Shown here: in pieces, positions 1 to 64,000 of the stretch
How the letters are laid out: each line of letters opens with the position of its first letter
Position numbering within the stretch: the first letter of the stretch is position 1
Origin: an uncultured Bacilli bacterium
GTDB taxonomy: Bacteria > Bacillota_I > Bacilli_A > RF39 > UBA660
Assembly (NCBI GenBank): GCA_947627225.1
Contig: CANQVB010000001.1
Location: 564 to 64,563 of the forward strand
Direction of reading: 5' to 3'
Length of the DNA stretch: 64,000 bases
Position numbers and translations under genes: made by a program
The notes under the pieces: model-generated
The model's input: the letters and a program-made list of their open reading frames with translations, nothing else
What the model was told of the DNA's origin: nothing
The model's database searches: none

Positions 1-1294
1 TCGGATTCTTATAAATTGGCAAATCCTGTCGAGTTGTCTCATAATCTGTATTGCCCCATTTACCATACAGGCTAGTACTTAAGTAGGCAACTGCATTCCA
101 CTGCGCATCTGTCATTGGAATGGCTTGCAATTCCGAGTCATTAAAATCTAAAGACGTTAAACCAGAAGCAAGGTCTTCTATCTCACCCATGTCAAGACTA
201 CCTATAGACATCGCGTCTGGTTTTATGAGAAGATTCGCTCCGTCACCATAAGCCATTGAAGGTGCGCAACCATCTATATCACTTCCAGTTTCAAATTTAC
301 CAACCCAAAATCCAGGAAGAGATCTACCAGATTGAATGGTAGATGTAAATGCAGAAGCTGTCTTCCAGTGGCTTGCTTGATCAATACTAGATGTCGACAA
401 ATTTTCATACTCACCTGTCCCTGTATCCGTATTTTTGCTGTTATTGATATCTTTAAACTGAATATCAATTGCACCATTTAAATCACTACTATCTTCAATT
501 AGTCTAAATGCATGGCCTGTCATGCTGCCTTTTAATAGTGCATAACTAAATCTTGGAACCCATACCCACATCGTTTGAATCTTGTCCATGGAAATAGGGA
601 TTCCTGATGGCATTGCTTGAGAATATGTATTTCGGTACTCCTTTTTTACTACCACTGCATTGGGCCAATTATGATTTTCATAGTCATCATACCAATCACT
701 ATCATCATAATCAGCGGTGACCCACGTTTTGGAAGATGCATTCCATGTAACTGGAATCATATTTTCAGATAAAACAGGCTCTGAAACTTTGTTATAAGCT
801 GGAATTTCTACAGCATTTGATGGCCAAGAGAGTGATGCAGTGCTAAGACCAACACTAACTCTTATATCTGTAGTGTGCATAGCTTTATCGTTTGAATATC
901 CAAATATGAGAAACCGTTGCTTTTGCCCTTTTGCTAAAACTCTACCATATCTAGGCGGAACAGTTTGCCAAAGTCCATTACTACCATCACTAAAATAGAA
1001 AACTTGTACTTCAGGATCAGGGTTCCTTGCATATAAATTAAATTTTACATCAACTGGATTATTGTTTGTTATCGTAATATCCAGCTCTTGCATCTGTCCA
1101 TCTGGAAATGTATAAAGTTCATCCTCAGATAACGATAAAGACAATGTTCCTGCTTTTATACTAATCACATTTGCTTTTTCTGTTTGCACTGTAAAATAGG
1201 CATAACTAAAGTATCCTACAACAAGAAAAACACTTACTAATCCTACCAGTAACAAATAACTCTTTTCTACTTTCCTTTTCAGTAATCTTTTCAT
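1..1294 (-). CDS. Secreted protein with a SipW-cognate class signal peptide (TasA/camelysin-like N-terminus). The 3' end is truncated at the window edge.
   Basis: The ORF runs off the window start on the minus strand with ATG at 1294..1292, and is absent from the ORF track because it is incomplete. The N-terminus MKRLLKRKVEKSYLLLVGLVSVFLVVGYFSYAYFTVQTEKANVISIKAGTLSLSL matches the AYFTD...N.F.AGTLDL pattern of SipW-dependent signal peptides as recalled from TasA. More than 430 aa are visible. Confidence 0.45.
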   Translation of the reverse strand, partial: MKRLLKRKVEKSYLLLVGLVSVFLVVGYFSYAYFTVQTEKANVISIKAGTLSLSLSEDELYTFPDGQMQELDITITNNNPVDVKFNLYARNPDPEVQVFYFSDGSNGLWQTVPPRYGRVLAKGQKQRFLIFGYSNDKAMHTTDIRVSVGLSTASLSWPSNAVEIPAYNKVSEPVLSENMIPVTWNASSKTWVTADYDDSDWYDDYENHNWPNAVVVKKEYRNTYSQAMPSGIPISMDKIQTMWVWVPRFSYALLKGSMTGHAFRLIEDSSDLNGAIDIQFKDINNSKNTDTGTGEYENLSTSSIDQASHWKTASAFTSTIQSGRSLPGFWVGKFETGSDIDGCAPSMAYGDGANLLIKPDAMSIGSLDMGEIEDLASGLTSLDFNDSELQAIPMTDAQWNAVAYLSTSLYGKWGNTDYETTRQDLPIYKNP

Positions 1295-1355
1295 AACAGA
1301 ACACCTCTATTTTTCTCTATTTTAACACATAGAATCCCTTCTCATCAATATCTAT

Positions 1356-1871
1356 TTGAATTATTTTACAATGGCAATGGTGAGAAAAATGGCATATTTT
1401 GGCAATCAAATGCTTAAATTAAGGGTGAATCGAAATTTAAGGCAAAAAGATATTGCAAAAATTTTAGATGTGAAAGAAAATACCTATGCCAAGTGGGAAC
1501 GAAACACCAATGATTTATCCTTGGAAAAACTGAACGAAATTGCCAATTATTACCAAGTAAATTTAGACTATTTAGTTGGCCTTTCCCAAAAAATTCATAC
1601 ATCTTCTTACCAATCTATCGATTACAACAAATTGAAACAAAGACTAAAACTTCTTAGAAAAAAAAAGAGACTTTCACAAGAAAAGCTCAGTAAAAAAATT
1701 GGATTTGCACAAACAACCTATTCTAGTTTTGAAACTGGTACCCGAATTCCTACTGCATTTAAATTGTTTCATATTGCCCAGTTTTATCATGTTTCTTATG
1801 ACTATTTAGTCGGTAGAAAGGAAGACCCAGAAATAGAAGAAGAAAAAAGCCCTAGCTATTCTCTTCTATAA
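1356..1871 (+). CDS. XRE-family transcriptional regulator with two tandem HTH_XRE domains
   Basis: There are two helix-turn-helix segments. The first runs from LRQKDIAKILDVKENTYAKWERN to NLDYLVGLS. The second runs from LSQEKLSKKIGFAQTTYSSFETG to SYDYLVGR. The gene is divergent from the TasA-like gene. Confidence 0.7.
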   Translation: MNYFTMAMVRKMAYFGNQMLKLRVNRNLRQKDIAKILDVKENTYAKWERNTNDLSLEKLNEIANYYQVNLDYLVGLSQKIHTSSYQSIDYNKLKQRLKLLRKKKRLSQEKLSKKIGFAQTTYSSFETGTRIPTAFKLFHIAQFYHVSYDYLVGRKEDPEIEEEKSPSYSLL

Positions 1872-2628
1872 GATGTGCATAAGGTTCTTTTAATTTTAAC
1901 GAAATAAGACAAAGTCCACAAGCAGGTGCTGTTACCCCATTTCTACTACGATCTTTGCTTTCCAAAATTTCTTTCACTTCTCTAGGTTTTATTTTTCCAC
2001 TTCCTACTTTTAAAAGAATTCCTACCATATTTCTAACTTGGTATCTTAAAAAACCTTTTCCTTGAAAGGTAAAGACAATTTCTCCAGGATTTGCTCTATC
2101 ATATTCACAAGTTGCTCTTGTAATCTTTCGAACACAATTTTCTTTGGTTGTATTTTCGGTAACAAATGCCCTAAAATCATGTTCCCCTATCAAATAAGCA
2201 ATTGCATCTTGCATAGCCTTCAAATTTAGTGCATAGTTGTATTGATAGACAAATCTTCTTCGTAAAGGATTATACATATCCGTATTGACACGATACTGGT
2301 ATGTTTTTTCTTCCACCATATATCTTGCATGAAAAGAATCCTCTACTAAATAAGCCCCTCTTACATAAATATCTTCTGGAAGATATCGATTTAAAGCACG
2401 CTTTAATTGATGGGCAGTGATTTTTACCTCTAAATTAAAATGTGCAATCTGACAAAGGGCGTGAACTCCTTGATCTGTCCTACCTGAAGCATGGACAACC
2501 ACTTTATGAGAAGCATTAATTTGAAACAGTGCGTCTTCCATCATCTTCTGAATGGTTAACAATTCACCTTGACGCTGGTATCCTTTGTAACGAGTCCCTT
2601 CATAAGAAAAGCAAATACAAAATCGCAT
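1852..2628 (-). CDS. truA: tRNA pseudouridine(38-40) synthase TruA
   Basis: It carries the SGRTDQGVHA catalytic motif. The 258 aa length is typical, and the gene sits downstream of an ABC/ECF-like module as in many Firmicutes. Confidence 0.9.
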   Translation of the reverse strand: MRFCICFSYEGTRYKGYQRQGELLTIQKMMEDALFQINASHKVVVHASGRTDQGVHALCQIAHFNLEVKITAHQLKRALNRYLPEDIYVRGAYLVEDSFHARYMVEEKTYQYRVNTDMYNPLRRRFVYQYNYALNLKAMQDAIAYLIGEHDFRAFVTENTTKENCVRKITRATCEYDRANPGEIVFTFQGKGFLRYQVRNMVGILLKVGSGKIKPREVKEILESKDRSRNGVTAPACGLCLISLKLKEPYAHLIEENS

Positions 2629-2640
2629 ACATCATTCCTC

Positions 2641-3210
2641 CTAACAAAAATAAATTCCAAAAAGTATAATATGAAGAAGCAGAAAAAGAAAACGATCGAA
2701 AGTAAAAGAGAAAGAAGTATTCTTTTTCTTTAACAAAACGATATATCTTTCATAGGGTGCGAACAAGAGGTCTCTTGCTGGATAAAATCGAGAAATTCTC
2801 GTATAAATCCCCATACTTTTTAAGGCTTTTTTATAAAATAAGTACTGGAAAAAGAAAAGGTAGCCCTTAAGCACTTTTTGCTGCATAAATGTTGGTAGTT
2901 TTTGCAAAAATTCATATCTTTTAAAAGAAGCATTTTTTAAAAAATAACTGTCCAAGAAACAAACAATAATACAAATTTTACTAAAAAGCAAGAGTTTTCC
3001 ACAAAAACTGTGGAAAAGTATGACAAAAAATGTAAAAATGACCCATTTCTTGTTTCTTTTTAATTCAAAATTATGTGTTATCCACAGATAAACAAAGAAA
3101 ATGGATAGCAAACTACCCCAATCGCTTTTAAAATTTAGAAAAAGAAAAAGAAAAAGAAAAGAAAAAACTAGACAATTCCCATCAATTTTTTCTATTTTCG
3201 CATTATACAT
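2641..3210 (-). CDS. Integral membrane protein, possibly a short divergent ECF transporter T component
   Basis: The 189 aa product is strongly hydrophobic. It overlaps the upstream ATPase ORF by 8 nt, and it occupies the position between ecfA-like genes and truA where ecfT normally sits. The match to EcfT A-x-x-RG coupling motifs (YTRISRFYPARD) is weak. Confidence 0.3.
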   Translation of the reverse strand: MYNAKIEKIDGNCLVFSFLFLFLFLNFKSDWGSLLSIFFVYLWITHNFELKRNKKWVIFTFFVILFHSFCGKLLLFSKICIIVCFLDSYFLKNASFKRYEFLQKLPTFMQQKVLKGYLFFFQYLFYKKALKSMGIYTRISRFYPARDLLFAPYERYIVLLKKKNTSFSFTFDRFLFLLLHIILFGIYFC

Positions 3211-3997
3211 TGCGGTAAATATCCTTTATTAAATCTCTTACATCTTGATGATGGGAAAGCGTAATTTGTTTTTTCTTTTTGACACAGTGGATAAAAGCAA
3301 GGGATGTGGGAAGTTCTATTTGATTTCTTTTTAAAAGTGTTGCTTGCTTAAAAACTTCTTCCACTGAACCAGAACAAACAATCCTTCCTTTTCTTAAAAA
3401 AATGACATTGTCTGCATATTGATAAATCTTGTCTACATCCATGGTAGAAAACACAATCGTTTTCTGATATTTTTCTTTGAGTTTTCGAAAAACTCCAATG
3501 AGTTTTTTTTGATAATGTAAATCGAGCTTTGCAAAAGGATCTTCTAAAAGAAATACCTCTGGATTTGCAAGCAGTGACACGGCAATTTGAAGTAGTTTTT
3601 GCTCTGTCTCAGAAAGCGTTGTAATGGCTTTAGAAAGTGAAGATAAGGGCAACCCTACAATTCGAAGCGCATCTTGTATTTTTTTAAAAGAATTTTGACA
3701 AGGAACTTTCAATTCCCTTAAAAAGTAAAGTAGATACTCTTCCACAGTAGAAAGATAAGGAAGCAACAAAAATTGTTCTGGAACAAGTGCTATTTTCTTT
3801 TGATAATACGCTTGATTTTTACGTTCTTTTTTGATTCCATCCAAATAAATAGAACCTGCTTTTTTTTCTTCTAAATGTAAAATGCAAAACAAATCGTGAC
3901 TTTCCTTTAGAGAAAGCGCTGTTATCTTTCCACTTTCAATGCAAAAATCAAGTTTCTGAAAAGCTGTCGTGCTTAAATGACTTACTCTTATTTCCAT
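3203..3997 (-). CDS. ABC-type ATPase-like protein with degenerate nucleotide-binding motifs (EcfA2-like position)
   Basis: An ABC fold is indicated by the signature-like LSETEQ and a Walker B FLLEDP. The Walker A P-loop is absent (KESHDLFCIL where GxxGxGKS/T is expected), and the H-loop His appears replaced (STMD). Confidence 0.5.
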   Translation of the reverse strand: MEIRVSHLSTTAFQKLDFCIESGKITALSLKESHDLFCILHLEEKKAGSIYLDGIKKERKNQAYYQKKIALVPEQFLLLPYLSTVEEYLLYFLRELKVPCQNSFKKIQDALRIVGLPLSSLSKAITTLSETEQKLLQIAVSLLANPEVFLLEDPFAKLDLHYQKKLIGVFRKLKEKYQKTIVFSTMDVDKIYQYADNVIFLRKGRIVCSGSVEEVFKQATLLKRNQIELPTSLAFIHCVKKKKQITLSHHQDVRDLIKDIYRNV

Positions 3998-4785
3998 AAA
4001 GCATCCACCAACGCTTCCTGATTTAAATAGATTTGATTTACTAAACCATAATACTGTAATTTAATAGAAAGATCGACGAGAAAAGGAAGTTCTAACCCAA
4101 TCTTATTTAAAAGACCATCTTCTTTGAAAACCGTAGAAGGGTCTCCATCTAAAAGAATTTCTTTCTTATGAAGAATTAAAAGTCTATCACAAGAACAAGC
4201 ATCTTCTAAATGAGACGTTGTCATAAAAATAGTCATCCCTTCTTCTTTTAACATCTCTAAGTACGCCACAATTTGTTTTGCTTCCCTCTTTTCTAAAGAT
4301 GCACAAGGGTCATCCAACAGTAGCACTTTAGGAGAAGAAAGCACTGCAAGCGCAATGTGGAGCTTTACTGCCTGATACCGGGAAAGTTTTTTCGGAGAAA
4401 TATTGCGATAAGAAAGAAGAGAAAATTTGGCTAAGACCTGTTCGAGTCTTTCGTTTTTTTCGTTCTCTTTGACACCTAAATTTTCAAGTGCAAAAAGAAT
4501 TTCATCTTCTACTTTATTAAAAACAAAAGAAAGATGTGCTTTTGAAGAAAAAACGACCGCAAGTTTTTTGTAGAGAACTTCTTTAGGTAAGCTTTCTAAG
4601 TAACATCTTTCTAATAGCACTTTTTCATGCGTTGGCACAATGCCTGCTAAAATCTTAATTAATGTTGTCTTACCACACATATTAGAACCAGATAGCACTG
4701 TAAAACTTCTTTTTTGAATCGCCAACGAAAAATTTTCAAAGACTGTATGAAAAGATACATTGGATACTTCTAAAATAGGTTCCAT
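3988..4785 (-). CDS. ABC transporter ATP-binding protein (EcfA1-like position) with a degenerate signature motif
   Basis: Walker A GSNMCGKTT, Walker B LLLDDP and H-loop TSH are present, but the signature reads LSRYQ instead of LSGGQ. A C-terminal helical extension resembles those of ECF ATPases. The gene overlaps the downstream ATPase gene. Confidence 0.6.
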   Translation of the reverse strand: MEPILEVSNVSFHTVFENFSLAIQKRSFTVLSGSNMCGKTTLIKILAGIVPTHEKVLLERCYLESLPKEVLYKKLAVVFSSKAHLSFVFNKVEDEILFALENLGVKENEKNERLEQVLAKFSLLSYRNISPKKLSRYQAVKLHIALAVLSSPKVLLLDDPCASLEKREAKQIVAYLEMLKEEGMTIFMTTSHLEDACSCDRLLILHKKEILLDGDPSTVFKEDGLLNKIGLELPFLVDLSIKLQYYGLVNQIYLNQEALVDALWK

Positions 4786-4806
4786 CCTACACCCCCCCTT
4801 TTTTTG

Positions 4807-5559
4807 CTATTTCCGTTTTTTCCTTTGAATCCGATAAGCGATTTTGGCAAGCATCTTATCGCTTAGAAAATGACCCAAGAATTTCGCACATTTCATTTTA
4901 AATCCTGGAATAATCACTTCTTTTCCTTTTAACGTTTGATCGATTGCATACTTTGCAACATAACTACTTTCTAAAGACTTTAAAGCGAAAGTAACGCCTG
5001 CAGTTTGATTAAAGTTTGTATCAACTGGACCTGGACATAAAACAGAAATTTTTACTTTACTTTTCTTTCTTCTAAGTTCTTCTTGAATTCCAAGCGAAAG
5101 ACGATATACATAAGATTTGCTGGCATAATAAGTCGCCATTAAAGGACCAGGATAGAAAGCAGCTGTAGAGGCTACATTTAAAATGTGCCCTTTGTTTCTT
5201 TTAACCATATCTTTCAAAAAGAATTTTGTAAGCATATGCACCGCTTTAATATTCACATTGATAAGAGAAAGTTCTCGAGCAGTTTCTGTTTCTACAAAAT
5301 TTCCAAAGACACCAAACCCTGCATTATTGACTAACAGGTCGATTTCTTCAGGGCGCACCAAAACATAGAGTTCTTTGACTTTCTGTTCTATGGCAAGATC
5401 TACGACAATCACTTTGACTTTCACAGGAAGTTCTCTTTGTAATTGCTCTAATTTTTCCCGATCTCTTGCTACTAAAATTAAATCATACCCTAACTTTGCA
5501 AGATATTTTGCCATTTCACGCCCAATTCCACTGGATGCACCTGTAATCAATGCTTTCAT
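4807..5559 (-). CDS. SDR family oxidoreductase
   Basis: It has the TGASSGIG Rossmann motif, NNAG and the catalytic YASKSY (YxxxK). The start is taken at the ATG preceded by AGGAGG (MKALITG); the track ORF extends further upstream to 5595. Confidence 0.85.
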   Translation of the reverse strand: MKALITGASSGIGREMAKYLAKLGYDLILVARDREKLEQLQRELPVKVKVIVVDLAIEQKVKELYVLVRPEEIDLLVNNAGFGVFGNFVETETARELSLINVNIKAVHMLTKFFLKDMVKRNKGHILNVASTAAFYPGPLMATYYASKSYVYRLSLGIQEELRRKKSKVKISVLCPGPVDTNFNQTAGVTFALKSLESSYVAKYAIDQTLKGKEVIIPGFKMKCAKFLGHFLSDKMLAKIAYRIQRKKRK

Positions 5560-5756
5560 AACCTGCCTCCTGTATAGTTTCATTATACCAAACATTGGAA
5601 AGAAATGCTATGAAAAAGAAAAAGGATAAAAATAACCTAAAAATAATCAAAAAATTATAATATGTCATGAAAAATTGAAAGTGTGCAGTAAGATAAAAAT
5701 GTAAGCAAAATAGGTTGACATCTTTGAAATTTTAAAAAAGAAAGGCGTGCAAAATA

Positions 5757-6619
5757 TTGAAAAAAGAAAAAGTAACAACGGAACTAATTGTAAAAGAAAA
5801 TAAGATAGGAATTTTAAAAGTAGGAAATATAAACTATATTTCTTTAACAGACCTTGCCAAATATCAGAATTCTAGAGATCCATCTTTTACTGTCAAAAAT
5901 TGGTTAAGAAGAATTACCACCATTGATTACATTGGATTGTGGGAGAAGATTCATAATGTAGATTTTAATTTGGTCGAATTCGACCAAATTAAAACAGAGT
6001 ATGGTAAAAATTCTTTTTCTATGTCCCCTTCTCAATGGATAAAAAGGACAAAAGCAACAGGTATTCTATCAAAAGGTGGAAAATATAGTATAGGAACATT
6101 TGCACACCCAGATATTGCATTTGAGTTTGCGAGTTGGTTGTCCTCAGAATTTAAATTATATTTAATCACTGAATTTGAAAGATTAAAAACACAGGAAGCC
6201 TACCAAGAAAAGATGGATTGGCAAGCAAATAGAATCCTTGCAAAAGTAAATTATGCTGTTCATACTGATGCAGTTAAAACTTATATTGTTCCAACTTTAA
6301 CAGAAACACAAAAGAAATATGTGTATGCGAATGAAGCAGATGTTTTAAATGTTCTTTATTTGGTATGACTGCGAAAGAATGGAAAAATAAAAATCCTAAA
6401 TTAGCCAAAGAAGGAAACATTCGTGATTATACTGACCTTTTGCATTTAGTTATTCTAAATAATTTGGAAAATACAAACGCAGGGTATATAGAAGAAAAAA
6501 TTCCACAAAGCGAAAGATTAGTAAGACTTAATCATTCAGCTAGAAGGCAAATGGAAATATTAAAGAACAATAAAAACATAAAGGAATTAGAACAATTGCA
6601 AAAACAGATAAAGGATTAA
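5757..6619 (+). pseudogene. KilA-N domain protein gene of prophage type, disrupted by a -1 frameshift in a T run
   Basis: The N-terminal part carries the KilA-N-like motif AHPDIAFEFASWLSSEFKLYL. The reading frame breaks at about 6355-6366 (ctttatttggtatga). Restoring one T yields the continuous sequence LNVLYFGMTAKEWKNKNP, typical of full-length homologs. The track shows this as two ORFs, 5757..6368 and 6365..6619. Confidence 0.6.
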
Positions 6620-6851
6620 AAAAATAAATTCATTCGGACTTTGGCAAAATACAAAAAGAAAAGAACGCATCATAAAACTTCATACGAAACTTATTGATTT
6701 TTAATATATGTATTTTATCATTTAAGCGGCTATCTTTTTTCTAACTACTTTGAAATTACATAAATTCATAATGAACCTTCCTTTGAAGATTTTGTTGTTT
6801 TTACAAACGGAAAAGAGAATGCTATAATAAAGAAAAGATAGGAGGCCTTCT

Positions 6852-8123
6852 GTGAAAAAAGAAAAAAGAATCGAAAAACTTTCCAATCGCTGCCTTGGTT
6901 GTAGTAAGCAACCTTGTCATTTTGGATGTCCTTTGGAAAATGAAATTCGTGATTTTATAAAATGTATGAAAGAAAGCAAGGAAGAAGATGCCTGTGATCT
7001 TTTAGAAAAGACAACGGTTCTTCCAGCTTTATGTGGAAGAATTTGTCCCCATGAAAAACAGTGTCAAGGCTCTTGTATAAGAGGAAAAAGAACCCGTCCT
7101 GTTCAAATTGGTGCTATCGAAGCATATCTTGGAGATTATGCCCTTGAAAAAGGAAAACCACTCAAAAAAGTGGGTGCAAGAGGAAAAGGATATAAGGTGG
7201 CTGTTGTTGGAGGAGGTCCTGCAGGTCTTACTTGTGCTGCCTTTTTAGCCAAAGAAGAAGTAGATGTAACGATCTATGAAAAGCATGCATATTTAGGGGG
7301 ACTTCTACAACATGGAATTCCTAGTTTTCGCTTAAATAAAACACTTGTAAAGAAGACCATTCATAACATCTTATCGCTTGGAATCCATGTCAAATTAAAC
7401 CAAGAATTAGGGGAAAACCTTACCCTAAAGACCTTAGAAAAAGAATATGATGCCATCTTTCTTGCAGTAGGTGCCAATCGTTCCAAAACATTAGGAATTG
7501 AAGGGGAAGAGTTAGAGGGTGTCTATGGTGGAAACGAACTTCTTGAACAAGAGAATCACCCCAATTATCAAGGAAAAGTCGTGGCAATCATCGGTGGTGG
7601 TGATGTCGCCATGGATGTCGCTCGTACCATTCAAAGAAAGAACCCTAAGAAAGTGATTGTTTTCTACCGAAGAAGTGAAGAAGAAATGCCTGCTGAAAAG
7701 AAAGAGATTAGGCGTGCTATCAAGGAGGGCATCCGCTTTCGTTTTCATGCCAATCCAGTTCGTATTTTAGGAAAAAGACGCGTAGAAAAACTTGTGTATG
7801 TGAAAACAAAATATAAGGGAAAGAAGCAAGAGAAAAAACTAGTTTCTATAAAGGGAAGTGAAAAGGACTTAAAAGTAGACTATGTGATTCGCTGTTTAGG
7901 AAGTCGCCTAGATGCTTCTATGCAAAATCTTCCTTTAAAGTATACAGATACTTCTGTAATCTACACCAAAGAAACTGGACAAACATCCAAGCGAAAGATT
8001 TTTGCTGGTGGAGATTGCACGAACAACATCCATACTGTCGCATGGGCTTCAAAAAGCGGAAGAGAGGCTGCCAAAGGAATTCTTGCTTATCTTGAAAAAA
8101 CCAAAGAAAAAATAAAGAACTAA
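6852..8123 (+). CDS. GltD-family NAD(P)H-dependent oxidoreductase (glutamate synthase small-subunit-like)
   Basis: It has a GTG start with a GGAGG SD. The N-terminus contains Cys clusters (CLGCSKQPCHFGCP and CGRICPHEKQCQGSC) typical of the 4Fe-4S region of GltD/SudA. It also has an FAD/NAD fold with VAVVGGGPAGLTCAAFLA and a second GGGDVAMD motif. Confidence 0.65.
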   Translation: MKKEKRIEKLSNRCLGCSKQPCHFGCPLENEIRDFIKCMKESKEEDACDLLEKTTVLPALCGRICPHEKQCQGSCIRGKRTRPVQIGAIEAYLGDYALEKGKPLKKVGARGKGYKVAVVGGGPAGLTCAAFLAKEEVDVTIYEKHAYLGGLLQHGIPSFRLNKTLVKKTIHNILSLGIHVKLNQELGENLTLKTLEKEYDAIFLAVGANRSKTLGIEGEELEGVYGGNELLEQENHPNYQGKVVAIIGGGDVAMDVARTIQRKNPKKVIVFYRRSEEEMPAEKKEIRRAIKEGIRFRFHANPVRILGKRRVEKLVYVKTKYKGKKQEKKLVSIKGSEKDLKVDYVIRCLGSRLDASMQNLPLKYTDTSVIYTKETGQTSKRKIFAGGDCTNNIHTVAWASKSGREAAKGILAYLEKTKEKIKN

Positions 8124-8159
8124 AGTGTAGTTTTTTCCTTATAGCACAAAAAAAGAGAG

Positions 8160-10589
8160 TTACACCTCTCCAATATATTTTAATAAATTTAAGAACAAGT
8201 GCATGTATTCCTTTGACAAGCCTTGTTTTTTTAATTTTCGAATTGCAATTCTTTTTTTACTAATGGTGTTCTCTCCAAAAATAATGGCTGCAATTTGCTC
8301 TTTTAAATACGTGTTAATTTGTAAGTCCATTAAAATACTATTAATATCTTCATTGATGACACGAACGGCATCAATTTCAATATCTTTTCCCTTACAATTG
8401 ATGGTAACCTGACCAATGGTTGGAACAGCAGTAAGTTCTACTAAAAAGTCATTATCTTCTACATAAGCATTCAGTGCAATCTTTTGATCATTAAAAAATG
8501 CTTCTACGGTATCTGCTTCTTTGGTATTTCGAAACCGAATTTTATAATTTCTCTCTTGTGGTGCGATTCCACTCTTACCTTCCTTAGAACGAATAATCAG
8601 CGTGTAATTATTCTGTAAGTAATTATAATCAAAATCTGTTTTTAAGTAGAAACCTTCTTTATAAAGCGAAGTCAATCCATCATCTTCATAAAGAGTATAT
8701 GTATTCGATACACCTGGGAAAATATGTACTTCCATATCAAGAGGCAGACCAACATTATTTCGATCACTTCGATTAGAAAGTGGAATAATAGCACCACTTT
8801 TTGCAAAAACAGGATATTCTTCTTCTGTATAGAAGGAAACATACTTCTTATTTCCTAAAAACTTTTTCCCTGTATTAAATTCATACCAAATTCCATCTGG
8901 AATGAAAAAGCGTTGTATCGTTCGATTCATCGTTGAATCTTTTCGTGTTAAAATAGGACAAATTAACAAAGAACTTCCAAAAAAATACTGATTCTTGTAG
9001 GATGCATCATCATATACCCATGGATACCGATAGTAAAAGGGTTCCACCAAGACCTTTCCTTCACTATAATACCGGTATGCTTCCGTGTATAAGTAAGGAA
9101 TCAAACGATGACGAAGACGCATATAGTCATTTACAATGGTTTCTGTCTTGATATCCCAAAGCCAAGGTTCTCTTTTATAATAGTTTCCTCTTGCTGCATG
9201 GAATCTAAAAATTGGACTAAAACAACCCAGTTCTACATAACGAATATAAAGTTCACTTTCTTCAATTCCTCCATGGTTTCCTCCAATATCATGACTCCAC
9301 CAAGAGACTCCAATATTCGCAGCACTTAAATTAGAAAAAGCAATATCTTCTAACCCTTGCCAAGATACCTCGCTACTTCCAGCATAAAGAATTGGATAAC
9401 AATGTCCTCTATAAAGTCCATTTCTAGAGAGAAGAAGGCTCCGTTTCGCAGGATTCCTTCCAGAATCTAAATAGAGCATCCGGTTATAAGAAAGTAGTGT
9501 ATAAGGATTTCCTTCTGCTTGATAGTCACTCCAAAAAAAATCAACGCCTAATGCTTCTAATGGATGCAAGAAAAGTTTAAAATAAACGTCCATTAACTTT
9601 GAATTCAGTGGATCGAATAAAATAATTTTATTGTTTGTAATTCCTAGATATTCACATGCTTTTTGATAATATGCTTCATGTGGGTAAATTCCAGCGGCAG
9701 GATCAATGCGAAGTCCAAGACGAATGTTTCTCTCATGCAATTTATAAATCGTATCCCCTGGATTTGGAAAAAGCGCTTGATTAAACGTAAATCCTGTTTT
9801 TAACTCTTTTAAATCTCCTACATTTCGATAATGCCAATCCTTATCCAACAAAAAAATGGCAATTGGGATTTTTCTTCGTTCAAATTGGGATGCAAGTGTT
9901 AATAGACTATTGCTATCATAAGTTTGATTTCGACACCACCAATTTCCAAGTGCATATCGTGGAAGAAGCGCAGGCATCCCTGTTAAGCGAAAATAATCTT
10001 GTAACGCAAGATGGAAATCTTTATAGTAAAGGAAAACATATATATCAAGGCCTTCTCCACTTCTGTTGGCAAGTGTCCCATCTTCCAAGAATAAAAGCGA
10101 GCGACTGTCATCAATGGATGCAAAACCATCTAAAGAATAAAGTCCCCGGTTACTTCTTCGACTGGTTTTGATGTCTTTAGAAATCATATTCCCACCAAAA
10201 TTTTTTGCTTCGGGATGTCCATAATACCAATCTCGATTATTTTCCTTAGAATTGGTTAGTAAGGTTATTTTTAAATTCTTCATCGGATCCACTTTACTTC
10301 CAGTAAAAGGAGCTTCTTTCACATAAGTGAGTTGAAAATAAGCTGTTTTTATCTCTAAAAACTTTGCATCTTGGCGAACCTCAAATTGTGGATAACCTAA
10401 ATATCTATTTTGTACCAATTGACTGGGTGCATCTACAAAAAGACCCGCCTCATTATATTCTAGGCGAACAAGACGTTCTGTTAAGACTGTAATGCGATAC
10501 TTTTTTCCTTTGAAGATACACTTTTCATCTGCAATACCCTTAGCTGTGTCAACTTCAAACTGCTTTCCTAATGGATACATCTCATTCAC
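8160..10589 (-). CDS. Glycoside hydrolase family 31 protein (alpha-glucosidase or alpha-xylosidase-like)
   Basis: The 809 aa product contains WSHDIGG followed by YIRYVELGCFSPIFRFH, the characteristic GH31 catalytic region. A GVDFFWSDYQ region is also present. Confidence 0.8.
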   Translation of the reverse strand: MNEMYPLGKQFEVDTAKGIADEKCIFKGKKYRITVLTERLVRLEYNEAGLFVDAPSQLVQNRYLGYPQFEVRQDAKFLEIKTAYFQLTYVKEAPFTGSKVDPMKNLKITLLTNSKENNRDWYYGHPEAKNFGGNMISKDIKTSRRSNRGLYSLDGFASIDDSRSLLFLEDGTLANRSGEGLDIYVFLYYKDFHLALQDYFRLTGMPALLPRYALGNWWCRNQTYDSNSLLTLASQFERRKIPIAIFLLDKDWHYRNVGDLKELKTGFTFNQALFPNPGDTIYKLHERNIRLGLRIDPAAGIYPHEAYYQKACEYLGITNNKIILFDPLNSKLMDVYFKLFLHPLEALGVDFFWSDYQAEGNPYTLLSYNRMLYLDSGRNPAKRSLLLSRNGLYRGHCYPILYAGSSEVSWQGLEDIAFSNLSAANIGVSWWSHDIGGNHGGIEESELYIRYVELGCFSPIFRFHAARGNYYKREPWLWDIKTETIVNDYMRLRHRLIPYLYTEAYRYYSEGKVLVEPFYYRYPWVYDDASYKNQYFFGSSLLICPILTRKDSTMNRTIQRFFIPDGIWYEFNTGKKFLGNKKYVSFYTEEEYPVFAKSGAIIPLSNRSDRNNVGLPLDMEVHIFPGVSNTYTLYEDDGLTSLYKEGFYLKTDFDYNYLQNNYTLIIRSKEGKSGIAPQERNYKIRFRNTKEADTVEAFFNDQKIALNAYVEDNDFLVELTAVPTIGQVTINCKGKDIEIDAVRVINEDINSILMDLQINTYLKEQIAAIIFGENTISKKRIAIRKLKKQGLSKEYMHLFLNLLKYIGEV

Positions 10590-10653
10590 CCTTCCTATTC
10601 TATTCTAGTATAAAGATACCACAAAAAAGAAAAGAAGGAAAGTATAAGTTCAT

Positions 10654-10795
10654 TTGAGTTTCGGTATTTTTTTTACAACAGTTGCAAAATTAGTCAATAA
10701 ATATCAATAGAATGCAATAAAGACAAATTGTTTAGTATCCATAACATTTTTTTATTGCTATTTCAATAATTCTATAAATTTTACCGGAACTCAAA
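10654..10795. repeat. MITE-like 142-bp element copy 1, with 13-bp imperfect terminal inverted repeats (TTGAGTTTCGGTA / TACCGGAACTCAA)
   Basis: The sequence is near-identical to copies at 12940..13081 and 13091..13233. It is flanked by the direct repeat ataagttcatttg at 10643..10655 and 10795..10807. Confidence 0.6.
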
Positions 10796-10975
10796 TAAGT
10801 TCATTTGCATTTCAGTTTAGGATACATTTAGCATAGAACTCAACCTTTCCAACTCTGTTTTTCTAACAAAAGAAAAAACCAATCTTTCAATTGATTCCTA
10901 TATCAGAAGTTCGAACAGATTCGTCAATGGTTCCCTAAAGGAAGAAGTATGACAACTTTTTGACAAAAGAAATAG

Positions 10976-11599
10976 TTAGTAATATTTTCTATCTCTTGCA
11001 TGTGCCCAAGCGTCAGCTTCTTTTCTTCTAATTCTTTTAAATTTTTTTGCTAATCTTTTATTTGCATTACTAACTTGTTTTCTTATATTGTTAGCTGAAA
11101 ATCTATAATTTGATTCAGGTAAATGAATTAAAAGGTATTTTGCATAAGATCTTAAGTAAAAATTATGGATACCCTCAATTTCGTTCATAATTTCATCTGA
11201 GTTTTCTAAAGTACATCTTTTAACAAGAGTATAACAAATTGTTTGTTCATCTTTGGTTAATTTTAATTTTGCATATTTTTGTATATCAAAGTTAGGAATG
11301 TTACTTTTGATTTTATTGAATTTTTCATGTTTTTCTAAAGTAGTTTGTCCAATACTAAAATGTCTATTTTCAACATCAGGTTTATTTCCAGTTGTTTCTT
11401 CAATAAATGAATACAAATTATTTATATTATATAAAATGAATCTATCTTCAATTAATCTATCTTTATACATCGCATTATTTAAATTAGAGGTAAAACATTC
11501 AGGCATATATTCAATCCATTTTCTTAGACTTTCAACATCTGCTAAATCAATGAAATCATCTGTACATATTGTTATCATAAAACTATTCCTTTTTTTCAA
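10976..11599 (-). CDS. Hypothetical protein (AT-rich accessory gene)
   Basis: The 207 aa ORF has no recognisable motif. Its composition is much more AT-rich than the flanking core genes. It lies between MITE copy 1 and the type I TA-like modules. Confidence 0.45.
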   Translation of the reverse strand: MKKRNSFMITICTDDFIDLADVESLRKWIEYMPECFTSNLNNAMYKDRLIEDRFILYNINNLYSFIEETTGNKPDVENRHFSIGQTTLEKHEKFNKIKSNIPNFDIQKYAKLKLTKDEQTICYTLVKRCTLENSDEIMNEIEGIHNFYLRSYAKYLLIHLPESNYRFSANNIRKQVSNANKRLAKKFKRIRRKEADAWAHARDRKYY

Positions 11600-11916
11600 A
11601 CTGTATTATATCAACACATTATTTCTAAATTTTTAAAAATTTAGAAATTTCGTGTCTTTTTGCAGTATCTATAATATCATAAAAATTTATTCTTGACAAA
11701 TCTTAGAATGTCATTTTTTTAAATACTCATTATATTTTTAACAAAACTATTATTTTAGACATGCATATTGGCTTGGCAATATGCATGTGTGTTTTCTAAA
11801 TTATCAAAATTTAATATAAAAATGATTGTGCAAGAAACAAACGTTTGATATAATTGCTTCAGGAACATTTAATAGTTGGGTGATTGCCAAACTTCATAAA
11901 GAAGGGAGGCGTTAGC

Positions 11917-12000
11917 ATGAATAAGAAGGATTTTTTAATTCTATCTTTAGTAATTCTTATCTTCCTATTAATATTACTACTATTTATAGTTTTAATATAA
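11917..12000 (+). CDS. Small hydrophobic peptide (27 aa, MNKKDFLILSLVILIFLLILLLFIVLI), putative type I toxin (module P1)
   Basis: The SD AAGGGAGG lies 8 nt upstream of the ATG. The peptide is a single predicted TM helix with a KK-D N-terminus. It has three paralogs in the window, with conserved flanks including a TATAAT -10 element upstream. Confidence 0.4.
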   Translation: MNKKDFLILSLVILIFLLILLLFIVLI

Positions 12001-12002
12001 AA

Positions 12003-12085
12003 AGAAAATCACCTAACTCAGCAATGATTTAGGTGAAACCAAAATTATATTGGCAACACTCAACATGCGATATTGAATGTTCCTT
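12003..12085 (-). ncRNA. Putative antisense sRNA (antitoxin RNA candidate) convergent to the P1 small ORF
   Basis: A minus-strand promoter-like TATAAT lies at about 12090..12095 (top-strand attata), preceded by TTGTCA. A conserved roughly 80-nt segment ends at the hairpin tcacctaa...ttaggtga (12009..12035) followed by a U tract on the minus strand. The whole arrangement is conserved in all four modules. Confidence 0.3.
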
Positions 12086-12269
12086 TTTTATTATATGCAA
12101 GTTTCCTTGACAAATACACCATAACATAAAAACGCACTTTTATCAAGTACGTTATCTATTTTTTACTCGAATTTTCCGAGTTTGGTATCTATCTGGTGGA
12201 ATTAATGAAACTAAAAACAAACTATTCTATTTTTCGTGATGGATTTCTTATCGTTGTACCACTAAATAA

Positions 12270-12492
12270 CTAAATTTTATCATAATGCGTCCACATTCTA
12301 ATCATATGAATTTCTTTTTTTTCTTCATCCACTTCACAAACAATTCGATGTTGTCTATTAATTCTTCTAGAATATAATCCTGTCAATGCCTAATTCATAA
12401 AAATAAAATATTCCTTCACTCGTAGTAGAATTATCTGGCTTGAATCTTTCAAATGTAGATAATTCTTCTTTTTTTAAGAAAATACGATTCAT
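12270..12492 (-). pseudogene. Decayed remnant of a YoeB/Txe-family type II toxin gene, with an internal stop/frameshift and no partner antitoxin gene
   Basis: The minus-strand translation gives ALTGLYSRRINRQHRIVCEVDEEKKEIHMIRMWTHYDKI, matching the YoeB C-terminal consensus (YSRRI..EHRLVY..R.HY). The N-terminal part is in another frame after a stop (MNRIFLKK...ELGIDRIIF*). No yefM/axe-like gene lies upstream. Confidence 0.5.
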
Positions 12493-12698
12493 ATATTTAT
12501 CCTTTCTGATATTTATAATAAGTATGTTATCATATTTGCCCATTGTAAAAAGACAATGGGCAAGTGTGTTTTTCTAAATTGTCACAATTTAATATAAAAG
12601 TATTGTGCCAAGAACAATTGTTTGGTATGATTATTTTAGGAACATTTGATGTTGAGTGTCTGCCTCCAATCTTTTACAAGAAAGGGGGATTGATAAAG

Positions 12699-12791
12699 AT
12701 GAAGAAAAGAATTTTTATAATAAAGATTCTTCGATACATTGCTATCATTTTATTTCTCCTATCTTTATTGGTAGCGATAATAAAAAAATGA
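12699..12791 (+). CDS. Small hydrophobic peptide (30 aa, MKKRIFIIKILRYIAIILFLLSLLVAIIKK), putative type I toxin (module P2)
   Basis: The SD AAAGGGGGA precedes the ATG. It is a paralog of the 11917..12000 peptide with a conserved upstream leader and promoter (TATGAT -10) and a conserved downstream antisense-promoter block. Confidence 0.4.
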   Translation: MKKRIFIIKILRYIAIILFLLSLLVAIIKK

Positions 12792-12875
12792 CACTCTTTC
12801 AACGCTGAACGAGTGTCGTAACTCATAATGAGGCGACATTCACTTTCGGAATTGAATGTTCCTCTTTTTTTATTT
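12781..12875 (-). ncRNA. Putative antisense sRNA convergent to the P2 small ORF
   Basis: A minus-strand -10 TAAAAT with upstream TTGTCA lies at about 12880. The transcript would end at the hairpin gacactc...gagtgtc (12790..12818), followed on the minus strand by a U tract that overlaps the sORF stop codon. Confidence 0.3.
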
Positions 12876-12939
12876 TATGCAAGTTCCCTTGACAAATACA
12901 CAATAACATAAAAAAGAACTTTTTGCAAGCTCTCTATAT

Positions 12940-13081
12940 TTGAGTTTCGGTATTTTTTTTACAACAGTTGCAAAATTAGTCAATAAATATCAATAGAATG
13001 CAATAAAGACAAATTGTTTAGTATCCATAACATTTTTTTATTGCTATTTCAATAATTCTATAAATTTTACCGGAACTCAAA
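12940..13081. repeat. MITE-like 142-bp element copy 2
   Basis: It has the same 13-bp TIRs and near-identical internal sequence as copy 1. It lies in tandem with copy 3 and is preceded by ctctatatt. Confidence 0.6.
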
Positions 13082-13090
13082 CTCTATATT

Positions 13091-13233
13091 TTGAGTTTCG
13101 GTATTTTTTTTACAACAGTTGCAAAATTAGTCAATAAATATCAATAGAATGCAATAAAGACAAATTGTTTAGTATCCATAACTTTTTTTTATTGCTATTT
13201 CAATAATTCTATAAAATTTTACCGGAACTCAAA
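13091..13233. repeat. MITE-like element copy 3, in tandem with copy 2
   Basis: It is near-identical to copies 1 and 2. The 9-bp ctctatatt precedes both tandem copies, and an imperfect tctctatatc follows copy 3. Confidence 0.6.
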
Positions 13234-13489
13234 TCTCTATATCAAAGTCCGAAAAATTTCTCAATCAACATCTACAAATTTAGTGAATGAATTGTTCTCA
13301 TATTGCATGCAAGTCGTGAACGACAAAAATGTAATGCCAGCCTCTTGTTTCGTTTATTCTCTAGACAAAGAATAAATAGATCCTATTGTTATGAACCTTT
13401 TATTCTTCTTCGTAGGAAAAAGAAGATAGGCGTTGTACTTTCCTTAGATATCAAATCTTGATAACTCGCGAACTTAACAAAAAAGGATT

Positions 13490-14632
13490 CTAGGAATTTT
13501 TTTCTAAAAACATCATGTAATATTCATCATATGTAATATTATGGTCATGAATATATTTTGCCGCCTTTATTCCAACATAGCGATAATGCCAAGCTTCACA
13601 CTTGTATCCTGTAATTTCTTCTTTTGATTTAGGATAGCGCAAAATAAAGCCATATTCGTACGCATGATCCATCATCCAGCCATATTCTTCACTTTCTACA
13701 AAAATTGAGACATCTTGGCTCGCTACATCAATACTCATTCCAGTCTGGTGTTCTGAAAAACCTGCTTTCGCAACATAGTTATCAACATAGTTTTGTCCAT
13801 AAGCTTCCCGATATAATTCCATCGTATCTAGCTGATCTTGATAACTTCGATACCCAGAATTAATTAGAATATGCTTTCCATCTTTTAAAGCTTCTTGCAT
13901 CATTCGTTTAAAAGCAGAGAGTACACTTTGATGAACCATGATTTCATCATTTTTGTTTTTCAAGTATTCGCTAGGTACCTCTTTTAATTGCTTTGGCACA
14001 AATTTTTCTGTAAGCATCCTATGTTTATTGACCAGCACATCTTCGCTAAACGTATCAATTTTGATTGGATTGGTATACTCTTCTTGATCAAAATCCATAT
14101 TGACGTGTAATACTGTCGTTTCTGCATCTTCTCGTTCTTTATCATAGTAAGCAACATAGCGATCATAGTTTTTTAATTTGGCGTAGGGAATGGAAAAATA
14201 CTGTTCTAAATATTTGACTTTTTTTCGTTTGGCAAAGGCGCTGACATCCTCGTTATTTCCATGCGCTAAAATCATAGAAATTTCATTGGCCTTATACCCT
14301 TTTTTTATCAATTTATTAATATTTTTAATCAGATCTTTTTGCTTTTGATATGTAACTTTCTTGTAGACCTGCAAATTATCTTGTACATAATCCTTACTTT
14401 CAAAAGCAGCATTCACCGTTTTATTTTCTCCAATTTCTTTCACAGCACCTATTTGCCATTTTTGAACAATGGAAGAAATGGCTTGATTACTATACCCCAA
14501 CTTTTTTAAAGAATTCTTTTCACTATTTATATAGCTAAATACAACCAAGAAAACTGCGATTACAATTCCTGCCACTTTTAATTTTTTTAATACACTTGGT
14601 TTTAACTTCCATGTTTTTTTCAAATTCTTCAC
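13490..14632 (-). CDS. Peptidase M15B family protein (D-alanyl-D-alanine carboxypeptidase, VanY-like) with an N-terminal membrane anchor
   Basis: Motifs SEHQTGMSIDVA and EAWHYRYVG with GFILRYP match the VanY/LAS metallopeptidase signature. An N-terminal TM segment is present. Confidence 0.8.
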   Translation of the reverse strand: MKNLKKTWKLKPSVLKKLKVAGIVIAVFLVVFSYINSEKNSLKKLGYSNQAISSIVQKWQIGAVKEIGENKTVNAAFESKDYVQDNLQVYKKVTYQKQKDLIKNINKLIKKGYKANEISMILAHGNNEDVSAFAKRKKVKYLEQYFSIPYAKLKNYDRYVAYYDKEREDAETTVLHVNMDFDQEEYTNPIKIDTFSEDVLVNKHRMLTEKFVPKQLKEVPSEYLKNKNDEIMVHQSVLSAFKRMMQEALKDGKHILINSGYRSYQDQLDTMELYREAYGQNYVDNYVAKAGFSEHQTGMSIDVASQDVSIFVESEEYGWMMDHAYEYGFILRYPKSKEEITGYKCEAWHYRYVGIKAAKYIHDHNITYDEYYMMFLEKNS

Positions 14633-14707
14633 TTCCCTATTATCTTAAGTATACCATGTTTTTTATAGTTTATGGTATACTAAAACGAAAGGAAGTGATT
14701 TTAAAAC

Positions 14708-15670
14708 ATGCCAGATAAAAAACAAAAGAATCCCTTTCCTTATAGTTCTGATAATAAACGATATCATACGCTTACTTATCATTATCAAAAACGTTTCGGC
14801 GGAAAAGTTGCGAAAGCAAGTTTGAATGCAGGATTTTCTTGTCCTAATTTAGATGGTACAAAAGGATATGGAGGATGTATTTATTGCTCCAAAAGTGGTA
14901 GTGGAGAGTTCGCAGGAGAAAAAACACTGCCCCCTTTGATGCAATTTGAACAAATGAAAAACAGAATGATGAAAAAATGGGAAGATGCCAAATGGATTGC
15001 TTATTTCCAAGCAAGAAGTAACACGTATGCACCTGTTTCTTTCTTGAAAAAAATCTATGAACCTTTTTTAGAAAAAGAGGATGTCTTAGGAATTGCAATC
15101 GCAACAAGACCAGATACGCTATCTGAAGAATGTCTTTCTTATTTAAAAGAGATGAATCAGCGTACCTTTTTAACCGTCGAACTTGGTTTACAAACAATCC
15201 ATGATAAAACTGCCAAATACATCAATCGCTGTTGTTCTTTAGAAGAATTTGAAAAGGCCGTTTTAGAACTTCGTAAAAGAAACATTGAAGTTGTAGTGCA
15301 TATTATCAATGGACTTCCTTATGAAACGAAGGAACAAATGCTACAAACCGTTTCCTATTTAAACCAACTAGATATTCAAGGCATCAAAATTCATATGCTT
15401 CATATTTTAAAAGATACCCCACTTGCCACACGCTATGAGAAAGAAAAATTCAAAGTGTTAACAAAAGAAGAATATGTAGACATTGTCATTTCTCAGTTAG
15501 AAAGGCTGCGTCCTGAAATTGTAATACACAGAATTACTGGAGACCCTAAAAAAGAGGATTTAATCGCACCAGATTGGCTGCTTAAAAAATTCTGTGTTCT
15601 CAATGAAATTGATAAAGAAATGGTAAAACGAAATACTTATCAAGGAAAACAGTTATCCACAAAATTGTGA
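14708..15670 (+). CDS. TIGR01212-family radical SAM protein (YhcC-like)
   Basis: The N-terminal block KASLNAGFSCPNLDGTKGYGGCIYCS is characteristic of this radical SAM subfamily. The 320 aa length fits. Confidence 0.7.
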   Translation: MPDKKQKNPFPYSSDNKRYHTLTYHYQKRFGGKVAKASLNAGFSCPNLDGTKGYGGCIYCSKSGSGEFAGEKTLPPLMQFEQMKNRMMKKWEDAKWIAYFQARSNTYAPVSFLKKIYEPFLEKEDVLGIAIATRPDTLSEECLSYLKEMNQRTFLTVELGLQTIHDKTAKYINRCCSLEEFEKAVLELRKRNIEVVVHIINGLPYETKEQMLQTVSYLNQLDIQGIKIHMLHILKDTPLATRYEKEKFKVLTKEEYVDIVISQLERLRPEIVIHRITGDPKKEDLIAPDWLLKKFCVLNEIDKEMVKRNTYQGKQLSTKL

Positions 15671-15679
15671 ATAACTGTT

Positions 15680-16720
15680 TTATTTATGTGTTCCTAAATT
15701 ATTCTTACTACCAAGTGCATGAAAGTCAGGTATCGTTACTTCACTTGCCAATCCATCTTGAATACCAGGATTTAAGTATTCAAGTGTTTGCATACTCACT
15801 TCATTTGCTTTGGCAAAATCAGAAAGACGCATAGTCGCATCATACGGTACTTCATGCAAGTTTTCCTCTAAAACATCATTGTCAACAAGATATGGGATAA
15901 TCACTGTACCGGATGAAAAACTTTCATTATTTTCTTCTAAATCTAAGACATTTACCCCATACGTTTCGGCAATACTTTCCCAAGTTTCTAAAGCTGGATC
16001 GATAGAAACCTCTCTATAAAGATAGGTATTTTCGTCCGTTGCTATTTGATCGATTACTGCATTTAGATTCGCTGAATGATTTTCCTGTTCAGTGGTTTGT
16101 AAAAATCGAAGCTCTGCTTTGTGTTGACGATAACCCTTTATCATATTAAAACCACCTGCTACTATAAAAAGTGTAGTCGTAGCAATTGTAAGTCTTTTAA
16201 TGAGATGTCGTTTTTTCTTTTCTTTCTTTTTTTTCTTTTTAGGAGAAGCTTCCTCGACTTTTTTGCTTAATTCTTCATTACTAGCCAGTAGCTGTTTATT
16301 TTGTTCAATCAGTTTTGATAGATAGTTTTCTAAAAAAGTTTGCATGTCAGGGTTAGCTGTTTGTTTATCGGAATCAGTAGAATTTTTAGGAGGAGTTGTT
16401 TTCTCATCTTCGAAATCATCAGATTCTAAATCTTCCATATCTGAGCTTTCCGTTGGCTCTTGTGGATCAACAGTACCTTCAAAAGTCGCTACTTCCTCAT
16501 CTTCGAAATCATCAAGTTCTAAATCTTCCACATCAGAGCTATCCGTTGGCTCTTGTGGATCAACAGTACCTTCAAAAGCCGCTACTTCCTCGTCTTCGAA
16601 ATCATCAAGTTCTAAATCTTGCTCTTGTTTTTGGTTGGAATCACCTTTCCTATTTTTTCTCATCTGATTGATTTCTTCTTCCATTTCAGGATGAAGAATC
16701 TTAAAATAATCTTTTACCAT
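15680..16720 (-). CDS. Membrane-anchored protein with an acidic tandem-repeat N-terminal region and a C-terminal LysM-like domain
   Basis: The start is taken at MVKDYF, which is preceded by AGGAGA; the track ORF extends upstream to 16942. It contains 31-aa acidic repeats (LELDDFEDEEVAAFEGTVDPQEPTDSSDVED), a K-rich stop-transfer followed by a TM segment, and a LysM-like C-terminal segment. Confidence 0.55.
   Translation of the reverse strand: MVKDYFKILHPEMEEEINQMRKNRKGDSNQKQEQDLELDDFEDEEVAAFEGTVDPQEPTDSSDVEDLELDDFEDEEVATFEGTVDPQEPTESSDMEDLESDDFEDEKTTPPKNSTDSDKQTANPDMQTFLENYLSKLIEQNKQLLASNEELSKKVEEASPKKKKKKEKKKRHLIKRLTIATTTLFIVAGGFNMIKGYRQHKAELRFLQTTEQENHSANLNAVIDQIATDENTYLYREVSIDPALETWESIAETYGVNVLDLEENNESFSSGTVIIPYLVDNDVLEENLHEVPYDATMRLSDFAKANEVSMQTLEYLNPGIQDGLASEVTIPDFHALGSKNNLGTHK
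16407..16630. repeat. 93-bp tandem repeat, about 2.4 copies, inside the CDS
   Basis: Near-identical units start at 16407, 16500 and 16593 (tcttcgaaatcatca...gctacttcctc). They encode the acidic 31-aa repeat. Confidence 0.8.
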
Positions 16721-16880
16721 ACATTCTCTCCTATTTGCGCATATTGTAGCATATTTCCTAAAAAATGACAAGTACCGCCATTTTCTAGACAAAAAAACCG
16801 AATTTTCCTTGTTTCTTAAAAAAACATATATTATAATGAATATAAAGTAGAAGAGCGTAGTAAAATGGATGGTGATTGAA

Positions 16881-17585
16881 ATGGATAATAAAACAAGAAT
16901 GATCACAGTGGCAACCTTTGCCTTTCTTGGTGTGTATTGCATTACATGTGGTGCACTCTATCCACAGTATCAGCAAGCGCGTACACCGAAGACAGCCTTT
17001 CTATTAGTCGAACAAAAACAAATTGGTATCAAAAAAGAAGTCAACCTCAAATTAAAAGAAATGACTACAGAAGTGAATGTACCGCTTTCTGTTAAAATCG
17101 TAGATTATTTAGAAGAACCTGTCTCTAATGAAGTGCTTGCTGCATTAAAACTAGATACAAGTAGTGTCAATGTACAACAACCTGGCGAATATAAATACCA
17201 TATCTATTATAAAAAGAAAGTCTTTGAAGGAAAAGTGATTGTCAAAGAAAAAGCAGTCACACAACCCATTGTACAACAAACCATTACATTAAAATCTGTA
17301 ACCATCAAATTAGGAGAATTATTATCTACAGATTTGTCAACCTATATTATTGAGCCATTAACAGAAGAACAAAAACAAAAAATGATATTGGACCTTACTC
17401 GAGTAAACCCAAATAAAGCAGGTAAATATACGTATACAATTTCCTATGATGGTGCTTATTATCAAGGAGAACTCATCATTATAGAAGATCAAAAAATAGT
17501 AGAAAATGTTCCGGGAGATAACAGTAGTACAACAGAACAAGGAAAAGAAAAGACGGAGGAAAGTCAAACAAGTTCAAACCCTTAA
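16881..17585 (+). CDS. Hypothetical membrane-anchored protein with two internal repeat domains of about 60 aa
   Basis: The start is taken at MDNKTRM, which is followed by an N-terminal TM segment. Two related segments contain PGEYKYHIYYKKKVFEGKVIV and AGKYTYTISYDGAYYQGELIII. Confidence 0.45.
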   Translation: MDNKTRMITVATFAFLGVYCITCGALYPQYQQARTPKTAFLLVEQKQIGIKKEVNLKLKEMTTEVNVPLSVKIVDYLEEPVSNEVLAALKLDTSSVNVQQPGEYKYHIYYKKKVFEGKVIVKEKAVTQPIVQQTITLKSVTIKLGELLSTDLSTYIIEPLTEEQKQKMILDLTRVNPNKAGKYTYTISYDGAYYQGELIIIEDQKIVENVPGDNSSTTEQGKEKTEESQTSSNP

Positions 17586-17586
17586 G

Positions 17587-17608
17587 ACCAAAGTGGTCTT
17601 TTTTTGTA
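17587..17608 (+). terminator. Rho-independent terminator
   Basis: The hairpin agaccaaagtggtct is followed by tttttttg immediately after the stop codon of the preceding gene. Confidence 0.6.
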
Positions 17609-17655
17609 TATTTTCTTTACTTTTTCAAACAATAAGAAAGAAAGGAGACATGACA

Positions 17656-18092
17656 TGAATGAAAATCAAGAAATTGTAATAGCCATCTATAAAAATAGTG
17701 AAATGGCCGCATTTGCGCTTAAAAATTTATTGGAAGATTTAAAAGAACGTGCTAATAAAATTAAGGAAACAGTGACCCATATTTTAGCAGGATACGAACG
17801 GTACCAAAAAGAGGCAAAGGAATATATTGATGCATTAGGAGCCAAAGAAGAAACAGAAGGAAAAATGGCAAAAATGGCATCCAAAGTAGGCATTCAAAAA
17901 GAAGTAAAAAAAGACAACAGCGATTCTGCCATTGCTGAGATGCTAATACAAGGAATTTCTATGGGCAATCTTGCCATTTCCCAAAAATTAAACGCCTGTA
18001 AAGATCATCTAGAAAAAAAATATAAAAAATTTGCACAAGACTTTCTTGCTTTTCAACAAGAAAACATAGAAGCCTTAAAAAAAGACTTATAA
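17656..18092 (+). CDS. Hypothetical protein
   Basis: The start is taken at MNENQEIV, preceded by AAGGAGA; the track ORF extends upstream to 17604. No recognisable motif. Confidence 0.45.
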
Positions 18093-18095
18093 AAA

Positions 18096-18122
18096 CGTAA
18101 CTAAAGCATGTTACGTTTTTTT
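18096..18122. terminator. Bidirectional intrinsic terminator between convergent genes
   Basis: The hairpin aacgtaac-taaagcat-gttacgtt has an A tract on one side and a T tract on the other. Confidence 0.6.
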
Positions 18123-19045
18123 AAAATATAAGCAACAAGAACCGAAAGGGCAATCGAAATGAGTAACAAATAAATAAACGCCATAGGGTTCGTTCCAAGA
18201 GCACCTAAATCAACATTCATACCCATAAAAGAAGCAACCATCGTTGGAATGGAAAGCACAATGGTTATTCCTGCTAAAAATTTCATAATTGTATTTAAGT
18301 TATTAGAAATAATGGTCGCCACGGTATCCGTCATACTTTCTAAAATGCCTCGATACAAATCAGCCATAGAAATGGCCTGGTTATTTTCAATAATGGCATC
18401 TTCTAAAAGCTCTTGATCTTCCTCATAAAGAGAAATCACATTTCCTTTAAAAATTCGATCTAAAACAGCTCCATTTGATTGCAGTGCTGTAATCACATAC
18501 GTTAAACTATTCTCAAGTGCTAAGAGATTAAGCAGTTCCTCGTTTTTTGTCGCAGACATCATCTTTCCTTCTGCGATTCCAATTTTACGACTAATTTCTC
18601 TTAAAATTTTAAGATACGTAATGGCAACACGATACACAATTTGAATCGTAAAGCGACTTTTTTTATACGTGTAAAATTCTTTGACTTTTCCTTTAGAAAA
18701 ATCATTTAAAATCGGTGTCTTTTGACTCGCAATTGTGACCACATAATCATCTCGAACTAAAAGAATTCCAAGCGTTGCTGTTTTGGTAAGCTCCATCCCA
18801 TTTTCTTTGGATACCGTTGGAATATCCAAAAGAATAGCTTTACAACCATCTTCTTCGTCAATTCTTGGTTTTTCATCATCATCTAAGACGCTTTGCATAA
18901 ATTCTTTATCCACTAAAATCGTACGGGAAACTTGCTCCAACTCTTCTTCCGTTGGATCAACGAGTTCAATCCATGCGCCTGTAGTAATTTGATCAAGCAC
19001 CTCAAAAGTACCCGTTTTTAAATCACTGTTATAAATTTTCATCAT
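18101..19045 (-). CDS. corA: CorA family magnesium/cobalt transporter
   Basis: The 314 aa product has a C-terminal two-TM region containing the FMGMNV (GMN) signature. Confidence 0.85.
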   Translation of the reverse strand: MMKIYNSDLKTGTFEVLDQITTGAWIELVDPTEEELEQVSRTILVDKEFMQSVLDDDEKPRIDEEDGCKAILLDIPTVSKENGMELTKTATLGILLVRDDYVVTIASQKTPILNDFSKGKVKEFYTYKKSRFTIQIVYRVAITYLKILREISRKIGIAEGKMMSATKNEELLNLLALENSLTYVITALQSNGAVLDRIFKGNVISLYEEDQELLEDAIIENNQAISMADLYRGILESMTDTVATIISNNLNTIMKFLAGITIVLSIPTMVASFMGMNVDLGALGTNPMAFIYLLLISIALSVLVAYILKKRNML

Positions 19046-19094
19046 AAAAATACCCCTCGCTTTTTCCTAAATATAGGCTTTTTTTTAGAGCTTG

Positions 19095-20588
19095 TCAAGA
19101 AGAGTAGCTTTTATTTTTTGTTGGTTTTGTATAATAAGACGCAATCATTTTCTTAGCAAGTGGCGTTTTACAATTATTGAGTGCTTGTTTAGGAGGAAGT
19201 GTTTTTTTTGGCCAAAAAGAAACGGCAATCTCATCTTTATCCTGTAAAATTGTCGAAGGAGAAACAAATTCTCCATCCCGTGTTGCTTCTTTAAAATGAA
19301 CCAATTCATCTTCCCCTAATTTACAAAGCAAATCCCAAATGGTAGAATTTTTAGGAAGTTCTTGCTCACTACCATCCATAAGAGTAATGTAGATATTACG
19401 TGTCAATATTTGATCTTGTAAGGCTTGATAAAATTCCATATCATCTGGAATCAATTCATCTAATACTTGTAATGTTTTATAAAATTGCAGTTGTTCTAAG
19501 GCCTGTTTCATAGATGGATTTTGTTTTAAAGAATATACACAGATTCCCTTTCTAGCATACTCGATCATATCAAAAGTTTTTATTTGCACCTGATACTGCA
19601 TACCCGTTTTATCATTCCCTGTGGTATGAAAAGCCTGATATCCTGTTGTCTTTGGAGAAGCAATATAGTCTTTCATCCGGTAGTGGATTGGAGTGATTAT
19701 TTGATGTATTTTTTCAAGAGAAGCGTAGCAATCTGCAATCTGTTTAACTCCTACTTTGATGGAGTAAAGATCGTGGATTTGATCATAGGAAAACCCTTCT
19801 TTTTCTTTTTGAGAGATGGCATAAATATTTTTAAGACGAAAATAAATCTGGCTTTGAATATCCTTGCTCAAAAGTGCTTTTTCTATCTCACCCATTACTT
19901 GTTTGTGATGAGGCAAGGTTTTTTGAAGAAGATTTTCTCTTAATTTCGCAATTTCAGAATACTTTTGCGCATCTAAGCAATGAAAACTTCGATCTTCTAA
20001 TACATACTGAATCACACCGCAACCTAAATTTTTTGCCATTGGCACAAAAATATCGAGTGTCTCCTTTGCATTTTCAATTTGTTTTTCTCTTTTTTTCTTT
20101 TGCTCGATTGTGGTCATGTTATGCACTCTATCAAGAAGCTTAATGAAAAAAACTTCGGGTGCAAAATGAATAAAAGAACGAAAAAGTTTACTCGTATTAT
20201 GTGCCTGTTTCTCTTCGCGTGAAGAAAACCCCTTTAATTTGGTAACACCATCTACATAAGAAGCAACTTCTACTCCAAAATATCCTTCAATTTGTTCTAA
20301 AGTCAAAGCTGTATCTTCCACCGTATCATGCAGTAAACAAGCCATAATAACAGGTGCAGAAAGTCCAAGACATGTTGCATAAAGAGCCACCATGAAAGGA
20401 TGAATCATATAAGGCTCTCCACCTTCTCTTTTTTGACCTTCATGCATTTCTTTCGCAAGAAAATAGGCTTTTGAAATTTCTTTTAAGGAAGATGTTTCTA
20501 AATAGGAACAGTTTTGTAATAGCAACTTTAAATCTCGTTCATCATGATGATAGAAGACACTTTTCTTAACCATTTCTCTTAAATCCAT
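19095..20588 (-). CDS. Short RelA/SpoT homolog (HD hydrolase, synthetase and TGS domains; no C-terminal ACT/RRM region)
   Basis: HD domain: HPFMVALY...LLHDTVEDT...VDGVTKL. Synthetase region: KLLDRVHNMTT, ETLDIFVPMAKNLG and YIASPKTTGYQAFHTT. A TGS-like C-terminus is present. At 497 aa it is shorter than the roughly 730 aa long RSH proteins. Confidence 0.75.
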   Translation of the reverse strand: MDLREMVKKSVFYHHDERDLKLLLQNCSYLETSSLKEISKAYFLAKEMHEGQKREGGEPYMIHPFMVALYATCLGLSAPVIMACLLHDTVEDTALTLEQIEGYFGVEVASYVDGVTKLKGFSSREEKQAHNTSKLFRSFIHFAPEVFFIKLLDRVHNMTTIEQKKKREKQIENAKETLDIFVPMAKNLGCGVIQYVLEDRSFHCLDAQKYSEIAKLRENLLQKTLPHHKQVMGEIEKALLSKDIQSQIYFRLKNIYAISQKEKEGFSYDQIHDLYSIKVGVKQIADCYASLEKIHQIITPIHYRMKDYIASPKTTGYQAFHTTGNDKTGMQYQVQIKTFDMIEYARKGICVYSLKQNPSMKQALEQLQFYKTLQVLDELIPDDMEFYQALQDQILTRNIYITLMDGSEQELPKNSTIWDLLCKLGEDELVHFKEATRDGEFVSPSTILQDKDEIAVSFWPKKTLPPKQALNNCKTPLAKKMIASYYTKPTKNKSYSS

Positions 20589-20692
20589 AATAACCCTCCG
20601 AAAACAAAAAAAGACTCAACAGCAAAAGGCTTTGAGTCCACAAAAAAGCGGCAAGATGCAAGGATTTTATCTAAATCAATCCAATAACCCAT
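20579..20692 (-). CDS. Putative 37-aa leader peptide ORF upstream of rsh; it overlaps the rsh start codon
   Basis: The SD GGAGG lies 8 nt before the ATG at 20692. The ORF (MGYWIDLDKILASCRFFVDSKPFAVESFFVFGGLLWI) ends TGGATTTAA, overlapping the ATGGATTTA start of the downstream gene. It encloses an intrinsic terminator. Confidence 0.25.
   Translation of the reverse strand: MGYWIDLDKILASCRFFVDSKPFAVESFFVFGGLLWI
20606..20640 (-). terminator. Intrinsic terminator (GACTCAA...TTGAGTC plus U7) inside the leader ORF, between the DUF2752 gene and rsh
   Basis: The minus strand reads ggactcaaagccttttgctgttgagtcttttttt. A TTGACA-16-TATGAT promoter-like element lies just upstream at about 20720..20750 on the minus strand. 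Confidence 0.55.
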
Positions 20693-20767
20693 ACAAACCG
20701 CCTCCTTAAGATTATTACAATCATATCACTTTCTATGATTTTGTCAAGATACGTTTACCTTGTTTTT

Positions 20768-21184
20768 TTAAGAAAAGAAGAAAGCAAGATGATAGATATA
20801 ATAAACAACGGTAATGCCTGCTGTTACACTAAAAAGAACCGGAAAAGGTTTGATTTTAAGTGGTTTGATATAGCGATCTATTAAAAATAGTAGTATTGAT
20901 AAAACCCAAAAAATTGCTGTAGGGTTTGCTTGCAGTGACTTTCCTATTTTTCCCTGTAACAAGTAGATACAAGCATGGGTTAGTCCACAACCAGGACAAG
21001 GAATATGGGTAAGTGCTAAAAAAGGGCAAACCGTATTAAATAGTCTCTGCATCACAACGACATAAAGTACGAAGATGGGTAAGATTCTTACAAGATGCAA
21101 AACATCATTTTTGAAAAGCGCTTTTCGTTCTATATCCATAGTTTTAGTAATAATAGTTATAGAAGGAAGATGCATAAGCACCAA
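20768..21184 (-). CDS. DUF2752 domain-containing membrane protein
   Basis: It has the CPGCGLTHA motif (the CPxCGxTR family hallmark) plus multiple TM segments. Confidence 0.65.
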   Translation of the reverse strand: MVLMHLPSITIITKTMDIERKALFKNDVLHLVRILPIFVLYVVVMQRLFNTVCPFLALTHIPCPGCGLTHACIYLLQGKIGKSLQANPTAIFWVLSILLFLIDRYIKPLKIKPFPVLFSVTAGITVVYYIYHLAFFFS

Positions 21185-21584
21185 ACCATAACATAAAAAT
21201 CAAAACTAGAATTGCCACTACAATGAACATACAAAAGTATGATCTAGCAAAGTTTTTCAAATTGACATTTTGTGTTCCTCCAAATGCAAATACCAAAAGT
21301 AAAATAATGCCAACGCATGGAATCATAAATAGAAGTTCATATCCGAAGTAGCCCCACATACTAATTGGCTTATATTCTGCCGGAACATTGCCTTGTGACC
21401 AACTTGTTCTTTCATTTGCTTTGTATTGTGGGGCTGGTGCTACTTGTTCTTTTCTATTTGCTTGGGGTCTTGTTGGCGCACCACAATAATTACAGAACAT
21501 AGAATCTTCTTCAATTTGTTTCCCACAAGAAGCACAAAAACGCATCTTGCCTTTCTCATTTCCTTTTTGACTTACATCACTCAT
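21144..21584 (-). CDS. Zinc-ribbon domain-containing membrane protein
   Basis: The N-terminal CASCGKQIEEDSMFCNYCGAP is a Cx2C-x10-Cx2C zinc ribbon, and there are two C-terminal TM segments. It overlaps the downstream DUF2752 gene by 41 nt. Confidence 0.55.
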   Translation of the reverse strand: MSDVSQKGNEKGKMRFCASCGKQIEEDSMFCNYCGAPTRPQANRKEQVAPAPQYKANERTSWSQGNVPAEYKPISMWGYFGYELLFMIPCVGIILLLVFAFGGTQNVNLKNFARSYFCMFIVVAILVLIFMLWFGAYASSFYNYYY

Positions 21585-21986
21585 AAAACACCTCTTTCTT
21601 TTATCCTATAAGGAAAACTTATCTTGTTTTAAGTATAGCATTGATTTTTTTAGAATGCTATAGCGAATTACAAAAAGAAAAGAGAAAAATAGCTTTCTTG
21701 AAAAGAAAATAAAGTTTATTCTGACAAACAATTAAGTCAGAGTCATTCATCTGCCAAATCTTTTGCTGTGAAAGCAAAACCTTTTAGTAAAAAACAACAA
21801 AAGAAATTAAAAAGAGCTAAAAAACTGGCAAATGAAAAAATCGCTGATAATCATGCAGTTTATAATCAAAGCAATAACCATGCTCATGAATATTTTGTAA
21901 AAACAAGATAAGAAGTGATGCATAAAACAAAGCGGCCATAAGGTTGTTTTTATATTAATCTATATTCGTATTAAAATAAAAAAAGA

Positions 21987-22694
21987 CTACTCTAAGGTTG
22001 TCTTTGGAACATAGGTCGTCTCTTTTTCATAAATCGTCAATTTTTCTTTGGTATCACAAAGTACAAGCAATAAGTTACTTACATCTTGATAGCCTTCTTT
22101 TTCAAGTCTTGTTCGCAACCATTTTTCATCATGCCCAATTTCTTTTAAATTCTCCTTCATAATCACACCATCAATGACCAGATTGGAAGTGAGTCCTTTA
22201 CTAGAGACCTTTAATTTCATATCATTGGGTGTTGCTGGATTGTATTTACTTTTCAAAAGAAAACTAATTCTTCCATTGGCTTCCATCAAAGCATATTCTA
22301 CTTCACTTAAATCAAAGTATCCATTATTCCTTGCTTCTTGTAATAAATCATTGACATCAATTTTGGATTTTAGAAGATTGGTTGATAAAATTTTTCCTTT
22401 CTCCATCAAAAGACGAGGTGTTCCTGTAAAAAATCTTCTTGCCCGAATACTTTTAATGGTTAAAAGAGAAATCAAAACTGCAATAACGCCGTAAATTACA
22501 ATCGAAAGAATTCCTTCAAAAAAATTAATTTCATTGTTCACTGTCATCTCTGCGGCAGTAGAACCAATCGTAATTCCAATAATATAGTCAAATAAATTGA
22601 GCTGCCCTACTTGCTTTTTTCCCATCAGTTCTGTAATTAAAAACAAAACAACAATGGAAGTAAGTCCTTTTCCTAGAATCATTAGATAACCCAT
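21987..22694 (-). CDS. DUF421 domain-containing protein (YetF-like)
   Basis: The N-terminal membrane region has GKKQVGQLNLFDYIIGITIGSTAAEM, typical of the YetF/YdfS family. Confidence 0.7.
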   Translation of the reverse strand: MGYLMILGKGLTSIVVLFLITELMGKKQVGQLNLFDYIIGITIGSTAAEMTVNNEINFFEGILSIVIYGVIAVLISLLTIKSIRARRFFTGTPRLLMEKGKILSTNLLKSKIDVNDLLQEARNNGYFDLSEVEYALMEANGRISFLLKSKYNPATPNDMKLKVSSKGLTSNLVIDGVIMKENLKEIGHDEKWLRTRLEKEGYQDVSNLLLVLCDTKEKLTIYEKETTYVPKTTLE

Positions 22695-22747
22695 TTTTCT
22701 TCACCTAATGTTAAGATGGCATAATTTTGAAAATTTATGTATCTAGA

Positions 22748-24343
22748 TTAGAAAAGTCCAATCACTTTTCCATTTTGATAATCAATTTCTTCATAATTTG
22801 CATGTTTTGGAAGACCTGGCATTTCATAAATATCTCCTAATAAGAAAACAACAAAACCAGCCCCGCTTTCTACTCTGATTTTTTGAACGGTTAAAATATT
22901 TTGTTTTGGGTATCCTTTTTGATTTGGATCATCTGAGATAGAATATTGCGTTTTAGAAACACAAATTGGAAGTTTAAAAAAGGGTGTATTCTTTAGCTTT
23001 TCAAGCATCTTTTTAGCTTCTTCGCTATAGCGAACTTCTTTCGCATGGTAAACTGTCTTGGATAAAATCTCCATTTTTTGAAGAATCGTATCATCTTCGT
23101 GGTAAAGAGGCTGATAACAACTTTCTTTGTTCGCTTCCGAAAGAACAGCCTTCGCAAGAGAAAGAGCGCCTTTTCCCCCTTCACGATATGCCTTGCTGGT
23201 TTCACAAGGATATCCTTTTTCTAAGACAAAAGAAGTGACCATTTGAATTTCCTCTTCTAAATCTGTTTCATATTGATTGATGGCTACAACAAGCGGAACT
23301 TGATACTTGGAAAGATGATCAAGATGCGCTTCTAAATTGGAAAGGCCCTGTTTTAAATTTCCATCCCCATGATACTTGAGTGCCTTAATCGTAGCAACCA
23401 ATACGATTGCATTTGGAGTGAGATTTGCAGCTGGACACTTAATATTTAAAAACTTCTCTGCCCCTAAATCCGCTCCAAACCCAGCTTCCGTCACACAGTA
23501 GTCTGCCAAAGATAATGCAAGATTCGTTGCGAATACACTATTACAACCATGTGCAATGTTCGCAAAAGGTCCTCCATGTACAAGAGCAGGTGTTCCCTCA
23601 AGCGTTTGAACAAGATTTGGGAAAATAGCATCTTTCAAAAGAACCATCAAAGCGCCTGTTAATTTTAAATCTTCTACCGTAATATAGTTTCCTGTTTTTG
23701 TTTCTGCTACAATCATGCGTCCTAATCTTTTTCGTAAATCAGAGGCATCCTTTGCTAAACAAAAAAGTGTCATGATGGAAGAAGCAGCTGTAATGCGAAA
23801 CGAAGTATGATACAACGTATCTTTTACAGGAAAAGAAACATCTCGCAAACTTCGATCGTTTACATCCAAACAGCTTTGATGCAAAACATGAGAAATTCCA
23901 AGTGCATTTCCTTGATAAATGTGATTATAAATCGCTGCACTAATTAAATTATTACAAGCAGTAATCGCATGAAAATCACCTGTAAAATGAAGGTTAATAT
24001 CTTCCATAGGAATCACTTGTGAGTAACCTCCTCCAGTAGCCCCTCCTTTTCTTCCAAAAACTGGACCTAAAGAAGGTTCTCGTAAAGCAAGACAGACGTT
24101 TTCCTTCAATTGATGTATTGCATCTGCAAGACCGATGGAGACAGTCGTCTTCCCTTCTCCCATTGGCGTTGGGTTAATGGCTGTCACTAAAATTAATTTC
24201 CCCTTTCGATGATTGACTTCTTTTTTAACCTTCGCCTTGTCTTCTCCATAAAGAATCAAATCCTCTTCTTTTAAATGTAACGCTTTTGCGACTTCACTAA
24301 TTTTCTTTGGAATCACTTGGTTAGCAATTTCTAAATCTGTCAT
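22748..24343 (-). CDS. fhs: Formate--tetrahydrofolate ligase
   Basis: The 531 aa product has a PTPMGEGKTTVSIGL P-loop region and overall collinearity with the FTHFS family. Confidence 0.9.
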   Translation of the reverse strand: MTDLEIANQVIPKKISEVAKALHLKEEDLILYGEDKAKVKKEVNHRKGKLILVTAINPTPMGEGKTTVSIGLADAIHQLKENVCLALREPSLGPVFGRKGGATGGGYSQVIPMEDINLHFTGDFHAITACNNLISAAIYNHIYQGNALGISHVLHQSCLDVNDRSLRDVSFPVKDTLYHTSFRITAASSIMTLFCLAKDASDLRKRLGRMIVAETKTGNYITVEDLKLTGALMVLLKDAIFPNLVQTLEGTPALVHGGPFANIAHGCNSVFATNLALSLADYCVTEAGFGADLGAEKFLNIKCPAANLTPNAIVLVATIKALKYHGDGNLKQGLSNLEAHLDHLSKYQVPLVVAINQYETDLEEEIQMVTSFVLEKGYPCETSKAYREGGKGALSLAKAVLSEANKESCYQPLYHEDDTILQKMEILSKTVYHAKEVRYSEEAKKMLEKLKNTPFFKLPICVSKTQYSISDDPNQKGYPKQNILTVQKIRVESGAGFVVFLLGDIYEMPGLPKHANYEEIDYQNGKVIGLF

Positions 24344-24579
24344 TTCTATCTCCTCCTGTTACTATTATACATAAAAAAAGAAAAATTTACATTCTAGAAA
24401 CAAAAGATTCGATCTGGATTTCTAGTTTCTTTCGAAAGGTACATATGTTTCTATAAATAAAGAAATCCCTATATGCATTGTTTCGTTTTCTCTGCTTTAA
24501 TCTTGGTATCCTAAGACACTAATTTCAAAGATTTTCAAAATACAAAAGAGATACAATATGTTACAATAGAACAAAGGAT

Positions 24580-24999
24580 GTGGAAACAAAAATGCAGATC
24601 ATGAAAATGAAAAGATGCCATGAAAAAGAAGTACAACATTTGGTTTCAGCAGTTTTTCAAAAAAAAGCCCAAACCAAGAAAGTTTCAAAAAGAAAGACCA
24701 CTTCTTTTGTTGCGGTCAATCATGGAAAGGTTGTGGGGTATCTTCTCGTTCAGATACACCATGACCCAATCTTAAAAGAAAAAACGCTCTACTTGGATAA
24801 TTTTGTAGTAGACCCTGCAGTACAGAATCAAGGCATTGGAAAAAGTCTTCTTGAAACTGTCTTTTCCTATGCAAAAGAAAAAGAAGTAGATGCTATCCAA
24901 CTCACTTCTAGAAAAACAAGGGTTGCTGCCCATCACCTCTATCAAAAAATGGGATTTGATATGGTTGAAACCACCGTATTTCGAAAAGAGATGAACTAA
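24580..24999 (+). CDS. GNAT family N-acetyltransferase
   Basis: VQNQGIGKSLLE matches the acetyl-CoA binding Q/RxxGxG/A motif. The length is 139 aa. Confidence 0.75.
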   Translation: METKMQIMKMKRCHEKEVQHLVSAVFQKKAQTKKVSKRKTTSFVAVNHGKVVGYLLVQIHHDPILKEKTLYLDNFVVDPAVQNQGIGKSLLETVFSYAKEKEVDAIQLTSRKTRVAAHHLYQKMGFDMVETTVFRKEMN

Positions 25000-25009
25000 G
25001 ATAATTTCC

Positions 25010-25942
25010 CTACTTCTTTTCAGAATCTAAAAGCTTAGATGCCAGTTCTTTAATCTTTCGAAAGCGGTGATTTAACCCGGATTTAGTAATGGGTTTCCCT
25101 GTTTCTAGAGAAATAATTTCAGCAAGTTCTTTCAAAGAAGCTTCTTTATATTTTTCTCGATAAAGAAACACTTCCTGTGTTTTTTCATCTAACAGTTCTA
25201 CACCCATATGGGACCGAATGACTTCCATAGCTTTTAACTGTTCAAGTGCAGTTTCTACCACTCTATCCATATTGGCTTGTTCACAGTTATTTAAGCGATT
25301 CGTATAATTCTTTTGGTTACGATAAATGCGAATATCTTCAAAATAAAGCACGGCTTGAGACGCTGCCAATACTTTTAAAAAATCACTGATGGCATCTCCT
25401 TCTTTCATATAAATCATATAGCCTTTTTCACGATTGAGTAATTTTGCATTAAAATCAAATAAATTCAAAAGTTTTTGAACAAAAACCGCTTCTTCTGGGG
25501 TTTCTAGAAGAATTTCCAAGTGGTATCTAGATGTTTTCGGATCATTGATACTTCCTTTTGCGAGAAAAACACCTCGCAAGTAAGCTCTAATTTCTGCATT
25601 CCCATCCACAAGATAGGAAGGTGGTGTAGGAAGAAATTTTTCGTCTTCTTGATAACCAATCGTCTTTAGAAAAGAGAGATTTTTAGGGAAAGACAGAACC
25701 CAAAGACGATTCTTACTAAAATTTCTATTTTCTCTTTCTTCAAGATGCACGGGAAATTCAAAATGCGTTTCTAAGACATTTTTAAAAAACAAAATCAAGT
25801 TCTTGTTCTCGTTGAAAATAAAGAGTTCGTCATTTTGTAGTTCCAAACTATTTCTTAAAAAACCAGAAAGACAAGCGAGAAGTTCTGTTTCAGCATAAGG
25901 AAGTGTTAGAAGTTCATTTTTTACTTTCGTTGTAAAAGACAT
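25010..25942 (-). CDS. whiA: DNA-binding protein WhiA
   Basis: The N-terminus MSFTTKVKNEL, the 310 aa length, a C-terminal HTH and its position downstream of the yvcK-like gene all fit. Confidence 0.8.
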   Translation of the reverse strand: MSFTTKVKNELLTLPYAETELLACLSGFLRNSLELQNDELFIFNENKNLILFFKNVLETHFEFPVHLEERENRNFSKNRLWVLSFPKNLSFLKTIGYQEDEKFLPTPPSYLVDGNAEIRAYLRGVFLAKGSINDPKTSRYHLEILLETPEEAVFVQKLLNLFDFNAKLLNREKGYMIYMKEGDAISDFLKVLAASQAVLYFEDIRIYRNQKNYTNRLNNCEQANMDRVVETALEQLKAMEVIRSHMGVELLDEKTQEVFLYREKYKEASLKELAEIISLETGKPITKSGLNHRFRKIKELASKLLDSEKK

Positions 25943-25946
25943 GGTA

Positions 25947-26897
25947 TCACCTCATTAAATAATTAAATAAAATCGCCCCAAGTCGCAGACTATCATGGCG
26001 TAAAGTGCCTTCTTCTACAGTCAACAAATCGGCATCAAGAAGTTCTACATCCATCAAGGCAAGTTTCTCATAATCAATCTTAACAGGATCTTTTTGTTCT
26101 TCGGTGGCATACTTTTCTGCCAAATGTTTGGATATTTCTGTTTTGTTGGCAACGACGGCATCAATTTTATGCGTTCCCAAATATTCATTTAAAAGAACAA
26201 CATGGTCACTCACTTGAAACCCATCTGTCTCACCTGGCTGTGTGACAATGTTACAAAGATAAAGAATGGGGGCTTTGCTTTTATCTAGGGCTTTTTGAAT
26301 ATCCTGAATCAAAAGGTGCGGTAAAATTGAAGTGAAAAGACTACCCATACTAAACACAATCATATCTGCTTCTTCAATTGCATCAAGCACTTCTTTTAAA
26401 ACATGCGGCTCTTTCTTATAAAAAAGGCGCTTGATTTTCTTAGGAGACTTAGTAATCACTGCCTCTTCTTCTAAAATCGTATGATCCACCGTTTCTGCCA
26501 TTAAAGTAATATCAGCATCTTCAGAAAGCGGTAAAATAGTATGCTTGACTCCAAAAAGTTGTGAAAGATAAAAAATAGAATCCTTCAAACTTCCTGTCAT
26601 ATCAAATAAAGCTGTTAAGATTAAATTCCCTAACGCATGCCCATTTAAATCGCTTTTTGTATGAAAACGATATTCGAGTAAATCTTGAACAGTAGAATCC
26701 ATGGTGGATAAATGACTCATGACCTTTCTTAAGTCCCCCACTGCAGGTGTATTGAATTCTCTTCGTAATTTCCCAGCACTATTTCCACTATCAGAAACAG
26801 AAATAATAGCAGTAATCTGTAATGGAAAATCCTTGAGGCCTTTTAATAAAGAACTAATTCCAGTACCCCCTCCAAAGACAACAACCTTTTTATGCAT
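25947..26897 (-). CDS. YvcK-like gluconeogenesis factor (UPF0052/CofD-like)
   Basis: The N-terminal VVVFGGGTGISSLLKGL...AIISVSDSGNSAGKLR matches the YvcK signature. Confidence 0.8.
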   Translation of the reverse strand: MHKKVVVFGGGTGISSLLKGLKDFPLQITAIISVSDSGNSAGKLRREFNTPAVGDLRKVMSHLSTMDSTVQDLLEYRFHTKSDLNGHALGNLILTALFDMTGSLKDSIFYLSQLFGVKHTILPLSEDADITLMAETVDHTILEEEAVITKSPKKIKRLFYKKEPHVLKEVLDAIEEADMIVFSMGSLFTSILPHLLIQDIQKALDKSKAPILYLCNIVTQPGETDGFQVSDHVVLLNEYLGTHKIDAVVANKTEISKHLAEKYATEEQKDPVKIDYEKLALMDVELLDADLLTVEEGTLRHDSLRLGAILFNYLMR

Positions 26898-26901
26898 GCA
26901 C

Positions 26902-27807
26902 TTACACCCCCATCTTTTTTAAAATAGCAAGGGCTGCTTGTACGCCTTCGCTGCTTGCAAGAACGATTTGAAAAATATTTTTTTCAACCACATCTCCCAC
27001 TGCATAAAGACCAGGAATTTTACTTTCAAAAGAGGCATCTACAGGAATATATCCATTTTGATCTGGAAGGGACAATTCTTCTAAAAAAGAAGTGTTCGGT
27101 GTCTGTCCAAGAAAAAGAAAAACACCAGAAAGAGAAAGTTCTGTTTCCTCACTTTCCCGCTTTAGTTTAAGACCTTTAAGCTTTCCATCTTCCTCTTGAA
27201 AAGACAAGACAACGGTAGAAGATAAGATGGTGATATTGTCTTTTTGCTTGACTGCATCAAGAAGAGCCTTATCCCCACGAAACGTATCTCTCCTATGAAT
27301 TAAATACACTTTCTTACAAAGAGAAGCTAAATAAAGGGATTCTTCTAAAGCAGAATTGCCTCCTCCAACGACTGCAACTTCCTTACCTTTATAAAGAGGT
27401 CCATCACAAATCGCGCAGTAGCTAATTCCTTTCCCAAGTAGTTTTTCCTCATTGGGAAGTCCTAATTTGCGAGGTGTTTTTCCACTTGCTACGATCAAAT
27501 AATGACAGTATAATTTCTTCGTCTTCGTATAGACAATCTTCTCATCTTCTAACACTTCTACACGAAGAACGGTATCATAAATATAGTCTGTTTTATAGGA
27601 TGTAACTTGTTTCCACATAGAAAGTGCTAATTGAGGACCCGTAATTTTTTCAAAACCCGGATAATTTTCAACCATTGCCGTTTGATTCATCTGTCCACCA
27701 GGTGCACCTTTTTCAAGAATACAACAAGAGACATTCGCCCGTTTTAAATAAAGGGCTGCACTCATTCCAGCAGGACCTGAACCTATAATAATAACATCAT
27801 ATTTCAT
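26902..27807 (-). CDS. trxB: Thioredoxin-disulfide reductase
   Basis: It has GSGPAGMSAALY FAD binding, the CAICDG redox-active motif and VVGGGNSALEE NADPH binding. Confidence 0.9.
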   Translation of the reverse strand: MKYDVIIIGSGPAGMSAALYLKRANVSCCILEKGAPGGQMNQTAMVENYPGFEKITGPQLALSMWKQVTSYKTDYIYDTVLRVEVLEDEKIVYTKTKKLYCHYLIVASGKTPRKLGLPNEEKLLGKGISYCAICDGPLYKGKEVAVVGGGNSALEESLYLASLCKKVYLIHRRDTFRGDKALLDAVKQKDNITILSSTVVLSFQEEDGKLKGLKLKRESEETELSLSGVFLFLGQTPNTSFLEELSLPDQNGYIPVDASFESKIPGLYAVGDVVEKNIFQIVLASSEGVQAALAILKKMGV

Positions 27808-28610
27808 CTGATTTCCTCTTTTCTATATAAGTTTTGCAGTTTATTTTTATTCTTTTTCTGAAAAAACAAAAGATAAATTCCAAACAAGAATAATACGATG
27901 GATACAAGCTGCGCAATGCGAACAGGACCAAGATAAAGGCTATCTTGCCGCAGTGCTTCAATAAAAAACCGTGCGAAAGAATACCACGCTAAATAAAAGC
28001 CTGTAAGTTGCCCAATATGTAAATACTTATTCCGTTTTCTAAAAAGAAGAAGCAGGATGAATCCTAAAAAATTCCAAAGAGATTCATAGAGAAACGTAGG
28101 TTGATGATAGACTCCATCCACATACATCCCTTGAATGAGCCAGCTTGGTAAATGTAGGGCAACAAGGGATGCTTTTGAGATAACAGGCCCATAAGCTTCT
28201 GCATTGAAAAAGTTTCCCCATCTTCCGATGGCTTGTCCTAAAATAACACCTACCACTAGGATATCTAAAATCTTGAGTGTATTGTATTTATACTTTTTCG
28301 TATGGTATAAAACCGTGAGGCCTCCAAAAAGAAGTCCACCATGAATGGCAAGACCTCCCTCCCAGATTTTGAAAATTTCAATAGGATGTGCACGATAATA
28401 AGAAAATTCAAAAAAGACATAGTAAAGTCTTGCGCCTAAAATTCCAAAAAGCACGGCATAAAAAAGCATATTGAGAAGAAAATCAAGCGAGATTTTTTCT
28501 TTTTTTGCTTCTTTATAAATCACAATAGAACCACAAAGAATTCCCAAAAAAATAAATACTGAATACCAATAGACCTGAAAAAAACCCAAATCAAGTGCCA
28601 CTCTATTCAT
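27804..28610 (-). CDS. lgt: Prolipoprotein diacylglyceryl transferase
   Basis: It has the IWEGGLAIHGGLLFG signature and multiple TM segments. The length is 268 aa. Confidence 0.85.
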   Translation of the reverse strand: MNRVALDLGFFQVYWYSVFIFLGILCGSIVIYKEAKKEKISLDFLLNMLFYAVLFGILGARLYYVFFEFSYYRAHPIEIFKIWEGGLAIHGGLLFGGLTVLYHTKKYKYNTLKILDILVVGVILGQAIGRWGNFFNAEAYGPVISKASLVALHLPSWLIQGMYVDGVYHQPTFLYESLWNFLGFILLLLFRKRNKYLHIGQLTGFYLAWYSFARFFIEALRQDSLYLGPVRIAQLVSIVLFLFGIYLLFFQKKNKNKLQNLYRKEEIR

Positions 28611-29031
28611 GCGCTTTTACCTTCCTTAAAATAGGTTTTAGAATGAAAACATCTACAAGGGCATTCATCACAGAAATTAAAATCGCAATGATAAAGGCAA
28701 CCCAAAGATTTTCAAGATTAAAGTGACTTCCTAAAATCCAATCCGTAAGTTTTAAAATAAAAAGATTGATGCAAGGATAAAAAAGACCTAGGGTAAGTCC
28801 TGTTATGGGAATCGTCAAGGTAATCAGTAAAGGTTTTATCGTCTTGTTCAAAAAGACAATGATTAAGACTGCGACAAATCCATAAATATAAGGATGAGAA
28901 AGATCAATATAAAAGGATTCAAAAAAAGTAGAGACTCCTAAAAAAACGAGTGTATAGCTTAAAAGATAGAGGAACCATTCAAACAGTTGATTGATTTGCA
29001 ACTTTCCTTTTACCTTTTTTACTAAACGCAT
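28603..29031 (-). CDS. DUF360/YvlD-like membrane protein (phage holin family 4_2-like)
   Basis: The start is taken at MRLVKK after a GGTGA SD; the track ORF extends to 29130 and overlaps the uvrA 3' end. Four hydrophobic helices are present. Confidence 0.45.
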   Translation of the reverse strand: MRLVKKVKGKLQINQLFEWFLYLLSYTLVFLGVSTFFESFYIDLSHPYIYGFVAVLIIVFLNKTIKPLLITLTIPITGLTLGLFYPCINLFILKLTDWILGSHFNLENLWVAFIIAILISVMNALVDVFILKPILRKVKAHE

Positions 29032-29042
29032 CGTATCACCTT

Positions 29043-31868
29043 CTATTTCAATATTGGTTTTAAAAACTGTCCTGTGTAGGATTTTTTGTTGGAAGCGATT
29101 TCTTCCGGAGTTCCAACTGCAACTACACATCCACCATCATCTCCGCCTTCTGGGCCAAGATCAATGATGTAGTCTGCTACCTTAATGACATCAAGGTTAT
29201 GCTCAATGACAAGCACTGTATCTTTATTATCTACTATTTTTTGTAAAATTGCAAGTAAGCGTTTGATATCGTGCGTATGAAGACCTGTCGTTGGTTCATC
29301 CAAAACAAAGAGGGTTTTTCCAGTTGCTTTCTTCTGAAGTTCTTTGGCAAGTTTCACCCGTTCTGCCTCTCCACCAGATAAAGTAGGCGCACTTTGTCCA
29401 AGACGAATATAGCCAAGACCTACTTCTTCTAACACCTGTAATTTGTGTGCAATTTTAGGAAGATTTGAGAAAAATTCTAATGCCTCCGTAACACGCATAT
29501 CTAAAACTTCGGCAATGTTTTTGCCTTTGTATTTGATTTTTAACGTTTCACTATTATAACGCGTACCATGACAAACTTCACAAGGAACATAAACATCTGG
29601 AAGAAAATGCATTTCAATTTTCTTAACGCCATCTCCCCTACAAGCTTCGCATCTTCCACCTTTCACGTTGAACGAAAAACGGTTTTTTTCATAGCCCAAC
29701 ATCTTGGCTTCTTTGGTCGTTGTGAACAACTCACGAATATCATCAAACACGCCTGTATAAGTGGCTGGATTACTTCGTGGCGTTCTTCCAATTGGCGATT
29801 GTGAAATTTCTACCAATTTATCTAGATGTTGAATGCCAAGCACACGCTTGTGTTTTCCAGGTCTTACTTTAGAACGATACAGTGTGGTTGCAATCTTCTT
29901 ACAGAGCACTTCGTTAATCAAACTACTTTTTCCACTTCCAGAAACACCCGTGACACAAGTGAGTGTTCCTAAAGGAATTTTGACATCAATCTCTTTTAAG
30001 TTGTTTTCTGCTGCGCCCTTGATTTCTAAGAATTTTCCTGTTCCTTTTCTTCTTGTTTTTGGAACTTCAACACACAATTTTCCACTTAAATACTTTCCTG
30101 TTAGACTGTTTTCATTCTGCATGACTTCTTTGGGAGTACCGCAAGCAACAATTTCTCCACCAGCATCTCCGGCCAAGGGCCCTACATCCACCAAGTAGTC
30201 TGCCGCAAGCATGGTATCTATATCATGTTCTACGACGATAAGGGTATTTCCTAAATCACGCATTTCAAGAAGCGAACGAATCAGTTTTTCATTATCTCGT
30301 TGATGAAGACCAATAGAAGGCTCATCTAAAACATAAAGAACCCCAGTTAATCGTGAACCAATTTGCGTGGCAAGTCGAATTCTTTGCGCTTCTCCACCGG
30401 AAAGTGTCCCCGCACTTCTTGCAAGTGTCAAATAAGTAAGCCCTACATTCGATAAAAAGGTAAGACGTGCTAAAATTTCTTTGAGTAATAAGTCTGCGAT
30501 TTGTTTTTGTTCTTCGCCTAATTCTAAGGTTTCAAAGAACGGAATTAAATCTTTGATACTCATACAAGTCAGTTCATAGATGTTTTTCCCACCAACTAGA
30601 ATGGATAGGATATCTTCTCGTAATCTAGCCCCATGACAAGTTTCACATTCCTGTTCAATCATAAAGCGCTCTAACCATTCCCTGATCCAAGTGGAAGTGG
30701 TTTCCATATATCTTCGTTCTAAATTATTTAAAACACCCTCATAAAAGTCTACACGATTGGTAACATTTCCACTTTTAGAAGCATAATGAAAGGGAATCGC
30801 TTCCTTCGTTCCATAAAGAAGTACATCCTTTTGCTTTTTTGTAAGTTTCGAATAAGGTTTATCCATATCAATTTTATAATACTTACAAACACATTCTAAT
30901 TGTTTAAAGAAAATATTTTCATGGTCATCTCCCATTGTAGTAATGGCAAATTCATTGAGACTCTTTTCTTTATCAGGAATGACTAAATCTTCATCCATTC
31001 GAAGTTTAATCCCAAGTCCCTTACAATCAGGACAAGCCCCAAAAGGTGCATTAAAACTAAAGATACGTGGTTCTAATTCAGGAAGGGAAAACGAACAATA
31101 AGGACACGCAAAGGCTTCCGAAAATACAAGCTCTTTGGCAGCATCTCCTAAAATTTGAATGACAACTTTTCCTTTAGAAAGCTTGGTCGCAACTTCAATG
31201 GATTCTGAAAGTCTTCCCTTACTATCTTCTTTTAATACAATGCGGTCAATCACAACATCAATGTTATCTTTCTTGTTTTTATCTAGCGTAATCTCATCAT
31301 CCAAATCATGCATTTCGCCATTGATACGAACCCGAACATACCCTTCTTTTTGAAGGCTTTCCAAAAGTTCTTTATGGGTTCCTTTTTCCCCATGCACAAC
31401 AGGACTTAAAACAACCAGTTTGGTTCCAAGAGGATACTCCATCACTTTGTTGGCCATTTCTTCCACACTTTGTCTTTGAATGGGAATATGATGATTAGGA
31501 CAGTATGGAATTCCAATTCTTGCATACAAAAGACGCAAGTAGTCATAGATTTCCGTAACGGTTCCTACTGTACTTCGTGGATTTTTAGAGGTTGTTTTCT
31601 GATCAATGCTGATGGCAGGAGAAAGACCTTCAATACTATCGACATCTGGTTTTTCAGTTCCCCCCAAAAATTGTCTGGCATAACTCGATAAACTCTCAAC
31701 ATAACGACGCTGTCCTTCTTGATAAATGGTATCAAAAGCAAGCGAGCTTTTCCCACTTCCAGAAACCCCAGTCATGACAATCAATTTATTTTTAGGAAGC
31801 GTAATATCTACGTTCTTTAAATTGTTTTCACGTGCTCCTTTTACGATAATTTCATCCATACACTTCAC
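29043..31868 (-). CDS. uvrA: Excinuclease ABC subunit A
   Basis: The 941 aa product has two ABC ATPase modules (GVSGSGKSS twice, LSGGE signatures) and zinc-finger Cys pairs. Confidence 0.95.
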   Translation of the reverse strand: MKCMDEIIVKGARENNLKNVDITLPKNKLIVMTGVSGSGKSSLAFDTIYQEGQRRYVESLSSYARQFLGGTEKPDVDSIEGLSPAISIDQKTTSKNPRSTVGTVTEIYDYLRLLYARIGIPYCPNHHIPIQRQSVEEMANKVMEYPLGTKLVVLSPVVHGEKGTHKELLESLQKEGYVRVRINGEMHDLDDEITLDKNKKDNIDVVIDRIVLKEDSKGRLSESIEVATKLSKGKVVIQILGDAAKELVFSEAFACPYCSFSLPELEPRIFSFNAPFGACPDCKGLGIKLRMDEDLVIPDKEKSLNEFAITTMGDDHENIFFKQLECVCKYYKIDMDKPYSKLTKKQKDVLLYGTKEAIPFHYASKSGNVTNRVDFYEGVLNNLERRYMETTSTWIREWLERFMIEQECETCHGARLREDILSILVGGKNIYELTCMSIKDLIPFFETLELGEEQKQIADLLLKEILARLTFLSNVGLTYLTLARSAGTLSGGEAQRIRLATQIGSRLTGVLYVLDEPSIGLHQRDNEKLIRSLLEMRDLGNTLIVVEHDIDTMLAADYLVDVGPLAGDAGGEIVACGTPKEVMQNENSLTGKYLSGKLCVEVPKTRRKGTGKFLEIKGAAENNLKEIDVKIPLGTLTCVTGVSGSGKSSLINEVLCKKIATTLYRSKVRPGKHKRVLGIQHLDKLVEISQSPIGRTPRSNPATYTGVFDDIRELFTTTKEAKMLGYEKNRFSFNVKGGRCEACRGDGVKKIEMHFLPDVYVPCEVCHGTRYNSETLKIKYKGKNIAEVLDMRVTEALEFFSNLPKIAHKLQVLEEVGLGYIRLGQSAPTLSGGEAERVKLAKELQKKATGKTLFVLDEPTTGLHTHDIKRLLAILQKIVDNKDTVLVIEHNLDVIKVADYIIDLGPEGGDDGGCVVAVGTPEEIASNKKSYTGQFLKPILK

Positions 31869-32010
31869 CTCTAAACAGGCTTATTGTACCACGAATAAAT
31901 GTACGTGTAAATAGTAGATTCTTCCAATATAAAATTTTCCTGCAAAGAAAAGAGATGCTTTTAAGCATGCCTCTTTTTCTTCATTTTCTGACTGAATCTA
32001 TATGGTTTTT

Positions 32011-32889
32011 TTATCCTTTATATTCTCCACCGTTGATGTGGAAAACTTGTCCTGTGGTATAGCTTGCATCATCACTTGCCAAATACACAAATATCGGCGC
32101 AATCTCATAAGGCTGTCCAGCACGTTTCATGGGACAATCTGCGGCAAGATAGGGAATTTTAGAAGCTTCCCAGCAGGCAGGTTGTAGTGGGGTCCAAAAA
32201 ACACCAGGAGAAACGGCATTGACACGAATGTTTTGCGAGGCAAGATTCGTTGCTAAACTTCTTGTGAATCCCACAATGGCACCCTTGGTTGTCACATAAT
32301 CAATTAACTCAGGCTCTCCCTTAAAGGTTGTAATAGACGTAACATTGATGATAGAAGCTCCACTTTGTAAAAAAGGAAGCGCTGCTTTCGTCAAATAAAA
32401 CATCCCATAAACATTCACCTTCATTGTGTAGTCAAATTGTTGATCAGTAATCTCTGTTAGTTTTTTCTTTTGATACTGTACCCCTGCATTGTTGACTAAA
32501 ATATCTAGTTTTCCAAAAGTTCTGATTACATCATCCACCAATTGCTTACAGGCACAGCTTCTTGCAACATCACTTTGAATGGCACAACAAACGCCTCCAA
32601 AAGAACGAATATAGTCAACAGTATCTTTTGCATCTTTCACTTCATCCAAGTAGGAAATCACAACCTTAGCACCTTCTTTGGCGAAGTAAACAGCAACTGC
32701 CCTACCAAGACCAGAGTCTCCTCCTGTAATCAGCGCCACTTTATCCTTTAATTTTCCACTGCCATGATAATTTGGATTATCAAAGATAGGAAGTGGCTGC
32801 ATCACGTATTCAAATCCAGGTTGCCTATCTTGATGTTGGGGTGGAAATTCCAAAAGAAATTCCGTACATTTTTTTCCAATTTGTTGCAT
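32011..32889 (-). CDS. SDR family oxidoreductase (YhdF/general stress protein 39-like)
   Basis: ALITGGDSGLGRA, NNAG and a YxxxK motif are present. It is inserted between uvrB and uvrA. Confidence 0.8.
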   Translation of the reverse strand: MQQIGKKCTEFLLEFPPQHQDRQPGFEYVMQPLPIFDNPNYHGSGKLKDKVALITGGDSGLGRAVAVYFAKEGAKVVISYLDEVKDAKDTVDYIRSFGGVCCAIQSDVARSCACKQLVDDVIRTFGKLDILVNNAGVQYQKKKLTEITDQQFDYTMKVNVYGMFYLTKAALPFLQSGASIINVTSITTFKGEPELIDYVTTKGAIVGFTRSLATNLASQNIRVNAVSPGVFWTPLQPACWEASKIPYLAADCPMKRAGQPYEIAPIFVYLASDDASYTTGQVFHINGGEYKG

Positions 32890-32971
32890 TTTATCACCTA
32901 TTAAACTCTATTCTAAACTGGCAAAAAAAACACAAAAAAGACATCCATTTCAAAATGCCTTTCTTCTACAG

Positions 32972-34921
32972 TTATTCAACTTCCATCTCAAACAACAAAT
33001 CCCGAAGTTCCATAGCACGTTCGAAGTCTAGGTTTTTGGCTGCTTCTCTCATTTCACGTTCTATGGTATCCTTCATCAGTGCAAGCTCTTTCTTGGATTT
33101 CTTTTCTTTAGGTTTGTCTTCTTTGGTATCTAGATTTCGAATAACCTCGCGTATTTCTTTTTCAATCGTTTTTGGAACAATGCCATGTTCTTCGTTATAA
33201 GCTTCCTGTATTTTCCGTCTTCTTTTTGTCTCATCCATCGCTTCCTTCATACTATCTGTCATTTTATCCGCATACATAATTACATGTCCATTGGCATTTC
33301 TCGCACACCGTCCAATCGTTTGAATTAAACTGCGACTACTTCGTAAGAATCCTTCTTTATCAGCATCCAAAATTGCAATTAACGAAACTTCTGGAATATC
33401 AATTCCTTCTCGAAGTAAATTGATTCCAACCAAAACATCATATTTCCCAGCACGAAGGTCATGAATAATTTGAAGCCGCTCTAACGTTTTTATTTCCGTA
33501 TGTAAGTATGCAACTTTTATGTCAATTTCTTTTAAATAATTTGAAAGTTCTTCTGCCATTCGAATGGTAAGGGTCGTAACAAGAGTTCGTTCATTCTTTT
33601 CTGTTCTCGTCCTGATCTCCTCAATCAAATCATCAATCTGTCCTTCTGTTTTGCGGACTTCAATCGTTGGGTCCAAAAGCCCCGTTGGTCGTATGATTTG
33701 TTCTACAAACTGTTGGTTCGTCTTTTCAAGTTCATACTCACCTGGTGTGGCAGAAACATAAATCGCTTGGTTTATTTTTGCTTCAAATTCTTCAAATTTT
33801 AAAGGTCGATTATCTAAGGCACTCGGAAGACGAAAGCCAAAGTCAACTAAGTTCATCTTGCGTGCTCGATCGCCATTATACATCCCTCGTACTTGCGGTA
33901 GCGTAACATGGCTTTCATCAACAACCAAAAGAAAATCATCTGGGAAAAAGTCCATCAAAGTCGTTGGCGTTTCCCCTTCTCCTCGTCCTGCCATATGTCT
34001 TGAATAATTTTCAATTCCATGACAAAAACCTGTTTCAGAAAGCATTTCAATATCATAGTTCGTCCGCTGTTCTAAACGCTCCGCCGCAAGAAGTTGGTTG
34101 GTTTCTTTAAAGTATGCAAGGCGTTCCTCGAGTTCTTTTTTAATTCGCTTTATGGCCTCTTTTAACTTCTCATCACTAATTACAAAGTGGGAAGCAGGAA
34201 ACAAAGAAATGGTTTTTTTCTTCGTAAGCACTGCACCTGTAAGGGCATCAATCTCACTAATCCTATCTATTTCAGAACCAAAAAATTCAATGCGATACCC
34301 GGTTTGATTTTGATAACTTGGAATGAGTTCTAAGACATCTCCACGCACTCTAAAGGTACCTCGTTTAAAATCAAAGTCATTTCTCTCATACTGCATTTCA
34401 ACAAGCTTGGCCATCACAGTATTGCGCTCTATTTCATCCCCTACGGTAAGCGTTAACATTTTATTCAGATATTCTTCCACTTCTCCAATTCCATAAATAC
34501 AAGAAACAGAAGCCACTACAATCACATCTCTTGTAGAAAGTAAGGAAGACGTTGCCGCATGTCGTAATTCATCGATCTCATCATTGATGGATGAATCTTT
34601 TTCAATATAGGTATCTGTCGATGGAACATAAGCTTCTGGCTGGTAATAGTCGTAGTACGATACAAAGTACTCTACACGATTTTCAGGAAACAGTTCTTTA
34701 AGTTCACTATATAACTGCCCTGCAAGAGTTTTGTTATGCGCAAGAACAAGGGTTGGTTTATTAACTTGTTGAATCACATTTGCAATCGTAAAGGTTTTTC
34801 CTGTTCCCGTTGCCCCTAATAGAACTTGATGTTTCTTGCCTTCTTTGATTCCTTCCACTAATTTTTCAATGGCTTGTGGTTGGTCTCCATTTGGTTTAAA
34901 TTTTGCGTGGATTTTAAACAT
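32972..34921 (-). CDS. uvrB: Excinuclease ABC subunit B
   Basis: The 649 aa product has the helicase motif GATGTGKTF and a C-terminal UvrB/UvrC interaction motif. Confidence 0.95.
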
Positions 34922-35351
34922 TTTTTCCCTCCTTCCTGTGACTAATTATGATTACTATCAACCTTTCATTCGTCCCCAAGCGAATATTTTTTACCTGGTT
35001 AATAGTTAATTTGATAGGGACAAATAAACGTCACAAATTTCATTTTTAAGAATAACTAACACTAAATAATATTAGATAATATTTAAAGGTTTACTGTTTA
35101 CTTATTTTAGCATTTTTGCAATGAAAAAACAAGGTAAGCAAAAAAAGCAAACTCATTTTATAGAATTTGTAATTTAAAAAATGAAGTGCACAATTGTTGT
35201 GCAATTAATTTTAGAATTTATTTATAAGAAAATCATTTACAATAGGCAGTGATAATTCGTCATACTTGTTGTAATATCTTATTTTTAGGATATTACAATT
35301 TTTATTAGAATTATCACTGGGTTCCTATTGTCAATGAGGAATTATAAACCA

Positions 35352-37391
35352 TTACCTATTATCGTTATTATTATCACAATTTTTTCGTTTCCCGTTGATA
35401 ACTACATATTCTTCTTTTTTCGTAGGGTCAAATACATAAGTGACTGCATCACTTGAATCACTTGTGTCATTTTCACTTGTTAATTTGATTTGTGCTTGGT
35501 TTGGATTTTGAGTTTCATTTATGTTATTTATAAATAATTTATCTAATTTCTCTTTAATTTGGTCTTTTGTAAATGGTTTTGCAATATAATCTACAAAACC
35601 TAAGGAAATATACCTTTCTTTCGCACCTGCGACTGCATCTGCTGTGAGTGCTATTACAGGAACTTTAAATGCAGACATTTCCTTTAACTTTGATAAAGTA
35701 GTTTCTCCACTCATTTCTGGCATCATAATATCCATTAGAATTAAATCATATTTTTCGCCTTTGTTTATTTGATCTAGGCATTGCTCTCCACTTTCACATT
35801 CCTCTACAAGGAATCCTAAACTTTCTAGATGTTTTCTTGCTACTTTGATATTTAACTGATTGTCATCTACAACCAATACCCTTTTATCGCTGAATTGTTT
35901 TTCATCTTGATTCTCTACAACTGAATTGAAAACTTTTATTTCAGTCTTGGTAGCACTTTGACTTTCTTGTATTGGATTTACCATTTTACTTATTTTTTGA
36001 GGGATTTGTACTACAAATATTGACCCTTGCCCAAATTGTGATGAGACATTGATGTGTCCTCCCATCATGTCAACTAAAGCTTTCGTAATGGCAAGACCTA
36101 GTCCAGTTCCTTCTGTTGTCGTATTTCTTTCAATATCAAGGCGTTCAAATTTTGTGAACAACTTATTTATATATTCTGCTTTTATTCCACGCCCTGTATC
36201 TTGAACACTTATCATTAACATACATGTATCCTTTTGATTGATACATTTTGTATTTAAAGTGATTGTACCTTTTTCAGTGTACTTAATGGCATTCGTAAGC
36301 AAATTATTTACGATTGCTTTTATATGTGCCTTATCTCCTAACAATTCATAAGGAATATCTGGAGCAAAATTCATGTTGAAATCGATTGGTTTTTCCCCGA
36401 TTCTTGTTGCTGTAATACGTGCCATTTTGGTTATTTCCTCTACATAATTGTATGGCATCTCTACGATTTCCATTTTTTCACTTTCAATTTTATTGATATC
36501 TAAAATATTACCTACTATTTCAAGTAATGTTTGAGATGCATTTTGAATATCTTCTGTATCCTCAACAACTTCTTTTGGAATTTGTTCTTTATAACTTGCG
36601 ATATCTTCTGAAAGTCCTACGATAGCATTAAGTGGTGTTCTAATCTCATGTGACATACTCGATAAGAAATCACTTTTCGCACGATTAGCTTTTTCTGCTG
36701 TATTTTTAGCAAACTCCATTTCTCTTAACATCTTTAAATCTGGATTTTCTATTGTAAAATACATTGTATAACATATAAATGTTCCAATCATATTTGTAAT
36801 TAAAATACTAGGATCTATAGAATTAAGTAATGTCATGAATATTAAACATACAATTACAAAATATATTGGCAAATACTTTTTATCTTTTCGTTTTTTATGA
36901 TTCACGACTAATAATATTATGTATAAACAAATTTGAATAACAATATAACCTTTTAGTATATCTAGTGCGAATCCCTCTATATACATTTTTGATGTATCAT
37001 AATATCTTTTATATGGTGTAATAAATAATACTACCATAATAATTGCTTCAATTAAGGCTACAAATTTTTTACTTGTTTCAATTCTTTTCTCATAATTTTT
37101 ATTTGCTTTATTAAAACAAATGATAAATACATAGATTGTAAATAAAGAATAAGATATCGTTATTGAAATTAAATACAATCTACAAATGCTGTCTACAAGT
37201 ATGTAATCTATTCCTAGTGTTCTAACCAGTATTTGTAATGGTATTTCAATTATATACCCTAATAAATTAGCCATAAGAATATATTTAAAAGCTTTATTTT
37301 CTTTAGAAGCTAAAACTTCTTTTGAATAAAAAACCGAAATTAAAAGTATTATAAATACAAGACCCGTTACTAAATAAATCAAATTCCACAT
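35352..37391 (-). CDS. Hybrid sensor histidine kinase/response regulator (multi-TM sensor, HisKA, HATPase_c and a C-terminal REC domain)
   Basis: H-box SHEIRTPLNAIVGLSE, G-box GTGLGLAITKALVDMMGG and a receiver region LVVDDNQLN...DLILMDIMMPEMSG are present. Confidence 0.8.
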   Translation of the reverse strand: MWNLIYLVTGLVFIILLISVFYSKEVLASKENKAFKYILMANLLGYIIEIPLQILVRTLGIDYILVDSICRLYLISITISYSLFTIYVFIICFNKANKNYEKRIETSKKFVALIEAIIMVVLFITPYKRYYDTSKMYIEGFALDILKGYIVIQICLYIILLVVNHKKRKDKKYLPIYFVIVCLIFMTLLNSIDPSILITNMIGTFICYTMYFTIENPDLKMLREMEFAKNTAEKANRAKSDFLSSMSHEIRTPLNAIVGLSEDIASYKEQIPKEVVEDTEDIQNASQTLLEIVGNILDINKIESEKMEIVEMPYNYVEEITKMARITATRIGEKPIDFNMNFAPDIPYELLGDKAHIKAIVNNLLTNAIKYTEKGTITLNTKCINQKDTCMLMISVQDTGRGIKAEYINKLFTKFERLDIERNTTTEGTGLGLAITKALVDMMGGHINVSSQFGQGSIFVVQIPQKISKMVNPIQESQSATKTEIKVFNSVVENQDEKQFSDKRVLVVDDNQLNIKVARKHLESLGFLVEECESGEQCLDQINKGEKYDLILMDIMMPEMSGETTLSKLKEMSAFKVPVIALTADAVAGAKERYISLGFVDYIAKPFTKDQIKEKLDKLFINNINETQNPNQAQIKLTSENDTSDSSDAVTYVFDPTKKEEYVVINGKRKNCDNNNDNR

Positions 37392-37420
37392 GAATAGATC
37401 ACACTGCTTCCCAAATCACA

Positions 37421-39424
37421 CTATTTTCTAGTTAAAGTCTTTACTTTATCCTCTGCCATTATATCACATTTTTGTGTATATCTACCGTTCTGATTCAAAA
37501 TAAATTCTACATTATGTAGTTTGCCATCTTTTACTTGAATATAACCAGATGTCTGTTTAGACATTTTATTCTTATCTTTTTTTAGTGTTGTTGGAGAATA
37601 CGGTAACATTAAATCGTGAACAGAATATGCTGCTACTTCAACTTCATTCGGTAAGAATTGCTCTAATTCTTCGTTCATTCTTTCCATATTATATTTTTTT
37701 TCGTCCTCAGATACATGGGAATCCCAAACAATATGCGCTACTAAACTGTTATTATTTTCTTCTGTTGGCATTGGTAAGACCACAACGTCATGGATAAAGC
37801 TATTTTCTCTTATTTTATTTTCAACATCAAATAAATATAATTCTTGTTCATCTGATAATTGAATTGAATCATTTAGTCGTCCCCAAACATAAAGAAATCC
37901 ATTCTCATCCATTTCAACTATATCACCAGTTTTAACCCATCCATCTACTAAAGCCTGTTCTGTTAACTCTTTCTTATTATAATATCCCTTCATTTTAGAT
38001 TTGGCTTTTACTCTTAATTCTCCTCTTTGGTTATAAGACAATTCATTACCATTTTTATCAAATACACCTGCGATCATACCAGCTTGTACTGCTCCAACAG
38101 TAGCAATAGGTTTTGAATAATTATGTTCAACATCAACTCTATCAATACTTATTCCGGAAAAAGTTTCTGAAAGTCCATACCCACCATATATTCCACTCGC
38201 ATGACAAGAATTCATTATATCATTCCATTTTTCAAAACTTTTATTATTGGTTCCTTCTCCACCAACCATCCAACCTTTTGCATAACTAAAATCAAATTTT
38301 TTTCCTTGTTTCATCTCTTGTGTAATACGATTAAAAAATGCTTCCCACATACTGCTAGTATTGATACAAATATTGGGTTTTAATTTAACTAATTGATTAT
38401 AAAAATCGTTTTCTGAAACTCGTGGATCAATAATAACTGTTGCTCCATTCATTAGTGTAACAAGGAATAAAGAATTTAAAGATGTTGATGCTGTTGGTGG
38501 AAAGTGATTCAATGTTCTATAGCCTTTTTTATATGGAATGTCAGAATATGTTGTACTATAAACTTGTGAAATCACTGATTCGTTTGTTGCTATTACACCT
38601 TTTACAAGCCCTCCCGTAGTACCACTTGAAGAAGTTATAACTGCATTTCTATTTTTTTCAAATGGAACTTTAACTTTACCTGTGTAATAATCTGCAATTT
38701 CACGCGCTTTATCTATCCATATATATTTTTTATCATCAGGTATTTTTGTTTTATTTTTCTTTGCTTGTATACTATTTATAAATGATACAATTTCTTTTTT
38801 AGGGCTTGGCATATCTGCTGTTACAGTTGCTACAATTACTTTTTTGAATTTATCTTTTGAAAATTCTTCTCTAACATTTTGCCACATTCCATCAAAAACG
38901 ACTGCAATCTTTGCCTCTGTTGTTTCTTCTTCTAATGCTTCTTTACTCATAGCTAGTTTTAAGAAATATGGACAAGCTCCTATCATATTAAGTGCAAAAA
39001 ACATAGCACATATATCAGGTACAAATGGTCCATATATTGGAACAATTTCATTTTCTTCTACACCCATTGCTCTAAATGTTCTAGCCCATGTATAACATAA
39101 ATCTATAAATTCTTGCTTTGAAAAAATCTTTCCAAAATATTCAAGTGCTGGTACGTCATAGTACTCTAATAATTTATCTTCTATAACATCCCAAACAGTC
39201 TTATTAACAGGAATATTGTTTGCTAAGTTTTCTGCTCCTTTTTTATAATTTTTCAACCACACTTTATCTATGGATGGATATCCTGTTAATCCTTTTGAAA
39301 AATATGCTTCCTGCTCTTTAGAAACATTCAATATTTTCTTTATTTCCTCTACTTTTTGAATATTTTTACTTCTTACCGCTTCTTTTAAATCTTCTTTTAA
39401 CTTAGCGTATAATTCTTGATTCAT
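37421..39424 (-). CDS. AMP-binding (adenylate-forming) enzyme family protein with a roughly 100-aa N-terminal extension
   Basis: It has the core motif TSSSGTTGGLVKGV (SGTTGxPKG-like) and a C-terminal GWVKTGDIVEMDENGFLYVWGR. The 667 aa length is long for this family. It is co-oriented with the hybrid kinase immediately downstream. Confidence 0.65.
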   Translation of the reverse strand: MNQELYAKLKEDLKEAVRSKNIQKVEEIKKILNVSKEQEAYFSKGLTGYPSIDKVWLKNYKKGAENLANNIPVNKTVWDVIEDKLLEYYDVPALEYFGKIFSKQEFIDLCYTWARTFRAMGVEENEIVPIYGPFVPDICAMFFALNMIGACPYFLKLAMSKEALEEETTEAKIAVVFDGMWQNVREEFSKDKFKKVIVATVTADMPSPKKEIVSFINSIQAKKNKTKIPDDKKYIWIDKAREIADYYTGKVKVPFEKNRNAVITSSSGTTGGLVKGVIATNESVISQVYSTTYSDIPYKKGYRTLNHFPPTASTSLNSLFLVTLMNGATVIIDPRVSENDFYNQLVKLKPNICINTSSMWEAFFNRITQEMKQGKKFDFSYAKGWMVGGEGTNNKSFEKWNDIMNSCHASGIYGGYGLSETFSGISIDRVDVEHNYSKPIATVGAVQAGMIAGVFDKNGNELSYNQRGELRVKAKSKMKGYYNKKELTEQALVDGWVKTGDIVEMDENGFLYVWGRLNDSIQLSDEQELYLFDVENKIRENSFIHDVVVLPMPTEENNNSLVAHIVWDSHVSEDEKKYNMERMNEELEQFLPNEVEVAAYSVHDLMLPYSPTTLKKDKNKMSKQTSGYIQVKDGKLHNVEFILNQNGRYTQKCDIMAEDKVKTLTRK

Positions 39425-39698
39425 AAACCCTCCTAATTAGCCATAACATAAATCTATGGCATTTCTTTTTAAATATCAATGTATTTTTGTATACGTTATT
39501 TTTTGATTTTTATAGGATAATACTATATAGTCCACATAGTCTTCATTGTTTTCAAGCCTACAACCATATTGCTTGGATTCCTATTTGCTCTCTTTATTAT
39601 TTTTTCCTTTTTCTATATTTTAACATCGCCCCCAAAAAAATTTTACTACTGCTTTTGTTACAACATTATAGCACGGCTTTTTTAAGATGTAAACTTAT

Positions 39699-39725
39699 TT
39701 GAGTTTCGGTTTTTTACGAAGAAAT
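39699..39725. repeat. Solo left end of the MITE-like element (ttgagtttcggt...)
   Basis: The sequence tatttgagtttcggttttttacgaa matches the left TIR and the adjacent 12 bp of the 142-bp element. Confidence 0.4.
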
Positions 39726-39774
39726 TGAGCCAAATTTTATTATGAATTAAACCAAATTAAACCAAAGAGACATT

Positions 39775-41305
39775 TTCCTATAAAACTTAAACTATCATGG
39801 ATAGATAGATTTTACACAGAAATTTTTACACTCTCTATTAATGCTCAATATCATCTTTTTTATTTTCATTTAAAACTTTTTCTACTTCACTAATTAATTG
39901 TTCTTTATCAGGAATATAGTAAGTATAAGTAGAAGCAAAAATATTATTGGATAAGCCACCTAAAGCAAACTCTAACATTATATTATCTTTTTCAGCACAT
40001 AAAATGATACCAATAGGTTTTCCATCATCTTCTGAATTTACAACTTGTTCGTAATAGTTTAAATACAAATTCATTTGTCCTAGATTTTCTGCTTTAAGAT
40101 TATTCATTTTCAAATCAATTAGTACATATGATTTTAAAAATTTATTATAAAATACCATATCGACATAATAGTCTGTATTATTAAGTGTAATTCTTTGTTG
40201 TGTTCCTACAAACATAAACCCTTTACCAAGTTCAAGTAAAAAATCTTCAATGTGTCTTATTAGTTTATATTCCAAATCTTTTTCTAAAATTGGCTTTTGC
40301 TCTTTGATTCCAAGAAATTCAAAAACATAAGGTTGTTTAACAATATCACTAGGTTTATTTAAAATTTGACCTTCTTTTGATAACGCTAAAACTTTTTCTT
40401 TATTAACTTGACCATCTGAAAGAAGCAATCTTTCAAATAATGAAGTATCTAATTGTCTTTTTAATTCTCTTACAGACCAATTTGAATTAATACATTCTTT
40501 TTCATAAAAATTACGTTTATCTTTGTCCTTAATAATCATTAATTCACAATAATGTGACCAACTTAATTTTTCATTTAATTTCTCAAAATTTGGATAAACT
40601 TTATAGAAAACTCTCATATATTTTAAATTAGATATAGAATATCCTTTTCCTAAATATTTAGTAAGTTCATCTGATAAGCCTTTTAAAATTTCTTTGCCAT
40701 ATTCTAATCGGTTGTTAAATTCATTTTCATTTGAGACTATTATTCTTCCTATATTCCAATACACATAAATAATAGATTTATTGATCTCATTAGCTAAATT
40801 AGATCTAACTTCTTCTACTAAATTAGTAATTTCTTGAATCATTTTATTGTTGCGTTTTTCTAGCATAATTGCTCCTTTCTAAATTAGTCAGACGCGTCTG
40901 GCCAATCTTTTTTTATTTAAAATTTTAATAATATTTTATCATATAAATTGCTAAATGGTGTTAATATGAGTTAATTTTTCGATTGTTTTGTTTATGACAA
41001 AATTATTAACCCCTAGGAATTTTGACAAATATATCAAAATAATCCTATGTGGATTTTATTGAAATAAAAAATCATCTCATTTAGAGATGAAATATATTTG
41101 AATGTTCAAAAAGTTCGAACAGATTCGCTAGTGGAGCGAATGCTTGTTAGGCTATGAACACCCAACAAACATAAAATCCATAATTATTTGATGTTACAGT
41201 TCAGATGGAATACAACAAAAATTAGGTAGAAATTAGCTTATCCAAAGTCTGTAAAAAAATCTGTGTAAAATCTATCTATCCCTGATAGATTCAGTTTTAT
41301 AGGAA
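39775..41305. mobile_element. 1.53-kb cassette bounded by 57-bp imperfect inverted repeats (about 52/57 identical) and carrying a single DUF1016/YhcG-type gene
   Basis: Left IR at 39775..39831 is ttcctataaaacttaaactatcatggatagatagattttacacagaaatttttacac. The reverse complement of 41249..41305 is ttcctataaaactgaatctatcagggatagatagattttacacagatttttttacag. Confidence 0.4.
39838..40866 (-). CDS. PD-(D/E)xK nuclease domain protein, DUF1016/YhcG family
   Basis: The N-terminal region IYVYWNIGRII...EYGKEILKGLSDELT...GKGYSISNLKYMRVFY and the C-terminal YVDMVFYNKFLKSYVLIDLKMNNLKAENLGQMNLYLNYY are collinear with YhcG-like proteins. Confidence 0.75.
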   Translation of the reverse strand: MLEKRNNKMIQEITNLVEEVRSNLANEINKSIIYVYWNIGRIIVSNENEFNNRLEYGKEILKGLSDELTKYLGKGYSISNLKYMRVFYKVYPNFEKLNEKLSWSHYCELMIIKDKDKRNFYEKECINSNWSVRELKRQLDTSLFERLLLSDGQVNKEKVLALSKEGQILNKPSDIVKQPYVFEFLGIKEQKPILEKDLEYKLIRHIEDFLLELGKGFMFVGTQQRITLNNTDYYVDMVFYNKFLKSYVLIDLKMNNLKAENLGQMNLYLNYYEQVVNSEDDGKPIGIILCAEKDNIMLEFALGGLSNNIFASTYTYYIPDKEQLISEVEKVLNENKKDDIEH

Positions 41306-41371
41306 TCTTAGTAGATTCAAGAATTTTAATGATGTGTACAACTATGTCCATTTATAAAATTCATCTTTCCT

Positions 41372-42907
<1,536 letters not shown>

Positions 42908-42912
42908 TCACT

Positions 42913-44655
42913 TTATCTTACTCCACCACCGGAAGAAAATCCACCAGAAGATGCATCGCCCGGAGAGGAATCAACTCGATAATTCTTTCCTGTTGAAGTA
43001 TCATCACTTCCATAAAAGGAAGTTCGTAAATTACCTTGTGCCATAGCAAACGTATCCCTACAAGTTTGGTAGCCAACCTTCGCATATTGTAAAGCAAAGT
43101 CGATTCTTTCTCGATCTTTAAAGCCATCTAGCCAAAGATAATCTGGATAAAACCGTTCCATATTCTTCTCTACTTCTTTGGTCATTCCAAAAAGCTCTGC
43201 TAAAATCAAATATTCTTCCCAAACGATTGCTTGGTTTGCTTCTTTTTCTTGAAAATTTCCAAAATCAAGCAAAAAATGCTTAAGCCCTACTAACTGCTTG
43301 CCCACCTTTTTTGCACCTTCTAATAAAACCAAATACTCCCTGGTTACTTTTCGATAGCCAATCGTCTCTTCAAATCTTTCACGCTTCAACAGGCCATCTT
43401 GTTCCAAAGAAGTCTTTCCGAAATAAGAAAAATCAGAAAACCAAGAAACCAATTGCTGATAGTGACTTCGACACCATTCTTTAAAATCATCCATTTCTAG
43501 AAATCCATCACAAGATGCACTTAGAAAAATATTTTTGAGTCTTTCTTCCATTTTATCTTGAAATGTTCCGATGTTTTTAAATTGGATTGCAAGTTTCTTT
43601 GTATCCTCTTTTTCTTGAAAAGAAATTCTTTTTTCTTTCAACCATTTTAACAAGTATGCACCTAGAATATGACTTTCTTCTTCCAACAAATCAAATTTAT
43701 AAGCCAAATAAGATAATTTACATAAATTTTTTCCAAGCGGAATCTCTCGATAATAAAAGTCATCTTCGACTTCTATCTTTTCCTTTCTAGCATGCTTTCC
43801 GATATGCTGGCTTCTTCGCATTATAAGATACCGAAAGAAAGAGATAAGCATGAAGAGGAAAAAGAGAACAACTGGGACCATATAAATGATCCATTGAAAC
43901 GGAATCCCTACATTTTTTGGAGTACTTGAAAAAGACTTTGTTTCCCCTACTTCCGCAAATGATTTATCTACTTTGCTAGCAGGATGAAACAATCCATTTT
44001 GAAAAGCAATGCGTGCTGTCATATACTGGTCTTTTTCTAAGGCATTCCTCGTTTCCATCACAATTTTCCCATTCTGATAGAAAATGACTCCATTTGGATA
44101 ACTAGATGCCGCAATACTACTATTTTCTTTTTCGAAAGAAAGTGCATCACTTTCGATTTCAATGATCACTTTTTGGGGACTTGGATCCATATCAGTTGGC
44201 ATAAATGTGAAATATATTCCCTGTTTATCTTGGTATTGTTTTACAAGATTTCTAATTTTATACTGTATTTTATACTGCTGGGTTCCATATTCACTAATTC
44301 CCCAACATAGTTCTATTTTGTTTTGGCCTTTTACAATCCCATTCTTATACTTTTTTTGGTCAAAATCATCTTTTACATTCCAAGAATCTTGGTACTGATA
44401 AACCTCTCCATTTCCCATGGAAACGTTAAAATCAGAAATAGAATACGTCTCTAAGTTCCCATACGATTTATAAAGCTCTGTACCTCGATCTAAAAAAGTA
44501 TCCCAAACTTCTTTGACATTGGCATCTCCATTTTTTTGAAGGAGAATTTCAACCTGAATCTTCTCAATTCTGTTGTAAGCATTTACTTGAAAAGGTGCCA
44601 GGAACCAAAGAAAAAGCACAAGCAATAAACCAAATTGAAAGGTAGTCTTTTTCAT
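42913..44655 (-). CDS. DUF2207 domain-containing membrane protein
   Basis: It has an N-terminal signal peptide, a central TM pair and a C-terminal Gly-rich tail SSGGFSSGGGVR typical of DUF2207. The start is taken at the ATG for MKKTTFQ; the track begins at a GTG at 44667. Confidence 0.65.
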   Translation of the reverse strand: MKKTTFQFGLLLVLFLWFLAPFQVNAYNRIEKIQVEILLQKNGDANVKEVWDTFLDRGTELYKSYGNLETYSISDFNVSMGNGEVYQYQDSWNVKDDFDQKKYKNGIVKGQNKIELCWGISEYGTQQYKIQYKIRNLVKQYQDKQGIYFTFMPTDMDPSPQKVIIEIESDALSFEKENSSIAASSYPNGVIFYQNGKIVMETRNALEKDQYMTARIAFQNGLFHPASKVDKSFAEVGETKSFSSTPKNVGIPFQWIIYMVPVVLFFLFMLISFFRYLIMRRSQHIGKHARKEKIEVEDDFYYREIPLGKNLCKLSYLAYKFDLLEEESHILGAYLLKWLKEKRISFQEKEDTKKLAIQFKNIGTFQDKMEERLKNIFLSASCDGFLEMDDFKEWCRSHYQQLVSWFSDFSYFGKTSLEQDGLLKRERFEETIGYRKVTREYLVLLEGAKKVGKQLVGLKHFLLDFGNFQEKEANQAIVWEEYLILAELFGMTKEVEKNMERFYPDYLWLDGFKDRERIDFALQYAKVGYQTCRDTFAMAQGNLRTSFYGSDDTSTGKNYRVDSSPGDASSGGFSSGGGVR

Positions 44656-44753
44656 CACAAGGCTCACATCCTTCTACACTTCTAGTATAGCATAAGAACA
44701 AAGAAAAAAAGGACCATTTTGAAATGGATCATTCAAAAACAGTCCTTTTCCAT

Positions 44754-46424
44754 CTAATTTATTTTTTTAAGTTGTTTAAAGTGATAGTAGCCATTGTGTT
44801 TATCAAACGTAATTTTATACTGATTGACTTTAGCTTTCAGTGTTGTAAATACCTCTTCTTCCTCGTCAACTGTACCAAGTTTTGTAGTCTTTTCTTCATC
44901 ACTATACACTTGATAAGGCCCTACAGATTCTTCCATAGGATCCATAGAATCCGTAGACCCTGATGGAATGACATAGGCTCTTCCAACGGTAACAGTCGTA
45001 TCTGTCTTTTCTAAAATCTTTAAATAAAGGTGTGGCTCATTTGGAAAGACAATGCCTCCACAACCACCAACAACAATGTAACCACCTTTTGCTTCATCGT
45101 AAGTAAATCCACTACAAACAGCATCGGCTTTGATTTTATGATCATACACATAATTATTTCCATACATATCATGGAGTGCATTTTTGATTTCTTTTTCGGT
45201 ATAGACTTCTTTTCCAAAATCAAAGTCATCAAGGCTATTTAAATAACTGTAAAGAAAATTGGAAAGTGGTGTATCTTTTAAATCTTTTGCGAAAAGTTCT
45301 TTGGTATCTTTTGTAATGACTCTGGCAGAGGAATTGATTCCATAATCTTTGATTTCTCCGTTATAAAAATATAAACCTAATTCATAAGAAAGTGCATCTT
45401 CAAGATTTTTGATACCTGATGTATAGTTTTTATTTTCAATCTCTTCCATTGCCTCTTTTTTATCTTCAATTGCATCCACTTGTTTTTTGACTTCATCTTC
45501 TACCTTTTCGGTAACTAAATCTTCTTGAGAGCGATAGTCATCTACACCTTTTTTAACAGCTTCTTTTAAGTCCTTTTCTTCATAGGAAGAAGCATAATCC
45601 ATTTTTCTATCTTCTACGTTTGGTTCTACAAACGTCTCTTCATATTCGGTAATGGAAAGCTTTTTGCCATCTTCATCCATCACCGTTTCCTTGACACCCT
45701 TTTCAAAGGTGTAGGCCTGTTCTTCCGTACCTGTTTCCTTCTCTAAAATCTCATCCCCTACACTCTTATAAGTATCCTCATTTTTCGTTTCGGTATGGGC
45801 ATAATAATCATATTCTTTTTCTTTCATATTATATAGAAATTCAATATCCGTTGGATTATCATACACCAAAACATTTACTTTCCCATCTTTTAGATAATAG
45901 ACATTGGAATAGGTTTTCTTATTCTTTTGATAGACAATAACCATCACAGGATCTTCATAACCTGAAATTTGATAAAATCCTAGTTTACCATTCTTGATGT
46001 TTTTAGGAAGTCCAGCTTCTGTTTCCCTTTCTTTTTCGTGAACCTCTTTTAAATAGACATAGTATTTTTGTCCCCAAACTTCTTCAATTGGCTTCTTTAA
46101 ATCTAAATACTGTAAAAAGAAATAAAGGAAAATGCCAATTAAAAGAAGGACGCCTAGAGAAATAGAAGAAATCAAAAGAATCAGTTTCTTTTTGCTTTTC
46201 TTTGGTTTCTTTTCCGGTGCGTTAGAAGTTTCTTCTTTCCTTTCCTCTTCCAAAACAACTTTCTCTTCTTTTGGTTTCGCCTCTTTTTCTATCCTCTTTT
46301 CTTCTTGCACTTTTTTCCGAGAAGACGTTGTTTGTGCTTTCTTTTTTGTAGGTAATGACGTTCCACATTCCTTACAAAATTTTGCTGTATCGCTTAACTT
46401 TTTTCCACATTTTGGACAATACAT
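44754..46424 (-). CDS. Zinc-ribbon domain-containing membrane protein with a large extracytoplasmic C-terminal domain
   Basis: The N-terminus MYCPKCGKKLSDTAKFCKECG is a Cx2C-x10-Cx2C ribbon. It is followed by a K/E-rich linker, a single TM segment, and a 450-aa acidic ectodomain ending with a Cys-rich GGCGG segment. Confidence 0.55.
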   Translation of the reverse strand: MYCPKCGKKLSDTAKFCKECGTSLPTKKKAQTTSSRKKVQEEKRIEKEAKPKEEKVVLEEERKEETSNAPEKKPKKSKKKLILLISSISLGVLLLIGIFLYFFLQYLDLKKPIEEVWGQKYYVYLKEVHEKERETEAGLPKNIKNGKLGFYQISGYEDPVMVIVYQKNKKTYSNVYYLKDGKVNVLVYDNPTDIEFLYNMKEKEYDYYAHTETKNEDTYKSVGDEILEKETGTEEQAYTFEKGVKETVMDEDGKKLSITEYEETFVEPNVEDRKMDYASSYEEKDLKEAVKKGVDDYRSQEDLVTEKVEDEVKKQVDAIEDKKEAMEEIENKNYTSGIKNLEDALSYELGLYFYNGEIKDYGINSSARVITKDTKELFAKDLKDTPLSNFLYSYLNSLDDFDFGKEVYTEKEIKNALHDMYGNNYVYDHKIKADAVCSGFTYDEAKGGYIVVGGCGGIVFPNEPHLYLKILEKTDTTVTVGRAYVIPSGSTDSMDPMEESVGPYQVYSDEEKTTKLGTVDEEEEVFTTLKAKVNQYKITFDKHNGYYHFKQLKKIN

Positions 46425-46435
46425 TTTCTTTCCTC

Positions 46436-47155
46436 CTAATCTCTTCCAAGGGCATCACTTGCATCATCTGCATACTCTGTAAGTTCAAAGGCAATATCAA
46501 GTGCTGTTCTTTGATTTCCGTTCACTTCATAATAGGCAAAGATACTATCATGATTGTGCCAGTCGGCATAAAAAATCATTTTAATCAGGTCCCCATCTTC
46601 CCGCATTCTACCAGTAACCAACACAGCAGGGGATCCTTGATACATAATATCTTGCCACCGTTCTCCAACTAACATATAATCAACAGTCTCTCCTAGTGTT
46701 ACATGTTGATCTTCTAAAGCATAACTTTGCCATTTTCTAACTTCTTGTGCATTTCTAGAGTATCCTCTTCCAAAGAAGAACCAAATTAGAAAACAAACAA
46801 GAATTAAAAACACAACAAGTCCAATCGTAAGACCATAGACAAGTTTCTTATGTTTTTGAAAGGAAGGTGGTAATTTTGCAAAAATTGTCTTGTCAACCTT
46901 GGAAAGATTTTCTTTCACAACAGGCATCTGTTCTTTTGCCTTTTTGGCAACTTCTTTGGTCTTTTTAACTCCTTCTTTGACCAACTTTTCTGTCGCATCG
47001 ACTCCCTTATTAATCACTTCTTCTGACTTTTTTACAGCTTCATCTAGCTTTCCTTCTTCTTTCTTTTGGGTCGTTTTTTCTTTTAAATTTGCCCCACAGT
47101 TCTCACAGAATTTAGAATCATCACTCACCTTTTCCCCACATTTAAAACAATACAT
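46436..47155 (-). CDS. Zinc-ribbon domain-containing membrane protein (paralog 2)
   Basis: The start is taken at MYCFKCGEKVSDDSKFCENCG; the track ORF extends to 47170. A K/E-rich linker, one TM segment and a 110-aa C-terminal domain follow. Confidence 0.55.
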   Translation of the reverse strand: MYCFKCGEKVSDDSKFCENCGANLKEKTTQKKEEGKLDEAVKKSEEVINKGVDATEKLVKEGVKKTKEVAKKAKEQMPVVKENLSKVDKTIFAKLPPSFQKHKKLVYGLTIGLVVFLILVCFLIWFFFGRGYSRNAQEVRKWQSYALEDQHVTLGETVDYMLVGERWQDIMYQGSPAVLVTGRMREDGDLIKMIFYADWHNHDSIFAYYEVNGNQRTALDIAFELTEYADDASDALGRD

Positions 47156-47320
47156 CACATACCTCCTCATTCCCTACAATAAAACTAGAAACTAAAATTT
47201 TTTCTTCTTTATTCTATTGTTTATTCTTCTATAATATACCGCCATAATCAAGATTTTGTCAACGAAGTTCCCTCCATTTTTTTTGCAAGAAAAAAGGCAT
47301 GTATTTTTGCCTTTTTAGTT

Positions 47321-48493
47321 TTACTTTAAATTCCAGATTGCATCTTCAATTTCAAAGTAAAGATCTCCTTTTATACCTTTCAATTGATTATTTCCAACAA
47401 TCTTAAAACGATATTCATCTCCATTAGATCTCACATAAATTAACTGATCATAATACAATGTGAAACTTCCTGTTGTATCATAATTTCCTGTTGTAAACAC
47501 TTTAGATAAAGATGCCGAACCATTATTATTTAAGACAAGTAAATAGTCACCATAAGCATAGGTTCCATATTGAACACTATAGTTCTTATTTGAAATTTTT
47601 GTACTATCTTTCTCCAAGTTGTTGTCTTTTATGTTTTGAATTTCTCCTTGAATTCGTTCTTCTTCACTACTGCTTACATAGCTTTTTTCTTCTTTATATT
47701 TTTTATCTAATCGTTTTAAATCACTCTCTAAATTCTTTTCTGAAATAGTATACATATCTACTGTAATTGTAGCTTTAATATAGGTATAATTAAATTCTTC
47801 ATCATCGATGTCATATTCATGATTTTCATCTTTATCTTCAATTTCTTCAATATCACTTTTTTCACTAATAATATCAAGGATTGGTAGATATTCTACGCCC
47901 TCATAATCCTTTGTTTCAATATAGTAAGCATAATCTTCATTCTCAACATCGTACAAAATACTTAGAAAATATAGTGGATATTCTTCGCTTTCTCGAACTT
48001 CATCTCCATGAAGAGATAAAATTTTCAAAGTGGATTGCTTTCTATCATTTAAATATTTGAGTACAAGTTCAGGTTCTTTGTCTTTTTCAAAATCAATCAA
48101 AACACCTTCAATATCGTCTTCTTCCAAGATGCCTTCTTCTTCAAAGTAGTCTTGGTATTTTTCAAGATAATTCTTTTCCTGCACTTCTTCTACTTTATTT
48201 TGTTCGATAGGTTCCTTCTTAGGACGCATACTGCCAAACCAAATTGCAACAGCAACAGCAATTATAAGTAGAACTGCCACTGAAATGGACACAATCAAAA
48301 TAATCATATTTTTATGACTTTTTGGTTTGTCATCTTCTGTTTTAGAAACTTCTTTTTCTTTTTTTATTTCTTCTTTTTCTAAAGTTTCTTCCTTCTTTTT
48401 TTCACTTTTCTTGGACTCTTCTAAAGCTTTTCCACAACTTTTACAGAATTTAGAATCTTCCTTTACTTCTTTCCCACAATGAGGACACTGCAT
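47321..48493 (-). CDS. Zinc-ribbon domain-containing membrane protein (paralog 3)
   Basis: The N-terminus MQCPHCGKEVKEDSKFCKSCG is followed by a K/E-rich linker, one TM segment and an acidic 300-aa ectodomain. Confidence 0.55.
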   Translation of the reverse strand: MQCPHCGKEVKEDSKFCKSCGKALEESKKSEKKKEETLEKEEIKKEKEVSKTEDDKPKSHKNMIILIVSISVAVLLIIAVAVAIWFGSMRPKKEPIEQNKVEEVQEKNYLEKYQDYFEEEGILEEDDIEGVLIDFEKDKEPELVLKYLNDRKQSTLKILSLHGDEVRESEEYPLYFLSILYDVENEDYAYYIETKDYEGVEYLPILDIISEKSDIEEIEDKDENHEYDIDDEEFNYTYIKATITVDMYTISEKNLESDLKRLDKKYKEEKSYVSSSEEERIQGEIQNIKDNNLEKDSTKISNKNYSVQYGTYAYGDYLLVLNNNGSASLSKVFTTGNYDTTGSFTLYYDQLIYVRSNGDEYRFKIVGNNQLKGIKGDLYFEIEDAIWNLK

Positions 48494-48687
48494 TTTTCTT
48501 CACTCCTTCATCTATTCTCTATAGCCTATTTTATGTATATACAAGCAGAAAGTCAAGTATGAAGTAAATTTTTCTATTGCTTTAAAGGGAACACTCTCTA
48601 ACTTATTTGAAATCATAAGAGGATTGTCAAACCAATTTTTTTGTGTTATTATGTATTTGTCAAGGATACCTTGCATAAAATAAAAAG

Positions 48688-48769
48688 GAACATTCAATAT
48701 GCCGTGTTGAGTGTAGCCAATGTTTGGTTCCACCTAATTCAAAGCAGTTGAGTTAGGTGGATTTTTTTT
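48688..48769 (+). ncRNA. Putative antisense sRNA convergent to the M1 small ORF
   Basis: A plus-strand TTGTCA...TAAAAT promoter-like element lies at about 48652..48681. A conserved block ggaacattcaatat...gttgagtgtagcc is followed by the hairpin ccacctaa...ttaggtgg (48730..48760) and a T8 tract. Confidence 0.3.
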
Positions 48770-48851
48770 ATATCAATACTATAAAAAGTAAAAATAATAA
48801 AAGGAAGATAATGATAATTAAAGATAGTATTAAAAAATCTTTCTTATGCAT
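48768..48851 (-). CDS. Small hydrophobic peptide (27 aa, MHKKDFLILSLIIIIFLLLFLLFIVLI), putative type I toxin (module M1)
   Basis: The SD GGGAGG precedes the ATG. The peptide is near-identical to the 11917..12000 peptide, and the whole roughly 350-bp module is conserved. Confidence 0.4.
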   Translation of the reverse strand: MHKKDFLILSLIIIIFLLLFLLFIVLI

Positions 48852-49033
48852 TCTCTCGCCTCCCTTCTTTTAGAGAAGTTTGGCTCCACCCAACTTATTC
48901 AATGTTCCTAAAATAATTATAGCAAACGTTTGTTTTTGAAACAATGCTTTTATATTAAATTTGAACACGCTTGATAAAAGTGCGTTTTTATGTTATGATG
49001 TATTCGTCAAGGGAACTTGCATAAAATTTAAAA

Positions 49034-49120
49034 AGGAACATTCAATATCGCCTGTTGAGTGTTACTATATAATGTGCATCACCTAAATCATTATGCTTGA
49101 GTTAGGTGATTCTTTTATTT
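49034..49120 (+). ncRNA. Putative antisense sRNA convergent to the M2 small ORF
   Basis: The arrangement matches M1: a TAAAAT -10 at 49022..49027, then the hairpin tcacctaa...ttaggtga (49079..49109) followed by a T-rich tract. Confidence 0.3.
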
Positions 49121-49198
49121 TAGAATTACAAATAGCAATACTATAAGTAAAAGGATAATGATTATCAAAAAGAAAATTAGAAAATCTTTTTTTGACAT
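49115..49198 (-). CDS. Small hydrophobic peptide (27 aa, MSKKDFLIFFLIIIILLLIVLLFVILK), putative type I toxin (module M2)
   Basis: The SD GGGAGG precedes the ATG. It is the fourth paralog. Confidence 0.4.
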   Translation of the reverse strand: MSKKDFLIFFLIIIILLLIVLLFVILK

Positions 49199-49374
49199 CT
49201 TTTCACCTCCCTTCAATTCAGAAGCTCGGCAATCACCCAACTATTCAATGTTCCTAAAACAATCATAGCAAACGTTTGTTCTTTTAGCAACAACTAAATG
49301 ATTAAAAATAATACACATAGATGACACACTGTAATAACCTTCCTGTATGTTTTTTCTTGCCAAAAACAGTTACA

Positions 49375-50121
49375 TTAAGATTCTTTTAACTTGCTTTCTC
49401 CTGTTTTGTAATCGATTTCAATCCCTTGCTGTACATTATAGACAAAGACATTAAAGGAAATACCTTCTCCCTGATCTTCAATAGAATATGCTTCCATTTG
49501 TACCCCGCTTGCAAGTAGATTGGTTCCCTTAAAATAGGGCGTAACTCGATATAAAACATGATGATTTGTTTCTTTAATATAATTGGCTACTTCATTTTCA
49601 AAGGGAAGTTGTGATTTTGTATTCATTTCTCTTGTACACGTAATTAAGTTCTTGGCGTTGGCATTTTCTCCAGTTAACTGATAACCAATCAAGTGACAGC
49701 GATTATAAAGATATTTTCCGTCGACAATATCATACTTAATCGTATGCCATCCAGAAGGTTTAACCATTCCGATACTTCCTCTTTCTTCCTGTGGCATCAA
49801 TTCTTTAGATAGATTCGCAAAAGCAGGTCCACAACGACCTAGGGAATCTAAGTTGCTATAATTTTCAAGTGCATTCAAAGTCTTCTCTTCTTCCTTAAAT
49901 TGTGGCTGATTATCATTTAAAATAACATAAGGCTCTCCAAAATACTCTGGAATGTCACTGATCGCATAAGATTTTTGTAAAGTTGGTTCAAAAACAGGGC
50001 GCAATGCTTCTTGTAAATCTTTTTGATAATAACTTCCCAATCCCAAAAGAATGAGTAAACTGATAGGCACCGCCATTTTTTTTATGATTCTCTTCTGTTT
50101 ATATCGCCTATGTCTTGCCAT
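49375..50121 (-). CDS. Secreted DNA/RNA non-specific endonuclease-like protein (streptodornase/Endonuclease_NS_2-like)
   Basis: It has an N-terminal basic region and TM/signal (MAVPISLLILLGLG). The central KPSGWHTIKYD...YNRCHLIGYQLTGENANAKNLITCT resembles secreted phage or streptococcal DNases. This assignment is from memory of the family. Confidence 0.45.
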   Translation of the reverse strand: MARHRRYKQKRIIKKMAVPISLLILLGLGSYYQKDLQEALRPVFEPTLQKSYAISDIPEYFGEPYVILNDNQPQFKEEEKTLNALENYSNLDSLGRCGPAFANLSKELMPQEERGSIGMVKPSGWHTIKYDIVDGKYLYNRCHLIGYQLTGENANAKNLITCTREMNTKSQLPFENEVANYIKETNHHVLYRVTPYFKGTNLLASGVQMEAYSIEDQGEGISFNVFVYNVQQGIEIDYKTGESKLKES

Positions 50122-50234
50122 TTTACTTCCCTACCTTTTCCATTTTACTATAGCACCTTTTTAAAAAACATTCTATAAATTATATGAAAATTTGCCATTA
50201 TAAAAGGTTCTCCTCAAAAAGAAAAGGAGCAAAC

Positions 50235-53200
50235 TTATGCATCCTCATTTTCATATTTTAATAAATTCTTGATATCCTTTTCTGTTAGGGTTGAAAGCTC
50301 TATTCTATCTTTGGCATCCTTTTCGATCAGTTTGTCGCTCAAAGCTTGCTTTTTCTTTTGTAACTCTAAAATTCTCTCTTCTATAGTTCCTGTCGCAATC
50401 AACTTGATAATTTCAACGGTCTTTTTTTGTCCAATTCGATGGGCTCTATCTGTCGCTTGCTTTTCAGCTTGTGGATTCCACCACAAATCAAGGTGAATTA
50501 CAACATCAGCACTCGTTAAGTTTAGACCTGTCCCACCACTTTTTAACGTGATTAAAAATACATTGGTATCATCTTTATTAAACTTATCAACAAGCTCTTG
50601 TCGCATTTTTCCACTCACAGAACCATCCATTGTATAATAGCTGATTTTTTGTTTAGAGAATTCTTTACGCACAATTTCTAAAGCAGACTTGAAACTGGTA
50701 AATAACAAAATCTTGTGTCCATTTTCGACCACTTCTTTAACAACGCGCACCAAATTTTCAATTTTAGCACTTTCACCTTTATAGTTTTCATAGACAAGCC
50801 TTGGATCAATACAAAGTTGCCGCAAGCGCATTAGAAGTTGTAAAATATAGAAACGCGCTTGTTGGAACGATTCCGTTTCCAAAACTTTTTCCATTTCTTC
50901 TTTTACCTTTTTAATTTCAAGTGCATACAATTTTTTCTGTTCTTCACCCAAATCAATATAAATATTATTCTCAATCTTTGGTGGTAATTCTTTCAAGACA
51001 TCTTCTTTTTTTCTTCTTAGAATAAATGGAGAAATTAAACGACTTAAATTAGACAACTGTTTAGAAGCATCATCATTCATTTCTTGAAAACGGTAATGTT
51101 CATTGAATTTCTTTAAATTCGATAAGAATCCTGGCATAATAAAGTCAAAAATACTCCACAACTCTGCGATTGAATTTTCAAGAGGTGTACCTGTTAAGGC
51201 AAGTTTTGTCTCCGCTTGAATTTTCTTGACAGCTCTTGTACTTTTTGCAAGTGGATTCTTAATGTTTTGTGCCTCATCAATCACACAAATTTTAAAGTTC
51301 ATCTTGCTATATTCTTCAATGTCTTCCCGCAGTGTTCCATAGCTTGTAATAAAGACGCTTGCTTTGCTTTTTTGGATGGCACTTTTTCGCTTACATTTAT
51401 TTCCTACAAAAAGGGAAACTGGAATTTCTTTGCCAAACTTTTGAAACTCATTCCACCAGTTATAAACAAGTGCTGTAGGACAAACGATTAAAAACTTGCT
51501 ATCTTTATCTTCTTTTAATAACTTTTTAAAAAGATAAATCGTCTGAATAGATTTACCAAGCCCCATCTCATCTGCTAAAATACCACCCAAATCACATTTG
51601 TGAATGGTATAAAGCCAAGATACACCAACTTGTTGATATTCCCTTAAAAGTTCTTTTTCTTTTGCTGTAAACGAAAGCTTTACATCCTTATATTCTCTAA
51701 ACTTTTTAATAAACGCATCAAACAAATTATTTGTTTTAATTTGCAAATGACTGTCTTCTTTGATACTATCCAAATAAATGGCTTGGTACTTTGGAATTTC
51801 TCCAGAAGAAGATTTCATATCCAAATCCAAATTTTCCATCAAGGCACGCAGTTCATTTAAAGATTCATCTTCTAGGTTAACAATATCTCCACTTGAAAGT
51901 TTATGATATTTCTTTTTATGTTTGAGGGCACTCATGAGCCCAGAAATTTCACTGTTATCGACTTCTCCTAAATCAAAGTCATAACGCATGATATTATCTT
52001 GTCCAATCGAGAAAGTACTCGTAATTTTAAGATTTTTTCTCACATTCGTATTTTTCATCTTTTCAGATGTAAATACTGTGTACTTGCTCGCTAAACCTTC
52101 AAGTCCTTCTTCTAAGAAAAGGACCACAGATTCTAAGCCTTCTAACTGAATTTTATTTTTCTCAAGATCTAATTCAAAACCATAAGCGCTTAAATCTTGA
52201 ATCACTTCTTTTTCATAGGCCATATCTCGTAATACTTCATCTTCTTTGGCAAAATAGTCAATTTCTTGTTTGGCATAGCCCAATTTAATTTTACAAGTTA
52301 CATCCTCCCGATTCAAATCGAAATACAATTTTACATCTGGCTTTTTTATAATACTAATTTCCTTCAAATCTTCGCTGACTTCGACCTCATTTTTAACAAT
52401 CGGTAAAATACCCTCACTAAAAGAATGTAAATCTTTTTTCGAAAAGATGAGGCTATCCATATTATTTTGTTCCATAGTTTTCAAAAATTTTCTATAATCT
52501 TGATTTAAGTGGTAGGCTTTATTTTGATAAAGAATATATTCATAATTTTCTGTGAGTGGAACAACTTCTTTTTCAAGATCTAGTTTTAAAATATAATCAC
52601 TTTTTTCTTTGGAAAGGGCAATCTTAATAGGCATTTCTTCTAGGAAACCATGGTATGGACCAAAAGAATTTATATAGAAATCTTTCTTTAAAAATAGACT
52701 TAAGAAGCGAGGCCAAAATTTGGCGGGAACATCAATATCTCCATAACGAAAGGAACAGTAATGTTGAAGAAAAGCCAAAATTTCTTCATCTTCATCGCTA
52801 AAATAATAGTTTCGTGGATTATAGGTAAAATTCTTTCCAAAAGAAACTTCTCCAACCCCTTGGGTATAGGCATCCATAAAACGACTGTATTTGTTTCCTA
52901 AGGTATAGAGTTTTGAATCACCGAGTTTAATTTTTAGAATCCACCTTGTCTCACCCCAGTAGGTTTCATGTTGTTCAAAATAGTATGCAACTGTAAGCTT
53001 CTTTTTCACTACACCTGATGATTTTTCCTTGGAAAAAAGGGATAAGATTTGCTGCGATACTTTTCGGACATCCTTTTTCACTTCATCTAAAAGAAGGGGT
53101 TCATAATATTTAATGACTGCGGGAATGTGTTCACAGGAATCTTTTACTAAAAAATCTCGACAAGTACAACGCATTCTAACAATTCTTTGCTGAATTACAT

Positions 53201-53420
53201 AAAACTTTACAGTCTCTCTTTGGTGGCTGTATAGATCTTTAACAGAAAATATAAAATTGAAAACGCTGCTTGTTGTATCTTTCTTTACGAATGTAACATC
53301 TTCTTTTTCATAAAAATTAGCTTCCTCCCAATCATATCTAAGAATAAAGGGTTGCAACTGACGTTTTAAACTTTCTTTCATATACTTCATCTCAACTTCG
53401 TGTCCTACTATAGCAAACAA
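50235..53420 (-). CDS. SNF2-family helicase with an N-terminal SWIM zinc finger (YwqA-like)
   Basis: SWIM: CTCRDFLVKDSCEH. SNF2 ATPase: GGILADEMGLGKSIQTI and DEAQNIKN. Helicase C: LKSGGTGLNLTSADVVIHLDLWWNPQ. The true start is uncertain (possibly MKYMKE at 53390). Confidence 0.8.
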   Translation of the reverse strand: MFAIVGHEVEMKYMKESLKRQLQPFILRYDWEEANFYEKEDVTFVKKDTTSSVFNFIFSVKDLYSHQRETVKFYVIQQRIVRMRCTCRDFLVKDSCEHIPAVIKYYEPLLLDEVKKDVRKVSQQILSLFSKEKSSGVVKKKLTVAYYFEQHETYWGETRWILKIKLGDSKLYTLGNKYSRFMDAYTQGVGEVSFGKNFTYNPRNYYFSDEDEEILAFLQHYCSFRYGDIDVPAKFWPRFLSLFLKKDFYINSFGPYHGFLEEMPIKIALSKEKSDYILKLDLEKEVVPLTENYEYILYQNKAYHLNQDYRKFLKTMEQNNMDSLIFSKKDLHSFSEGILPIVKNEVEVSEDLKEISIIKKPDVKLYFDLNREDVTCKIKLGYAKQEIDYFAKEDEVLRDMAYEKEVIQDLSAYGFELDLEKNKIQLEGLESVVLFLEEGLEGLASKYTVFTSEKMKNTNVRKNLKITSTFSIGQDNIMRYDFDLGEVDNSEISGLMSALKHKKKYHKLSSGDIVNLEDESLNELRALMENLDLDMKSSSGEIPKYQAIYLDSIKEDSHLQIKTNNLFDAFIKKFREYKDVKLSFTAKEKELLREYQQVGVSWLYTIHKCDLGGILADEMGLGKSIQTIYLFKKLLKEDKDSKFLIVCPTALVYNWWNEFQKFGKEIPVSLFVGNKCKRKSAIQKSKASVFITSYGTLREDIEEYSKMNFKICVIDEAQNIKNPLAKSTRAVKKIQAETKLALTGTPLENSIAELWSIFDFIMPGFLSNLKKFNEHYRFQEMNDDASKQLSNLSRLISPFILRRKKEDVLKELPPKIENNIYIDLGEEQKKLYALEIKKVKEEMEKVLETESFQQARFYILQLLMRLRQLCIDPRLVYENYKGESAKIENLVRVVKEVVENGHKILLFTSFKSALEIVRKEFSKQKISYYTMDGSVSGKMRQELVDKFNKDDTNVFLITLKSGGTGLNLTSADVVIHLDLWWNPQAEKQATDRAHRIGQKKTVEIIKLIATGTIEERILELQKKKQALSDKLIEKDAKDRIELSTLTEKDIKNLLKYENEDA

Positions 53421-53511
53421 ATGTACTTTTGTAAAGGGGCATTTATACTTTATAAGAAAAATCCACCCAATTTAGCCAATTCGGTGGAAAAAAGTATTTC
53501 TTTATTTTAAT

Positions 53512-54726
53512 TTATCTTCCATACCAAGAAGTTGGAAGATTAAGAAGACTTTGCGCACCTTTAAATCCATTGTTATAGCGGCGCATAATATAGTTAGACC
53601 AACTATTCCAGGTAGCACATTGTCCATCCATTGGATCATACAGTCTACAGTCTGCGACTTCTAAGTGTAAGTGTACACCATAGGCCCAACCTGTATCTCC
53701 CATACCACCTAAAACGGTGTTCTGATCAACAATTCTTCCTTTATAAAGACCACCTGAAACCCAGTCCATATGTACATAGAGGGAACTATAATTTCTTCCA
53801 TCAGGTCCGACGTGATAAACAACAACTAAGTTGGCTCCATAATAATCTTGTCCAACATAACCAATGGTACCAGGTGCAATTGGATAAATGTAAGTTCCCC
53901 TTCCACTTGGACTCGTAAGGTCAATTCCTTGATGGAAATTACTTCCCGCTGCAGAGAAATCACGATAACCCATATAACTACTAATGCGCCCATTTTCTAA
54001 CGGACGATACCAACCTGCTGTTGGCACAGTTTGATTGACAGCACAAGTAACTCCAATCACATCACTGGCACCACAACCTAGATTTTGATACATCTTGACG
54101 GTATCTTGGTAGATTTTTAACTGTTTACTTGAACTAATGGCTCCAGATTGAATGCTTACTTTTTGTCCTTCCAAAGAAGAAATCTTCTGTCCCAAAAGAA
54201 CTTTTTTCTCTTCCATTTCTTTCTGTCCTTTTTCTAGTTCTTTTTTCTTCTTCTTATTCTCTTCAATCATTCCTTCAAGTTCATGAATGGTATTGTCATT
54301 ATATTCTGTCATCTGTTCGACTAAACTCATTCGGTAAATCATATCTGTAATATCCGTTGCACCAAAAGCATATTCCAAGTAGGCATTTTCTCCATCGGCG
54401 ATTTGTAAATATTGGAACAAGTCTTTTGTCTCTAAGCTTTTCTGTTTGATATCTTGATTAAATTGTTCGATTTCTTGTTGTTTTTGTTCTGCTTCTTCCA
54501 TCATGCTTTGAATTTCATTTTGTAAGGTAGAAATCTCTCCCTTAATTGCTCTAATTTCAGCATCTGTCTTTTGCACTTCGGCATTGGCAGAATCCACTTC
54601 TGCTTGGTATTTATTGACTTTATCAATATAGTCTTGCAATGTTGTAGCGCCAACTTCCGTAGGTAGTGCAAATACGGAAAGTAAGAAGGATGCGACCAAC
54701 ACGCTGTGTAAGATTTTCTTCATCAT
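53512..54726 (-). CDS. M23 family peptidoglycan endopeptidase with an N-terminal coiled-coil (PcsB/EnvC-like), downstream of ftsEX
   Basis: A signal peptide is followed by long heptad-rich coiled-coil segments and a LytM domain with HQGIDL and HLHLEV metal-binding motifs. Confidence 0.8.
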   Translation of the reverse strand: MMKKILHSVLVASFLLSVFALPTEVGATTLQDYIDKVNKYQAEVDSANAEVQKTDAEIRAIKGEISTLQNEIQSMMEEAEQKQQEIEQFNQDIKQKSLETKDLFQYLQIADGENAYLEYAFGATDITDMIYRMSLVEQMTEYNDNTIHELEGMIEENKKKKKELEKGQKEMEEKKVLLGQKISSLEGQKVSIQSGAISSSKQLKIYQDTVKMYQNLGCGASDVIGVTCAVNQTVPTAGWYRPLENGRISSYMGYRDFSAAGSNFHQGIDLTSPSGRGTYIYPIAPGTIGYVGQDYYGANLVVVYHVGPDGRNYSSLYVHMDWVSGGLYKGRIVDQNTVLGGMGDTGWAYGVHLHLEVADCRLYDPMDGQCATWNSWSNYIMRRYNNGFKGAQSLLNLPTSWYGR

Positions 54727-55622
54727 ACTTTTAAATACTTCCTTACGGCACTTGCACTACCAATCATGCCGACGAGCATTCCAATGCCAACAACCATCAA
54801 AGAAACAAGATAGATAAATGGTTCTGGTTTGATCAGCTGAATTAACTCTGAGAATAAGTAGCCATCAAAATGATTATAGAAAGCAAGGTATCCAAAGAGA
54901 ACCAAACAAACAGGAACAATCGCACCAATTAAACCTAGAATCATTCCTTCTACAATAAATGGTGTTTTAATCGTAAAGTTGCTTGCGCCAACAAGACGCA
55001 TAATTGAAATTTCCCGTTTTCTTGAGAAGATGGTTAACTTAATGGTATTGATAATTAAAAATACTGTGACAACAACAAGGGCAATCACAATCCCATAAGC
55101 TACTTTTTCAATTGACTTGAAGGCTGTGACCATTTGATCGACCATACCTTCTCCATAACGCACAACCGCAACGCCTTCTATCTTCTTAATTTTATTGGCT
55201 GTTTTACTGATTTTTTCAATGTCCTTTACTTTGACTTGAAAAGTGTCCTTTAATGGATTACTTTCACTATCCCAATCTTGCATGATGGTATTGAAAATAT
55301 CTGACTCTTTCTGCATTTCTTCTTTTACAGTCTCTTTTCCCTTGAACACATAAGACTCTACATTTGCCATCTTCTTAATTTTCTTTTCAATCGTTTTCAC
55401 TTGATCTTCTTCCACCTTGTTATCCACAAAGACAACAATCGTCATATCTTTTTCAATTTCTTTGGTAAAGTTTTCTACATTAAAGGATGCCAAAATAGAA
55501 ATTGCCACGATGATTAGTGTAATGGTAATACAAGAAATAGAGGCAAGAGATAAGGAAAAGTTTCGAAAGACACTTTTAAAAGCATCTCGAACACTTCTAC
55601 CTAGCATTCTAAAAAGCTTCAT
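54723..55622 (-). CDS. ftsX: Cell division permease FtsX
   Basis: The 299 aa product has four TM segments with a large first extracellular loop. It overlaps ftsE and the M23 gene. Confidence 0.85.
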   Translation of the reverse strand: MKLFRMLGRSVRDAFKSVFRNFSLSLASISCITITLIIVAISILASFNVENFTKEIEKDMTIVVFVDNKVEEDQVKTIEKKIKKMANVESYVFKGKETVKEEMQKESDIFNTIMQDWDSESNPLKDTFQVKVKDIEKISKTANKIKKIEGVAVVRYGEGMVDQMVTAFKSIEKVAYGIVIALVVVTVFLIINTIKLTIFSRKREISIMRLVGASNFTIKTPFIVEGMILGLIGAIVPVCLVLFGYLAFYNHFDGYLFSELIQLIKPEPFIYLVSLMVVGIGMLVGMIGSASAVRKYLKV

Positions 55623-56304
55623 CGTAAGTCCCCCTTTCTTGTTGTTTTACAAGACGTCCATCTTTTAGGACAATGACTTGTTTTTTCATTTTGTTGACAA
55701 TTTCTTTATCATGCGTTGCCATAATCACTGTTGTTCCACAAGTCTTGTTGATTTCTTCTAAGACTTTTACAATTTCAATGGAACGATCTGGATCTAGATT
55801 TCCTGTTGGTTCATCACAAAGCAAAAGTTTTGGTTCGTTGACAATGGCTCTTGCAATCGCAACACGTTGTTGTTCTCCACCAGACAATTGATCTGGATAG
55901 TTGTGAATTTTATTTTTAAGACCAACAAGCTCTAGGGCTTTCAACACTTTCCTTCTGGTTTCATCCTTTTTAGCACCAATCACTTCCATCGCAAAAGCTA
56001 CATTTTCATAGACATTTAGCTTAGGAAGAAGTCGATAATCTTGGAAGACAATTCCAAGCTTTCTTCTTAATTTATAGACTTTTTTATTCCGAAGCTTCGC
56101 CACATTTACACCACCTACAATGATGGAACCTGTCGTAGGTTTCTCCTCCCGGTAGAGCATTTTTATGAAGGTACTTTTTCCACTTCCACTTCCACCAATT
56201 ACGAAAGCAAAAGATCCCTTTTTAATTGACAAGTTTAAATCATAGATGGCTGTGACGCCGTTTTTATATCGTTTACTGACATTCTTAAGACGAATTAAAT
56301 CCAT
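55609..56304 (-). CDS. ftsE: Cell division ATP-binding protein FtsE
   Basis: Walker A GGSGSGKST, signature LSGGEQQR and Walker B LLLCDEP are present. The start is taken at MDLIRL after an AGGTGA SD; the track ORF extends to 56313. Confidence 0.9.
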   Translation of the reverse strand: MDLIRLKNVSKRYKNGVTAIYDLNLSIKKGSFAFVIGGSGSGKSTFIKMLYREEKPTTGSIIVGGVNVAKLRNKKVYKLRRKLGIVFQDYRLLPKLNVYENVAFAMEVIGAKKDETRRKVLKALELVGLKNKIHNYPDQLSGGEQQRVAIARAIVNEPKLLLCDEPTGNLDPDRSIEIVKVLEEINKTCGTTVIMATHDKEIVNKMKKQVIVLKDGRLVKQQERGTYDEAF

Positions 56305-56418
56305 GCACATCACCTTCTATCTAAGTCATTATAGCATACAATGCGACAAATTGTAACAGGAAACGACTGGAAAAGAGGGGAAACTGTAAACTCCGATACA
56401 AACACTTCCACCATTGAA

Positions 56419-56506
56419 GTTTAAACTTGCACATTCTTTTTCTAGAAAAATTAAAGAAACATGAACAAAAAGAAAACAAAATTTAATAAATTCAGTTAAA
56501 ATTCAT
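56419..56506. repeat. Direct repeat of about 88 bp, copy 1 (ttctagaaaaattaaagaaacatgaacaaaaagaaaacaaaatt...)
   Basis: It is near-identical to 58185..58272. The pair brackets a 1.7-kb AT-rich two-gene segment. Confidence 0.6.
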
Positions 56507-56894
56507 AAAAACACATATACTTTGCATATAAATACACCCATTTTTTGCATCAAAAAAACGGAGAAACTATAAAAAGTTTTAATCTCCGCCTGATGCCATC
56601 ACATATCCTGTTTTTTATTGTGACATTGCATTTTTCTGTAAAATTTCAAATTATTAATTGCTCCATTTTTATTTATTATTCATACTTTTAAATTTCTTAT
56701 AATCTTTTAAAGTACTATCAAAATTGAAAAATTGAACATTGTTTCCGCAATTAGGACATTTCATAATTCTTATATCATTTTTATCTTTAACAAGTGATTC
56801 GTATTTTTCAATTTCCTCAAATTTTATTGAAAATGGAGTTTAACATTTCTGCATTTAATTGTTCTACTGCTGAATATTTATATGATATTGTTCT

Positions 56895-57344
56895 TTAACA
56901 CTTTATCATCTTTACATGCTCCTTTTTCTTATTTGTAATTTTATTAAATGTGTTGTTTCGTTTTTTTATAATATCTACTATATAAACATATAAAATAATA
57001 ATAAAAATTATAAAGTAAATTGATGAATATACAAATGCAGAACGATGTGTTAAATGTGTTCCTAATTGTTTAAAAGTGACATACCCAGAATTATTTCTCC
57101 ATTGTATTGATTCAATAAATGATAAGTGAATATTTTTATTCCAAACCATTTTTTTGCCATTATTGTATGAAACATAATATTCTGAGTAACCAATAAGAAA
57201 ATGATTATCTAAAGTTACATGAAGTTCCCTTTCTTTTCCAAATATGTATGTACATATATTAATTATACTATATATAAACAAATATCCGAAAATAGCAATT
57301 ATCATAAATTGGATTATTTTATTTTTTATTTTATTGTTTCTCAT
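56895..57344 (-). CDS. Hypothetical membrane protein
   Basis: The 149 aa product has two TM segments and very AT-rich codon usage. Confidence 0.4.
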   Translation of the reverse strand: MRNNKIKNKIIQFMIIAIFGYLFIYSIINICTYIFGKERELHVTLDNHFLIGYSEYYVSYNNGKKMVWNKNIHLSFIESIQWRNNSGYVTFKQLGTHLTHRSAFVYSSIYFIIFIIILYVYIVDIIKKRNNTFNKITNKKKEHVKMIKC

Positions 57345-57368
57345 TTTGTCTCCATCATATAAAATCTA

Positions 57369-58025
57369 CTAATTATTTTCAACACTAACTTTTACAGGCG
57401 AATGAGAATCAATTTCATTAACAAAATCTATATTTGAATTAAGCCTAGTGTAAAAATATGCAATAGAGTCGACAGTTTTGTGATATGTTGGATTTTTAGG
57501 CAAACTTCCATCTTTATTATAGTCGTACCAAATTCCTTCAAATATTCCATAAATATTTATTCTTTGTATGTTTTTTCTAAACTGAATTTTGTGTATATCT
57601 TTGTAATAAAACTTATCATACATCATTCTAGTAACCTTTGGATTAAAATATTTCTTTTCCCAATATACTACTAAATAATCATTATAAAATCTTAATTCCA
57701 TTGGTGATGGTATCTTTTCGTATTTACCAGTAAACATTATACCTAATGCTAGAGAAATTAACAAAATTCTTGCCGTCCAAGATAATTCCAAAAATAAGTT
57801 ATCTTGAAATATAAAAGAACCTATAATAATTATTGCAATAATTATTATAACCGCTTTTTTAATTTTACTATTCTTATCATTTACTTTTTTTAAATCAACA
57901 TCATTAAATTTAAGAATATAATTTGGTTTTTCTTCTCTGTTCTCATTAATATTTGTTAGCGGACTATCAGACATTTCATTATTACTTTGCATATTTTGAT
58001 TTAAGTTATTTAAATCTTGATTCAT
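57369..58025 (-). CDS. Hypothetical membrane protein
   Basis: The 218 aa product has an N/Q-rich N-terminus and two TM segments. It is very AT-rich. Confidence 0.4.
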   Translation of the reverse strand: MNQDLNNLNQNMQSNNEMSDSPLTNINENREEKPNYILKFNDVDLKKVNDKNSKIKKAVIIIIAIIIIGSFIFQDNLFLELSWTARILLISLALGIMFTGKYEKIPSPMELRFYNDYLVVYWEKKYFNPKVTRMMYDKFYYKDIHKIQFRKNIQRINIYGIFEGIWYDYNKDGSLPKNPTYHKTVDSIAYFYTRLNSNIDFVNEIDSHSPVKVSVENN

Positions 58026-58184
58026 TGTATCACACTGCCTCTCTATTGTTTATTTTATCATATATTTCTAAAATTCAATAAAAAATATTGTAATTTAGTT
58101 AATATTTACTTTACAATTATTTGGTCAAATGCAAATGAATTTATTATAAAATGTGCATAACCTTTTTAGTAATCGTGTCATTGA

Positions 58185-58272
58185 GTTTTAAACTCGCACA
58201 TTTTTTTCTAGAAAAATTAAAGAAACATGAACAAAAAGAAAACAAAATTCCATAAATTCAGTTAAAATTCAT
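58185..58272. repeat. Direct repeat of about 88 bp, copy 2
   Basis: It matches 56419..56506. It is preceded by a near-palindrome gagttttaaactc. Confidence 0.6.
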
Positions 58273-58388
58273 ATATGCTAATTGCACCATTTTTATATTT
58301 CAAATTGAAATATAAATCAAATAAATTAAAACAAACAATACCTTTTTATTTACATTTAAATCATTTTCCAATACAACATAAAAATATT

Positions 58389-59522
58389 TTATTGGTAATT
58401 ATGTATATTCACAAAACCACCACTAGATCCGATTCTTAATGATCCTAATGTACCAAATTGACAATTACCATTAATGCAAGAATTTACTTTATCTACAAAA
58501 TCATTTGTTTCATCATTAGAAAAATCAGCAAGCAACGTGCTAATAATATATCTTAATTCATTGCTACTATAAGATGAAGCGTCATAATATAAATCTAAAC
58601 TAACTTTCGTTATATTACCATTTTTGTCAATTTTATATTCTATAGTTGAGGTCCTGTCACTAGAAACTATTTTTTCAAAATTACAGTTTCTTGTTATTGA
58701 ATAGCCATAATCATTCAAATTACTTTGTATCATTTCACAAGTATTATTAATGTTAGCCTTATATTCATTGTTATTGCCAATTCCTATAAATAAATCTATC
58801 ATTGAAAACAAGAAAAATACACATAATACAATTAAACTTCTTACTAATACACGAGCTAAAAGAGATTTTTCACCACTATTACTTTGAGAAATATTCATAC
58901 CTTCATATAATTTTGGAATAACTAATTTTTTATTTCCCTCACAAATATATACTAAATTATATTTTGTTTCTTTTAGTAATTTTGGATTATTATAAATCTT
59001 CTTCTTATAAATATCAGTATCAAAGAATTTATTGACAAACTCTTGATTAGTATTAAGCTTTATTAACGTAATAATACTATCCATGTTTATTGCTGCATTT
59101 CCAGCTACAACAGATTTTGAATTGGCAATATTTTTAGCCATATAAGTTGTCATTATAGTATCAAATGCTAAATCAATACCATTTGCTTTTTCGGGACTTA
59201 TTATTTTACCTTTTATAATCTTATTATCTTCAAATTTATAAGAATACAAAAGAGGATTTAAAAATTTATAAAGACCAACTCCAAATATAAGGCCAAATAT
59301 TATAGTAGAAGCACAAAGAATCACTGATAAATTGTCTAATATAAAAGCACTTTCAATATCAAAAATTGAACATAAACATAAGTAGGGAACTTCTGCAAAA
59401 AGGAAAGTGCTAAACATAGATATTAGCCCTACAAACCCCCATAATTGTATATTAAGTGCTCTTGTTTTCTTCTCAAATTTAAAAGACGGAGAAAAAATAT
59501 TGTTATTCATTAAAAAATTCAC
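58389..59522 (-). CDS. Hypothetical polytopic membrane protein
   Basis: The 377 aa product has several TM segments. It is AT-rich with no recognisable motif. Confidence 0.4.
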   Translation of the reverse strand: MNFLMNNNIFSPSFKFEKKTRALNIQLWGFVGLISMFSTFLFAEVPYLCLCSIFDIESAFILDNLSVILCASTIIFGLIFGVGLYKFLNPLLYSYKFEDNKIIKGKIISPEKANGIDLAFDTIMTTYMAKNIANSKSVVAGNAAINMDSIITLIKLNTNQEFVNKFFDTDIYKKKIYNNPKLLKETKYNLVYICEGNKKLVIPKLYEGMNISQSNSGEKSLLARVLVRSLIVLCVFFLFSMIDLFIGIGNNNEYKANINNTCEMIQSNLNDYGYSITRNCNFEKIVSSDRTSTIEYKIDKNGNITKVSLDLYYDASSYSSNELRYIISTLLADFSNDETNDFVDKVNSCINGNCQFGTLGSLRIGSSGGFVNIHNYQ

Positions 59523-59851
59523 CTACTTTCTTAACCAGTATATCATATTATGTATGGAGTTTAGAAAGGAAATTGATAAACATAAAATTTTGTCTACTTT
59601 CTCTTAGCTCATGTAAAATAATGAGACCCACTTAATTGCGACGACACTGTTGTCGCAACTGGAAAGCACACATAAAATTTTCTCATTCTTGATTAATTCG
59701 TTACGCATTAAATTTCCTCAATCATTTACATAGTAAAGCTTTTGTATATACAAATTATAGTTCCTAGAGAACCATAGATACCGATAGATTTTATCTTTTC
59801 TTTTATTGTATCTTTTTAAAAAAAATTCCTTATAAATAAAAAAAGAAGACC

Positions 59852-60295
59852 TTACAAATTCTTATACTTTCGTAATTTCTCCATTTCTAGTTTTCGATCT
59901 TTTTCTTTGAGACTTTCTCGTTTGTCATAGTTTTTCTTGCCCTTACAAAGCCCCAGTAATACTTTTGCTTTATTCTTTACAAAGTAAATCTTCAAAGGAA
60001 TTAACGTATACCCTTCCAAACGAACTTTATTGTCTAATTTTCGAATTTCATTTTTATGCAGCAAAAGTTTACGAGTGCGTACTTCATCATGGTTAAAAAC
60101 ACTTCCCTCTTGATATGTGGAAATAAAAGCATTTAGAAGATAGCATTCTTGATTTCTTAGGATGGCATAACTATCTTTCAAGTTACACTTCCCTGCACGA
60201 ATAGACTTAATCTCAGTTCCTACTAAGCATAGACCACATTCAAAAGTGTCTTCGATAAAGTAATCATGCCTTGCCCGTCGATTTACAATTTCCAT
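59852..60295 (-). CDS. smpB: SsrA-binding protein SmpB
   Basis: The N-terminus [31 protein letters not shown] is diagnostic of SmpB. The length is 147 aa and the gene sits next to rnr. Confidence 0.9.
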
Positions 60296-60296
60296 G

Positions 60297-61472
60297 TTAT
60301 CCTCCTAACTCTGGCATTGCAATTTGTGCACCTAATTCTTCTTGCACAATGCCTTTATATCGTTCATAATAATTTTTATAATTGGGTAAAAGTGCATTGG
60401 ATAGTTGCGTATAAGGATATACCTCAAACGATCTTTTCCGACCTACATTGGAATGCGTATAAAGAAGTTCTGCTTTTAAGTCTTCAAGCGAAATAGTCGT
60501 GATGCCACGATTGGTTGTTTTCTTAATGTTTACAGAAGCAAGTAAGCCAGTTAATCGTTCAATCCCTTCTTGATCTGAAATAAAGTTTCCAAGAGAATAG
60601 ATCACAAGGGTATTTCCAACATAAGCAATAGGTTCAACCACGTGTGGATGAGCACCGATGATAATATTGACACCAAGCGAAGATAAATAGTTGGCAATTC
60701 GTTCCTGGTCATAAGAAATGCCATGAGAATACTCTGTTCCCCAGTGCATTGCTACTAAAATGACATCTACTTTATCCCGAACAGCTTCAATATCTTGTTT
60801 TGCAAGTTCATCTGAGTAAACGTTGTTTAAATACTCTTTTCCTACAGGTGTTTCGAGTCCATTGGTCCAAGTTGTGTAAGAAAAGAAAGCATAGCGAATC
60901 CCATTGATTTCTTGTATTTTAACCTGGTCTCTTTCTTCAAAAGAAGTGTAACTTCCTGCCGTAAAAGCAGGTTTATCCTTCCAATAAGCAAGCGAATTTA
61001 AAACACCTTGTTCTCCTTTATCCATTGTATGATTGGTAGCAAGAGAGACGAGATTAAACCCAGCATCTAAAAAGGCATCTCCTACTTCTTGGGGAGAATT
61101 AAATCTTGGATAATTGGAATATCCTAAAGAAGCGCCTCCTAAAATCGTTTCCTGATTGTAATACCTTAAATCGTAATCTTGTACCATAGGTTTTATTTTA
61201 GCAAGCATGGGTTTAAAGTCATAACTTCCATCACTTTGTCTTGCATCTTCGTAAACCGTACTATGAATTAAAGCATCCCCTATCATCACAAGAGATGCCT
61301 CTTCTGTGGTAGGTTCTTTAAGAGAGACTTCATAAATTTTTTCTTTCGGTTTTTTTGTCTTTTTGAAAACTTCATAACTGACCCCAGCACTCACTAAAAA
61401 AATGCCTGATAAGAAAAGAAGAAGTAACGTCTTAATAGGACGTTTTAGTTTTCTTTTCTTTTTCACTGCCAT
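60297..61472 (-). CDS. CapA family metallophosphatase (poly-gamma-glutamate synthesis CapA/PgsA-like), membrane anchored
   Basis: An N-terminal TM segment is followed by metallophosphoesterase motifs: [24 protein letters not shown] and GAHPHVVEP. Confidence 0.75.
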
Positions 61473-61474
61473 AA

Positions 61475-63574
61475 CTACACCTTCTTTACAATTTCAAAAT
61501 CAATTTGTTTTTCTTCTTTGCTTGCACGAACGACTTTGACTAAAACACGGTCACCAATTTTATATTGTAAGTGACTTCGCTCTCCAGTTAGTGTCATATT
61601 TTCTTCATCATAGTGGAAGAAATCATCCATATCTCGTATCGGAACAAGGCCTTCGATGAGGTTATCTAACTCTACAAACATTCCAAAGTTCATCACTGAA
61701 GAAATCATCCCTTCAAATTCTTCTCCAATATGACTTTCCATATATTCTGCCATCTTCATATCTTCTACTTCTCGTTCACAATCTACACTAGAGCGCTCTT
61801 TGGCGGAAGAATGTTCTGCGATATAAACTAACTTATCTTCAAAGTGCTGTATGGTAGAATGAGAAAGGTTGTGGTCGAATAAATAGGTATGTAAAAGTCT
61901 ATGTACTGTCGTATCGGGATATCTTCGAATTGGACTTGTAAAATGCGTATAGCAAGGACTAGCAAGACCAAAGTGTCCTACATTATCCTTCGAATAAATC
62001 GCTTTTTGCATACTTCGTAACATTAAGGAAGCCAAAATCTTGTATTCTTTTTTATCTTCCAGTTCTTTCAAAATTCTCTGAATGGTCTTTGGATCTTGGT
62101 TTTTCACATTTCCATTCACATGATATCCAAGCGTTCCAATAAACTGTAAGAACTCACGAATCTTTTCTTCCTTAGGACTTTCATGAATTCGGTAAATAAA
62201 CGGTAAATCCATGTAGAAAATATGTGTCGCAACACATTCGTTGGCAGCAATCATAAAGTCTTCGATTAACTTTTCGCCAACCCCTCGTTCTCTTGGTTTG
62301 ATCTCGTAAGGTACACAAGCATCATCCACTAAAATCTTCGCTTCATCCACATCAAAATCAATATAACCTCGTGCCTTTTTCTTCTTGCGCAAAAGGTCTG
62401 CCAATTGATGCATGGCAGTTAAGCTTTCTACAAAAGGGGAATAACCTTCTGGAATTTCGCGCCTTTCTAAAATCGCATTGACACAAGTATAAGTCATTTG
62501 TTTTCTACTTCGAATCACACTTGGGAAAATTTCATAATCTTTTAAATTTCCCTCCAAGTCATACTGCATCACACAACTGATGGTAAGGCGATCTACACCT
62601 GGATTTAACGAGCAAATACCATTGGAAAGCTCATGAGGAAGCATTGGAATTACACGGTCTACCAAATAAACACTCGTACCTCGCTCCATAGCGCTCTCAT
62701 CCAAAGGACTTCCTTCTTTAACATAGTGTGACACATCTGCGATATGAACACCAAGTTCATAGCCATCTTCTTTCTTTCGAATCGAAATTGCATCATCAAT
62801 ATCTTTCGTATCCGCACCATCTATGGTAAAGATTTCTTCTTCTCGCAAGTCCCTTCTTCCTTGATATTCTTCTTCTAAAACTACTTCAGGAATCGTTTTC
62901 ACTTCTTCTTTCACTTCTAAAGGAAAGTCCACTTCAATTCCATATTTATAGACAATCGATAGAATATCTACACCTGGGTCATTTTTATGTCCAATAATCT
63001 CCACAACTTTTCCTTCACTCTGCTGATTAGAAAGTCGCTTGATAATTTCAACAACCACTTTATGTCCATCGACAGCATGCAACGCATTTTCTTTGGAAAC
63101 AACGACTTCCATTTGAATTTTATCTTCATCAAGCTTCACAATGCCAACATCATTTTGAAAGGTAATCTCTCCAACAAAACGATTGCTAGAACGTTTTAAA
63201 ACACGTAAGATTCTTCCTTCCATGCGGTCTAGGCTTTTCTTGCTGATTACTTCCACCAAAACAGTATCTCCATGAAGGGCACCATTGATATTTTCTTTGG
63301 AAACATAAACATCCTGTTCGCTTTCCTCGATATCTACAAAACCAAAGCCCTTTTTATTAGCATGCATAACTCCTTTTTTTAAATGGCTATCTTCTAGAAT
63401 CATATACTTATCTTTATTGGTATGATAAATCAGTGCATCTTCTTCCATATGATATAAAATTTTGGTCAACTCTTCTAAAGAAAGCGTATCTTTTGTTCCT
63501 AGTTTTTCTTCCAGTTCAAAAATAGAAATGGCTTTCCCCTCTTCTTTTAAAATTTCTAAAACTTTATCTTCCAT
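61475..63574 (-). CDS. rnr: Ribonuclease R
   Basis: The 699 aa product has an N-terminal winged-helix, a cold-shock-like region, an RNB catalytic domain (DGADTKDIDDAISI) and a C-terminal S1 domain. Confidence 0.9.
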   Translation of the reverse strand: MEDKVLEILKEEGKAISIFELEEKLGTKDTLSLEELTKILYHMEEDALIYHTNKDKYMILEDSHLKKGVMHANKKGFGFVDIEESEQDVYVSKENINGALHGDTVLVEVISKKSLDRMEGRILRVLKRSSNRFVGEITFQNDVGIVKLDEDKIQMEVVVSKENALHAVDGHKVVVEIIKRLSNQQSEGKVVEIIGHKNDPGVDILSIVYKYGIEVDFPLEVKEEVKTIPEVVLEEEYQGRRDLREEEIFTIDGADTKDIDDAISIRKKEDGYELGVHIADVSHYVKEGSPLDESAMERGTSVYLVDRVIPMLPHELSNGICSLNPGVDRLTISCVMQYDLEGNLKDYEIFPSVIRSRKQMTYTCVNAILERREIPEGYSPFVESLTAMHQLADLLRKKKKARGYIDFDVDEAKILVDDACVPYEIKPRERGVGEKLIEDFMIAANECVATHIFYMDLPFIYRIHESPKEEKIREFLQFIGTLGYHVNGNVKNQDPKTIQRILKELEDKKEYKILASLMLRSMQKAIYSKDNVGHFGLASPCYTHFTSPIRRYPDTTVHRLLHTYLFDHNLSHSTIQHFEDKLVYIAEHSSAKERSSVDCEREVEDMKMAEYMESHIGEEFEGMISSVMNFGMFVELDNLIEGLVPIRDMDDFFHYDEENMTLTGERSHLQYKIGDRVLVKVVRASKEEKQIDFEIVKKV

Positions 63575-63691
63575 CGAATCACCCTCTATCCTACTACTAT
63601 CATATCATGTTTCTTGGTGTTTTACACGAAATTTCTTGTATTTTGGCAGCCTTCTTAGTAAAATAAGAAACACACGAAAGAAGGAAGAAAA

Positions 63692-64000
63692 ATGGCCTTA
63701 TTAGAATCTTGGAAAGATACCCTTGAAACAGAGAAGAAACTACATACTTTTTATCGTTTTCAAGGCGGACATAGTTTTAACACCTTTGCCTACAATGAAC
63801 AAGAAGTCCAGTATCAAAATCCCAATCGTTATACTTACTTTTCAGCGGGGAAAAAGCATCATGAATATTATACGCAAAAACGCGTAAACCAAGCCTTAAT
63901 CCATCTTTTAGATCACACTTTACCTAGCAATTTTCTTTCCCATCATAATCCTAAACAAATGCAAGAAATACCAAGACTTCTTACATCCTTACAAAATATG
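63692..64000 (+). CDS. Hypothetical protein; the 3' end is truncated at the window edge
   Basis: The ATG at 63692 is preceded by GAAGGAAG. An open frame of 103 codons runs to the window end (MALLESWKDTLETEKKLHTFYRFQGGHSF...). It is not in the ORF track because it is incomplete. Confidence 0.35.
   Translation, partial: MALLESWKDTLETEKKLHTFYRFQGGHSFNTFAYNEQEVQYQNPNRYTYFSAGKKHHEYYTQKRVNQALIHLLDHTLPSNFLSHHNPKQMQEIPRLLTSLQNM

Follow-up and report, generated by a model that had tools for sequence, protein, structure and literature searches.

A probable new MITE family, with signs of recent spread and of insertion against resident ends, in uncultured gut Bacilli

Introduction

Three near-identical short repeats, two of them adjacent, lie inside 2.6 kb of a 64-kb stretch of DNA from an uncultured Bacilli bacterium (the whole stretch analysed, 64,000 nucleotides, is called the window here). 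How did they arise: as insertions of a small mobile element, as copies of a structured RNA, or by local duplication of a regulatory region? A sequence-only reading of the window had taken them for a MITE-like element. Prokaryotic MITEs are shorter than 500 bp, AT-rich and free of open reading frames (ORFs), with terminal inverted repeats (TIRs) of 4-30 bp and flanking direct repeats (PMC10969869). Criteria and examples, among them MITEAba12 of Acinetobacter, Chunjie of Geobacter and QMITE1/2 of Coxiella, have been collected by Minnick (2024, PMC10969869); MITE copy number is variable and sometimes low, with 1-22 copies of MITEAba12 per genome (PMC10969869).

Here we describe the boundaries, target sites and distribution of these repeats, and weigh the alternative explanations for them. 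The repeats are, with high probability, copies of a previously undescribed non-autonomous MITE family that has been spreading recently; copies in several species, target-site duplications (TSDs) belonging to individual copies and an empty site all support the MITE reading.

Results

Copies and termini in the window

With element limits set family-wide as TTTGAG...CTCAAA, the three copies previously noticed in the window were confirmed, their coordinates shifting by just 1-2 nt, and the element measures 143 or 144 bp. All lie on the plus strand: W1 at 10653-10795 (143 bp; nhmmer E=8e-33), W2 at 12939-13081 (143 bp, the same sequence as W1) and W3 at 13090-13233 (144 bp, differing from W1 and W2 by one substitution and a 1-nt insertion, an extra A). 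W2 and W3 are adjacent with a period of 151, and a search with the family profile found no fourth complete copy in the 64-kb window. The TIRs of the family, TTTGAGTTTCGGTA and TACCGGAACTCAAA, are 14 bp long (10653-10666 and 10782-10795 in W1); they are complementary at 13 of 14 positions in the window copies, in keeping with the single mismatch noted before, and at all 14 in loci L003, L006 and L009. At up to two mismatches, a 13-mer of the TIR has eight matches against 1.9 expected, while the 21-mer left end has three against 0.01 expected. No credible ORF was found inside the element copies, which agrees with the original judgement that the unit is too short to encode a protein. The sole ORF overlapping a window copy is a spurious one of 37 aa on the minus strand, which exits W2 (12870-12983).

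GC content falls from 33.1% in the window to 26.6% in a lineage-specific islet at 10643-13498 that contains all three copies, and to 23% in the element itself. The AT-rich islet that had been pointed out is thus real, and the relatives L108, L112/L113 and L114-L117 lack it between their VanY and GH31 genes; a different gene, of 403 aa, occupies the VanY/GH31 junction in L111. In the window, the GH31 gene and W1 are 64 bp apart. A composite transposon bounded by the MITEs was rejected: the edges of the islet lie beyond the outer copies, by about 10 bp on the W1 side and 265 bp on the W3 side, and W1 is flanked on both sides by its own TSD.

Farther along the window, at 39698-39716 on the plus strand, TTTGAGTTTCGGT followed by a T-run is a probable solo left end, with neither element body nor right end. 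A solo end had been proposed near 39699, and the exact 14-mer ATTTGAGTTTCGGT is indeed present there (39697-39710; no match in 100 shuffles), but the sequence past the T-run is unlike the element and the site scores just 5.9 bits against the family profile. That a MITE copy had been split here by the YhcG cassette was rejected, as no right end or element body lies past the cassette.

Target-site duplications

Exact flanking direct repeats of 7-10 bp (mode 8) adjoin the limits TTTGAG...CTCAAA in 12 of 15 independent insertions, against a background rate of 0.125% per random site (P about 7e-33). The three insertions lacking a clean duplication are L003, L008 and L083, and part of the variation in length may come from the T/A-rich termini, which blur the exact boundary. 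W1 lies between two 8-bp copies of TAAGTTCA, at 10645-10652 and 10796-10803; the repeat of 13 bp first described around this copy is genuine as a flanking repeat, but element bases had been counted into it. TCTCTATA(T) stands on either side of the W2-W3 pair: TCTCTATA occupies 12931-12938 on the left and recurs at 13234-13241 on the right, where TCTCTATAT (13234-13242) would be the 9-bp TSD of W3. Between the two copies is an 8-bp spacer, CTCTATAT (13082-13089). Flanking repeats had been recognised here as well (ctctatatt), although their boundaries had to be corrected.

Distribution, an empty site and horizontal spread

Complete copies with both TIRs were found on 10 contigs from nine other species-representative gut metagenome-assembled genomes (MAGs), one of which carries copies on two contigs (L005 and L008), and on three further metagenome contigs (mouse-gut and other). 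Copies outside the window show 73-98.6% identity and have unrelated flanks, all intergenic; all 13 of these other insertions are outside long annotated genes, in both orientations relative to their neighbours. The copy number of 1-3 per genome is a lower bound, since the pattern demanded an exact match at both TIRs. A sister strain (L118) offers an empty site, without the element beside a neighbouring gene that is 99% identical. The sequence-only reading had named as its own counter-case a set of purely local copies with no other insertion sites; what was found instead is the element at unrelated sites in other genomes.

Between genomes, MITE copies are 95-98.6% identical, while the coding and flanking DNA in synteny is only 66-85% identical. 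Because its identity lies so far above that of coding DNA, this comparison of sequences points to recent horizontal spread among uncultured gut bacteria. BLASTN in distant mode found no match to the element among collected plasmids and phages, and in viral contigs the both-TIR, one-end and X patterns (X, a candidate partner, is described below) gave zero or chance matches only. Among 79 loci from a one-end scan of metagenomes, L056, L083 and L084 alone are genuine; the other 76 contain the 19-mer by chance, in unrelated sequences that span the whole range of GC content. One further candidate, L072, was examined as an IS end with a promoter and was rejected as an ABC-transporter gene. A literature search by TIR sequence returned unrelated primers only.

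Abutting insertions and junction hairpins

At four of about 15 loci (the window, L008, L056 and L002) an insertion abuts a resident end, and the family tends to insert in this way, flush against ends already in place. The incoming element at L056 has its own 9-bp TSD directly against an end of X; at L002, where a 10-bp site is present in three copies, the abutting end of X is not recognisable as a TIR. A terminator-like hairpin occurs at the junction in three of the four abutting loci. In the window, a terminator scan placed it at 13068-13111 on the plus strand, with a 14-bp stem and an 8-nt loop followed by T8, and it is composed of the right TIR of W2, the spacer and the left TIR of W3. Judged from its sequence, a right end set against a left end thus looks like an intrinsic terminator, a 14-bp-stem hairpin with a T-run, and might act as one.

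Internal features and a possible RNA function

The ends of the element are conserved even at positions that the search pattern left free, while conservation falls to about 70% in the interior. Across all subfamilies a central motif, ATTGTTTAGTAT (10727-10738 in W1, plus strand), has an invariant ATTGTTT core, with its other five positions mostly conserved. A stem-loop closed by the TIRs is predicted in every subfamily (z = -3.3 to -6.6 in eight members). The internal 8-bp stem reported earlier, GCAATAAA (10714-10721) with TTTATTGC (10751-10758), is present in W1 but is specific to one subfamily and not conserved across the family. The same holds for the TTGCAA stretch described as promoter-like: TTGCAA is there, but 17 nt downstream CAATAG matches TATAAT at two of six positions, and the site is not among the predictions of a promoter scan. 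With stem and TTGCAA limited to one subfamily, the suggestion that the element acts as an sRNA or outward promoter finds no support. An outward or junction promoter was rejected, a conserved sigma-70-like site not having been found; as to an IHF site, the search yielded an ATCAA half-site and not the full consensus.

These features bear on the strongest of the alternatives, that the repeat is a structured noncoding or cis-regulatory RNA (an sRNA, a riboswitch, or a terminator or insulator cassette) with a functional TIR stem and motif, spread by selection. Stable predicted folding of every member, strong conservation of ATTGTTTAG[TC]AT around the invariant ATTGTTT core, and the terminator-like hairpins made by abutting ends would all suit such a function, and sRNAs have been reported from some bacterial MITEs, as have terminator-like sequences in SPRITE (PMC10969869). 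Against this, Rfam gave no gathering-score match across the window and none in 10400-13600 even with the threshold relaxed to E<=1; across the family a covarying helix was not found in the interior, the TIR stem being the only consensus helix and lacking compensatory changes; single copies show no conserved promoter or terminator; copies lie in either orientation relative to neighbouring genes; and the TSDs are accounted for by transposition alone. We therefore regard an RNA as a quite unlikely primary identity for the repeat, and an RNA function, if there is one, would be no more than secondary and exapted. The purely selfish model nevertheless leaves the invariant central motif unexplained.

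Search for a transposase and a candidate partner

A transposase with matching ends was recovered neither among the window ORFs nor at the MITE loci or the X ends: Pfam identified no transposase in 20 window ORFs, and an all-against-all comparison of ORFs at 13 MITE loci revealed no common IS-like protein. Since the copies are without an ORF and a transposase was not found in their vicinity, mobilisation in trans, as already proposed for this repeat, is a reasonable reading. The candidate partner X has its terminal 17 nt in common with the MITE, followed by a hairpin and a TATAAT box, and at L002 by a ribosome-binding site and an ATG reading inward. Contigs of four assemblies break off 55-123 nt into X, which fits a longer, multi-copy repeat; walking by way of homologues of the neighbouring genes lengthened X from 55-77 nt to 123 nt, each contig ending within it. 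Its extent is known as these 123 nt and a truncated version of 237 bp, and X could be another short non-autonomous element. The 29-aa N-terminus of X has no meaningful match in Pfam, NCBIfam or plasmids, and with the DNA of X as the query, distant-mode BLASTN against plasmids and phages gave one 41-nt chance match only. The MITE copy at L002 interrupts a 37-aa ORF that belongs to the truncated X remnant.

The nature of the target sites also speaks to a second alternative, a non-autonomous derivative of a non-DDE element (an IS200/IS605-type PATE, a REP/RAYT unit, or an integron or recombinase site). The small, AT-rich, hairpin-forming and intergenic repeat resembles such units, but they lack the matching TIRs and 7-10 bp target duplications that this element has, and no Y1 or serine/tyrosine recombinase gene was found nearby, so that we think this origin very unlikely. 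The TSDs suggest DDE chemistry, though a length of 7-10 bp (mode 8) cannot by itself separate IS256, ISL3, IS1595, IS6, IS66, ISAs1, IS4 and further families whose duplications measure 8-9 bp.

Origin of the tandem pair

Two successive insertions at one 9-bp site, when reconstructed, reproduce the tandem pair exactly; the pair is the product of two insertions and not of local duplication. On this reconstruction, the spacer at 13082-13089 would be a remnant of the left TSD of W3, re-duplicated at the insertion of W2. The weakest alternative is that a promoter or regulatory region was duplicated in place, in tandem or as a segment, without being mobile. It could draw on the three copies within 2.6 kb, two adjacent and none elsewhere in the 64-kb window, but it is extremely improbable and already refuted by the distribution across genomes, since copies with their own TSDs occupy unrelated sites in at least 12 further genomes or contigs. 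The pair itself speaks against it too. W1 equals W2 and the adjacent W3 differs, whereas a recent tandem duplication should have left the two neighbours alike; and had TSD copies recombined by unequal crossing-over, the spacer would be the 9-nt TCTCTATAT rather than the actual 8-nt CTCTATAT.

Discussion

For the MITE family that we favour, the following course of events may be proposed. A DDE-type transposase from a longer partner element would recognise, in trans, the 14-bp termini TTTGAGTTYCGGTA; a cut staggered by about 8 bp (range 7-10) would then lead to integration in AT-rich intergenic DNA and leave a TSD. At least three such insertions would have entered the 2.9-kb lineage-specific islet: W1 at the TSD TAAGTTCA, W3 at the TSD TCTCTATAT, and W2 within the TSD copy on the left of W3, 1 bp away from the W3 terminus, the order (W3, then W2) being the one that we infer.

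The element agrees with the description of MITEs in length, absence of coding capacity, TIRs, TSDs, dispersed copies, AT-richness, fold and presence/absence polymorphism. Like other prokaryotic MITEs, it occupies AT-rich intergenic sites, forms a stable stem-loop, lacks an ORF and has a low copy number; unlike known MITEs, it has no sequence similarity in the records searched, and its hosts are MAGs of uncultured gut Bacilli or 'Tenericutes'. Set against X, the element would count as a 'type II' MITE, with the similarity limited to about 17-25 terminal nt.

Several well-known systems invite comparison. RUP is about 107 bp long, with TA duplication and IS630-type ends, while BOX is modular, without classical TIRs and TSDs. 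Correia elements have TIRs of 26 bp, duplicate TA at their target, and contain an IHF site along with outward promoters. Our element is like RUP, BOX and SPRITE in being a small repeat of a low-GC Gram-positive host with abutting insertions and a terminator-like hairpin; it differs in its TSD of about 8 bp, and in having the terminator-like structure solely at junctions of two elements. In Streptococcus pneumoniae, these three repeats cluster and insert into or beside one another, and SPRITE contains a sequence like a Rho-independent terminator (PMC10969869). With the Correia elements (NEMIS) of Neisseria, which are MITEs of about 100-200 bp, it shares TIRs, intergenic positions often beside genes, and a hairpin fold, but it lacks a full IHF consensus or conserved promoter and its copy number is far lower.

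The copy-out-paste-in families IS30, IS911/IS3, IS21 and IS256 are known for insertion targeted to inverted repeats and for head-to-tail (IS)2 junctions. Judged by the general description of these junctions, there is a likeness at three of four independent abutting loci, where a right end stands next to a left end across a spacer of about TSD length. Unlike (IS)2 junctions, no junction promoter is evident, and at L056 and L002 the incoming element has its own TSD copy on both sides, which indicates ordinary insertion beside a resident end rather than formation of a dimer or circle.

A more far-reaching version, which we hold to be unlikely, is that the family is mobilised by an undescribed type of transposase, integrating preferentially flush with resident ends and hence producing the junction hairpins, and that the central motif and hairpins are under selection. 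The sole known piece of the candidate partner ORF, 29 aa long, matches nothing. If this version is true, motif and hairpins would be no accidents, and would serve to insulate the element, or the genes beside it, transcriptionally.

The general understanding of MITEs is unchanged by these findings, and the element is selfish DNA of an ordinary kind. For short-read MAGs it is also, in practice, a source of broken contigs and of mis-joins. Insertion against resident ends, with terminator-like junctions, provides a small, testable point on target choice. A mobile-element family, defined by a consensus, ends of 14 bp and TSDs of about 8 bp, is added for the poorly studied uncultured Bacilli of the gut, its hosts being 'Tenericutes'/RF39-like MAGs from rabbit and mouse, and its near-identity across species provides a marker of recent horizontal exchange within that gut community.

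A gene-less element with conserved termini

The window carries three near-identical copies, all on the plus strand, of an AT-rich unit of about 143 bp, at 10653-10795 (W1), 12939-13081 (W2) and 13090-13233 (W3), each bounded by TTTGAG...CTCAAA as set by flank analysis across the whole family. W1 and W2 are identical; W3 has a single substitution and an additional A relative to them. The inverted-repeat ends described in the sequence-only reading of these copies are borne out: the terminal inverted repeats (TIRs) are 14 bp long, TTTGAGTTTCGGTA and TACCGGAACTCAAA, with 13 of 14 positions complementary. An end-motif 21-mer matched three times in the window against 0.01 matches expected, far above chance, and a family profile search of the same 64 kb yielded no further copy.

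Among 14 non-redundant members aligned, conservation extends over about 20 nt at either end, beyond the 13 nt fixed by the search pattern, and is strong in a central motif, ATTGTTTAG[T/C]AT, whose ATTGTTT core is invariant; the interior falls to about 70% identity, with at least three subfamilies. The TIR stem is the only consensus helix found by RNAalifold, with no compensatory changes in the family alignment. All subfamilies form a TIR-closed structure (z -3.3 to -6.6) with variable inner stems, and Rfam returned no matches for the element even at E<=1. With this fold and no Rfam match, the element has every structural feature by which Minnick 2024 (PMC10969869) recognizes prokaryotic MITEs (miniature gene-less transposons). 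An 8-bp internal stem reported earlier is present, but both it and a promoter-like stretch are subfamily-specific filler, unconserved across the family. The promoter itself, proposed as TTGCAA with a 17-nt spacing, does not hold up, since the hexamer at that distance downstream is CAATAG; the site is also absent from the promoter-scan output.

Distribution and mobility

A scan of species-representative genomes that demanded both TIRs, 100-130 nt apart, located the element on 10 contigs of nine other MAGs, whose labels are uncultured Bacilli, Tenericutes or Clostridia; rabbit gut is the source of several. A one-end metagenome scan contributed three true copies (L056, L083 and L084) beside 76 chance matches. 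The 19-mer concerned, TTTGAGTTTCGGT[AT]TTTTT, has chance matches in about 76 unrelated contigs of 22% to 65% GC (metagenome loci L011-L089), which serve as a calibration: a lone TIR-length match is little evidence in very large databases. The other copies are 73% to 98.6% identical to W1. No copy falls within a long annotated gene, and the flanking sequences are unrelated to one another.

With the boundaries fixed, exact direct repeats of 7-10 bp (mode 8 bp) flank 12 of 15 independent insertions, against a background rate of 0.125% for randomly chosen sites of the same DNA (P about 7e-33). An empty site is provided by a sister-strain contig (L118) that lacks the element; its neighbouring gene encodes a YitT protein with 99% identity to the one from the MITE-bearing contig L008. 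Copies at unrelated sites in other genomes, these target-site duplications (TSDs) and the empty site uphold the earlier view of a MITE-like mobile element, and the family is recently active. Between genomes the MITE is 95-98.6% identical, while identity in the syntenic coding and flanking DNA reaches only 66-85%; in a non-coding element, this comparison indicates recent horizontal spread among uncultured gut Bacilli rather than vertical inheritance.

Insertions against resident ends

The W2-W3 locus reads ...GCAAGC TCTCTATA [W2] CTCTATAT [W3] TCTCTATAT CAAAG, and its present sequence is reproduced exactly by a model of two insertions. W3 would have inserted first, with a 9-bp duplication, TCTCTATAT; the left-hand repeat would then have received W2, 1 bp from the end of W3, with duplication of CTCTATA. 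A 9-nt spacer, unlike the one present, would be expected from unequal crossing-over between TSD copies. Fresh tandem duplication predicts that W2 is closest to W3, and W2 is in fact identical to the distant W1.

Similar juxtapositions occur at other loci. In L008 the MITE follows a foreign right end and an 8-bp spacer; in L056 a variant of 195 bp, flanked by a 9-bp TSD of its own, GATTTATTC, lies flush against a foreign right end; and L002 (OZ007038.1, 2506-2915) has the order site-[237-bp fragment]-site-[MITE]-site, in which the 10-bp site TTATGCTTAT occurs three times in identical form. Together with the window pair, these abutting arrangements, at 4 of about 15 loci, suggest a preference for insertion against resident ends. 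The 195-bp variant (L056 65-259; also L123, L125 and L126, mouse gut) has the MITE ends bar one TIR mismatch and an unrelated interior that includes a perfect hairpin of its own, AACAATAACAGTTCA/TGAACTGTTATTGTT; the MITE ends thus mobilise cargo of more than one kind.

When right and left ends abut, they are joined as TACCGGAACTCAAA, an 8-9 nt spacer and TTTGAGTTTCGGTA, after which comes a T-run (T8 in the window). A terminator scan of the window junction gave a 14-pair stem with an 8-nt loop, a predicted, terminator-like hairpin.

A candidate partner element

Homology between the foreign ends of L008 and L056 extends over 37 nt, and these ends share only their terminal 17-25 nt with the MITE. 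They define a candidate longer partner, X, into which contigs from four assemblies extend 55, 55, 77, 87 and 123 nt before breaking, as expected for a repeat that exceeds the assembly k-mer. From its end inward X has a TIR, a hairpin and a TATAAT box. The 237-bp fragment of L002 is a truncated, X-like copy with a degenerate TIR (TTTAAGTTCCGGTG), hairpin, promoter and ORF start, which adds a ribosome-binding site, GGAGG, and an ATG that begins MNNFTTNTYEVKRDILNFSKKISEGL; its far end has no recognisable TIR, and its intact site copy is unexplained. This layout appears to be that of an insertion sequence (IS) at its transposase-proximal end. Several IS families would fit a TSD of about 8 bp. The 29 residues of the X ORF matched nothing meaningful in Pfam, NCBIfam or plasmids. 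The MITE family is probably mobilised in trans by an IS-like partner, for which X, seen as ends, is the candidate.

The islet between the VanY-like and GH31 genes

W1-W3 lie in an islet (10643-13498; 2,856 bp, 26.6% GC) between VanY-like and GH31 genes. This junction is a variable spot among relatives (window 10590-13489 compared with L108, L111, L112 and L114-L117), in which the two genes are adjacent, 75-280 bp apart (75-80 bp in L108 and L112), or have one different gene between them, either small (a 67-aa ORF in L114-L117) or of 403 aa (L111). The VanY terminator hairpin of L108 retains its 3' arm beside W1 and has lost its 5' arm, and the roughly 62 bp directly upstream of GH31 are intact and conserved with L108.

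The MITEs do not form the islet boundaries: W1 has its own TSD, and both W1 (some 10 bp from the left edge and 64 bp upstream of the GH31 start codon) and W3 (265 bp inside the right edge) lie within the islet. Between W1 and W2 (10796-12938) is a 207-aa ORF (10976-11599, minus) with no matches in Pfam, PADLOC or PHROG. The same stretch also holds a C-terminal pseudogene fragment of a YoeB toxin (12270-12386, minus; Pfam E=3.8e-6) and a pair of repeats, each about 375 bp long (11777-12147 and 12554-12929), that share 76-88% identity. Both contain a strong hairpin, a ribosome-binding site and a hydrophobic ORF of 27-30 aa (MNKKDFLILSLVILIFLLILLLFIVLI and MKKRIFIIKILRYIAIILFLLSLLVAIIKK), an arrangement that looks like a type I toxin; Rfam detected no antitoxin RNA.

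A probable solo end and its surroundings

For the solo end claimed beside a YhcG cassette there is an exact ATTTGAGTTTCGGT at 39697-39710, followed by a T-run (0 matches in 100 shuffles; analytic expectation about 1e-3), but no element body extends past it (family profile 5.9 bits) and no right end occurs on either side of the cassette. It is probably a relic end. The adjacent 1.5-kb segment (39775-41305) is bounded by 56-nt inverted repeats, 91% complementary, and contains a YhcG/DUF1016 PDDEXK-nuclease gene (39838-40866, minus) whose product matches the PADLOC candidate defence family PDC-S02 (E=9e-128). Immediately past it, a 500-aa ORF (41372-42874, minus) has long collagen-like G-X-Y repeats that alternate with a recurring segment some 40 aa in length. 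Elsewhere in the window, a 420-aa ORF (15680-16942, minus) combines acidic tandem repeats (DDFEDEEVA[A/T]FEGTVDPQEPT...) with a lysine-rich stretch; its L108 orthologue has only a faint LysM match.

Implications

The MITE family is real and previously undescribed, and is of a well-known kind. Only two of its features are mildly unusual, namely insertion adjacent to resident ends, which yields terminator-like junctions, and a conserved, unexplained central motif whose ATTGTTT core does not vary.

Follow-up and report, generated by a model that had tools for sequence, protein, structure and literature searches.

A candidate type I toxin-antitoxin-like cassette with a bsrG/SR4-like plan in uncultured gut Bacilli

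Background

Finding toxin-antitoxin (TA) systems of type I is hard, and those on record come from just three phyla, in families of narrow distribution (PMC12390103; PMC5367252). By definition their toxins are hydrophobic, membrane-targeted peptides of about 20-60 residues, encoded on mRNAs of 150-400 nucleotides (PMC8594479). A pair of tandem modules in the DNA of an uncultured Bacilli bacterium, each with a tiny hydrophobic peptide gene running against a predicted antisense RNA gene, raises the question whether such a system is present and, if so, which of the known plans it follows. An initial annotation of the window (the whole stretch of 64,000 nucleotides analyzed here) read the pair as type I TA-like, with an architecture in the style of par/Fst and bsrG/SR4; on purely comparative evidence the core of that reading stands, whereas its details on the terminator, the antisense promoter and the par/Fst likeness do not.

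Copies, layout and spread of the cassette

The window contains four copies of a cassette of about 350 bp, in which a gene for a membrane peptide of 27-30 residues faces a small antisense RNA gene. P1 (11787-12150) and P2 (12563-12930) are paralogous and constitute the tandem pair of the initial annotation, and all five features listed for them, namely a promoter-bearing upstream block, a leader followed by an SD, the ORF, a hairpin at its stop codon and a conserved downstream block, were found at the coordinates given. The last of these is indeed conserved, being 88% identical between the two copies. A second tandem pair on the minus strand, P3 and P4 (48624-49320), had been overlooked, and a 26-nucleotide block pattern matches the window three times against 0.00 expected. 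On the plus strand a terminator-like hairpin with a T run, a putative insulator, lies directly 5' of the toxin promoter in P1 (11759..11797), and a similar one with its own T run lies upstream of the toxin promoter in P2 (12531..12577); a comparable hairpin precedes 16 of 101 modules. The neighbors of the modules in the window code for a GH31 glycosidase, a VanY peptidase, a nuclease and a SNF2 helicase. A radical-SAM protein is also encoded near them.

Searching related genomes for copy number and hairpin covariation, as the initial annotation had envisaged, recovered the cassette from at least 119 loci in MAGs of uncultured gut Bacilli, 'Tenericutes' and Erysipelotrichaceae, with covarying antisense stem-loops; more than 100 genomes of uncultured gut Bacilli carry it, the MAGs CANRAL01, CANQIV01 and DVGF01 being examples. 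From these loci we took 103 distinct full modules as the base set for the family counts; being copies related to one another, they do not yield independent events. A pattern lying inside the antisense gene served to fetch the main locus set, whose retrieval is biased to that extent.

The peptide gene

Both plus-strand copies have the TATAAT or TATGAT -10 element that had been claimed upstream, accompanied by TTGTGC at a distance of 17 nucleotides. In P1 the toxin promoter (11826..11854) comprises TTGTGC (11826-11831) and TGaTATAAT (-10 at 11849-11854), with a predicted start at about 11861; in P2 (12603..12631) it comprises TTGTGC (12603-12608) and TGgTATGAT (-10 at 12626-12631), with a predicted start at about 12638. 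On the minus strand, P3 (49028..49290) has TTGCTA (49290-49285) and TGcTATGAT (-10 at 49267-49262) ahead of a predicted mRNA running from 49255 to about 49028, and P4 (48678..48950) has a TATAAT -10 (48921-48916) ahead of a predicted mRNA from 48909 to about 48678. Across the family the -10 is TATAAT in 61 of 103 modules and the spacer measures 17 nucleotides in 77. The conserved leader, which begins AGGAACATTT at 11861 in P1 and 12638 in P2, is followed in both, as had been described, by a strong SD (GGGAGG at 11904-11909 and GGGGG at 12684-12688, respectively).

Downstream of the SD, P1 encodes a peptide of 27 residues, MNKKDFLILSLVILIFLLILLLFIVLI (ORF 11917-12000; SD and ORF 11904..12000, plus strand), and P2 one of 30 residues, MKKRIFIIKILRYIAIILFLLSLLVAIIKK (ORF 12699-12791; SD and ORF 12684..12791, plus strand), in agreement with the earlier translations. 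The minus-strand copies encode MSKKDFLIFFLIIIILLLIVLLFVILK (P3, 49198-49115) and MHKKDFLILSLIIIIFLLLFLLFIVLI (P4, 48851-48768). Leucine makes up 25% of peptide residues, isoleucine 24%, lysine 14%, and valine and phenylalanine 9% each, L, I, V, F or M together accounting for 69%; the peptide is predicted to form a single hydrophobic helix with a basic N-terminus. A small hydrophobic peptide ORF on a short mRNA, predicted at about 230 nucleotides, is what the type I definition describes.

The antisense RNA gene

The opposite strand carries a promoter of the form TTGnnA, 17 nucleotides, TGnTAnnAT in 103 of 103 modules, with the 17-nucleotide spacer and the TG present in every one. In P1 (12118..12153, minus strand) it consists of TTGATA (12146-12141) and TGtTATGGT (-10 at 12123-12118), with a terminator-like minus-strand hairpin (12131-12153) whose loop contains the -35; in P2 (12900..12935, minus strand) TTGCAA (12928-12923) and TGtTATTGT (-10 at 12905-12900) are likewise 17 nucleotides apart, with a boundary hairpin around the -35. 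The plus-strand counterparts, also with 17-nucleotide spacers, are TTGATA (48971-48976) and TATGAT (48994-48999) in P3 (48971..49118), and TTGTCA (48624-48629) and TATTAT (48647-48652) in P4 (48624..48771). The antisense promoter originally proposed, TTGTCA (12113-12108) with TATAAT (12095-12090), has a spacer of 12 nucleotides, which is unfit for a sigma-70-type promoter. The conserved promoter lies about 35 bp farther out, and the predicted RNA is consequently some 112 nucleotides long rather than the 80-95 first suggested. The hairpin around the antisense -35 was also considered as the terminator of the toxin mRNA and was rejected, its G.U pairs falling on the minus strand (89 versus 7); because of this strand preference it is more likely a minus-strand insulator.

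The predicted antisense RNA of about 112 nucleotides consists of three stem-loops. In P1 (12000..12111, minus strand; z -4.4) these are SL1 at 12097-12111, SL2 within 12052-12083 and a terminator hairpin at 12009-12036, followed by the U-tract template at 12000-12008. The P2 RNA (12781..12893, minus strand; about 113 nucleotides; z -3.0) has SL1 at 12879-12893 and a terminator hairpin at 12790-12817 that overlaps the stop codon. On the plus strand the P3 RNA would extend from 49006 to about 49118 (terminator hairpin 49078-49110; z -3.5) and the P4 RNA from 48659 to about 48771 (terminator hairpin 48730-48760; z -6.1). Across the family 96.1% of the cells of this structure are paired and 18 of its 25 pairs change on both sides, values attained by 0 of 500 shuffles, with slid controls reaching 26-37% paired. 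SL1 is invariant among the 103 modules, and in metagenome variants it covaries between GAAG/CUUC and GAGA/UCUC with a GAAA loop in each. The structure of the antisense RNA is in this way shown by covariation, and we infer its transcription; a gene with its own promoter and its own terminator is predicted from conservation.

A hairpin at the stop codon with a U tract on the opposite strand had been correctly recognized in both P1 and P2. Its further reading as a terminator shared by both RNAs has to be abandoned, for the U tract and full pairing occur on the minus strand only. A minus-strand terminator after the stop codon is found under strict criteria in 98 of 103 modules; the nine nucleotides after its stem contain 6.7 U on average, compared with 2.5 for the plus strand. 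The stability of the hairpin region favors the minus strand in 93 of 103. The terminators of 70 modules contain G.U pairs that are functional on the minus strand only; their plus-strand counterparts would be C.A mismatches, which is why minus-strand stems run longer without interruption in 75 modules as against 2 with the opposite preference.

The closing helix of the peptide mRNA

The 5' leader and the 3' end of the peptide mRNA pair in a covarying, sense-strand-specific closing helix of about 28 bp. In P1 the 5' arm, supported by folding and covariation, is the leader at 11861..11888, and the 3' arm (12052-12064 and 12071-12083, separated by an internal loop at 12065-12070) runs into a U tract at 12084-12089, the whole element (12052..12089, plus strand) marking the predicted mRNA 3' end. 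In P2, on folding and duplex energy, the 5' arm is the leader at 12638..12667, with an anti-SD CCUCC at its end, and the 3' arm with its U tract (12865-12871) occupies 12830..12871 of the plus strand. The earlier observation that the leader and downstream blocks are inverted repeats, through which the mRNA could fold back 5' to 3', proved real: the predicted P1 and P2 mRNAs form the long helix with z-scores of -6.9 and -7.0, and it is found again in those of P3 (z -5.4) and P4 (z -7.4). The companion observation that the 5' region of the small RNA resembles the mRNA leader is accurate but trivial, the small RNA being antisense to one arm of the helix, and that 5' region has no complementarity to the leader.

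Mean duplex energy of the closing helix is -34.2 kcal/mol on the plus strand versus -27.2 on the minus strand, and G.U pairs give the plus strand the advantage in 102 of 103 modules. Cognate arms average the same -34.2, as against -26.3 for non-cognate pairs. Individual columns contain several pair types (for example AU 46, CG 43, UA 6, GC 3; or UA 50, GC 37), although these long-range types were counted by per-sequence constrained folding and are in that sense fitted to the structure; independent support comes from the strand asymmetry and the cognate/non-cognate controls. When leader-plus-3'-arm chimeras were aligned with MAFFT, RNAalifold found an alternative local 3' hairpin in place of the long-range helix, the reason being a one-base mis-registration of the type B leader in the alignment. 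In 81 of 103 modules this local hairpin (mean -7.3 kcal/mol) reaches right up to the U tract, so that the closing helix itself is not needed as the mRNA terminator. In a sub-variant of the bolder and little-credited reading given below, the closing helix, rather than the weaker local 3' hairpin, would be the terminator stem. The peptide mRNA is predicted to traverse the stop-codon hairpin and to end about 85 nucleotides beyond it, at the U tract after the 3' arm, giving an mRNA of about 230 nucleotides that terminates behind GAATGTTCC(C).

A functional proposal

From these sequence comparisons we consider it likely that the module represents an undescribed family of chromosomal, type I toxin-antitoxin-like cassettes whose plan is that of B. 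subtilis bsrG/SR4. No sequence similarity ties its peptides or RNAs to any proven toxin-antitoxin pair. Five representative peptides had no match in Pfam, Fst_toxin included, at E <= 10, no type I toxin family of NCBIfam or Pfam was matched at the same threshold, and searches of PADLOC and the PDB with the peptides returned no informative match. Rfam yielded nothing at E <= 1 over positions 9000-16000 and nothing at gathering threshold over the whole window; the best match of the BsrG model (RF01412), 12.2 bits against a gathering score of 55 (E = 3.6), is at chance level. An exact look-up of five peptides among 15 billion predicted proteins found none of them, and a full-text literature search for the peptide strings found no paper. 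The suspicion voiced in the initial annotation that the family is undescribed is therefore probably right, as neither peptides nor RNAs have an informative match in Pfam, NCBIfam, Rfam, PADLOC or the PDB.

We posit that a sigma-A-type promoter with an extended -10 would give rise to an mRNA of about 230 nucleotides for a peptide of 25-30 residues. Some 28 nucleotides of its 5' end pair with the last 32 or so before the U tract, in a closing helix of about -34 kcal/mol, and a short local helix takes in the SD, whose core has a mean unpaired probability of 0.17. With its ends closed and its SD paired, as covariation and folding show, the free mRNA would be compact and presumably poorly translatable. 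From the opposite strand a stronger and universally conserved promoter would produce the antisense RNA of about 112 nucleotides, with the GNRA-capped SL1 at its 5' end, then SL2 and then SL3, an intrinsic terminator whose U tract would be templated by the last codons of the ORF. This RNA would be complementary to the whole of the mRNA 3' UTR, the closing helix's 3' arm among it, with perfect complementarity over about 90 nucleotides as is inherent in a cis-antisense RNA. First contact would probably be made between the SL3 loop and the complementary loop of an mRNA hairpin, and the SL2 loop may also meet the 6-nucleotide internal loop of the closing helix; pairing could then spread and displace the 5' leader, creating a duplex of about 90 bp that would be attacked by RNase III and then by other RNases, with destruction of the toxin mRNA. 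Were antisense synthesis to stop, a stable, structured mRNA would be left over, and production of the membrane peptide would follow.

A bolder form of this proposal, to which we give little credence, would see in the cassette an autonomous RNA addiction unit that has no mobility gene, is passed horizontally between uncultured gut Bacilli and has an antisense RNA that strand-displaces the 5' leader. The end of the closing-helix 3' arm (ATTGAATGTTCC, then a T-rich tract) is nearly invariant across all peptide types, so that one antisense RNA could partly protect against paralogous toxin mRNAs; with such partial cross-protection, anti-addiction immunity would account for the retention of at least 24 orphan antisense genes.

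Alternative explanations

The alternative that fares best, though we regard it as unlikely, is that the peptide is a small membrane protein without harmful effect, for instance an accessory subunit or a regulator, which is tuned by a cis-antisense RNA and is neither a toxin nor part of an addiction module. Architecture by itself is no proof of toxicity, many small hydrophobic bacterial proteins are benign, and modelling the antisense RNA as bound or as unbound leaves the SD occluded in both cases. Yet the cassettes sit in many differing genomic contexts, only the roughly 400-bp cassette itself being common to the genomes, and a conserved protein-coding neighbor is absent. They are multi-copy and tandem, with four copies in 64 kb, they have insulating terminators at both ends, and their mRNA is locked in the manner of bsrG. 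Their decay also falls on the toxin half: in 24 modules the 5' part of the toxin is lost and the antisense gene is retained, five toxin ORFs are disabled, and one is interrupted by an insertion of about 1 kb. This repeated loss of the toxin half, with the antisense half kept, lends indirect support to a toxic peptide. Loci fetched by the toxin leader alone have the antisense unit in 18 of 18 evaluable cases. The excess of orphan antisense genes over orphan toxins is itself only suggestive (Fisher p = 0.08), and the main set was retrieved via the antisense pattern, which biases it. Multiple copies, decay, insulators, a locked mRNA and the want of a constant neighbor are typical of type I toxin loci and would be unexpected for a housekeeping accessory peptide.

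Much less probable is the reading in which the plus-strand transcript is a structured non-coding RNA or a cis-regulatory element and the small ORF is incidental. The very strong RNA structure (z about -7) and flanks that are more conserved than the ORF sequence would suit it, but no Rfam family matches. An intact ORF, 25-30 residues long, begins at the aligned start in 98 of 103 modules; its length is kept at 27 or 30 codons, and a strong SD and a start codon stand at fixed spacing. Differences by codon position (1:2:3) number 4421:1283:4745 in the 27-residue group and 7634:4920:9202 in the 30-residue group. In the former, second positions vary 3.5 times less than first or third ones, whereby hydrophobicity is preserved, and the substitutions in the tiny ORF thus follow a coding pattern.

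A par/Fst-type system, with one bidirectional terminator common to both RNAs and an antitoxin that blocks translation via repeats at the 5' end of the toxin mRNA, would accord with convergent transcription, a hairpin near the stop codon and a sequence repeated between leader and downstream block. We nevertheless hold this part of the initial annotation to be highly improbable. The hairpin is minus-strand-specific and lacks a plus-strand U tract, and because the two blocks are inverted rather than direct repeats they pair within the mRNA and not between the RNAs. There are no direct repeats for 5'-5' complementarity, no shared terminator and no Fst-like peptide, neither Fst_toxin nor any other Pfam family being matched at E <= 10 and no Rfam family being matched either.

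Hardly to be entertained, finally, is the notion that a miniature transposable element or IS remnant accounts for the inverted repeats as its terminal repeats at the DNA level: the unit is discrete (about 350 bp), occurs in many contexts, occasionally beside transposase-like remnants, and has its ORF bracketed by an inverted repeat of about 28 bp, but the pairing covaries and is strand-asymmetric, as a DNA-level repeat would not be, conservation reaches well past the repeats on both sides into both promoters, and the module found no match by pattern in 2.9 million viral contigs or by BLAST in plasmid records and 50,697 phage records.

Implications

The type I toxin-antitoxin-like reading introduces a family defined wholly from sequence, with more than 100 natural variants and clean covariation for both RNAs. 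Its carriers belong to a clade of gut Bacilli known only from MAGs, in which the five peptides looked up are uncalled by gene callers. The occurrence of the cassette there points to the bsrG/SR4 design, in which an antisense RNA is directed at the 3' arm of a 5'-3' locked mRNA, having emerged or been disseminated far outside Bacillus prophages. As a compact module of about 350 bp with built-in insulators, it has potential for reuse as an RNA regulatory device. Even if the peptide is not toxic, a well-supported new pair of small membrane-protein gene and antisense RNA would be left.

Comparison with known systems

In the bsrG mRNA, 5' nucleotides 1-35 pair with 3' nucleotides 232-262 in a helix termed P1 (not to be confused with the module), and the SD lies in a 4-bp helix (PMC3834814; PMC6562991). 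The SR4 terminator loop touches first, pairing reaches the 3' arm of that helix so that the 5' arm is freed, and the duplex is cut by RNase III (PMC3834814; PMC6562991). The bsrG/SR4-style architecture advanced in the initial annotation is a close fit to this description (PMC3834814). In bsrG/SR4, and by prediction in the cassette, a highly structured toxin mRNA has about 30 nucleotides of its 5' end paired with a 3' segment and its SD in a short helix, and a convergent cis-antisense RNA covers the 3' part of the mRNA, including the 3' arm of the closing helix. Both also place the antisense terminator stem-loop at the end of the toxin ORF, so that its loop can pair with one in the mRNA, and both have an antisense RNA whose 5' part lacks complementarity to the mRNA. 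Each codes for a small peptide, the toxin or putative toxin, that has one membrane helix. BsrG, however, has 38 residues, longer than the 25-30 found here, and neither sequence nor covariance-model similarity connects the systems, our peptides showing no homology to BsrG or BsrE in the NCBIfam and Pfam searches at E <= 10 or among PDB sequences. The antisense RNA of about 112 nucleotides compares with roughly 180 for SR4, constructs of which are numbered to nucleotide 183 (PMC3834814), and the mRNA of about 230 with 296. Furthermore, the U tract abuts the 3' arm with no separate terminator stem-loop after the closing helix, the hosts are uncultured gut Bacilli, and the modules are not prophage-borne, there being 0 matches in the viral contigs and phage records. 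Modelled antisense binding also proceeds without extended pairing of the SD: in constrained partition-function folding, blocking the 3' UTR barely alters SD accessibility (0.17 versus 0.19), and an SR4-like effect on translation is for this reason unsupported.

The RNase III-dependent decay that we propose by analogy for the cassette is promoted in txpA/RatA and yonT/SR6, type I systems of B. subtilis with a 3' overlap (PMC6562991). Their toxins are longer than ours, YonT having 58 residues (PMC5848175), and have no sequence relationship to them. The par system (fst/RNAII) of Enterococcus faecalis pAD1 shares with the cassette a Gram-positive host, convergent RNAs, a small hydrophobic toxin and a sequestered SD. 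Its RNAs interact via direct repeats at their 5' ends, and its terminator is shared and bidirectional. This interaction takes place outside the overlap (T1TAdb, PMC8594479). The cassette, by contrast, has inverted repeats that pair intramolecularly and a terminator that works on one strand only, and its peptides do not match Fst_toxin. In the Gram-negative systems hok/Sok and aapA1/IsoA1 the full-length toxin mRNA is closed by 5'-3' pairing, and once it has been opened by 3' processing the antisense RNA binds its 5' or translation-initiation region; the 3' processing of hok is reportedly the subject of Franch et al. 1997, cited in PMC8594479. The cassette resembles them in that the ends of its mRNA are paired together, and departs from them in that its antisense RNA targets the 3' arm of the closing helix itself.

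Identification and distribution of the modules

Alignment and the repeat families of the window showed that positions 11787-12930 comprise two paralogous modules (P1 and P2, plus strand) spaced by about 778 bp, in each of which a gene for a tiny hydrophobic peptide, the presumptive toxin, faces a predicted antisense RNA gene. The five features described for each in the initial annotation, namely an upstream promoter block, a leader with a strong Shine-Dalgarno (SD) sequence, a small hydrophobic ORF, a hairpin at the stop codon and a downstream block, were all recovered in place. The upstream promoter block, leader and 67-nt downstream block are 76-88% identical between P1 and P2; divergence is seen in the ORF and in the hairpin that follows. 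The window contains three matches to a 26-nt downstream-block pattern (0.00 expected), the third of which led to a further tandem pair, encoded on the minus strand, with P3 at approximately 49320-48966 and P4 at approximately 48976-48624, for a total of four modules. As P3 and P4 directly abut head to tail, the unit length is about 345 bp. This pair (48624-49320), absent from the initial annotation, lies between genes for a zinc-ribbon membrane protein (47321-48493) and a non-specific endonuclease (49375-50121). The predicted peptides are MNKKDFLILSLVILIFLLILLLFIVLI (P1), MKKRIFIIKILRYIAIILFLLSLLVAIIKK (P2), MSKKDFLIFFLIIIILLLIVLLFVILK (P3) and MHKKDFLILSLIIIIFLLLFLLFIVLI (P4).

A gapped downstream-block pattern, run on a collection of one genome per species (185,579 species), recovered at least 119 loci. 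Among the matches listed (80 of the at least 119), all are metagenome-assembled genomes, labeled as uncultured Bacilli, ‘Tenericutes’, Erysipelotrichaceae, Bacillales or Candidatus Ventrenecus and derived from rabbit, chicken, mouse, ruminant and human gut. An nhmmer search of the pattern-retrieved loci and the window with the four window copies returned 155 hits, of which 103 are distinct full-length modules and were aligned. Between the window and the retrieved loci the ~400-bp module alone aligns, with 80-93% identity within the same peptide type; the module flanks do not align, and housekeeping genes that are incidentally common to both display DNA identities of just 66-76%. This high similarity between species may reflect either horizontal transfer or dense overlapping constraints. 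Searches of 2.9 million viral contigs, 50,697 phage records and 72,556 plasmids returned no match to the module DNA, and its neighbors in the window are ordinary chromosomal genes coding for a GH31 glycosidase, a VanY peptidase, a nuclease and a SNF2 helicase; the modules are not on prophages.

The peptide gene and the predicted structure of its mRNA

The ORF is intact at the aligned start in 98 of the 103 modules (start codons: 90 ATG, 8 GTG and 1 TTG) and is preceded, at fixed spacing, by an SD of the form GGAGG, GGGAG or GGGGG. Three peptide types recur, with 27 (MNKKDFLILSLVILIFLLVLLLFIVLI and MSKKDFLIFFLIIIILLLIVLLFVILK), 30 (MKTKTFIIKVLKLIAIILFLLIIMIVVIKK; P2 is a member) and 25 residues (MTKREFSQFIIILLLFLVVIILLLK). 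Differences at codon positions 1:2:3 number 4421:1283:4745 in the 27-aa group and 7634:4920:9202 in the 30-aa group; the fewest changes in both thus fall at second positions, which decide hydrophobicity, a coding signature that marks the ORF as a gene.

The sense promoter conforms to TTGTnn, 16-18 nt, TATAAT, with a TG in about half of the copies, and the predicted toxin mRNA starts at the A of AGGAAC or AGGGAA. The ~28 nt at its 5' end pair with the ~32 nt that directly precede a conserved U tract (GAATGTTCC(C)TTTTTT), forming what we term the closing helix. The mean duplex energy is -34.2 kcal/mol for plus-strand RNA versus -27.2 for minus-strand RNA, with the plus strand better in 102 of 103 modules, and cognate partners (-34.2) likewise pair better than non-cognate ones (-26.3). 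With the 3' arm aligned by sequence and the partners taken from a constrained fold, the pair count of this helix is structure-fitted, and neither the cognate test nor the strand asymmetry depends on it. Many columns display multiple Watson-Crick types (for example AU 46/CG 43/UA 6/GC 3; UA 50/GC 37/AU 4; CG 53/UA 34; AU 52/GC 44), and G.U pairs are frequent on the plus strand only. All four window mRNAs fold with the closing helix (z of -6.9, -7.0, -5.4 and -7.4 for P1 to P4), bearing out the earlier proposal that leader and downstream block are inverted repeats through which the mRNA could fold back. An alternative local hairpin inside the 3' arm also covaries; its mean energy is -7.3 kcal/mol, and in 81 of the 103 modules it extends as far as the U tract. 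This hairpin could plausibly serve as a co-transcriptional terminator, later to be replaced by the closing helix, which is far more stable. The SD sits in a short local helix, and the mean unpaired probability of its core, 0.17, hardly alters (0.19) when the 3' UTR is made unavailable.

The predicted antisense RNA, its terminator and its promoter

Directly 3' of the stop codon every module bears a hairpin, fixed in position but varying in sequence by type (CACCTAA..., GACACTTAATTC..., GCATCTGA...). Read as minus-strand RNA it satisfies strict terminator criteria in 98 of the 103 modules, and in the remaining five it is present with an imperfect stem or U tract. G.U pairs occur within it in 70 modules, and as plus-strand RNA these would be C.A mismatches. 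The minus strand has the longer uninterrupted stem in 75 modules, the plus strand in two, and the mean number of U in the 9 nt that follow is 6.7 for the minus strand versus 2.5 for the plus strand. Given this asymmetry of stem and U content, the hairpin is a one-way terminator for a predicted minus-strand RNA rather than the shared bidirectional terminator initially envisaged. The last lysine codon of the ORF and the stop codon provide the template for the terminator's U tract.

Conservation within the module is highest at TTTTTTATTTTATGCAAGTTTCCTTGACATATTCATAATAACAT, which lies outside the leader-complementary region and, in minus-strand reading, ends in the promoter TTGnnA, 17 nt, TGnTA(T/G)(T/G)AT. 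This distal promoter is found in all 103 modules, always with the 17-nt spacer and the extended -10 TG, while the spacer sequence itself varies. The hexamers previously named as the antisense promoter are 12 nt apart in P1, and the RNA of about 80-95 nt predicted with them gives way to a predicted ~112-nt RNA that starts, from the distal promoter, at the G of GUCAAGG, namely 12111 to ~12000 (P1, minus strand), 12893 to ~12781 (P2, minus), 49006 to ~49118 (P3, plus) and 48659 to ~48771 (P4, plus). The best proximal candidate (TGAATA/TTGTCA, 17 nt, TAAAAT/TAAAAA) is weaker, and one third of the copies are without its final T.

An RNAalifold consensus of 65 diverse copies has three stem-loops: SL1 (GUCAAG-GAAA-CUUGC), followed after an A-rich linker by SL2 and by SL3, which is the terminator. 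Pairing is retained in 96.1% of cells, with changes on both sides in 18 of 25 pairs; none of 500 shuffles reached the observed pairing or covariation, and sliding the 3' partners by 1-3 columns reduced pairing to 26-37%. SL1 is invariant in these 65 copies, and in more distant metagenome copies it covaries (GAAG/CUUC, GAGA/UCUC) with the GAAA loop kept. The four window RNAs fold correspondingly, with z of -3.0 to -6.1.

Decay and genomic surroundings

In 24 modules with enough upstream DNA the toxin promoter, leader or 5' part of the ORF is missing and the antisense gene is complete, in a locus set that is biased for this comparison because the antisense gene served to retrieve it. The ORF is disabled in five modules that are otherwise full (e.g. 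by an ATA or CTG start, or by a deletion), and in a type B module of the retrieved locus L006 (4000-5400, minus strand) a ~1-kb insertion splits the ORF after ~20 codons, the antisense gene being intact. In the reverse test, a toxin-leader-only pattern retrieved 21 metagenome loci. Eighteen of these extend far enough downstream, and every one of the 18 has the terminator hairpin, SL2, SL1 and the distal promoter, six of them with diverged SL1 and promoter sequences. This asymmetry hints, weakly (Fisher p = 0.08), at a toxin that can be retained only together with its antidote.

At the outer edges, the antisense -35 lies in a hairpin loop in 62 of 99 modules, including P1-P3 (P1: 12131-12153), with 89 G.U pairs on the minus strand versus 7 on the plus; the minus strand also has a U-rich tail here. 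Upstream of the toxin promoter, 16 of 101 modules, including P1 (11759-11788) and P2, have a terminator-like hairpin on the plus strand. We read both as putative insulators against read-through from neighboring genes.

A 165-nt repeat with inverted ends ATTTGAGTTTCGGTA and TACCGGAACTCAAA occurs in three copies (10652-10816, 12938-13102 and 13089-13253; 84-94% identical) that bracket an island of a 207-aa ORF, P1, a YoeB fragment and P2; the two abutting copies create a terminator-like hairpin (13068-13103). The 207-aa ORF (10976-11599, minus strand) adjoins P1 and has no match in Pfam or PADLOC. The YoeB fragment (12270-12386, minus strand) lies between P1 and P2 and is a truncated pseudogene that retains the C-terminal part of a YoeB-type type II toxin (PF06769, E = 3.8e-6, profile positions 48-80 of 80). 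Positions 10907-10984, a putative C-terminal remnant of an IS30-type transposase, are 89-90% identical to DNA directly beside modules in two retrieved loci (L025 and L060). An ORF at 5757-6368 seems to extend to ~6620 in a different frame, possibly via a frameshift, and DNA homologous to 5757-6620 adjoins modules in six others (L010, L098, L074, L001, L036 and L120).

Novelty, proposed mechanism and relationship to known systems

The peptides match no entry of Pfam, NCBIfam, PADLOC or PDB; exact matching of five of them to a collection of 15 billion predicted proteins gave none, and their sequences were found in no paper of a searchable full-text library. No Rfam family reaches its gathering score in the whole 64-kb window, and none other than a sub-threshold BsrG matches the module. 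The par/Fst-style architecture initially suggested does not hold, as the Fst peptide, shared terminator and direct 5' repeats that define it are absent. Together, these observations indicate a new family of type I-like kind, as the initial annotation had surmised.

By comparative evidence, the modules combine a translatable gene for a tiny membrane peptide, whose mRNA has a strand-specific closing helix and an occluded SD, with a convergent structured RNA gene that has its own promoter and terminator and is complementary to the toxin 3' UTR. We propose that first contact would be made between the loop of the antisense terminator and the complementary mRNA hairpin loop, and perhaps also between the SL2 loop and the 6-nt internal loop in the closing helix to which it is complementary. 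From there, pairing would extend over ~90 nt, displacing the 5' leader, and the toxin mRNA would be destroyed by RNase III and other RNases; when the antisense RNA is absent, the stable mRNA would yield a membrane-damaging peptide.

For Gram-positive families, the T1TAdb paper (PMC8594479) notes an antisense RNA placed at the 3' side, in partial overlap with the mRNA, a rule that the module follows. Helix P1 of bsrG mRNA is formed by nt 1-35 and nt 232-262, and a 4-bp helix contains the SD; SR4 meets bsrG loop 3 with its terminator loop, pairing next reaches the 3' arm of helix P1, bsrG nt 1-33 turn single-stranded and RNase III cleaves the bsrG/SR4 duplex (PMC3834814; PMC6562991). The Rfam BsrG model scores the module at 12.2 bits against a gathering score of 55, and the module is no detectable member of the bsrG/SR4 family but would work like it: the mechanism inferred here is essentially the one demonstrated by experiment for bsrG/SR4, in keeping with the analogy first drawn to that system.

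Follow-up and report, generated by a model that had tools for sequence, protein, structure and literature searches.

A conserved leader upstream of a truncated RSH gene in uncultured Bacilli as a candidate ribosome-dependent transcription attenuator

The window analysed here, a stretch of 64,000 nucleotides from an uncultured Bacilli bacterium, carries on its minus strand a truncated RSH gene (rsh), which is preceded by a promoter, a short leader ORF with a strong Shine-Dalgarno sequence (SD) and an intrinsic terminator. The same leader plan recurs upstream of short RSH genes of relatives, amounting to 13 distinct leaders with the window included, and this architecture is beyond chance. We regard it as probable that these leaders constitute a conserved ribosome-dependent transcription attenuator controlling the truncated RSH gene, which would operate by ribosome occlusion of the terminator in the manner of the pyrBI and tlrB leaders. 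The leader plan seems to extend across a large group of uncultured low-GC bacteria.

In general, RSH enzymes are held to be controlled as proteins, by ribosomes, tRNA and partner proteins, and the C-terminal domains of long RSH enzymes sense starved ribosomes by binding to them. No report of a leader-ORF attenuator before an RSH gene was found in the literature searched, and a conserved element of this kind would add a transcriptional, ribosome-dependent layer to the control of the stringent response.

An earlier note, made from the sequence of the window only, had described a promoter-like element TTGACA-16-TATGAT, a GGAGG followed after 8 nt by an ATG (20692), a 37-codon ORF and a terminator hairpin with a U7 tract, and all of its elements were recovered on the minus strand where it had placed them. 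The features of the leader and of rsh are as follows.

20742..20747 (-): -35 hexamer TTGACA of the leader/rsh promoter; TTGAC(A/T) stands at the same relative place in 13/13 leaders
20720..20728 (-): extended -10 element, TG-A-TATGAT; hexamer TATGAT at 20725-20720, spacer to the -35 hexamer 16 nt
20701..20707 (-): leader SD (SD1), AAGGAGG, 8 nt upstream of the ATG
20641..20708 (-): hairpin P1, predicted by folding, in which SD1 and the AUG pair with downstream leader sequence
20579..20692 (-): leader ORF, 37 codons plus TAA; ATG 20692-20690, stop 20581-20579; traverses the terminator
20641..20652 (-): anti-SD tract, the pyrimidine-rich 3' strand of P1, GCCGCUUUUUUG; reads Cys-Arg-Phe-Phe in the ORF
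20613..20639 (-): intrinsic terminator hairpin, GGACUCAAAGC-CUUUU-GCU(G)UUGAGUC, about -10 to -12 kcal/mol
20606..20612 (-): U7 tract of the terminator, followed by GUUUU to 20601
20594..20599 (-): SD of rsh (SD2), GGAGGG, 5 nt upstream of the rsh ATG at 20588-20586
19095..20588 (-): rsh, a truncated long RSH of 497 aa with HD_4 and RelA_SpoT domains and a weak TGS domain

The leader promoter agrees with the consensus at 11/12 positions, in addition to the TG before its -10 hexamer, and is the joint best of 24 promoter-like matches in a 7-kb scan; transcription presumably starts near A20713. The terminator hairpin is longer than previously described, spanning 20639-20613. As for the junction with rsh, the leader stop had been placed on the rsh initiation codon; the two ORFs do overlap, by 10 nt, while the stop lies 5 nt past the rsh ATG. 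This overlap, from which coupling of leader translation into the rsh start had been proposed, is a property of the window and one further locus (2/13) and not a general feature, the usual case being a stop inside the hairpin. The whole element is compact, measuring about 130 nt.

Downstream of the hairpin, SD2 and the rsh ATG follow within 19-40 nt in 12/13 loci and after 251 nt in the remaining one, locus L009. In the window and in the 19-40-nt gap of the 12 loci there is neither room for a promoter between terminator and rsh nor a match to one, and the 251-nt gap of L009 likewise holds no plus-strand promoter match. Hence, rsh must be transcribed through the terminator.

Six of the 13 leaders belong to the clade of the window (clade 1) and seven to a larger second clade (clade 2), which comprises more than 100 protein clusters; the RSH proteins of the relatives are 35-63% identical to that of the window. 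The shared order comprises a TTGAC(A/T) promoter, a strong SD with its ATG, the ORF, the terminator with its U-run, and the rsh SD and ATG. SD1 reads GGAGG or GAGG(T/C)G and is followed by the ATG after 4-8 nt at every locus. Regarding conservation, which the earlier note had named as a check on its proposal, the promoter, SD, ATG, terminator-reaching ORF and terminator are all kept in 13/13, and no relative retains the terminator without the ORF or SD. The gene upstream of the leader varies (YetF, FTHFS, DUF2752, valS or radical SAM), while the leader stays with rsh, always directly upstream and on the same strand. In locus L103, the upstream valS gene possesses a separate terminator of its own. 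The hairpin of the window is therefore to be assigned to rsh and not to the upstream DUF2752 gene, which relatives lack.

A scan for the leader architecture that covered 202 GGAGG-ATG sites over 744 kb returned rsh leaders only, and neither the window nor 250 kb of related loci contained another copy. A covariance model of the six clade-1 leaders gave no convincing extra copy in the window and 27 other loci (best E = 0.07); a weak match of this model upstream of locus L094 led to clade 2. A metagenome scan with a subfamily-specific segment provided seven loci, namely four ordinary full-length Rel genes and three short RSH genes of clade 2, and a scan of a genome collection with an alignment of full-length RSH gave, among the matches listed, distant full-length Rel genes only. 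Loci L003, L004, L006 and L007 are near-identical contigs of one species, the leaders of which are identical and hence uninformative.

The leader ORF of the window encodes MGYWIDLDKILASCRFFVDSKPFAVESFFVFGGLLWI, which contains 2 Trp and 6 Phe, in line with the earlier description. ORF lengths vary from 17 to 41 codons across the 13 loci. All 13 loci keep the frame set by the ATG open as far as the hairpin, whereas over the same stretch the +1 frame is open in 0/13 and the +2 frame in 3/13. The shuffle probability of this openness is 0.17-0.60 per locus and its product over the loci is 10^-6.65, a figure that combines 13 loci which are not statistically independent. The leader stop codon is located within the hairpin in 10/13 loci, past it in two, including the window, and 4 nt short of it in one, so that all 13 stop positions are within the ribosome footprint of the terminator stem. 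Judging from the sequence, the leader ORF is presumably translated.

The encoded peptide, on the other hand, is variable. Among the 13 leaders there is no conserved sequence or length (17-41 residues), no conserved codon run for a single amino acid and no conserved arrest motif, R/K-X-R/K being present in a few peptides only. Trp codons, which the earlier note had pointed out, are not conserved either. Phe codons stand directly 5' of the hairpin in 6/6 clade-1 leaders and are absent from clade 2; their positions coincide with the U/C-rich anti-SD tract, which accounts for them. A conserved small protein or type I toxin was also considered as the product and is rejected, because the peptide is not conserved.

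Folding of the leader predicts two successive hairpins, P1 and the terminator. In the window, P1 folded alone reaches -18.7 kcal/mol (z = -2.4) with a pairing probability of SD1 of at least 0.98. An equivalent of P1 exists in 6/6 clade-1 leaders and in most leaders of clade 2, and the pairing probability of SD1 and the AUG is high in 12/13 leaders; sequestration of SD1 is weak in the clade-2 locus L097 (pairing probability 0.31). P1 exhibits compensatory changes between loci, and since the AUG is kept while its pairing partners vary, the AUG is the constrained side. When SD1 is masked in folding, the anti-SD tract can pair with the rsh SD instead, across the terminator. A conserved loop sequence fit for a ligand pocket or a protein site was absent from P1. 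The earlier note had missed that a conserved, covarying hairpin holds the SD and AUG of the leader.

The terminator hairpin is also conserved with compensatory changes; its 5' arm GAYUCAA recurs in both clades and a U run of 5-8 follows the hairpin in 13/13 loci. Clade-1 sequences folded singly gave z values of -2.2 to -4.8 for the whole leader and of -2.4 to -4.2 for P1 alone. In an alignment of six sequences that was itself fitted to the structure, which qualifies all pair counts, 89.7% of cells are paired compared with 52-67% when the partners are slid, six pairs are changed on both sides (reached by 2/500 shuffles) and the covariation score amounts to 0.43 versus 0.29 (0/500 shuffles). Neither masking of a ribosome footprint along the ORF nor folding of the nascent RNA revealed a consistent antiterminator: in the nascent RNA, the probability that the terminator's 5' arm pairs with sequence upstream of it averages 0.02-0.51, and weak pairing of this arm with the freed pyrimidine tract is confined to some loci. 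Hence, occlusion is the only evident escape from termination. At gathering score, Rfam 15 returned no match in the window or in loci L001, L002, L003, L008 and L009, and a permissive scan gave matches at chance level only.

The occlusion mechanism that we favour would proceed as follows. The strong sigma-70-type promoter would start the RNA about 10 nt upstream of the strong SD and ATG, and a ribosome that loads before the pyrimidine tract, some 50 nt downstream, has emerged would translate the short ORF behind RNA polymerase. As the ORF ends at most 4 nt before, in or past the hairpin, the translating ribosome would cover the 5' arm, prevent the hairpin from forming and thus allow the polymerase to continue into rsh. 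If a ribosome is absent or lags behind, P1 would shut over the leader SD and AUG and block later initiation, the terminator would form in the absence of a timely ribosome, and transcription would end about 25 nt before rsh. The act of translation would count, with no role for the leader peptide itself. We therefore infer, within this scheme, that a ribosome blocks the terminator hairpin and that efficient leader translation raises read-through.

In Escherichia coli, the ribosome represses terminators less than about 27 nt from a stop codon (PMC4824070), and for tlrB of Bacillus subtilis it has been proposed that a ribosome on the leader ORF obstructs an intrinsic terminator at its base, a model that draws on evidence that induction requires translation of the leader, stalling of the ribosome and pausing that depends on NusG (PMC6851288). 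On the other hand, polymerase outpaces ribosomes in B. subtilis and other species, a behaviour termed runaway transcription (PMC13323073), which makes simple coupling doubtful in Bacilli unless a pause assists, as in tlrB. Moreover, the hiding of the leader SD and AUG by P1 counts against efficient translation, and the model thus requires a kinetic window or a polymerase pause. A sequence that might serve such a pause, a T-rich TTNTTT-like tract, occurs in clade 1 only. The leader has a bearing on whether gene regulation through the proximity of ribosome and polymerase is feasible in Bacilli-like organisms.

Among known systems, the E. coli pyrBI and pyrE leaders share the basic design, as it is established that their leader ORF enters or crosses an intrinsic terminator without an antiterminator and that a closely following ribosome bars hairpin formation, as proposed here (PMC4824070). 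They also carry a U-rich stretch upstream of the terminator, which has its counterpart in clade 1, where a TTNTTT-like T-rich tract occupies the 3' strand of P1 in 6/6 leaders; such a tract is not evident in clade 2. Unlike these leaders, however, the present one belongs to a low-GC uncultured bacterium rather than an enterobacterium, precedes an RSH gene instead of pyrimidine synthesis genes with no sign of UTP sensing, sequesters its SD and AUG in a hairpin, and usually has its stop within the terminator hairpin instead of after it. The leader of B. subtilis tlrB (yxjB), like the related vmlR, hflXr and msrD leaders, provides a Firmicute example of a leader peptide whose SD is followed by an intrinsic terminator and by another SD downstream. 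In tlrB, a ribosome that has reached the ORF end would, as proposed, block the terminator base, a hairpin represses later rounds of leader translation as P1 would do here, and polymerase pausing buys time for ribosome loading (PMC6851288). In contrast, the tlrB, vmlR, hflXr and msrD leaders possess a conserved arrest motif, which is not conserved here, respond to ribosome-targeting antibiotics and regulate resistance genes instead of an RSH gene; tlrB has, in addition, a hairpin that hides the main gene's SD, and no such hairpin is evident in the present leaders. The attenuators of trp, his, leu, phe, thr and ilv likewise use a short leader ORF to govern a terminator before a structural gene. 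Yet they depend on a mutually exclusive antiterminator (2:3 versus 3:4) and on cognate codon runs, neither of which is consistent here, and translation to the stop codon favours termination in these systems while it should oppose termination in the present one.

The alternative that survives best, although we judge it unlikely, reverses the signal: termination would be the default because the ribosome leaves before the polymerase reaches the U-tract, and only a ribosome dwelling at the ORF end or at the stop in the hairpin would cause read-through. Such dwelling might result from starvation for amino acids, from an inhibitor of translation or from slow release, in which case rsh would be induced by translation stress and not by proficiency. 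The stop within the hairpin in most loci is where a dwelling ribosome would act best, the Phe codons before the hairpin of every clade-1 leader might invite it, and the logic matches the experimentally based model of B. subtilis tlrB (PMC6851288) and is the same as proposed for vmlR, hflXr and msrD. However, the leaders are devoid of a conserved arrest motif and of a conserved single-amino-acid codon run, the Phe codons are explained by the anti-SD tract and missing in clade 2, the downstream gene does not confer resistance, and in two loci the ORF extends far beyond the hairpin.

Regulation by the RNA without translation is a still less probable explanation, in our estimate a rather remote one. 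Here, P1 and the terminator would form the functional unit and the ORF would remain untranslated, with a protein or small RNA binding the leader, or a constitutive "dimmer" giving fixed low read-through from a strong promoter, and the SD-like purines would be kept for pairing with the pyrimidine tract. The near-universal pairing of SD1 and the AUG, the compensatory changes in P1 and the unconserved peptide all accord with this view. On the other hand, it leaves the ATG at its fixed range past the SD in all leaders unaccounted for, as well as the persistence of the AUG while its partners change, and an untranslated RNA would not need the open frame that distinguishes the ATG frame from the other two. 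The P1 loop offers no conserved sequence to a ligand or protein, and Rfam no matching family.

Even less credence is due to an independent small gene, for a small protein or small RNA, that would lie upstream by chance, with rsh being served by terminator leakage or an unrecognised promoter. Promoter, SD, ORF and terminator do constitute a complete minimal gene, the unit of L009 is about 250 nt away from rsh, and several of the peptides are hydrophobic. Nevertheless, peptide sequence and length vary, with some peptides too short for a membrane span, the unit precedes rsh directly and on the same strand whichever gene lies upstream, the terminator-rsh interval provides no promoter match even in L009, and the window and the 250 kb of related loci yielded no further copy. 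Finally, a coincidence, as the earlier note had allowed, in which the hairpin, the first terminator past the DUF2752 stop at 20768, merely ends that operon and the ORF and SD arose by chance in an AT-rich spacer where short ORFs are common, is contradicted by the comparative data and has next to no probability, since the leader is complete in relatives that lack the DUF2752 gene, the gene upstream in L103 has a separate terminator and conservation over 13 loci has statistical support.

The product of rsh gives the occlusion mechanism its possible physiological context. The start of the protein at M1 is backed by protein alignment. It ends after the TGS domain and is devoid of the C-terminal helical, Zn-finger/CC and ACT/RRM domains, matching positions 1-459 of 687 of TIGR00691 with a score under the cut-off of the model. 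The hydrolase motifs HD...ED, RxxGEPY and HP are invariant in the RSH alignments. In contrast, the synthetase catalytic Glu (E-x-Q-I-R-T; E319 of SpoT) is replaced by Gln333 in the window and by Gln in 6/6 clade-1 proteins, and by Lys in clade 2. The E319Q allele of SpoT is synthetase-dead (PMC6085430). The window RSH is thus, as its residues indicate, probably a hydrolase only, and the earlier label of a (p)ppGpp synthetase/hydrolase is doubtful, as the catalytic Glu is absent. No second RSH gene was found in the window.

The leader is found precisely where the enzyme has been deprived of the domains that bind ribosomes and, probably, of synthetase activity. With the synthetase Glu and the ribosome-sensing C-terminal domains lost, expression of the (p)ppGpp hydrolase is likely tied to the current translation capacity. 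A further-reaching and tentative proposal, which we hold to be possible but doubtful, is that ribosome sensing moved from the long RSH protein to the mRNA, where the pioneer ribosome on the leader ORF would set the amount of hydrolase at the terminator. If true, alarmone turnover would be set by translation capacity via attenuation and not by allostery. Since (p)ppGpp inhibits translation initiation, a closed feedback loop would then link the alarmone level with expression of the hydrolase.

At the level of the protein, and with no bearing on the leader, the combination of intact HD motifs and a degenerate synthetase site is shared with SpoT of Acinetobacter baumannii, a hydrolase-only long RSH (PMC6085430, PMC9974481), and Bacillus RshC is likewise truncated after the TGS domain, the truncation point being the likeness (PMC3153485).

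The rsh gene (19095-20588, minus strand), which encodes a truncated long RSH, a (p)ppGpp enzyme, is preceded in the window by a leader comprising a promoter, a Shine-Dalgarno sequence (SD1), a short ORF and a terminator, while a second Shine-Dalgarno sequence (SD2) serves rsh itself:

20768, minus strand: stop codon of the DUF2752 gene, the nearest gene 5' of the leader
20747-20742, minus strand: -35 element TTGACA
20728-20720, minus strand: extended -10 element TG-A-TATGAT, 16 nt after the -35 element
20707-20701, minus strand: SD1, AAGGAGG, 8 nt before the ATG
ATG 20692, TAA 20581-20579, minus strand: leader ORF of 37 codons, enclosing the terminator hairpin
20639-20613, minus strand: terminator hairpin GGACUCAAAGC/GCU(G)UUGAGUC, within the leader ORF
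20612-20606, minus strand: U7, directly 3' of the hairpin
20599-20594, minus strand: SD2, GGAGGG, before the rsh ATG
20588, minus strand: rsh ATG, M1 invariant in homologues

The promoter TTGACA-16-TATGAT of the earlier note is confirmed, together with an extended -10 TG that had gone unmentioned; it matches 11 of 12 consensus positions, a joint top score among the 24 promoter-like sites that a scan of 7 kb returned. The terminator indeed lies inside the leader ORF, with a stem longer than first described, and the ORF overlaps the rsh start by 10 nt, its TAA being located not on the rsh ATG but 5 nt after it. This start is backed by the invariant M1 among homologues and by the SD 5 nt upstream; the public gene call (492 aa) begins at an internal ATG (20573), five codons later. 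Neither an architecture scan nor a covariance-model search found further leader copies in the window, and across 744 kb of collected sequence (202 GGAGG-ATG sites) the scan returned rsh leaders only.

A protein search retrieved only five close homologue clusters of the window RSH (49-63% identity, all 488-499 aa), the next-best matches being full-length Rel proteins of 730 aa at ~37% identity. On the contigs of these five homologues, which form clade 1 with the window, rsh-corA synteny is kept while the upstream genes vary (YetF, FTHFS and others), and the Zn-ribbon and DUF2752 genes lying between YetF and rsh in the window are missing. The leader is nevertheless present in all five: TTGACA, 17 nt and a -10 element; GGAGG, 7-8 nt, ATG and an ORF of 17-41 codons; then a pyrimidine tract, a hairpin with U-run, the rsh SD and ATG. 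Hence, the hairpin belongs to rsh, and the reservation that it might merely terminate the DUF2752 gene and coincide with the leader falls away. The two small membrane-protein genes (Zn-ribbon, 21144-21584; DUF2752, 20768-21184; both minus strand, 41-nt overlap), which the relatives L001 and L003 lack, look like an insertion specific to the window genome.

Clade 2 was reached via a weak covariance-model match upstream of a distant short RSH, leading to L094, L095 and L096, three loci from metagenomes. With the L096 RSH as query, a protein search yielded more than 100 clusters of 459-504 aa, and four diverse members were fetched, giving seven loci for analysis. Despite only 35% identity to the window RSH, all seven follow the same leader plan: TTGAC(T/A), 17 nt and an (extended) -10 element; (A)GAGG(T/C)GA or GGTGGTGA, 4-7 nt, ATG and an ORF of 18-27 codons; a terminator carrying U5-8; and SD2 with the rsh ATG 23-27 nt downstream. 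This short RSH group (L094-L104, P0121-P0240; >100 clusters) comprises proteins of ~460-500 aa with HD, degenerate synthetase and TGS domains. Clade-2 rsh lies downstream of or close to valS in 4/7 fetched loci; wherever genes were called (four loci), a ~730-aa protein without Pfam match follows it. Single-base leader differences separate near-identical contigs of different samples: one turns a Tyr codon of the leader ORF into Phe (L097 versus L098), the other affects the rsh SD, GGGAGG versus GTGAGG (L099 versus L100).

SD, ATG, ORF and terminator thus recur in all 13 distinct leaders, so the leader ORF put forward in the earlier note is conserved upstream of rsh; the two Trp it had pointed out are not, as peptide sequence, length and Trp codons all vary. 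Up to the hairpin, the ATG frame stays open in 13/13 leaders, the +1 frame in none and the +2 frame in three. As for the stop codon, ten leaders have it within the hairpin, two (window, L003) beyond the hairpin and overlapping rsh, and one 4 nt ahead of the hairpin. By dinucleotide shuffling, ATG-frame openness has probabilities of 0.17-0.60 per locus; their product, 10^-6.65, overstates significance because the loci are related, though the leaders are highly diverged.

Each clade-1 leader, folded singly, forms two hairpins (z -2.2 to -4.8): the terminator and P1, a 5' hairpin absent from the earlier note, whose stem joins the leader SD and AUG to the pyrimidine tract and its preceding codons. 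Folded alone, P1 reaches -14 to -18.7 kcal/mol (z -2.4 to -4.2). In the predicted folds of all six clade-1 leaders, the SD pairs with a probability of 0.85 or more and the AUG has its A paired; in clade 2, SD pairing probability is at least 0.64 in 6/7 loci and 0.31 in L097. The partners of the constant AUG region change locus by locus in clade 1, and compensatory changes occur, e.g. at the third position 3' of GGAGG, where G-C alternates with A-U. RNAalifold recovers both helices. In a model-fitted clade-1 alignment, 89.7% of cells pair versus 52-67% with partners slid, six pairs changed on both sides (matched by 2/500 shuffles), and the covariation score is 0.43 versus 0.29 (0/500 shuffles), which is supporting evidence rather than proof, given six sequences and an alignment fitted to the structure.

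The interval from terminator to rsh offers no promoter match; this includes L009, in which ~250 nt of additional sequence (983-1232) are free of promoter-like sites on the rsh strand. Transcription of rsh must therefore pass a conserved canonical terminator, which is a hallmark of regulated termination, and the placement of its promoter upstream of the hairpin is upheld. The leader matches no Rfam family, and neither ribosome-footprint masking along the ORF nor nascent-RNA folding disclosed a consistent antiterminator: the terminator 5' arm is mostly free in the folded nascent RNA, and masking abolishes the terminator only from a P site at about codon 16 onward. The only evident escape would thus be a ribosome translating the leader ORF and physically occluding the hairpin. 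Occlusion by a translating ribosome is a principle established for pyrBI. Occlusion at the rsh leader is supported by two published findings. Ribosomes in E. coli repress terminators located less than ~27 nt from a stop codon (PMC4824070). In the model proposed for B. subtilis tlrB, a ribosome near the leader ORF end blocks the terminator base, NusG-dependent pausing provides time for ribosome loading, and a hairpin prevents later rounds of leader translation (PMC6851288).

P1 would act as a gate: ribosome loading would be needed before the pyrimidine tract emerges, while late loading would leave the leader locked by P1 and lead to termination. Since RNA polymerase outpaces ribosomes in species including B. 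subtilis (PMC13323073), coupling at the leader would need a pause; a T-rich tract, a candidate pause site, occurs in clade 1 only. Read-through upon efficient leader translation is the direction we consider rather probable, and read-through only if a ribosome dwells at the ORF end under stress appears unlikely. A second, translational layer is possible: folding with SD1 masked predicts that the released pyrimidine tract can reach across the terminator and pair with the rsh SD.

The 497-aa rsh product contains HD_4, RelA_SpoT and weak TGS domains and nothing C-terminal to TGS, a truncation resembling that of Bacillus RshC (PMC3153485). Aligned to solved Rel structures and full-length Rel, clade-1 proteins retain intact HD motifs, while Gln replaces the synthetase catalytic Glu (L-E-I/V-Q-I-R-T) in 6/6 (YQVQIKT; Q333 in the window), the following MH..AE.G.AAHW.YK motif is degenerate, and clade-2 proteins carry Lys at the Glu position. 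The same Glu-to-Gln change, spoT E319Q, is a classic synthetase-dead allele with hydrolase activity kept (PMC6085430), and hydrolase-only long RSHs with a pseudo-synthetase domain are already known (PMC9974481). Judged by its lost Glu and intact HD motifs, the window RSH is probably such an enzyme. As these RSHs lack ribosome-sensing domains and probably synthetase activity, sensing of translation status may have shifted to the mRNA. The mechanism class is known and the interest lies in the target gene; no attenuator or leader ORF preceding rel or rsh is reported in the literature searched.

At the other end of rsh, a promoter-like site, TTGACA-17-TATATT (19070-19098, minus strand; 11/12 matches), overlaps the stop codon just 5' of corA (18101-19045), which follows rsh in all clade-1 loci and may therefore possess its own promoter besides read-through from rsh. 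Elsewhere, at 48768-48851 (minus strand), a very hydrophobic 27-codon ORF (MHKKDFLILSLIIIIFLLLFLLFIVLI) opens with an ATG 7 nt after GGGAGG; it came up only as a weak covariance-model match and may represent a small membrane protein missing from the annotation.

Follow-up and report, generated by a model that had tools for sequence, protein, structure and literature searches.

Two short modules, M1 and M2, lie head-to-tail on the minus strand of a 64,000-nucleotide stretch of DNA from an uncultured Bacilli bacterium (the window), in the same layout as two paralogues, P1 and P2, at 11.8–12.9 kb. On the evidence presented below, we consider it likely that these modules represent a previously undescribed type I toxin–antitoxin family with the Gram-positive 3′-overlap layout. 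Each is a self-contained cassette, about 340–350 bp in size in the window, with an ORF for a small hydrophobic peptide on one strand and a predicted antisense RNA on the other (Table 1).

A reading made from the sequence alone (the sequence-only reading) had described M1 and M2 as reverse-oriented versions of the P1/P2 architecture, and this was borne out by alignment and by a family profile. M1 and M2 share 80–81% identity with P1 over 317–333 nt (E values of 1e-71 to 1e-78) and 69–70% identity with P2, and the profile recovers exactly four copies from the window, two on each strand. The motif GGAACATTCAATAT occurs on the plus strand at 48687 and 49035, with its inverted partner at 48895 and 49241. 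With up to two mismatches, the motif and its partner are found eight times in the window, compared with 1.3 expected, a count reached in 0 of 100 shuffles; all but one of these eight matches fall inside the four modules. A one-mismatch match at 39321 was considered as a fifth copy and rejected, as the family profile does not support it. The similarity is not confined to low-complexity, AT-rich sequence: the promoter hexamers, ribosome-binding site, ORF, hairpin and end-pairing blocks align position by position across the modules. Taken together, the motif excess, the module alignments and the four-copy profile confirm the observation far beyond chance. The two minus-strand peptides were found as described, and the modules are indeed four paralogous small-peptide/antisense-RNA copies in which the architecture, with its predicted transcripts, is conserved.

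Read along the peptide strand, a module begins with an extended −10 promoter (TGnTATAAT), followed by the predicted start AGGAACAUU, a leader of about 55 nt ending in GGGAGG, and the ORF, which encodes 27 aa in P1, M1 and M2 and 30 aa in P2. On the 3′ side of the ORF lies a hairpin with a T-tract only on the opposite strand, and next comes a block ending in AAUGUUCCU that is complementary to the first ~30 nt of the same mRNA and is followed by a U-tract. The last block is the conserved TATGCAAGnnnCCTTGACAAATACA..ATAACATAAAAA, the opposite strand of which carries the antisense promoter (TTGnnA, 17 nt, TG-n-TATnnT). Downstream of it come first a 5′-terminal hairpin, then an A-rich linker, and after these the clamp-arm complement and the terminator. 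In M1, the predicted antisense RNA runs from a 5′ hairpin (GUCAAGG..CCUUGC) through an A-rich linker, the stem-loop ACAUUCAAUAU/GUGUUGAGUGU and a small hairpin to the terminator; it folds with −37.4 kcal/mol (z = −5.8) and is perfectly complementary to the M1 mRNA over 88 nt. The M2 antisense RNA has a fold z-score of −3.6 and 92 nt of perfect complementarity to the M2 mRNA. With its ends as predicted, the M1 mRNA has a minimum-energy fold of −69 kcal/mol in which the 5′ and 3′ ends are paired.

Table 1. Predicted elements of the modules, in window coordinates
Feature	Position	Strand	Details
M1 module	48613..48962	-	
M1 peptide-mRNA promoter	48916..48944	-	-35 TTGTTT (48939-48944), 17-nt spacer, TGC + -10 TATAAT (48916-48921); from sequence
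M1 predicted peptide mRNA, ~229 nt	48681..48909	-	start AGGAACAUUGAAU at 48909; end = U-tract after AAUGUUCCU
M1 5′ clamp arm AGGAACAUUGAAUAAGUUGGGUGGAGCCAA	48879..48909	-	inverted repeat; duplex with own 3′ arm -32.6 kcal/mol
M1 Shine-Dalgarno GGGAGG	48859..48864	-	ATG 7 nt downstream; unpaired probability 0.09
M1 ORF, 27 aa, MHKKDFLILSLIIIIFLLLFLLFIVLI, class A	48768..48851	-	
M1 predicted antisense terminator, hairpin TCCACCTAA...TTAGGTGGA + T-tract	48729..48769	+	14-bp hairpin 48729-48761; overlaps last ORF codons
M1 mRNA 3′ clamp arm	48686..48727	-	complement = conserved block AGGAACATTCAATATGCCGTGTTGAGTG in antisense RNA
M1 antisense promoter	48624..48652	+	TTGTCA, 17 nt, TG-n-TATTAT; 10/12 consensus matches, TG present
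M1 predicted antisense RNA, ~110 nt	48659..48769	+	5′ end uncertain, alternative ~48685 (two candidate promoters)
M2 module	48961..49298	-	
M2 peptide-mRNA promoter	49262..49290	-	TTGCTA, 17 nt, TG-n-TATGAT
M2 predicted peptide mRNA, ~227 nt	49029..49255	-	5′ arm 49225-49255, 3′ arm 49034-49075; clamp -26.4 kcal/mol
M2 ORF, 27 aa, MSKKDFLIFFLIIIILLLIVLLFVILK, class A	49115..49198	-	Shine-Dalgarno GGGAGG 49206-49211
M2 antisense promoter	48971..48999	+	TTGATA, 17 nt, TG-n-TATGAT
M2 predicted antisense RNA, ~115 nt	49006..49121	+	terminator hairpin 49078-49110, then T-rich tail
P1 paralogue, class A	11797..12175	+	mRNA ~11861-12093; ORF 11917-12000
P1 antisense RNA	~12111-11997	-	antisense promoter 12146-12118
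P2 paralogue, class B peptide MKKRIFIIKILRYIAIILFLLSLLVAIIKK	12575..12949	+	ORF 12699-12791; mRNA ~12638-12872
P2 antisense RNA	~12893-12786	-	

The family was collected from species-representative genomes with a 23-base pattern taken from the module 3′ end, which gave at least 120 loci and, among the matches listed, 111 distinct modules. The pattern fixes part of the 3′ arm and of the antisense leader, so the loci are biased towards copies that keep these and the conservation of the 23 bases themselves is partly circular. Nearly all of the 120 loci listed are in MAGs that carry the label uncultured Bacilli, Tenericutes or Erysipelotrichaceae and come from the guts of rabbit, mouse, chicken and other animals; the caecum of rabbit, mouse or chicken is a habitat of the host clade. 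Only the module aligns between the window and the matches listed, with 80–93% identity, and none of the 120 loci shares flanks with the window.

The peptides of the family fall into two classes: class A (M-x-KKDFLI-(hydrophobic)19-20, 27 aa), with P1, M1 and M2 as members, and class B (MK(T/K)(K/R)TF(I/V)(I/V)KVL(K/R)(L/Y)IAIILFLL..VVIKK, 30 aa), to which P2 belongs. The peptide cores had been called diverged, which is correct for P2, as a member of the second class, but not for P1, M1 and M2, which form one conserved class (the M1 and P1 peptides are 81% identical). Among the modules listed, length is invariant within each class, pN/pS is 0.31 for class A and 0.48 for class B, and variability at codon position 2 is far below that at positions 1 and 3 in both classes (entropy by codon position of 0.69/0.18/0.76 in class A). 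Judged by this pattern of substitution, the peptide ORF is a gene that evolves as coding sequence, and its product is predicted to be a single-pass hydrophobic membrane peptide that consists almost wholly of its transmembrane segment. Trp, Pro and Gly are missing from the consensus of either class, and there are 0–2 Lys in the tail. Searches of Pfam and NCBIfam with five peptides returned nothing significant, and none of eight peptide variants was present, as an exact match, in a collection of 15 billion proteins, which indicates that the peptides are not called as genes. An ORF on the antisense strand (MLWCICQGNLH...) was also considered and rejected; its ATG is upstream of the predicted start, within the −10 element, and its frame is lost in M1.

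The coding pattern bears on another reading, by which the module would be a non-coding, MITE- or REP-like mobile repeat, in which the inverted repeats and hairpins would be transposition or structural signals and the ORF would be fortuitous. A unit of ~350–430 bp that is 80–93% conserved between genomes with unrelated flanks, as among the matches listed, and that has an internal 26-nt inverted repeat is compatible with such an element, as is the presence of true MITE-like repeats near P2. However, the inverted repeats are internal, 70–110 nt from the unit ends, rather than terminal, and a fortuitous ORF does not account for the codon-position pattern, the fixed length and the strong ribosome-binding site seen in both classes. 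Moreover, conservation extends to the two oriented promoters and the one-way terminator, a pattern search of viral contigs found no copy, and blastn against plasmids and phages gave no module match. We therefore regard a mobile repeat as scarcely credible.

Promoter elements recur on both strands across the 111 modules listed. In 92 modules the peptide strand has a −10 element (TAnnnT) 4–9 nt ahead of the GGAAC-like 5′ end, and in 65 of these it reads TATAAT. On the opposite strand, a promoter of the form TTGnnn, 16–18 nt, TG-n-TAnnnT is found at the right distance in 106 modules (105 with the TG), at sites outside the bases that the search pattern fixes. With a near-consensus −35 and an extended −10, as opposed to the weak −35 of the peptide mRNA, the antisense promoter is predicted to be the stronger of the two. 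An antisense promoter on the plus strand had been proposed for M1 and M2 and is present, although the best one lies ~40 nt further upstream than the conserved block with which it had been associated. That block, GGAACATTCAATAT...GTTGAGTG, is also where the sequence-only reading had placed it, but it has a second identity as the complement of the mRNA 3′ arm, the partner of the mRNA's own 5′ end.

The hairpin just after the stop codon is present in all 111 modules listed, in 77 distinct sequences with a mean of −13 kcal/mol. A U-tail follows it on the antisense strand in 94 modules and on the peptide strand in 2. By these features, the antisense terminator is one-way and ends on the last codons of the ORF; the plus-strand hairpin and T tract remarked on earlier correspond to it. 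The terminator stems are wholly different between the classes (CACCUAA/UUAGGUG versus GACACUUAAUUC/GAAUUAAGUGUC), yet they always pair. The antisense RNAs of the four window copies have fold z-scores of −3.3 to −5.8. Antisense RNA and mRNA are perfectly complementary over 87–97 nt of the 3′ UTR, a stretch that takes in all of the 3′ clamp arm and reaches as far as the stop codon. Cross-pairing of antisense RNA and mRNA between class A paralogues has energies of −81 to −105 kcal/mol, compared with −155 kcal/mol for the cognate pairs. The antisense gene appears to be real as far as can be judged from sequence, with its transcripts predicted.

The predicted fold of the peptide mRNA is a clamp in which the first ~30 nt pair with the last ~40 nt and which is directly followed by the U-tract. 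Both ends are paired in the minimum-energy folds of all four window mRNAs and of 93/93 intact family copies among the modules listed. For these modules, duplexes between cognate 5′ and 3′ arms have energies of −35.0 ± 3.0 kcal/mol, whereas non-cognate arms give −31.5 kcal/mol within the same class and −25.4 kcal/mol with the other class, and shuffled arms −12.3 kcal/mol. Because the cognate arms pair best, we conclude that the arms co-evolve. RNAalifold, applied to MAFFT alignments, recovered just 6 clamp pairs; as this recovery was poor and the registers of the two classes are one column apart, per-sequence duplex energies and a hand-specified core of 16 pairs were used instead. Across the modules listed, 94.6% of the cells in this core are paired, compared with 34–49% in slid registers, and the core has 25 double-sided changes, with 0 of 500 shuffles being as good. 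In diverged copies found via the peptide alone, GGAACAUU/AAUGUUCC is replaced by GGAAUAUUU/AAGUAUUUCC, both sides together. The earlier suggestion of selection on both the RNA elements and the peptide is thus supported by covariation across the family, by the one-way terminator and by the pattern over codon positions.

As the exact complement of the 3′ arm, the antisense RNA is a near-copy of the mRNA 5′ arm, with which it must compete. The class A antisense stem-loop (ACAUUCAAUAU/GUGUUGAGUGU) contains three G-U pairs, whose counterparts in the mRNA are A-C mismatches; the long-range clamp is therefore favoured in the mRNA. The local 3′ hairpins of the mRNA are weak (−6 to −8 kcal/mol), and the ribosome-binding site is mostly paired, with a modelled unpaired probability of 0.08–0.30.

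The modules have three of the generic features of a type I system: a short hydrophobic ORF under coding selection, a separate predicted antisense gene, and a tandem, patchy and non-syntenic distribution. In Gram-positive type I systems, convergent toxin and antitoxin RNAs that overlap at their 3′ ends are the rule (PMC4147584, PMC8594479). TxpA/RatA and BsrG/SR4 (as well as BsrE/SR5, YonT/SR6 and SprG/SprF) resemble the modules in this convergent 3′ overlap, which is 75–120 nt in those systems and predicted to be ~90 nt here, in an antisense RNA that stays off the ribosome-binding site, in having a small hydrophobic toxin and in a sequestered ribosome-binding site; their RNase III-dependent decay would, by analogy, be expected for the modules (PMC4147584, PMC8594479). 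They differ in having peptides of 38–59 aa rather than 27–30 aa. In addition, the modules were not found on prophage-like sequence in the viral contigs and phages searched, and their antisense target is one arm of a co-evolving 5′–3′ mRNA clamp. No homology to known toxin or antitoxin families was found in Rfam, Pfam or NCBIfam: Rfam gave 0 matches over the whole window at gathering thresholds and only noise in E-value mode over 48550–49400, with BsrG at 12.2 bits against a gathering score of 55.

The par locus of Enterococcus faecalis pAD1 (Fst, RNA I–RNA II) shares with the modules its convergent promoters, terminator-region hairpins that are able to kiss, an intramolecular helix in which the toxin mRNA's extreme 5′ end is sequestered, a stem that masks the ribosome-binding site, and tandem chromosomal copies (PMC7472228). 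However, the signature of the Fst/Ldr toxins, a Trp between the transmembrane helix and a charged C-terminal tail together with a P/D/S/T-XXX-G motif (PMC7472228), is absent from both module classes, which have neither a Trp before a charged tail nor a PXXXG. The terminator of Fst/par is bidirectional, whereas that of the modules is one-way, with its U-tail on the antisense strand, and the antisense RNA of Fst/par is ~40–65 nt long, compared with a predicted ~110 nt in the modules. Furthermore, Fst/par has direct repeats (DRa/DRb), which give the antisense RNA a 5′ end complementary to the site where toxin translation starts. The end repeats of the modules are inverted, so the antisense 5′ part resembles the mRNA 5′ end rather than its complement.

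Long-distance 5′–3′ closure of the toxin mRNA is a likeness to hok/Sok of plasmid R1 and aapA1/IsoA1 of Helicobacter pylori, of which the full-length mRNAs are translationally inert (PMC6733600, PMC8594479). In those systems the 5′ region is what the antisense RNA pairs with, and activation of the message requires 3′ trimming, whereas the antisense RNA of the modules pairs with the 3′ clamp arm; their hosts are Gram-negative, whereas the modules occur in uncultured gut Bacilli. The likeness to Hok is one of mechanism only, as the modules have no conserved leader ORF (mok) and no Hok-family peptide; the HokA profile gave an E value of 0.1 and 12.7 bits, where the cut-off is 89. Our literature searches found no description of the module family or of any type I system in this lineage.

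From analogy with the Gram-positive type I systems, we infer the toxicity, transcription and nuclease dependence of the modules, and a plausible sequence of events can be outlined. The clamp would keep the full-length mRNA stable, with both ends hidden from exonucleases, and translationally quiet. Abundant antisense RNA would begin to pair at complementary hairpin loops and would then displace the mRNA 5′ end from the 3′ arm, because a perfect duplex should be more stable than a clamp that contains wobbles and loops. The resulting long duplex would be a substrate for RNase III and the freed 5′ end would decay, such that no peptide would be made. If antisense transcription were to cease, the stable mRNA would be translated and the hydrophobic peptide would damage the membrane. 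Translational (allosteric) control of the ribosome-binding site by the antisense RNA was considered and rejected. When the 3′ UTR was blocked in silico, the accessibility of the site rose from 0.15 to 0.30 in class A and fell from 0.12 to 0.08 in class B; as these shifts are opposite in the two classes, translational control is unsupported and we infer only the decay route.

A bolder version of this mechanism, which we offer tentatively and hold to be rather doubtful, is that the long-range helix and U-tract constitute the toxin mRNA's own intrinsic terminator, which would need the mRNA's 5′ end; that the antitoxin RNA acts as a mimic of this 5′ end, invading the clamp and exposing both ends; and that class A cross-pairing links the copies into a network. 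If true, termination and closure of the message would be a single event, and displacement of a clamp would be an antitoxin mode that is not described for known families.

The genomic context distinguishes the toxin–antitoxin reading from two others. Neighbouring genes vary among the 120 loci listed, with a MacB/FtsX-type ABC transporter as the commonest neighbour (18 loci). Two or more copies (two to four within 8 kb) are present at 26 of these loci, almost always in the same orientation, and decayed copies occur, one of which has its ORF split by insertion of an ISL3 transposase. In the window, the neighbours named in the sequence-only reading were verified: two zinc-ribbon membrane proteins (the gene of one spans 47321–48493), a non-specific endonuclease (Endonuclea_NS_2) and a YoeB fragment. 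MITE-like repeats adjoin the module near P2.

Coding selection and an antisense gene would fit equally well with a small membrane protein that is harmless, perhaps an accessory or regulatory subunit, and is tuned by a cis-antisense RNA without any toxin–antitoxin behaviour. The polar or charged C-terminal tail that is common among type I toxins is missing from the class A peptides. Such a protein would nevertheless have to be reconciled with a variable, non-syntenic context with no constant partner gene among the matches listed, with several tandem copies per genome, some of them decayed or IS-disrupted, and with heavy silencing of the mRNA, which has a paired ribosome-binding site and clamped ends and is opposed by a stronger antisense promoter. 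Because variable context, tandem and decayed copies, and mRNA silencing typify selfish or toxic modules and not a housekeeping subunit, we judge a harmless protein to be unlikely. It is more improbable still that the product is an exported leaderless hydrophobic peptide (bacteriocin- or surfactant-like), with neighbouring ABC transporters serving for export or immunity and the antisense RNA as an expression switch. The frequency of the MacB/FtsX-type transporter suggests this, but 85% of the loci listed, including all four window copies, are without one; immunity or modification genes are absent, the peptide is almost wholly transmembrane, and the RNA architecture is of the type I kind.

As a toxin–antitoxin system, the modules would give a lineage of uncultured gut Bacilli a well-supported candidate family of type I, with two classes of peptide that gene callers miss. 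The 111 natural variants among the matches listed are a ready-made mutational data set for the 5′–3′ clamp, the one-way terminator and the antisense pairing, and for annotators of MAGs the family is a marker of small repeated accessory cassettes.

The two pairs of modules, inverted and 36 kb apart, had also been proposed as a substrate for a large chromosomal inversion. In RecA-dependent recombination, exact runs of 21–28 bp are near or below the minimal processing segment and mismatches are strongly penalised, which makes for a very poor substrate. As the inverted copies are 80–81% identical and their longest exact runs are 21–28 bp, the proposal is weak. Searches for a close relative of the genome found none: the endonuclease protein is not on record, and a metagenome scan with the zinc-ribbon protein gave only an N-terminal match of 29% identity. 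The four copies are ordinary paralogues of one family and not evidence for a large invertible segment.

Decay of the module family, a predicted type I toxin–antitoxin family in which a hydrophobic-peptide mRNA faces a convergent antisense RNA, was seen among the loci of other uncultured gut Bacilli. At L016, the family member lies in two pieces (1215-1409 and 3304-3499), separated in the ORF region by an insertion of ~1.9 kb that codes for a transposase of the ISL3 family, 604 aa long (DDE_Tnp_ISL3 in Pfam, E = 5e-24). The two halves align to coordinates 8-203 and 195-390 of the family profile, and this overlap of ~9 positions suggests a target-site duplication. Elsewhere among the at least 120 loci, ~15 modules lack the promoter, leader and peptide-gene start but retain the 3′ UTR and antisense gene, and the opposite remnant, the 5′ half alone, is found as a few fragments, both counts being biased by the search pattern. 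The 5′-truncated modules are orphan-antitoxin-like remnants.

A distant class A-like module at L026 retains the pairing of the mRNA 5′ end with its own 3′ end (GGAAAUAUUGUGAC / GUUACAAUGUUUCC). Its antisense promoter region differs and is positioned directly before the sequence that mimics the clamp. The family thus extends beyond what the 23-base search pattern captures.

The window copies P1 and P2 are each preceded by a terminator-like hairpin, which falls within the unit conserved between genomes and may insulate the cassette against read-through. In the YoeB-type remnant between them, the Pfam YoeB_toxin match (E = 4e-6) covers the C-terminal 38 aa; because the adjacent 58-aa ORF had no match in the domain search, the remnant is probably a frameshifted pseudogene. 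The first MITE-like repeat copy lies upstream of the gene adjoining P1, and the other two are in tandem directly after P2.

Features of the window and of related loci
Feature	Location	Strand	Remarks
Terminator-like hairpin, T-run	window 11759-11788	+	just upstream of P1 peptide promoter
Terminator-like hairpin, T-run	window 12531-12568	+	just upstream of P2 peptide promoter
YoeB-type toxin remnant	window 12270-12543	-	between P1 and P2
MITE-like repeat, 3 copies	window 10652-10795, 12938-13081, 13082-13242		~145-160 bp each, 97.5-100% identical
Direct repeat	window 16400-16620		128 bp aligned at 93.8% identity, copies offset by 93 bp
56-bp inverted repeat	window 39775-39830, 41250-41305		91% identical
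YhcG/DUF1016 PDDEXK-nuclease gene	window 39838-40866	-	Pfam E = 7e-55
500-aa ORF	window 41372-42874	-	runs of collagen-like G-x-x triplets
Modules with 5′ part lost, 3′ UTR and antisense gene kept	L007:4078-4313, L018, L024, L032, L033, L035, L053, L060, L081, L090, L091, L097, L099, L100:2223-2463, L107		
Distant class A-like module	L026 4655-4807	+	peptide MSKKDFLITVLLIIIILLISLLWNFI

Elsewhere in the window, the 56-bp inverted repeat flanks the YhcG/DUF1016 nuclease gene on both sides, and together they may form a small mobile or accessory unit. The collagen-like ORF contains internal repeats (42128-42523; ~170-200 nt, 68% identity). The offset match in the direct repeat corresponds to ~2.4 copies of a 93-bp unit.
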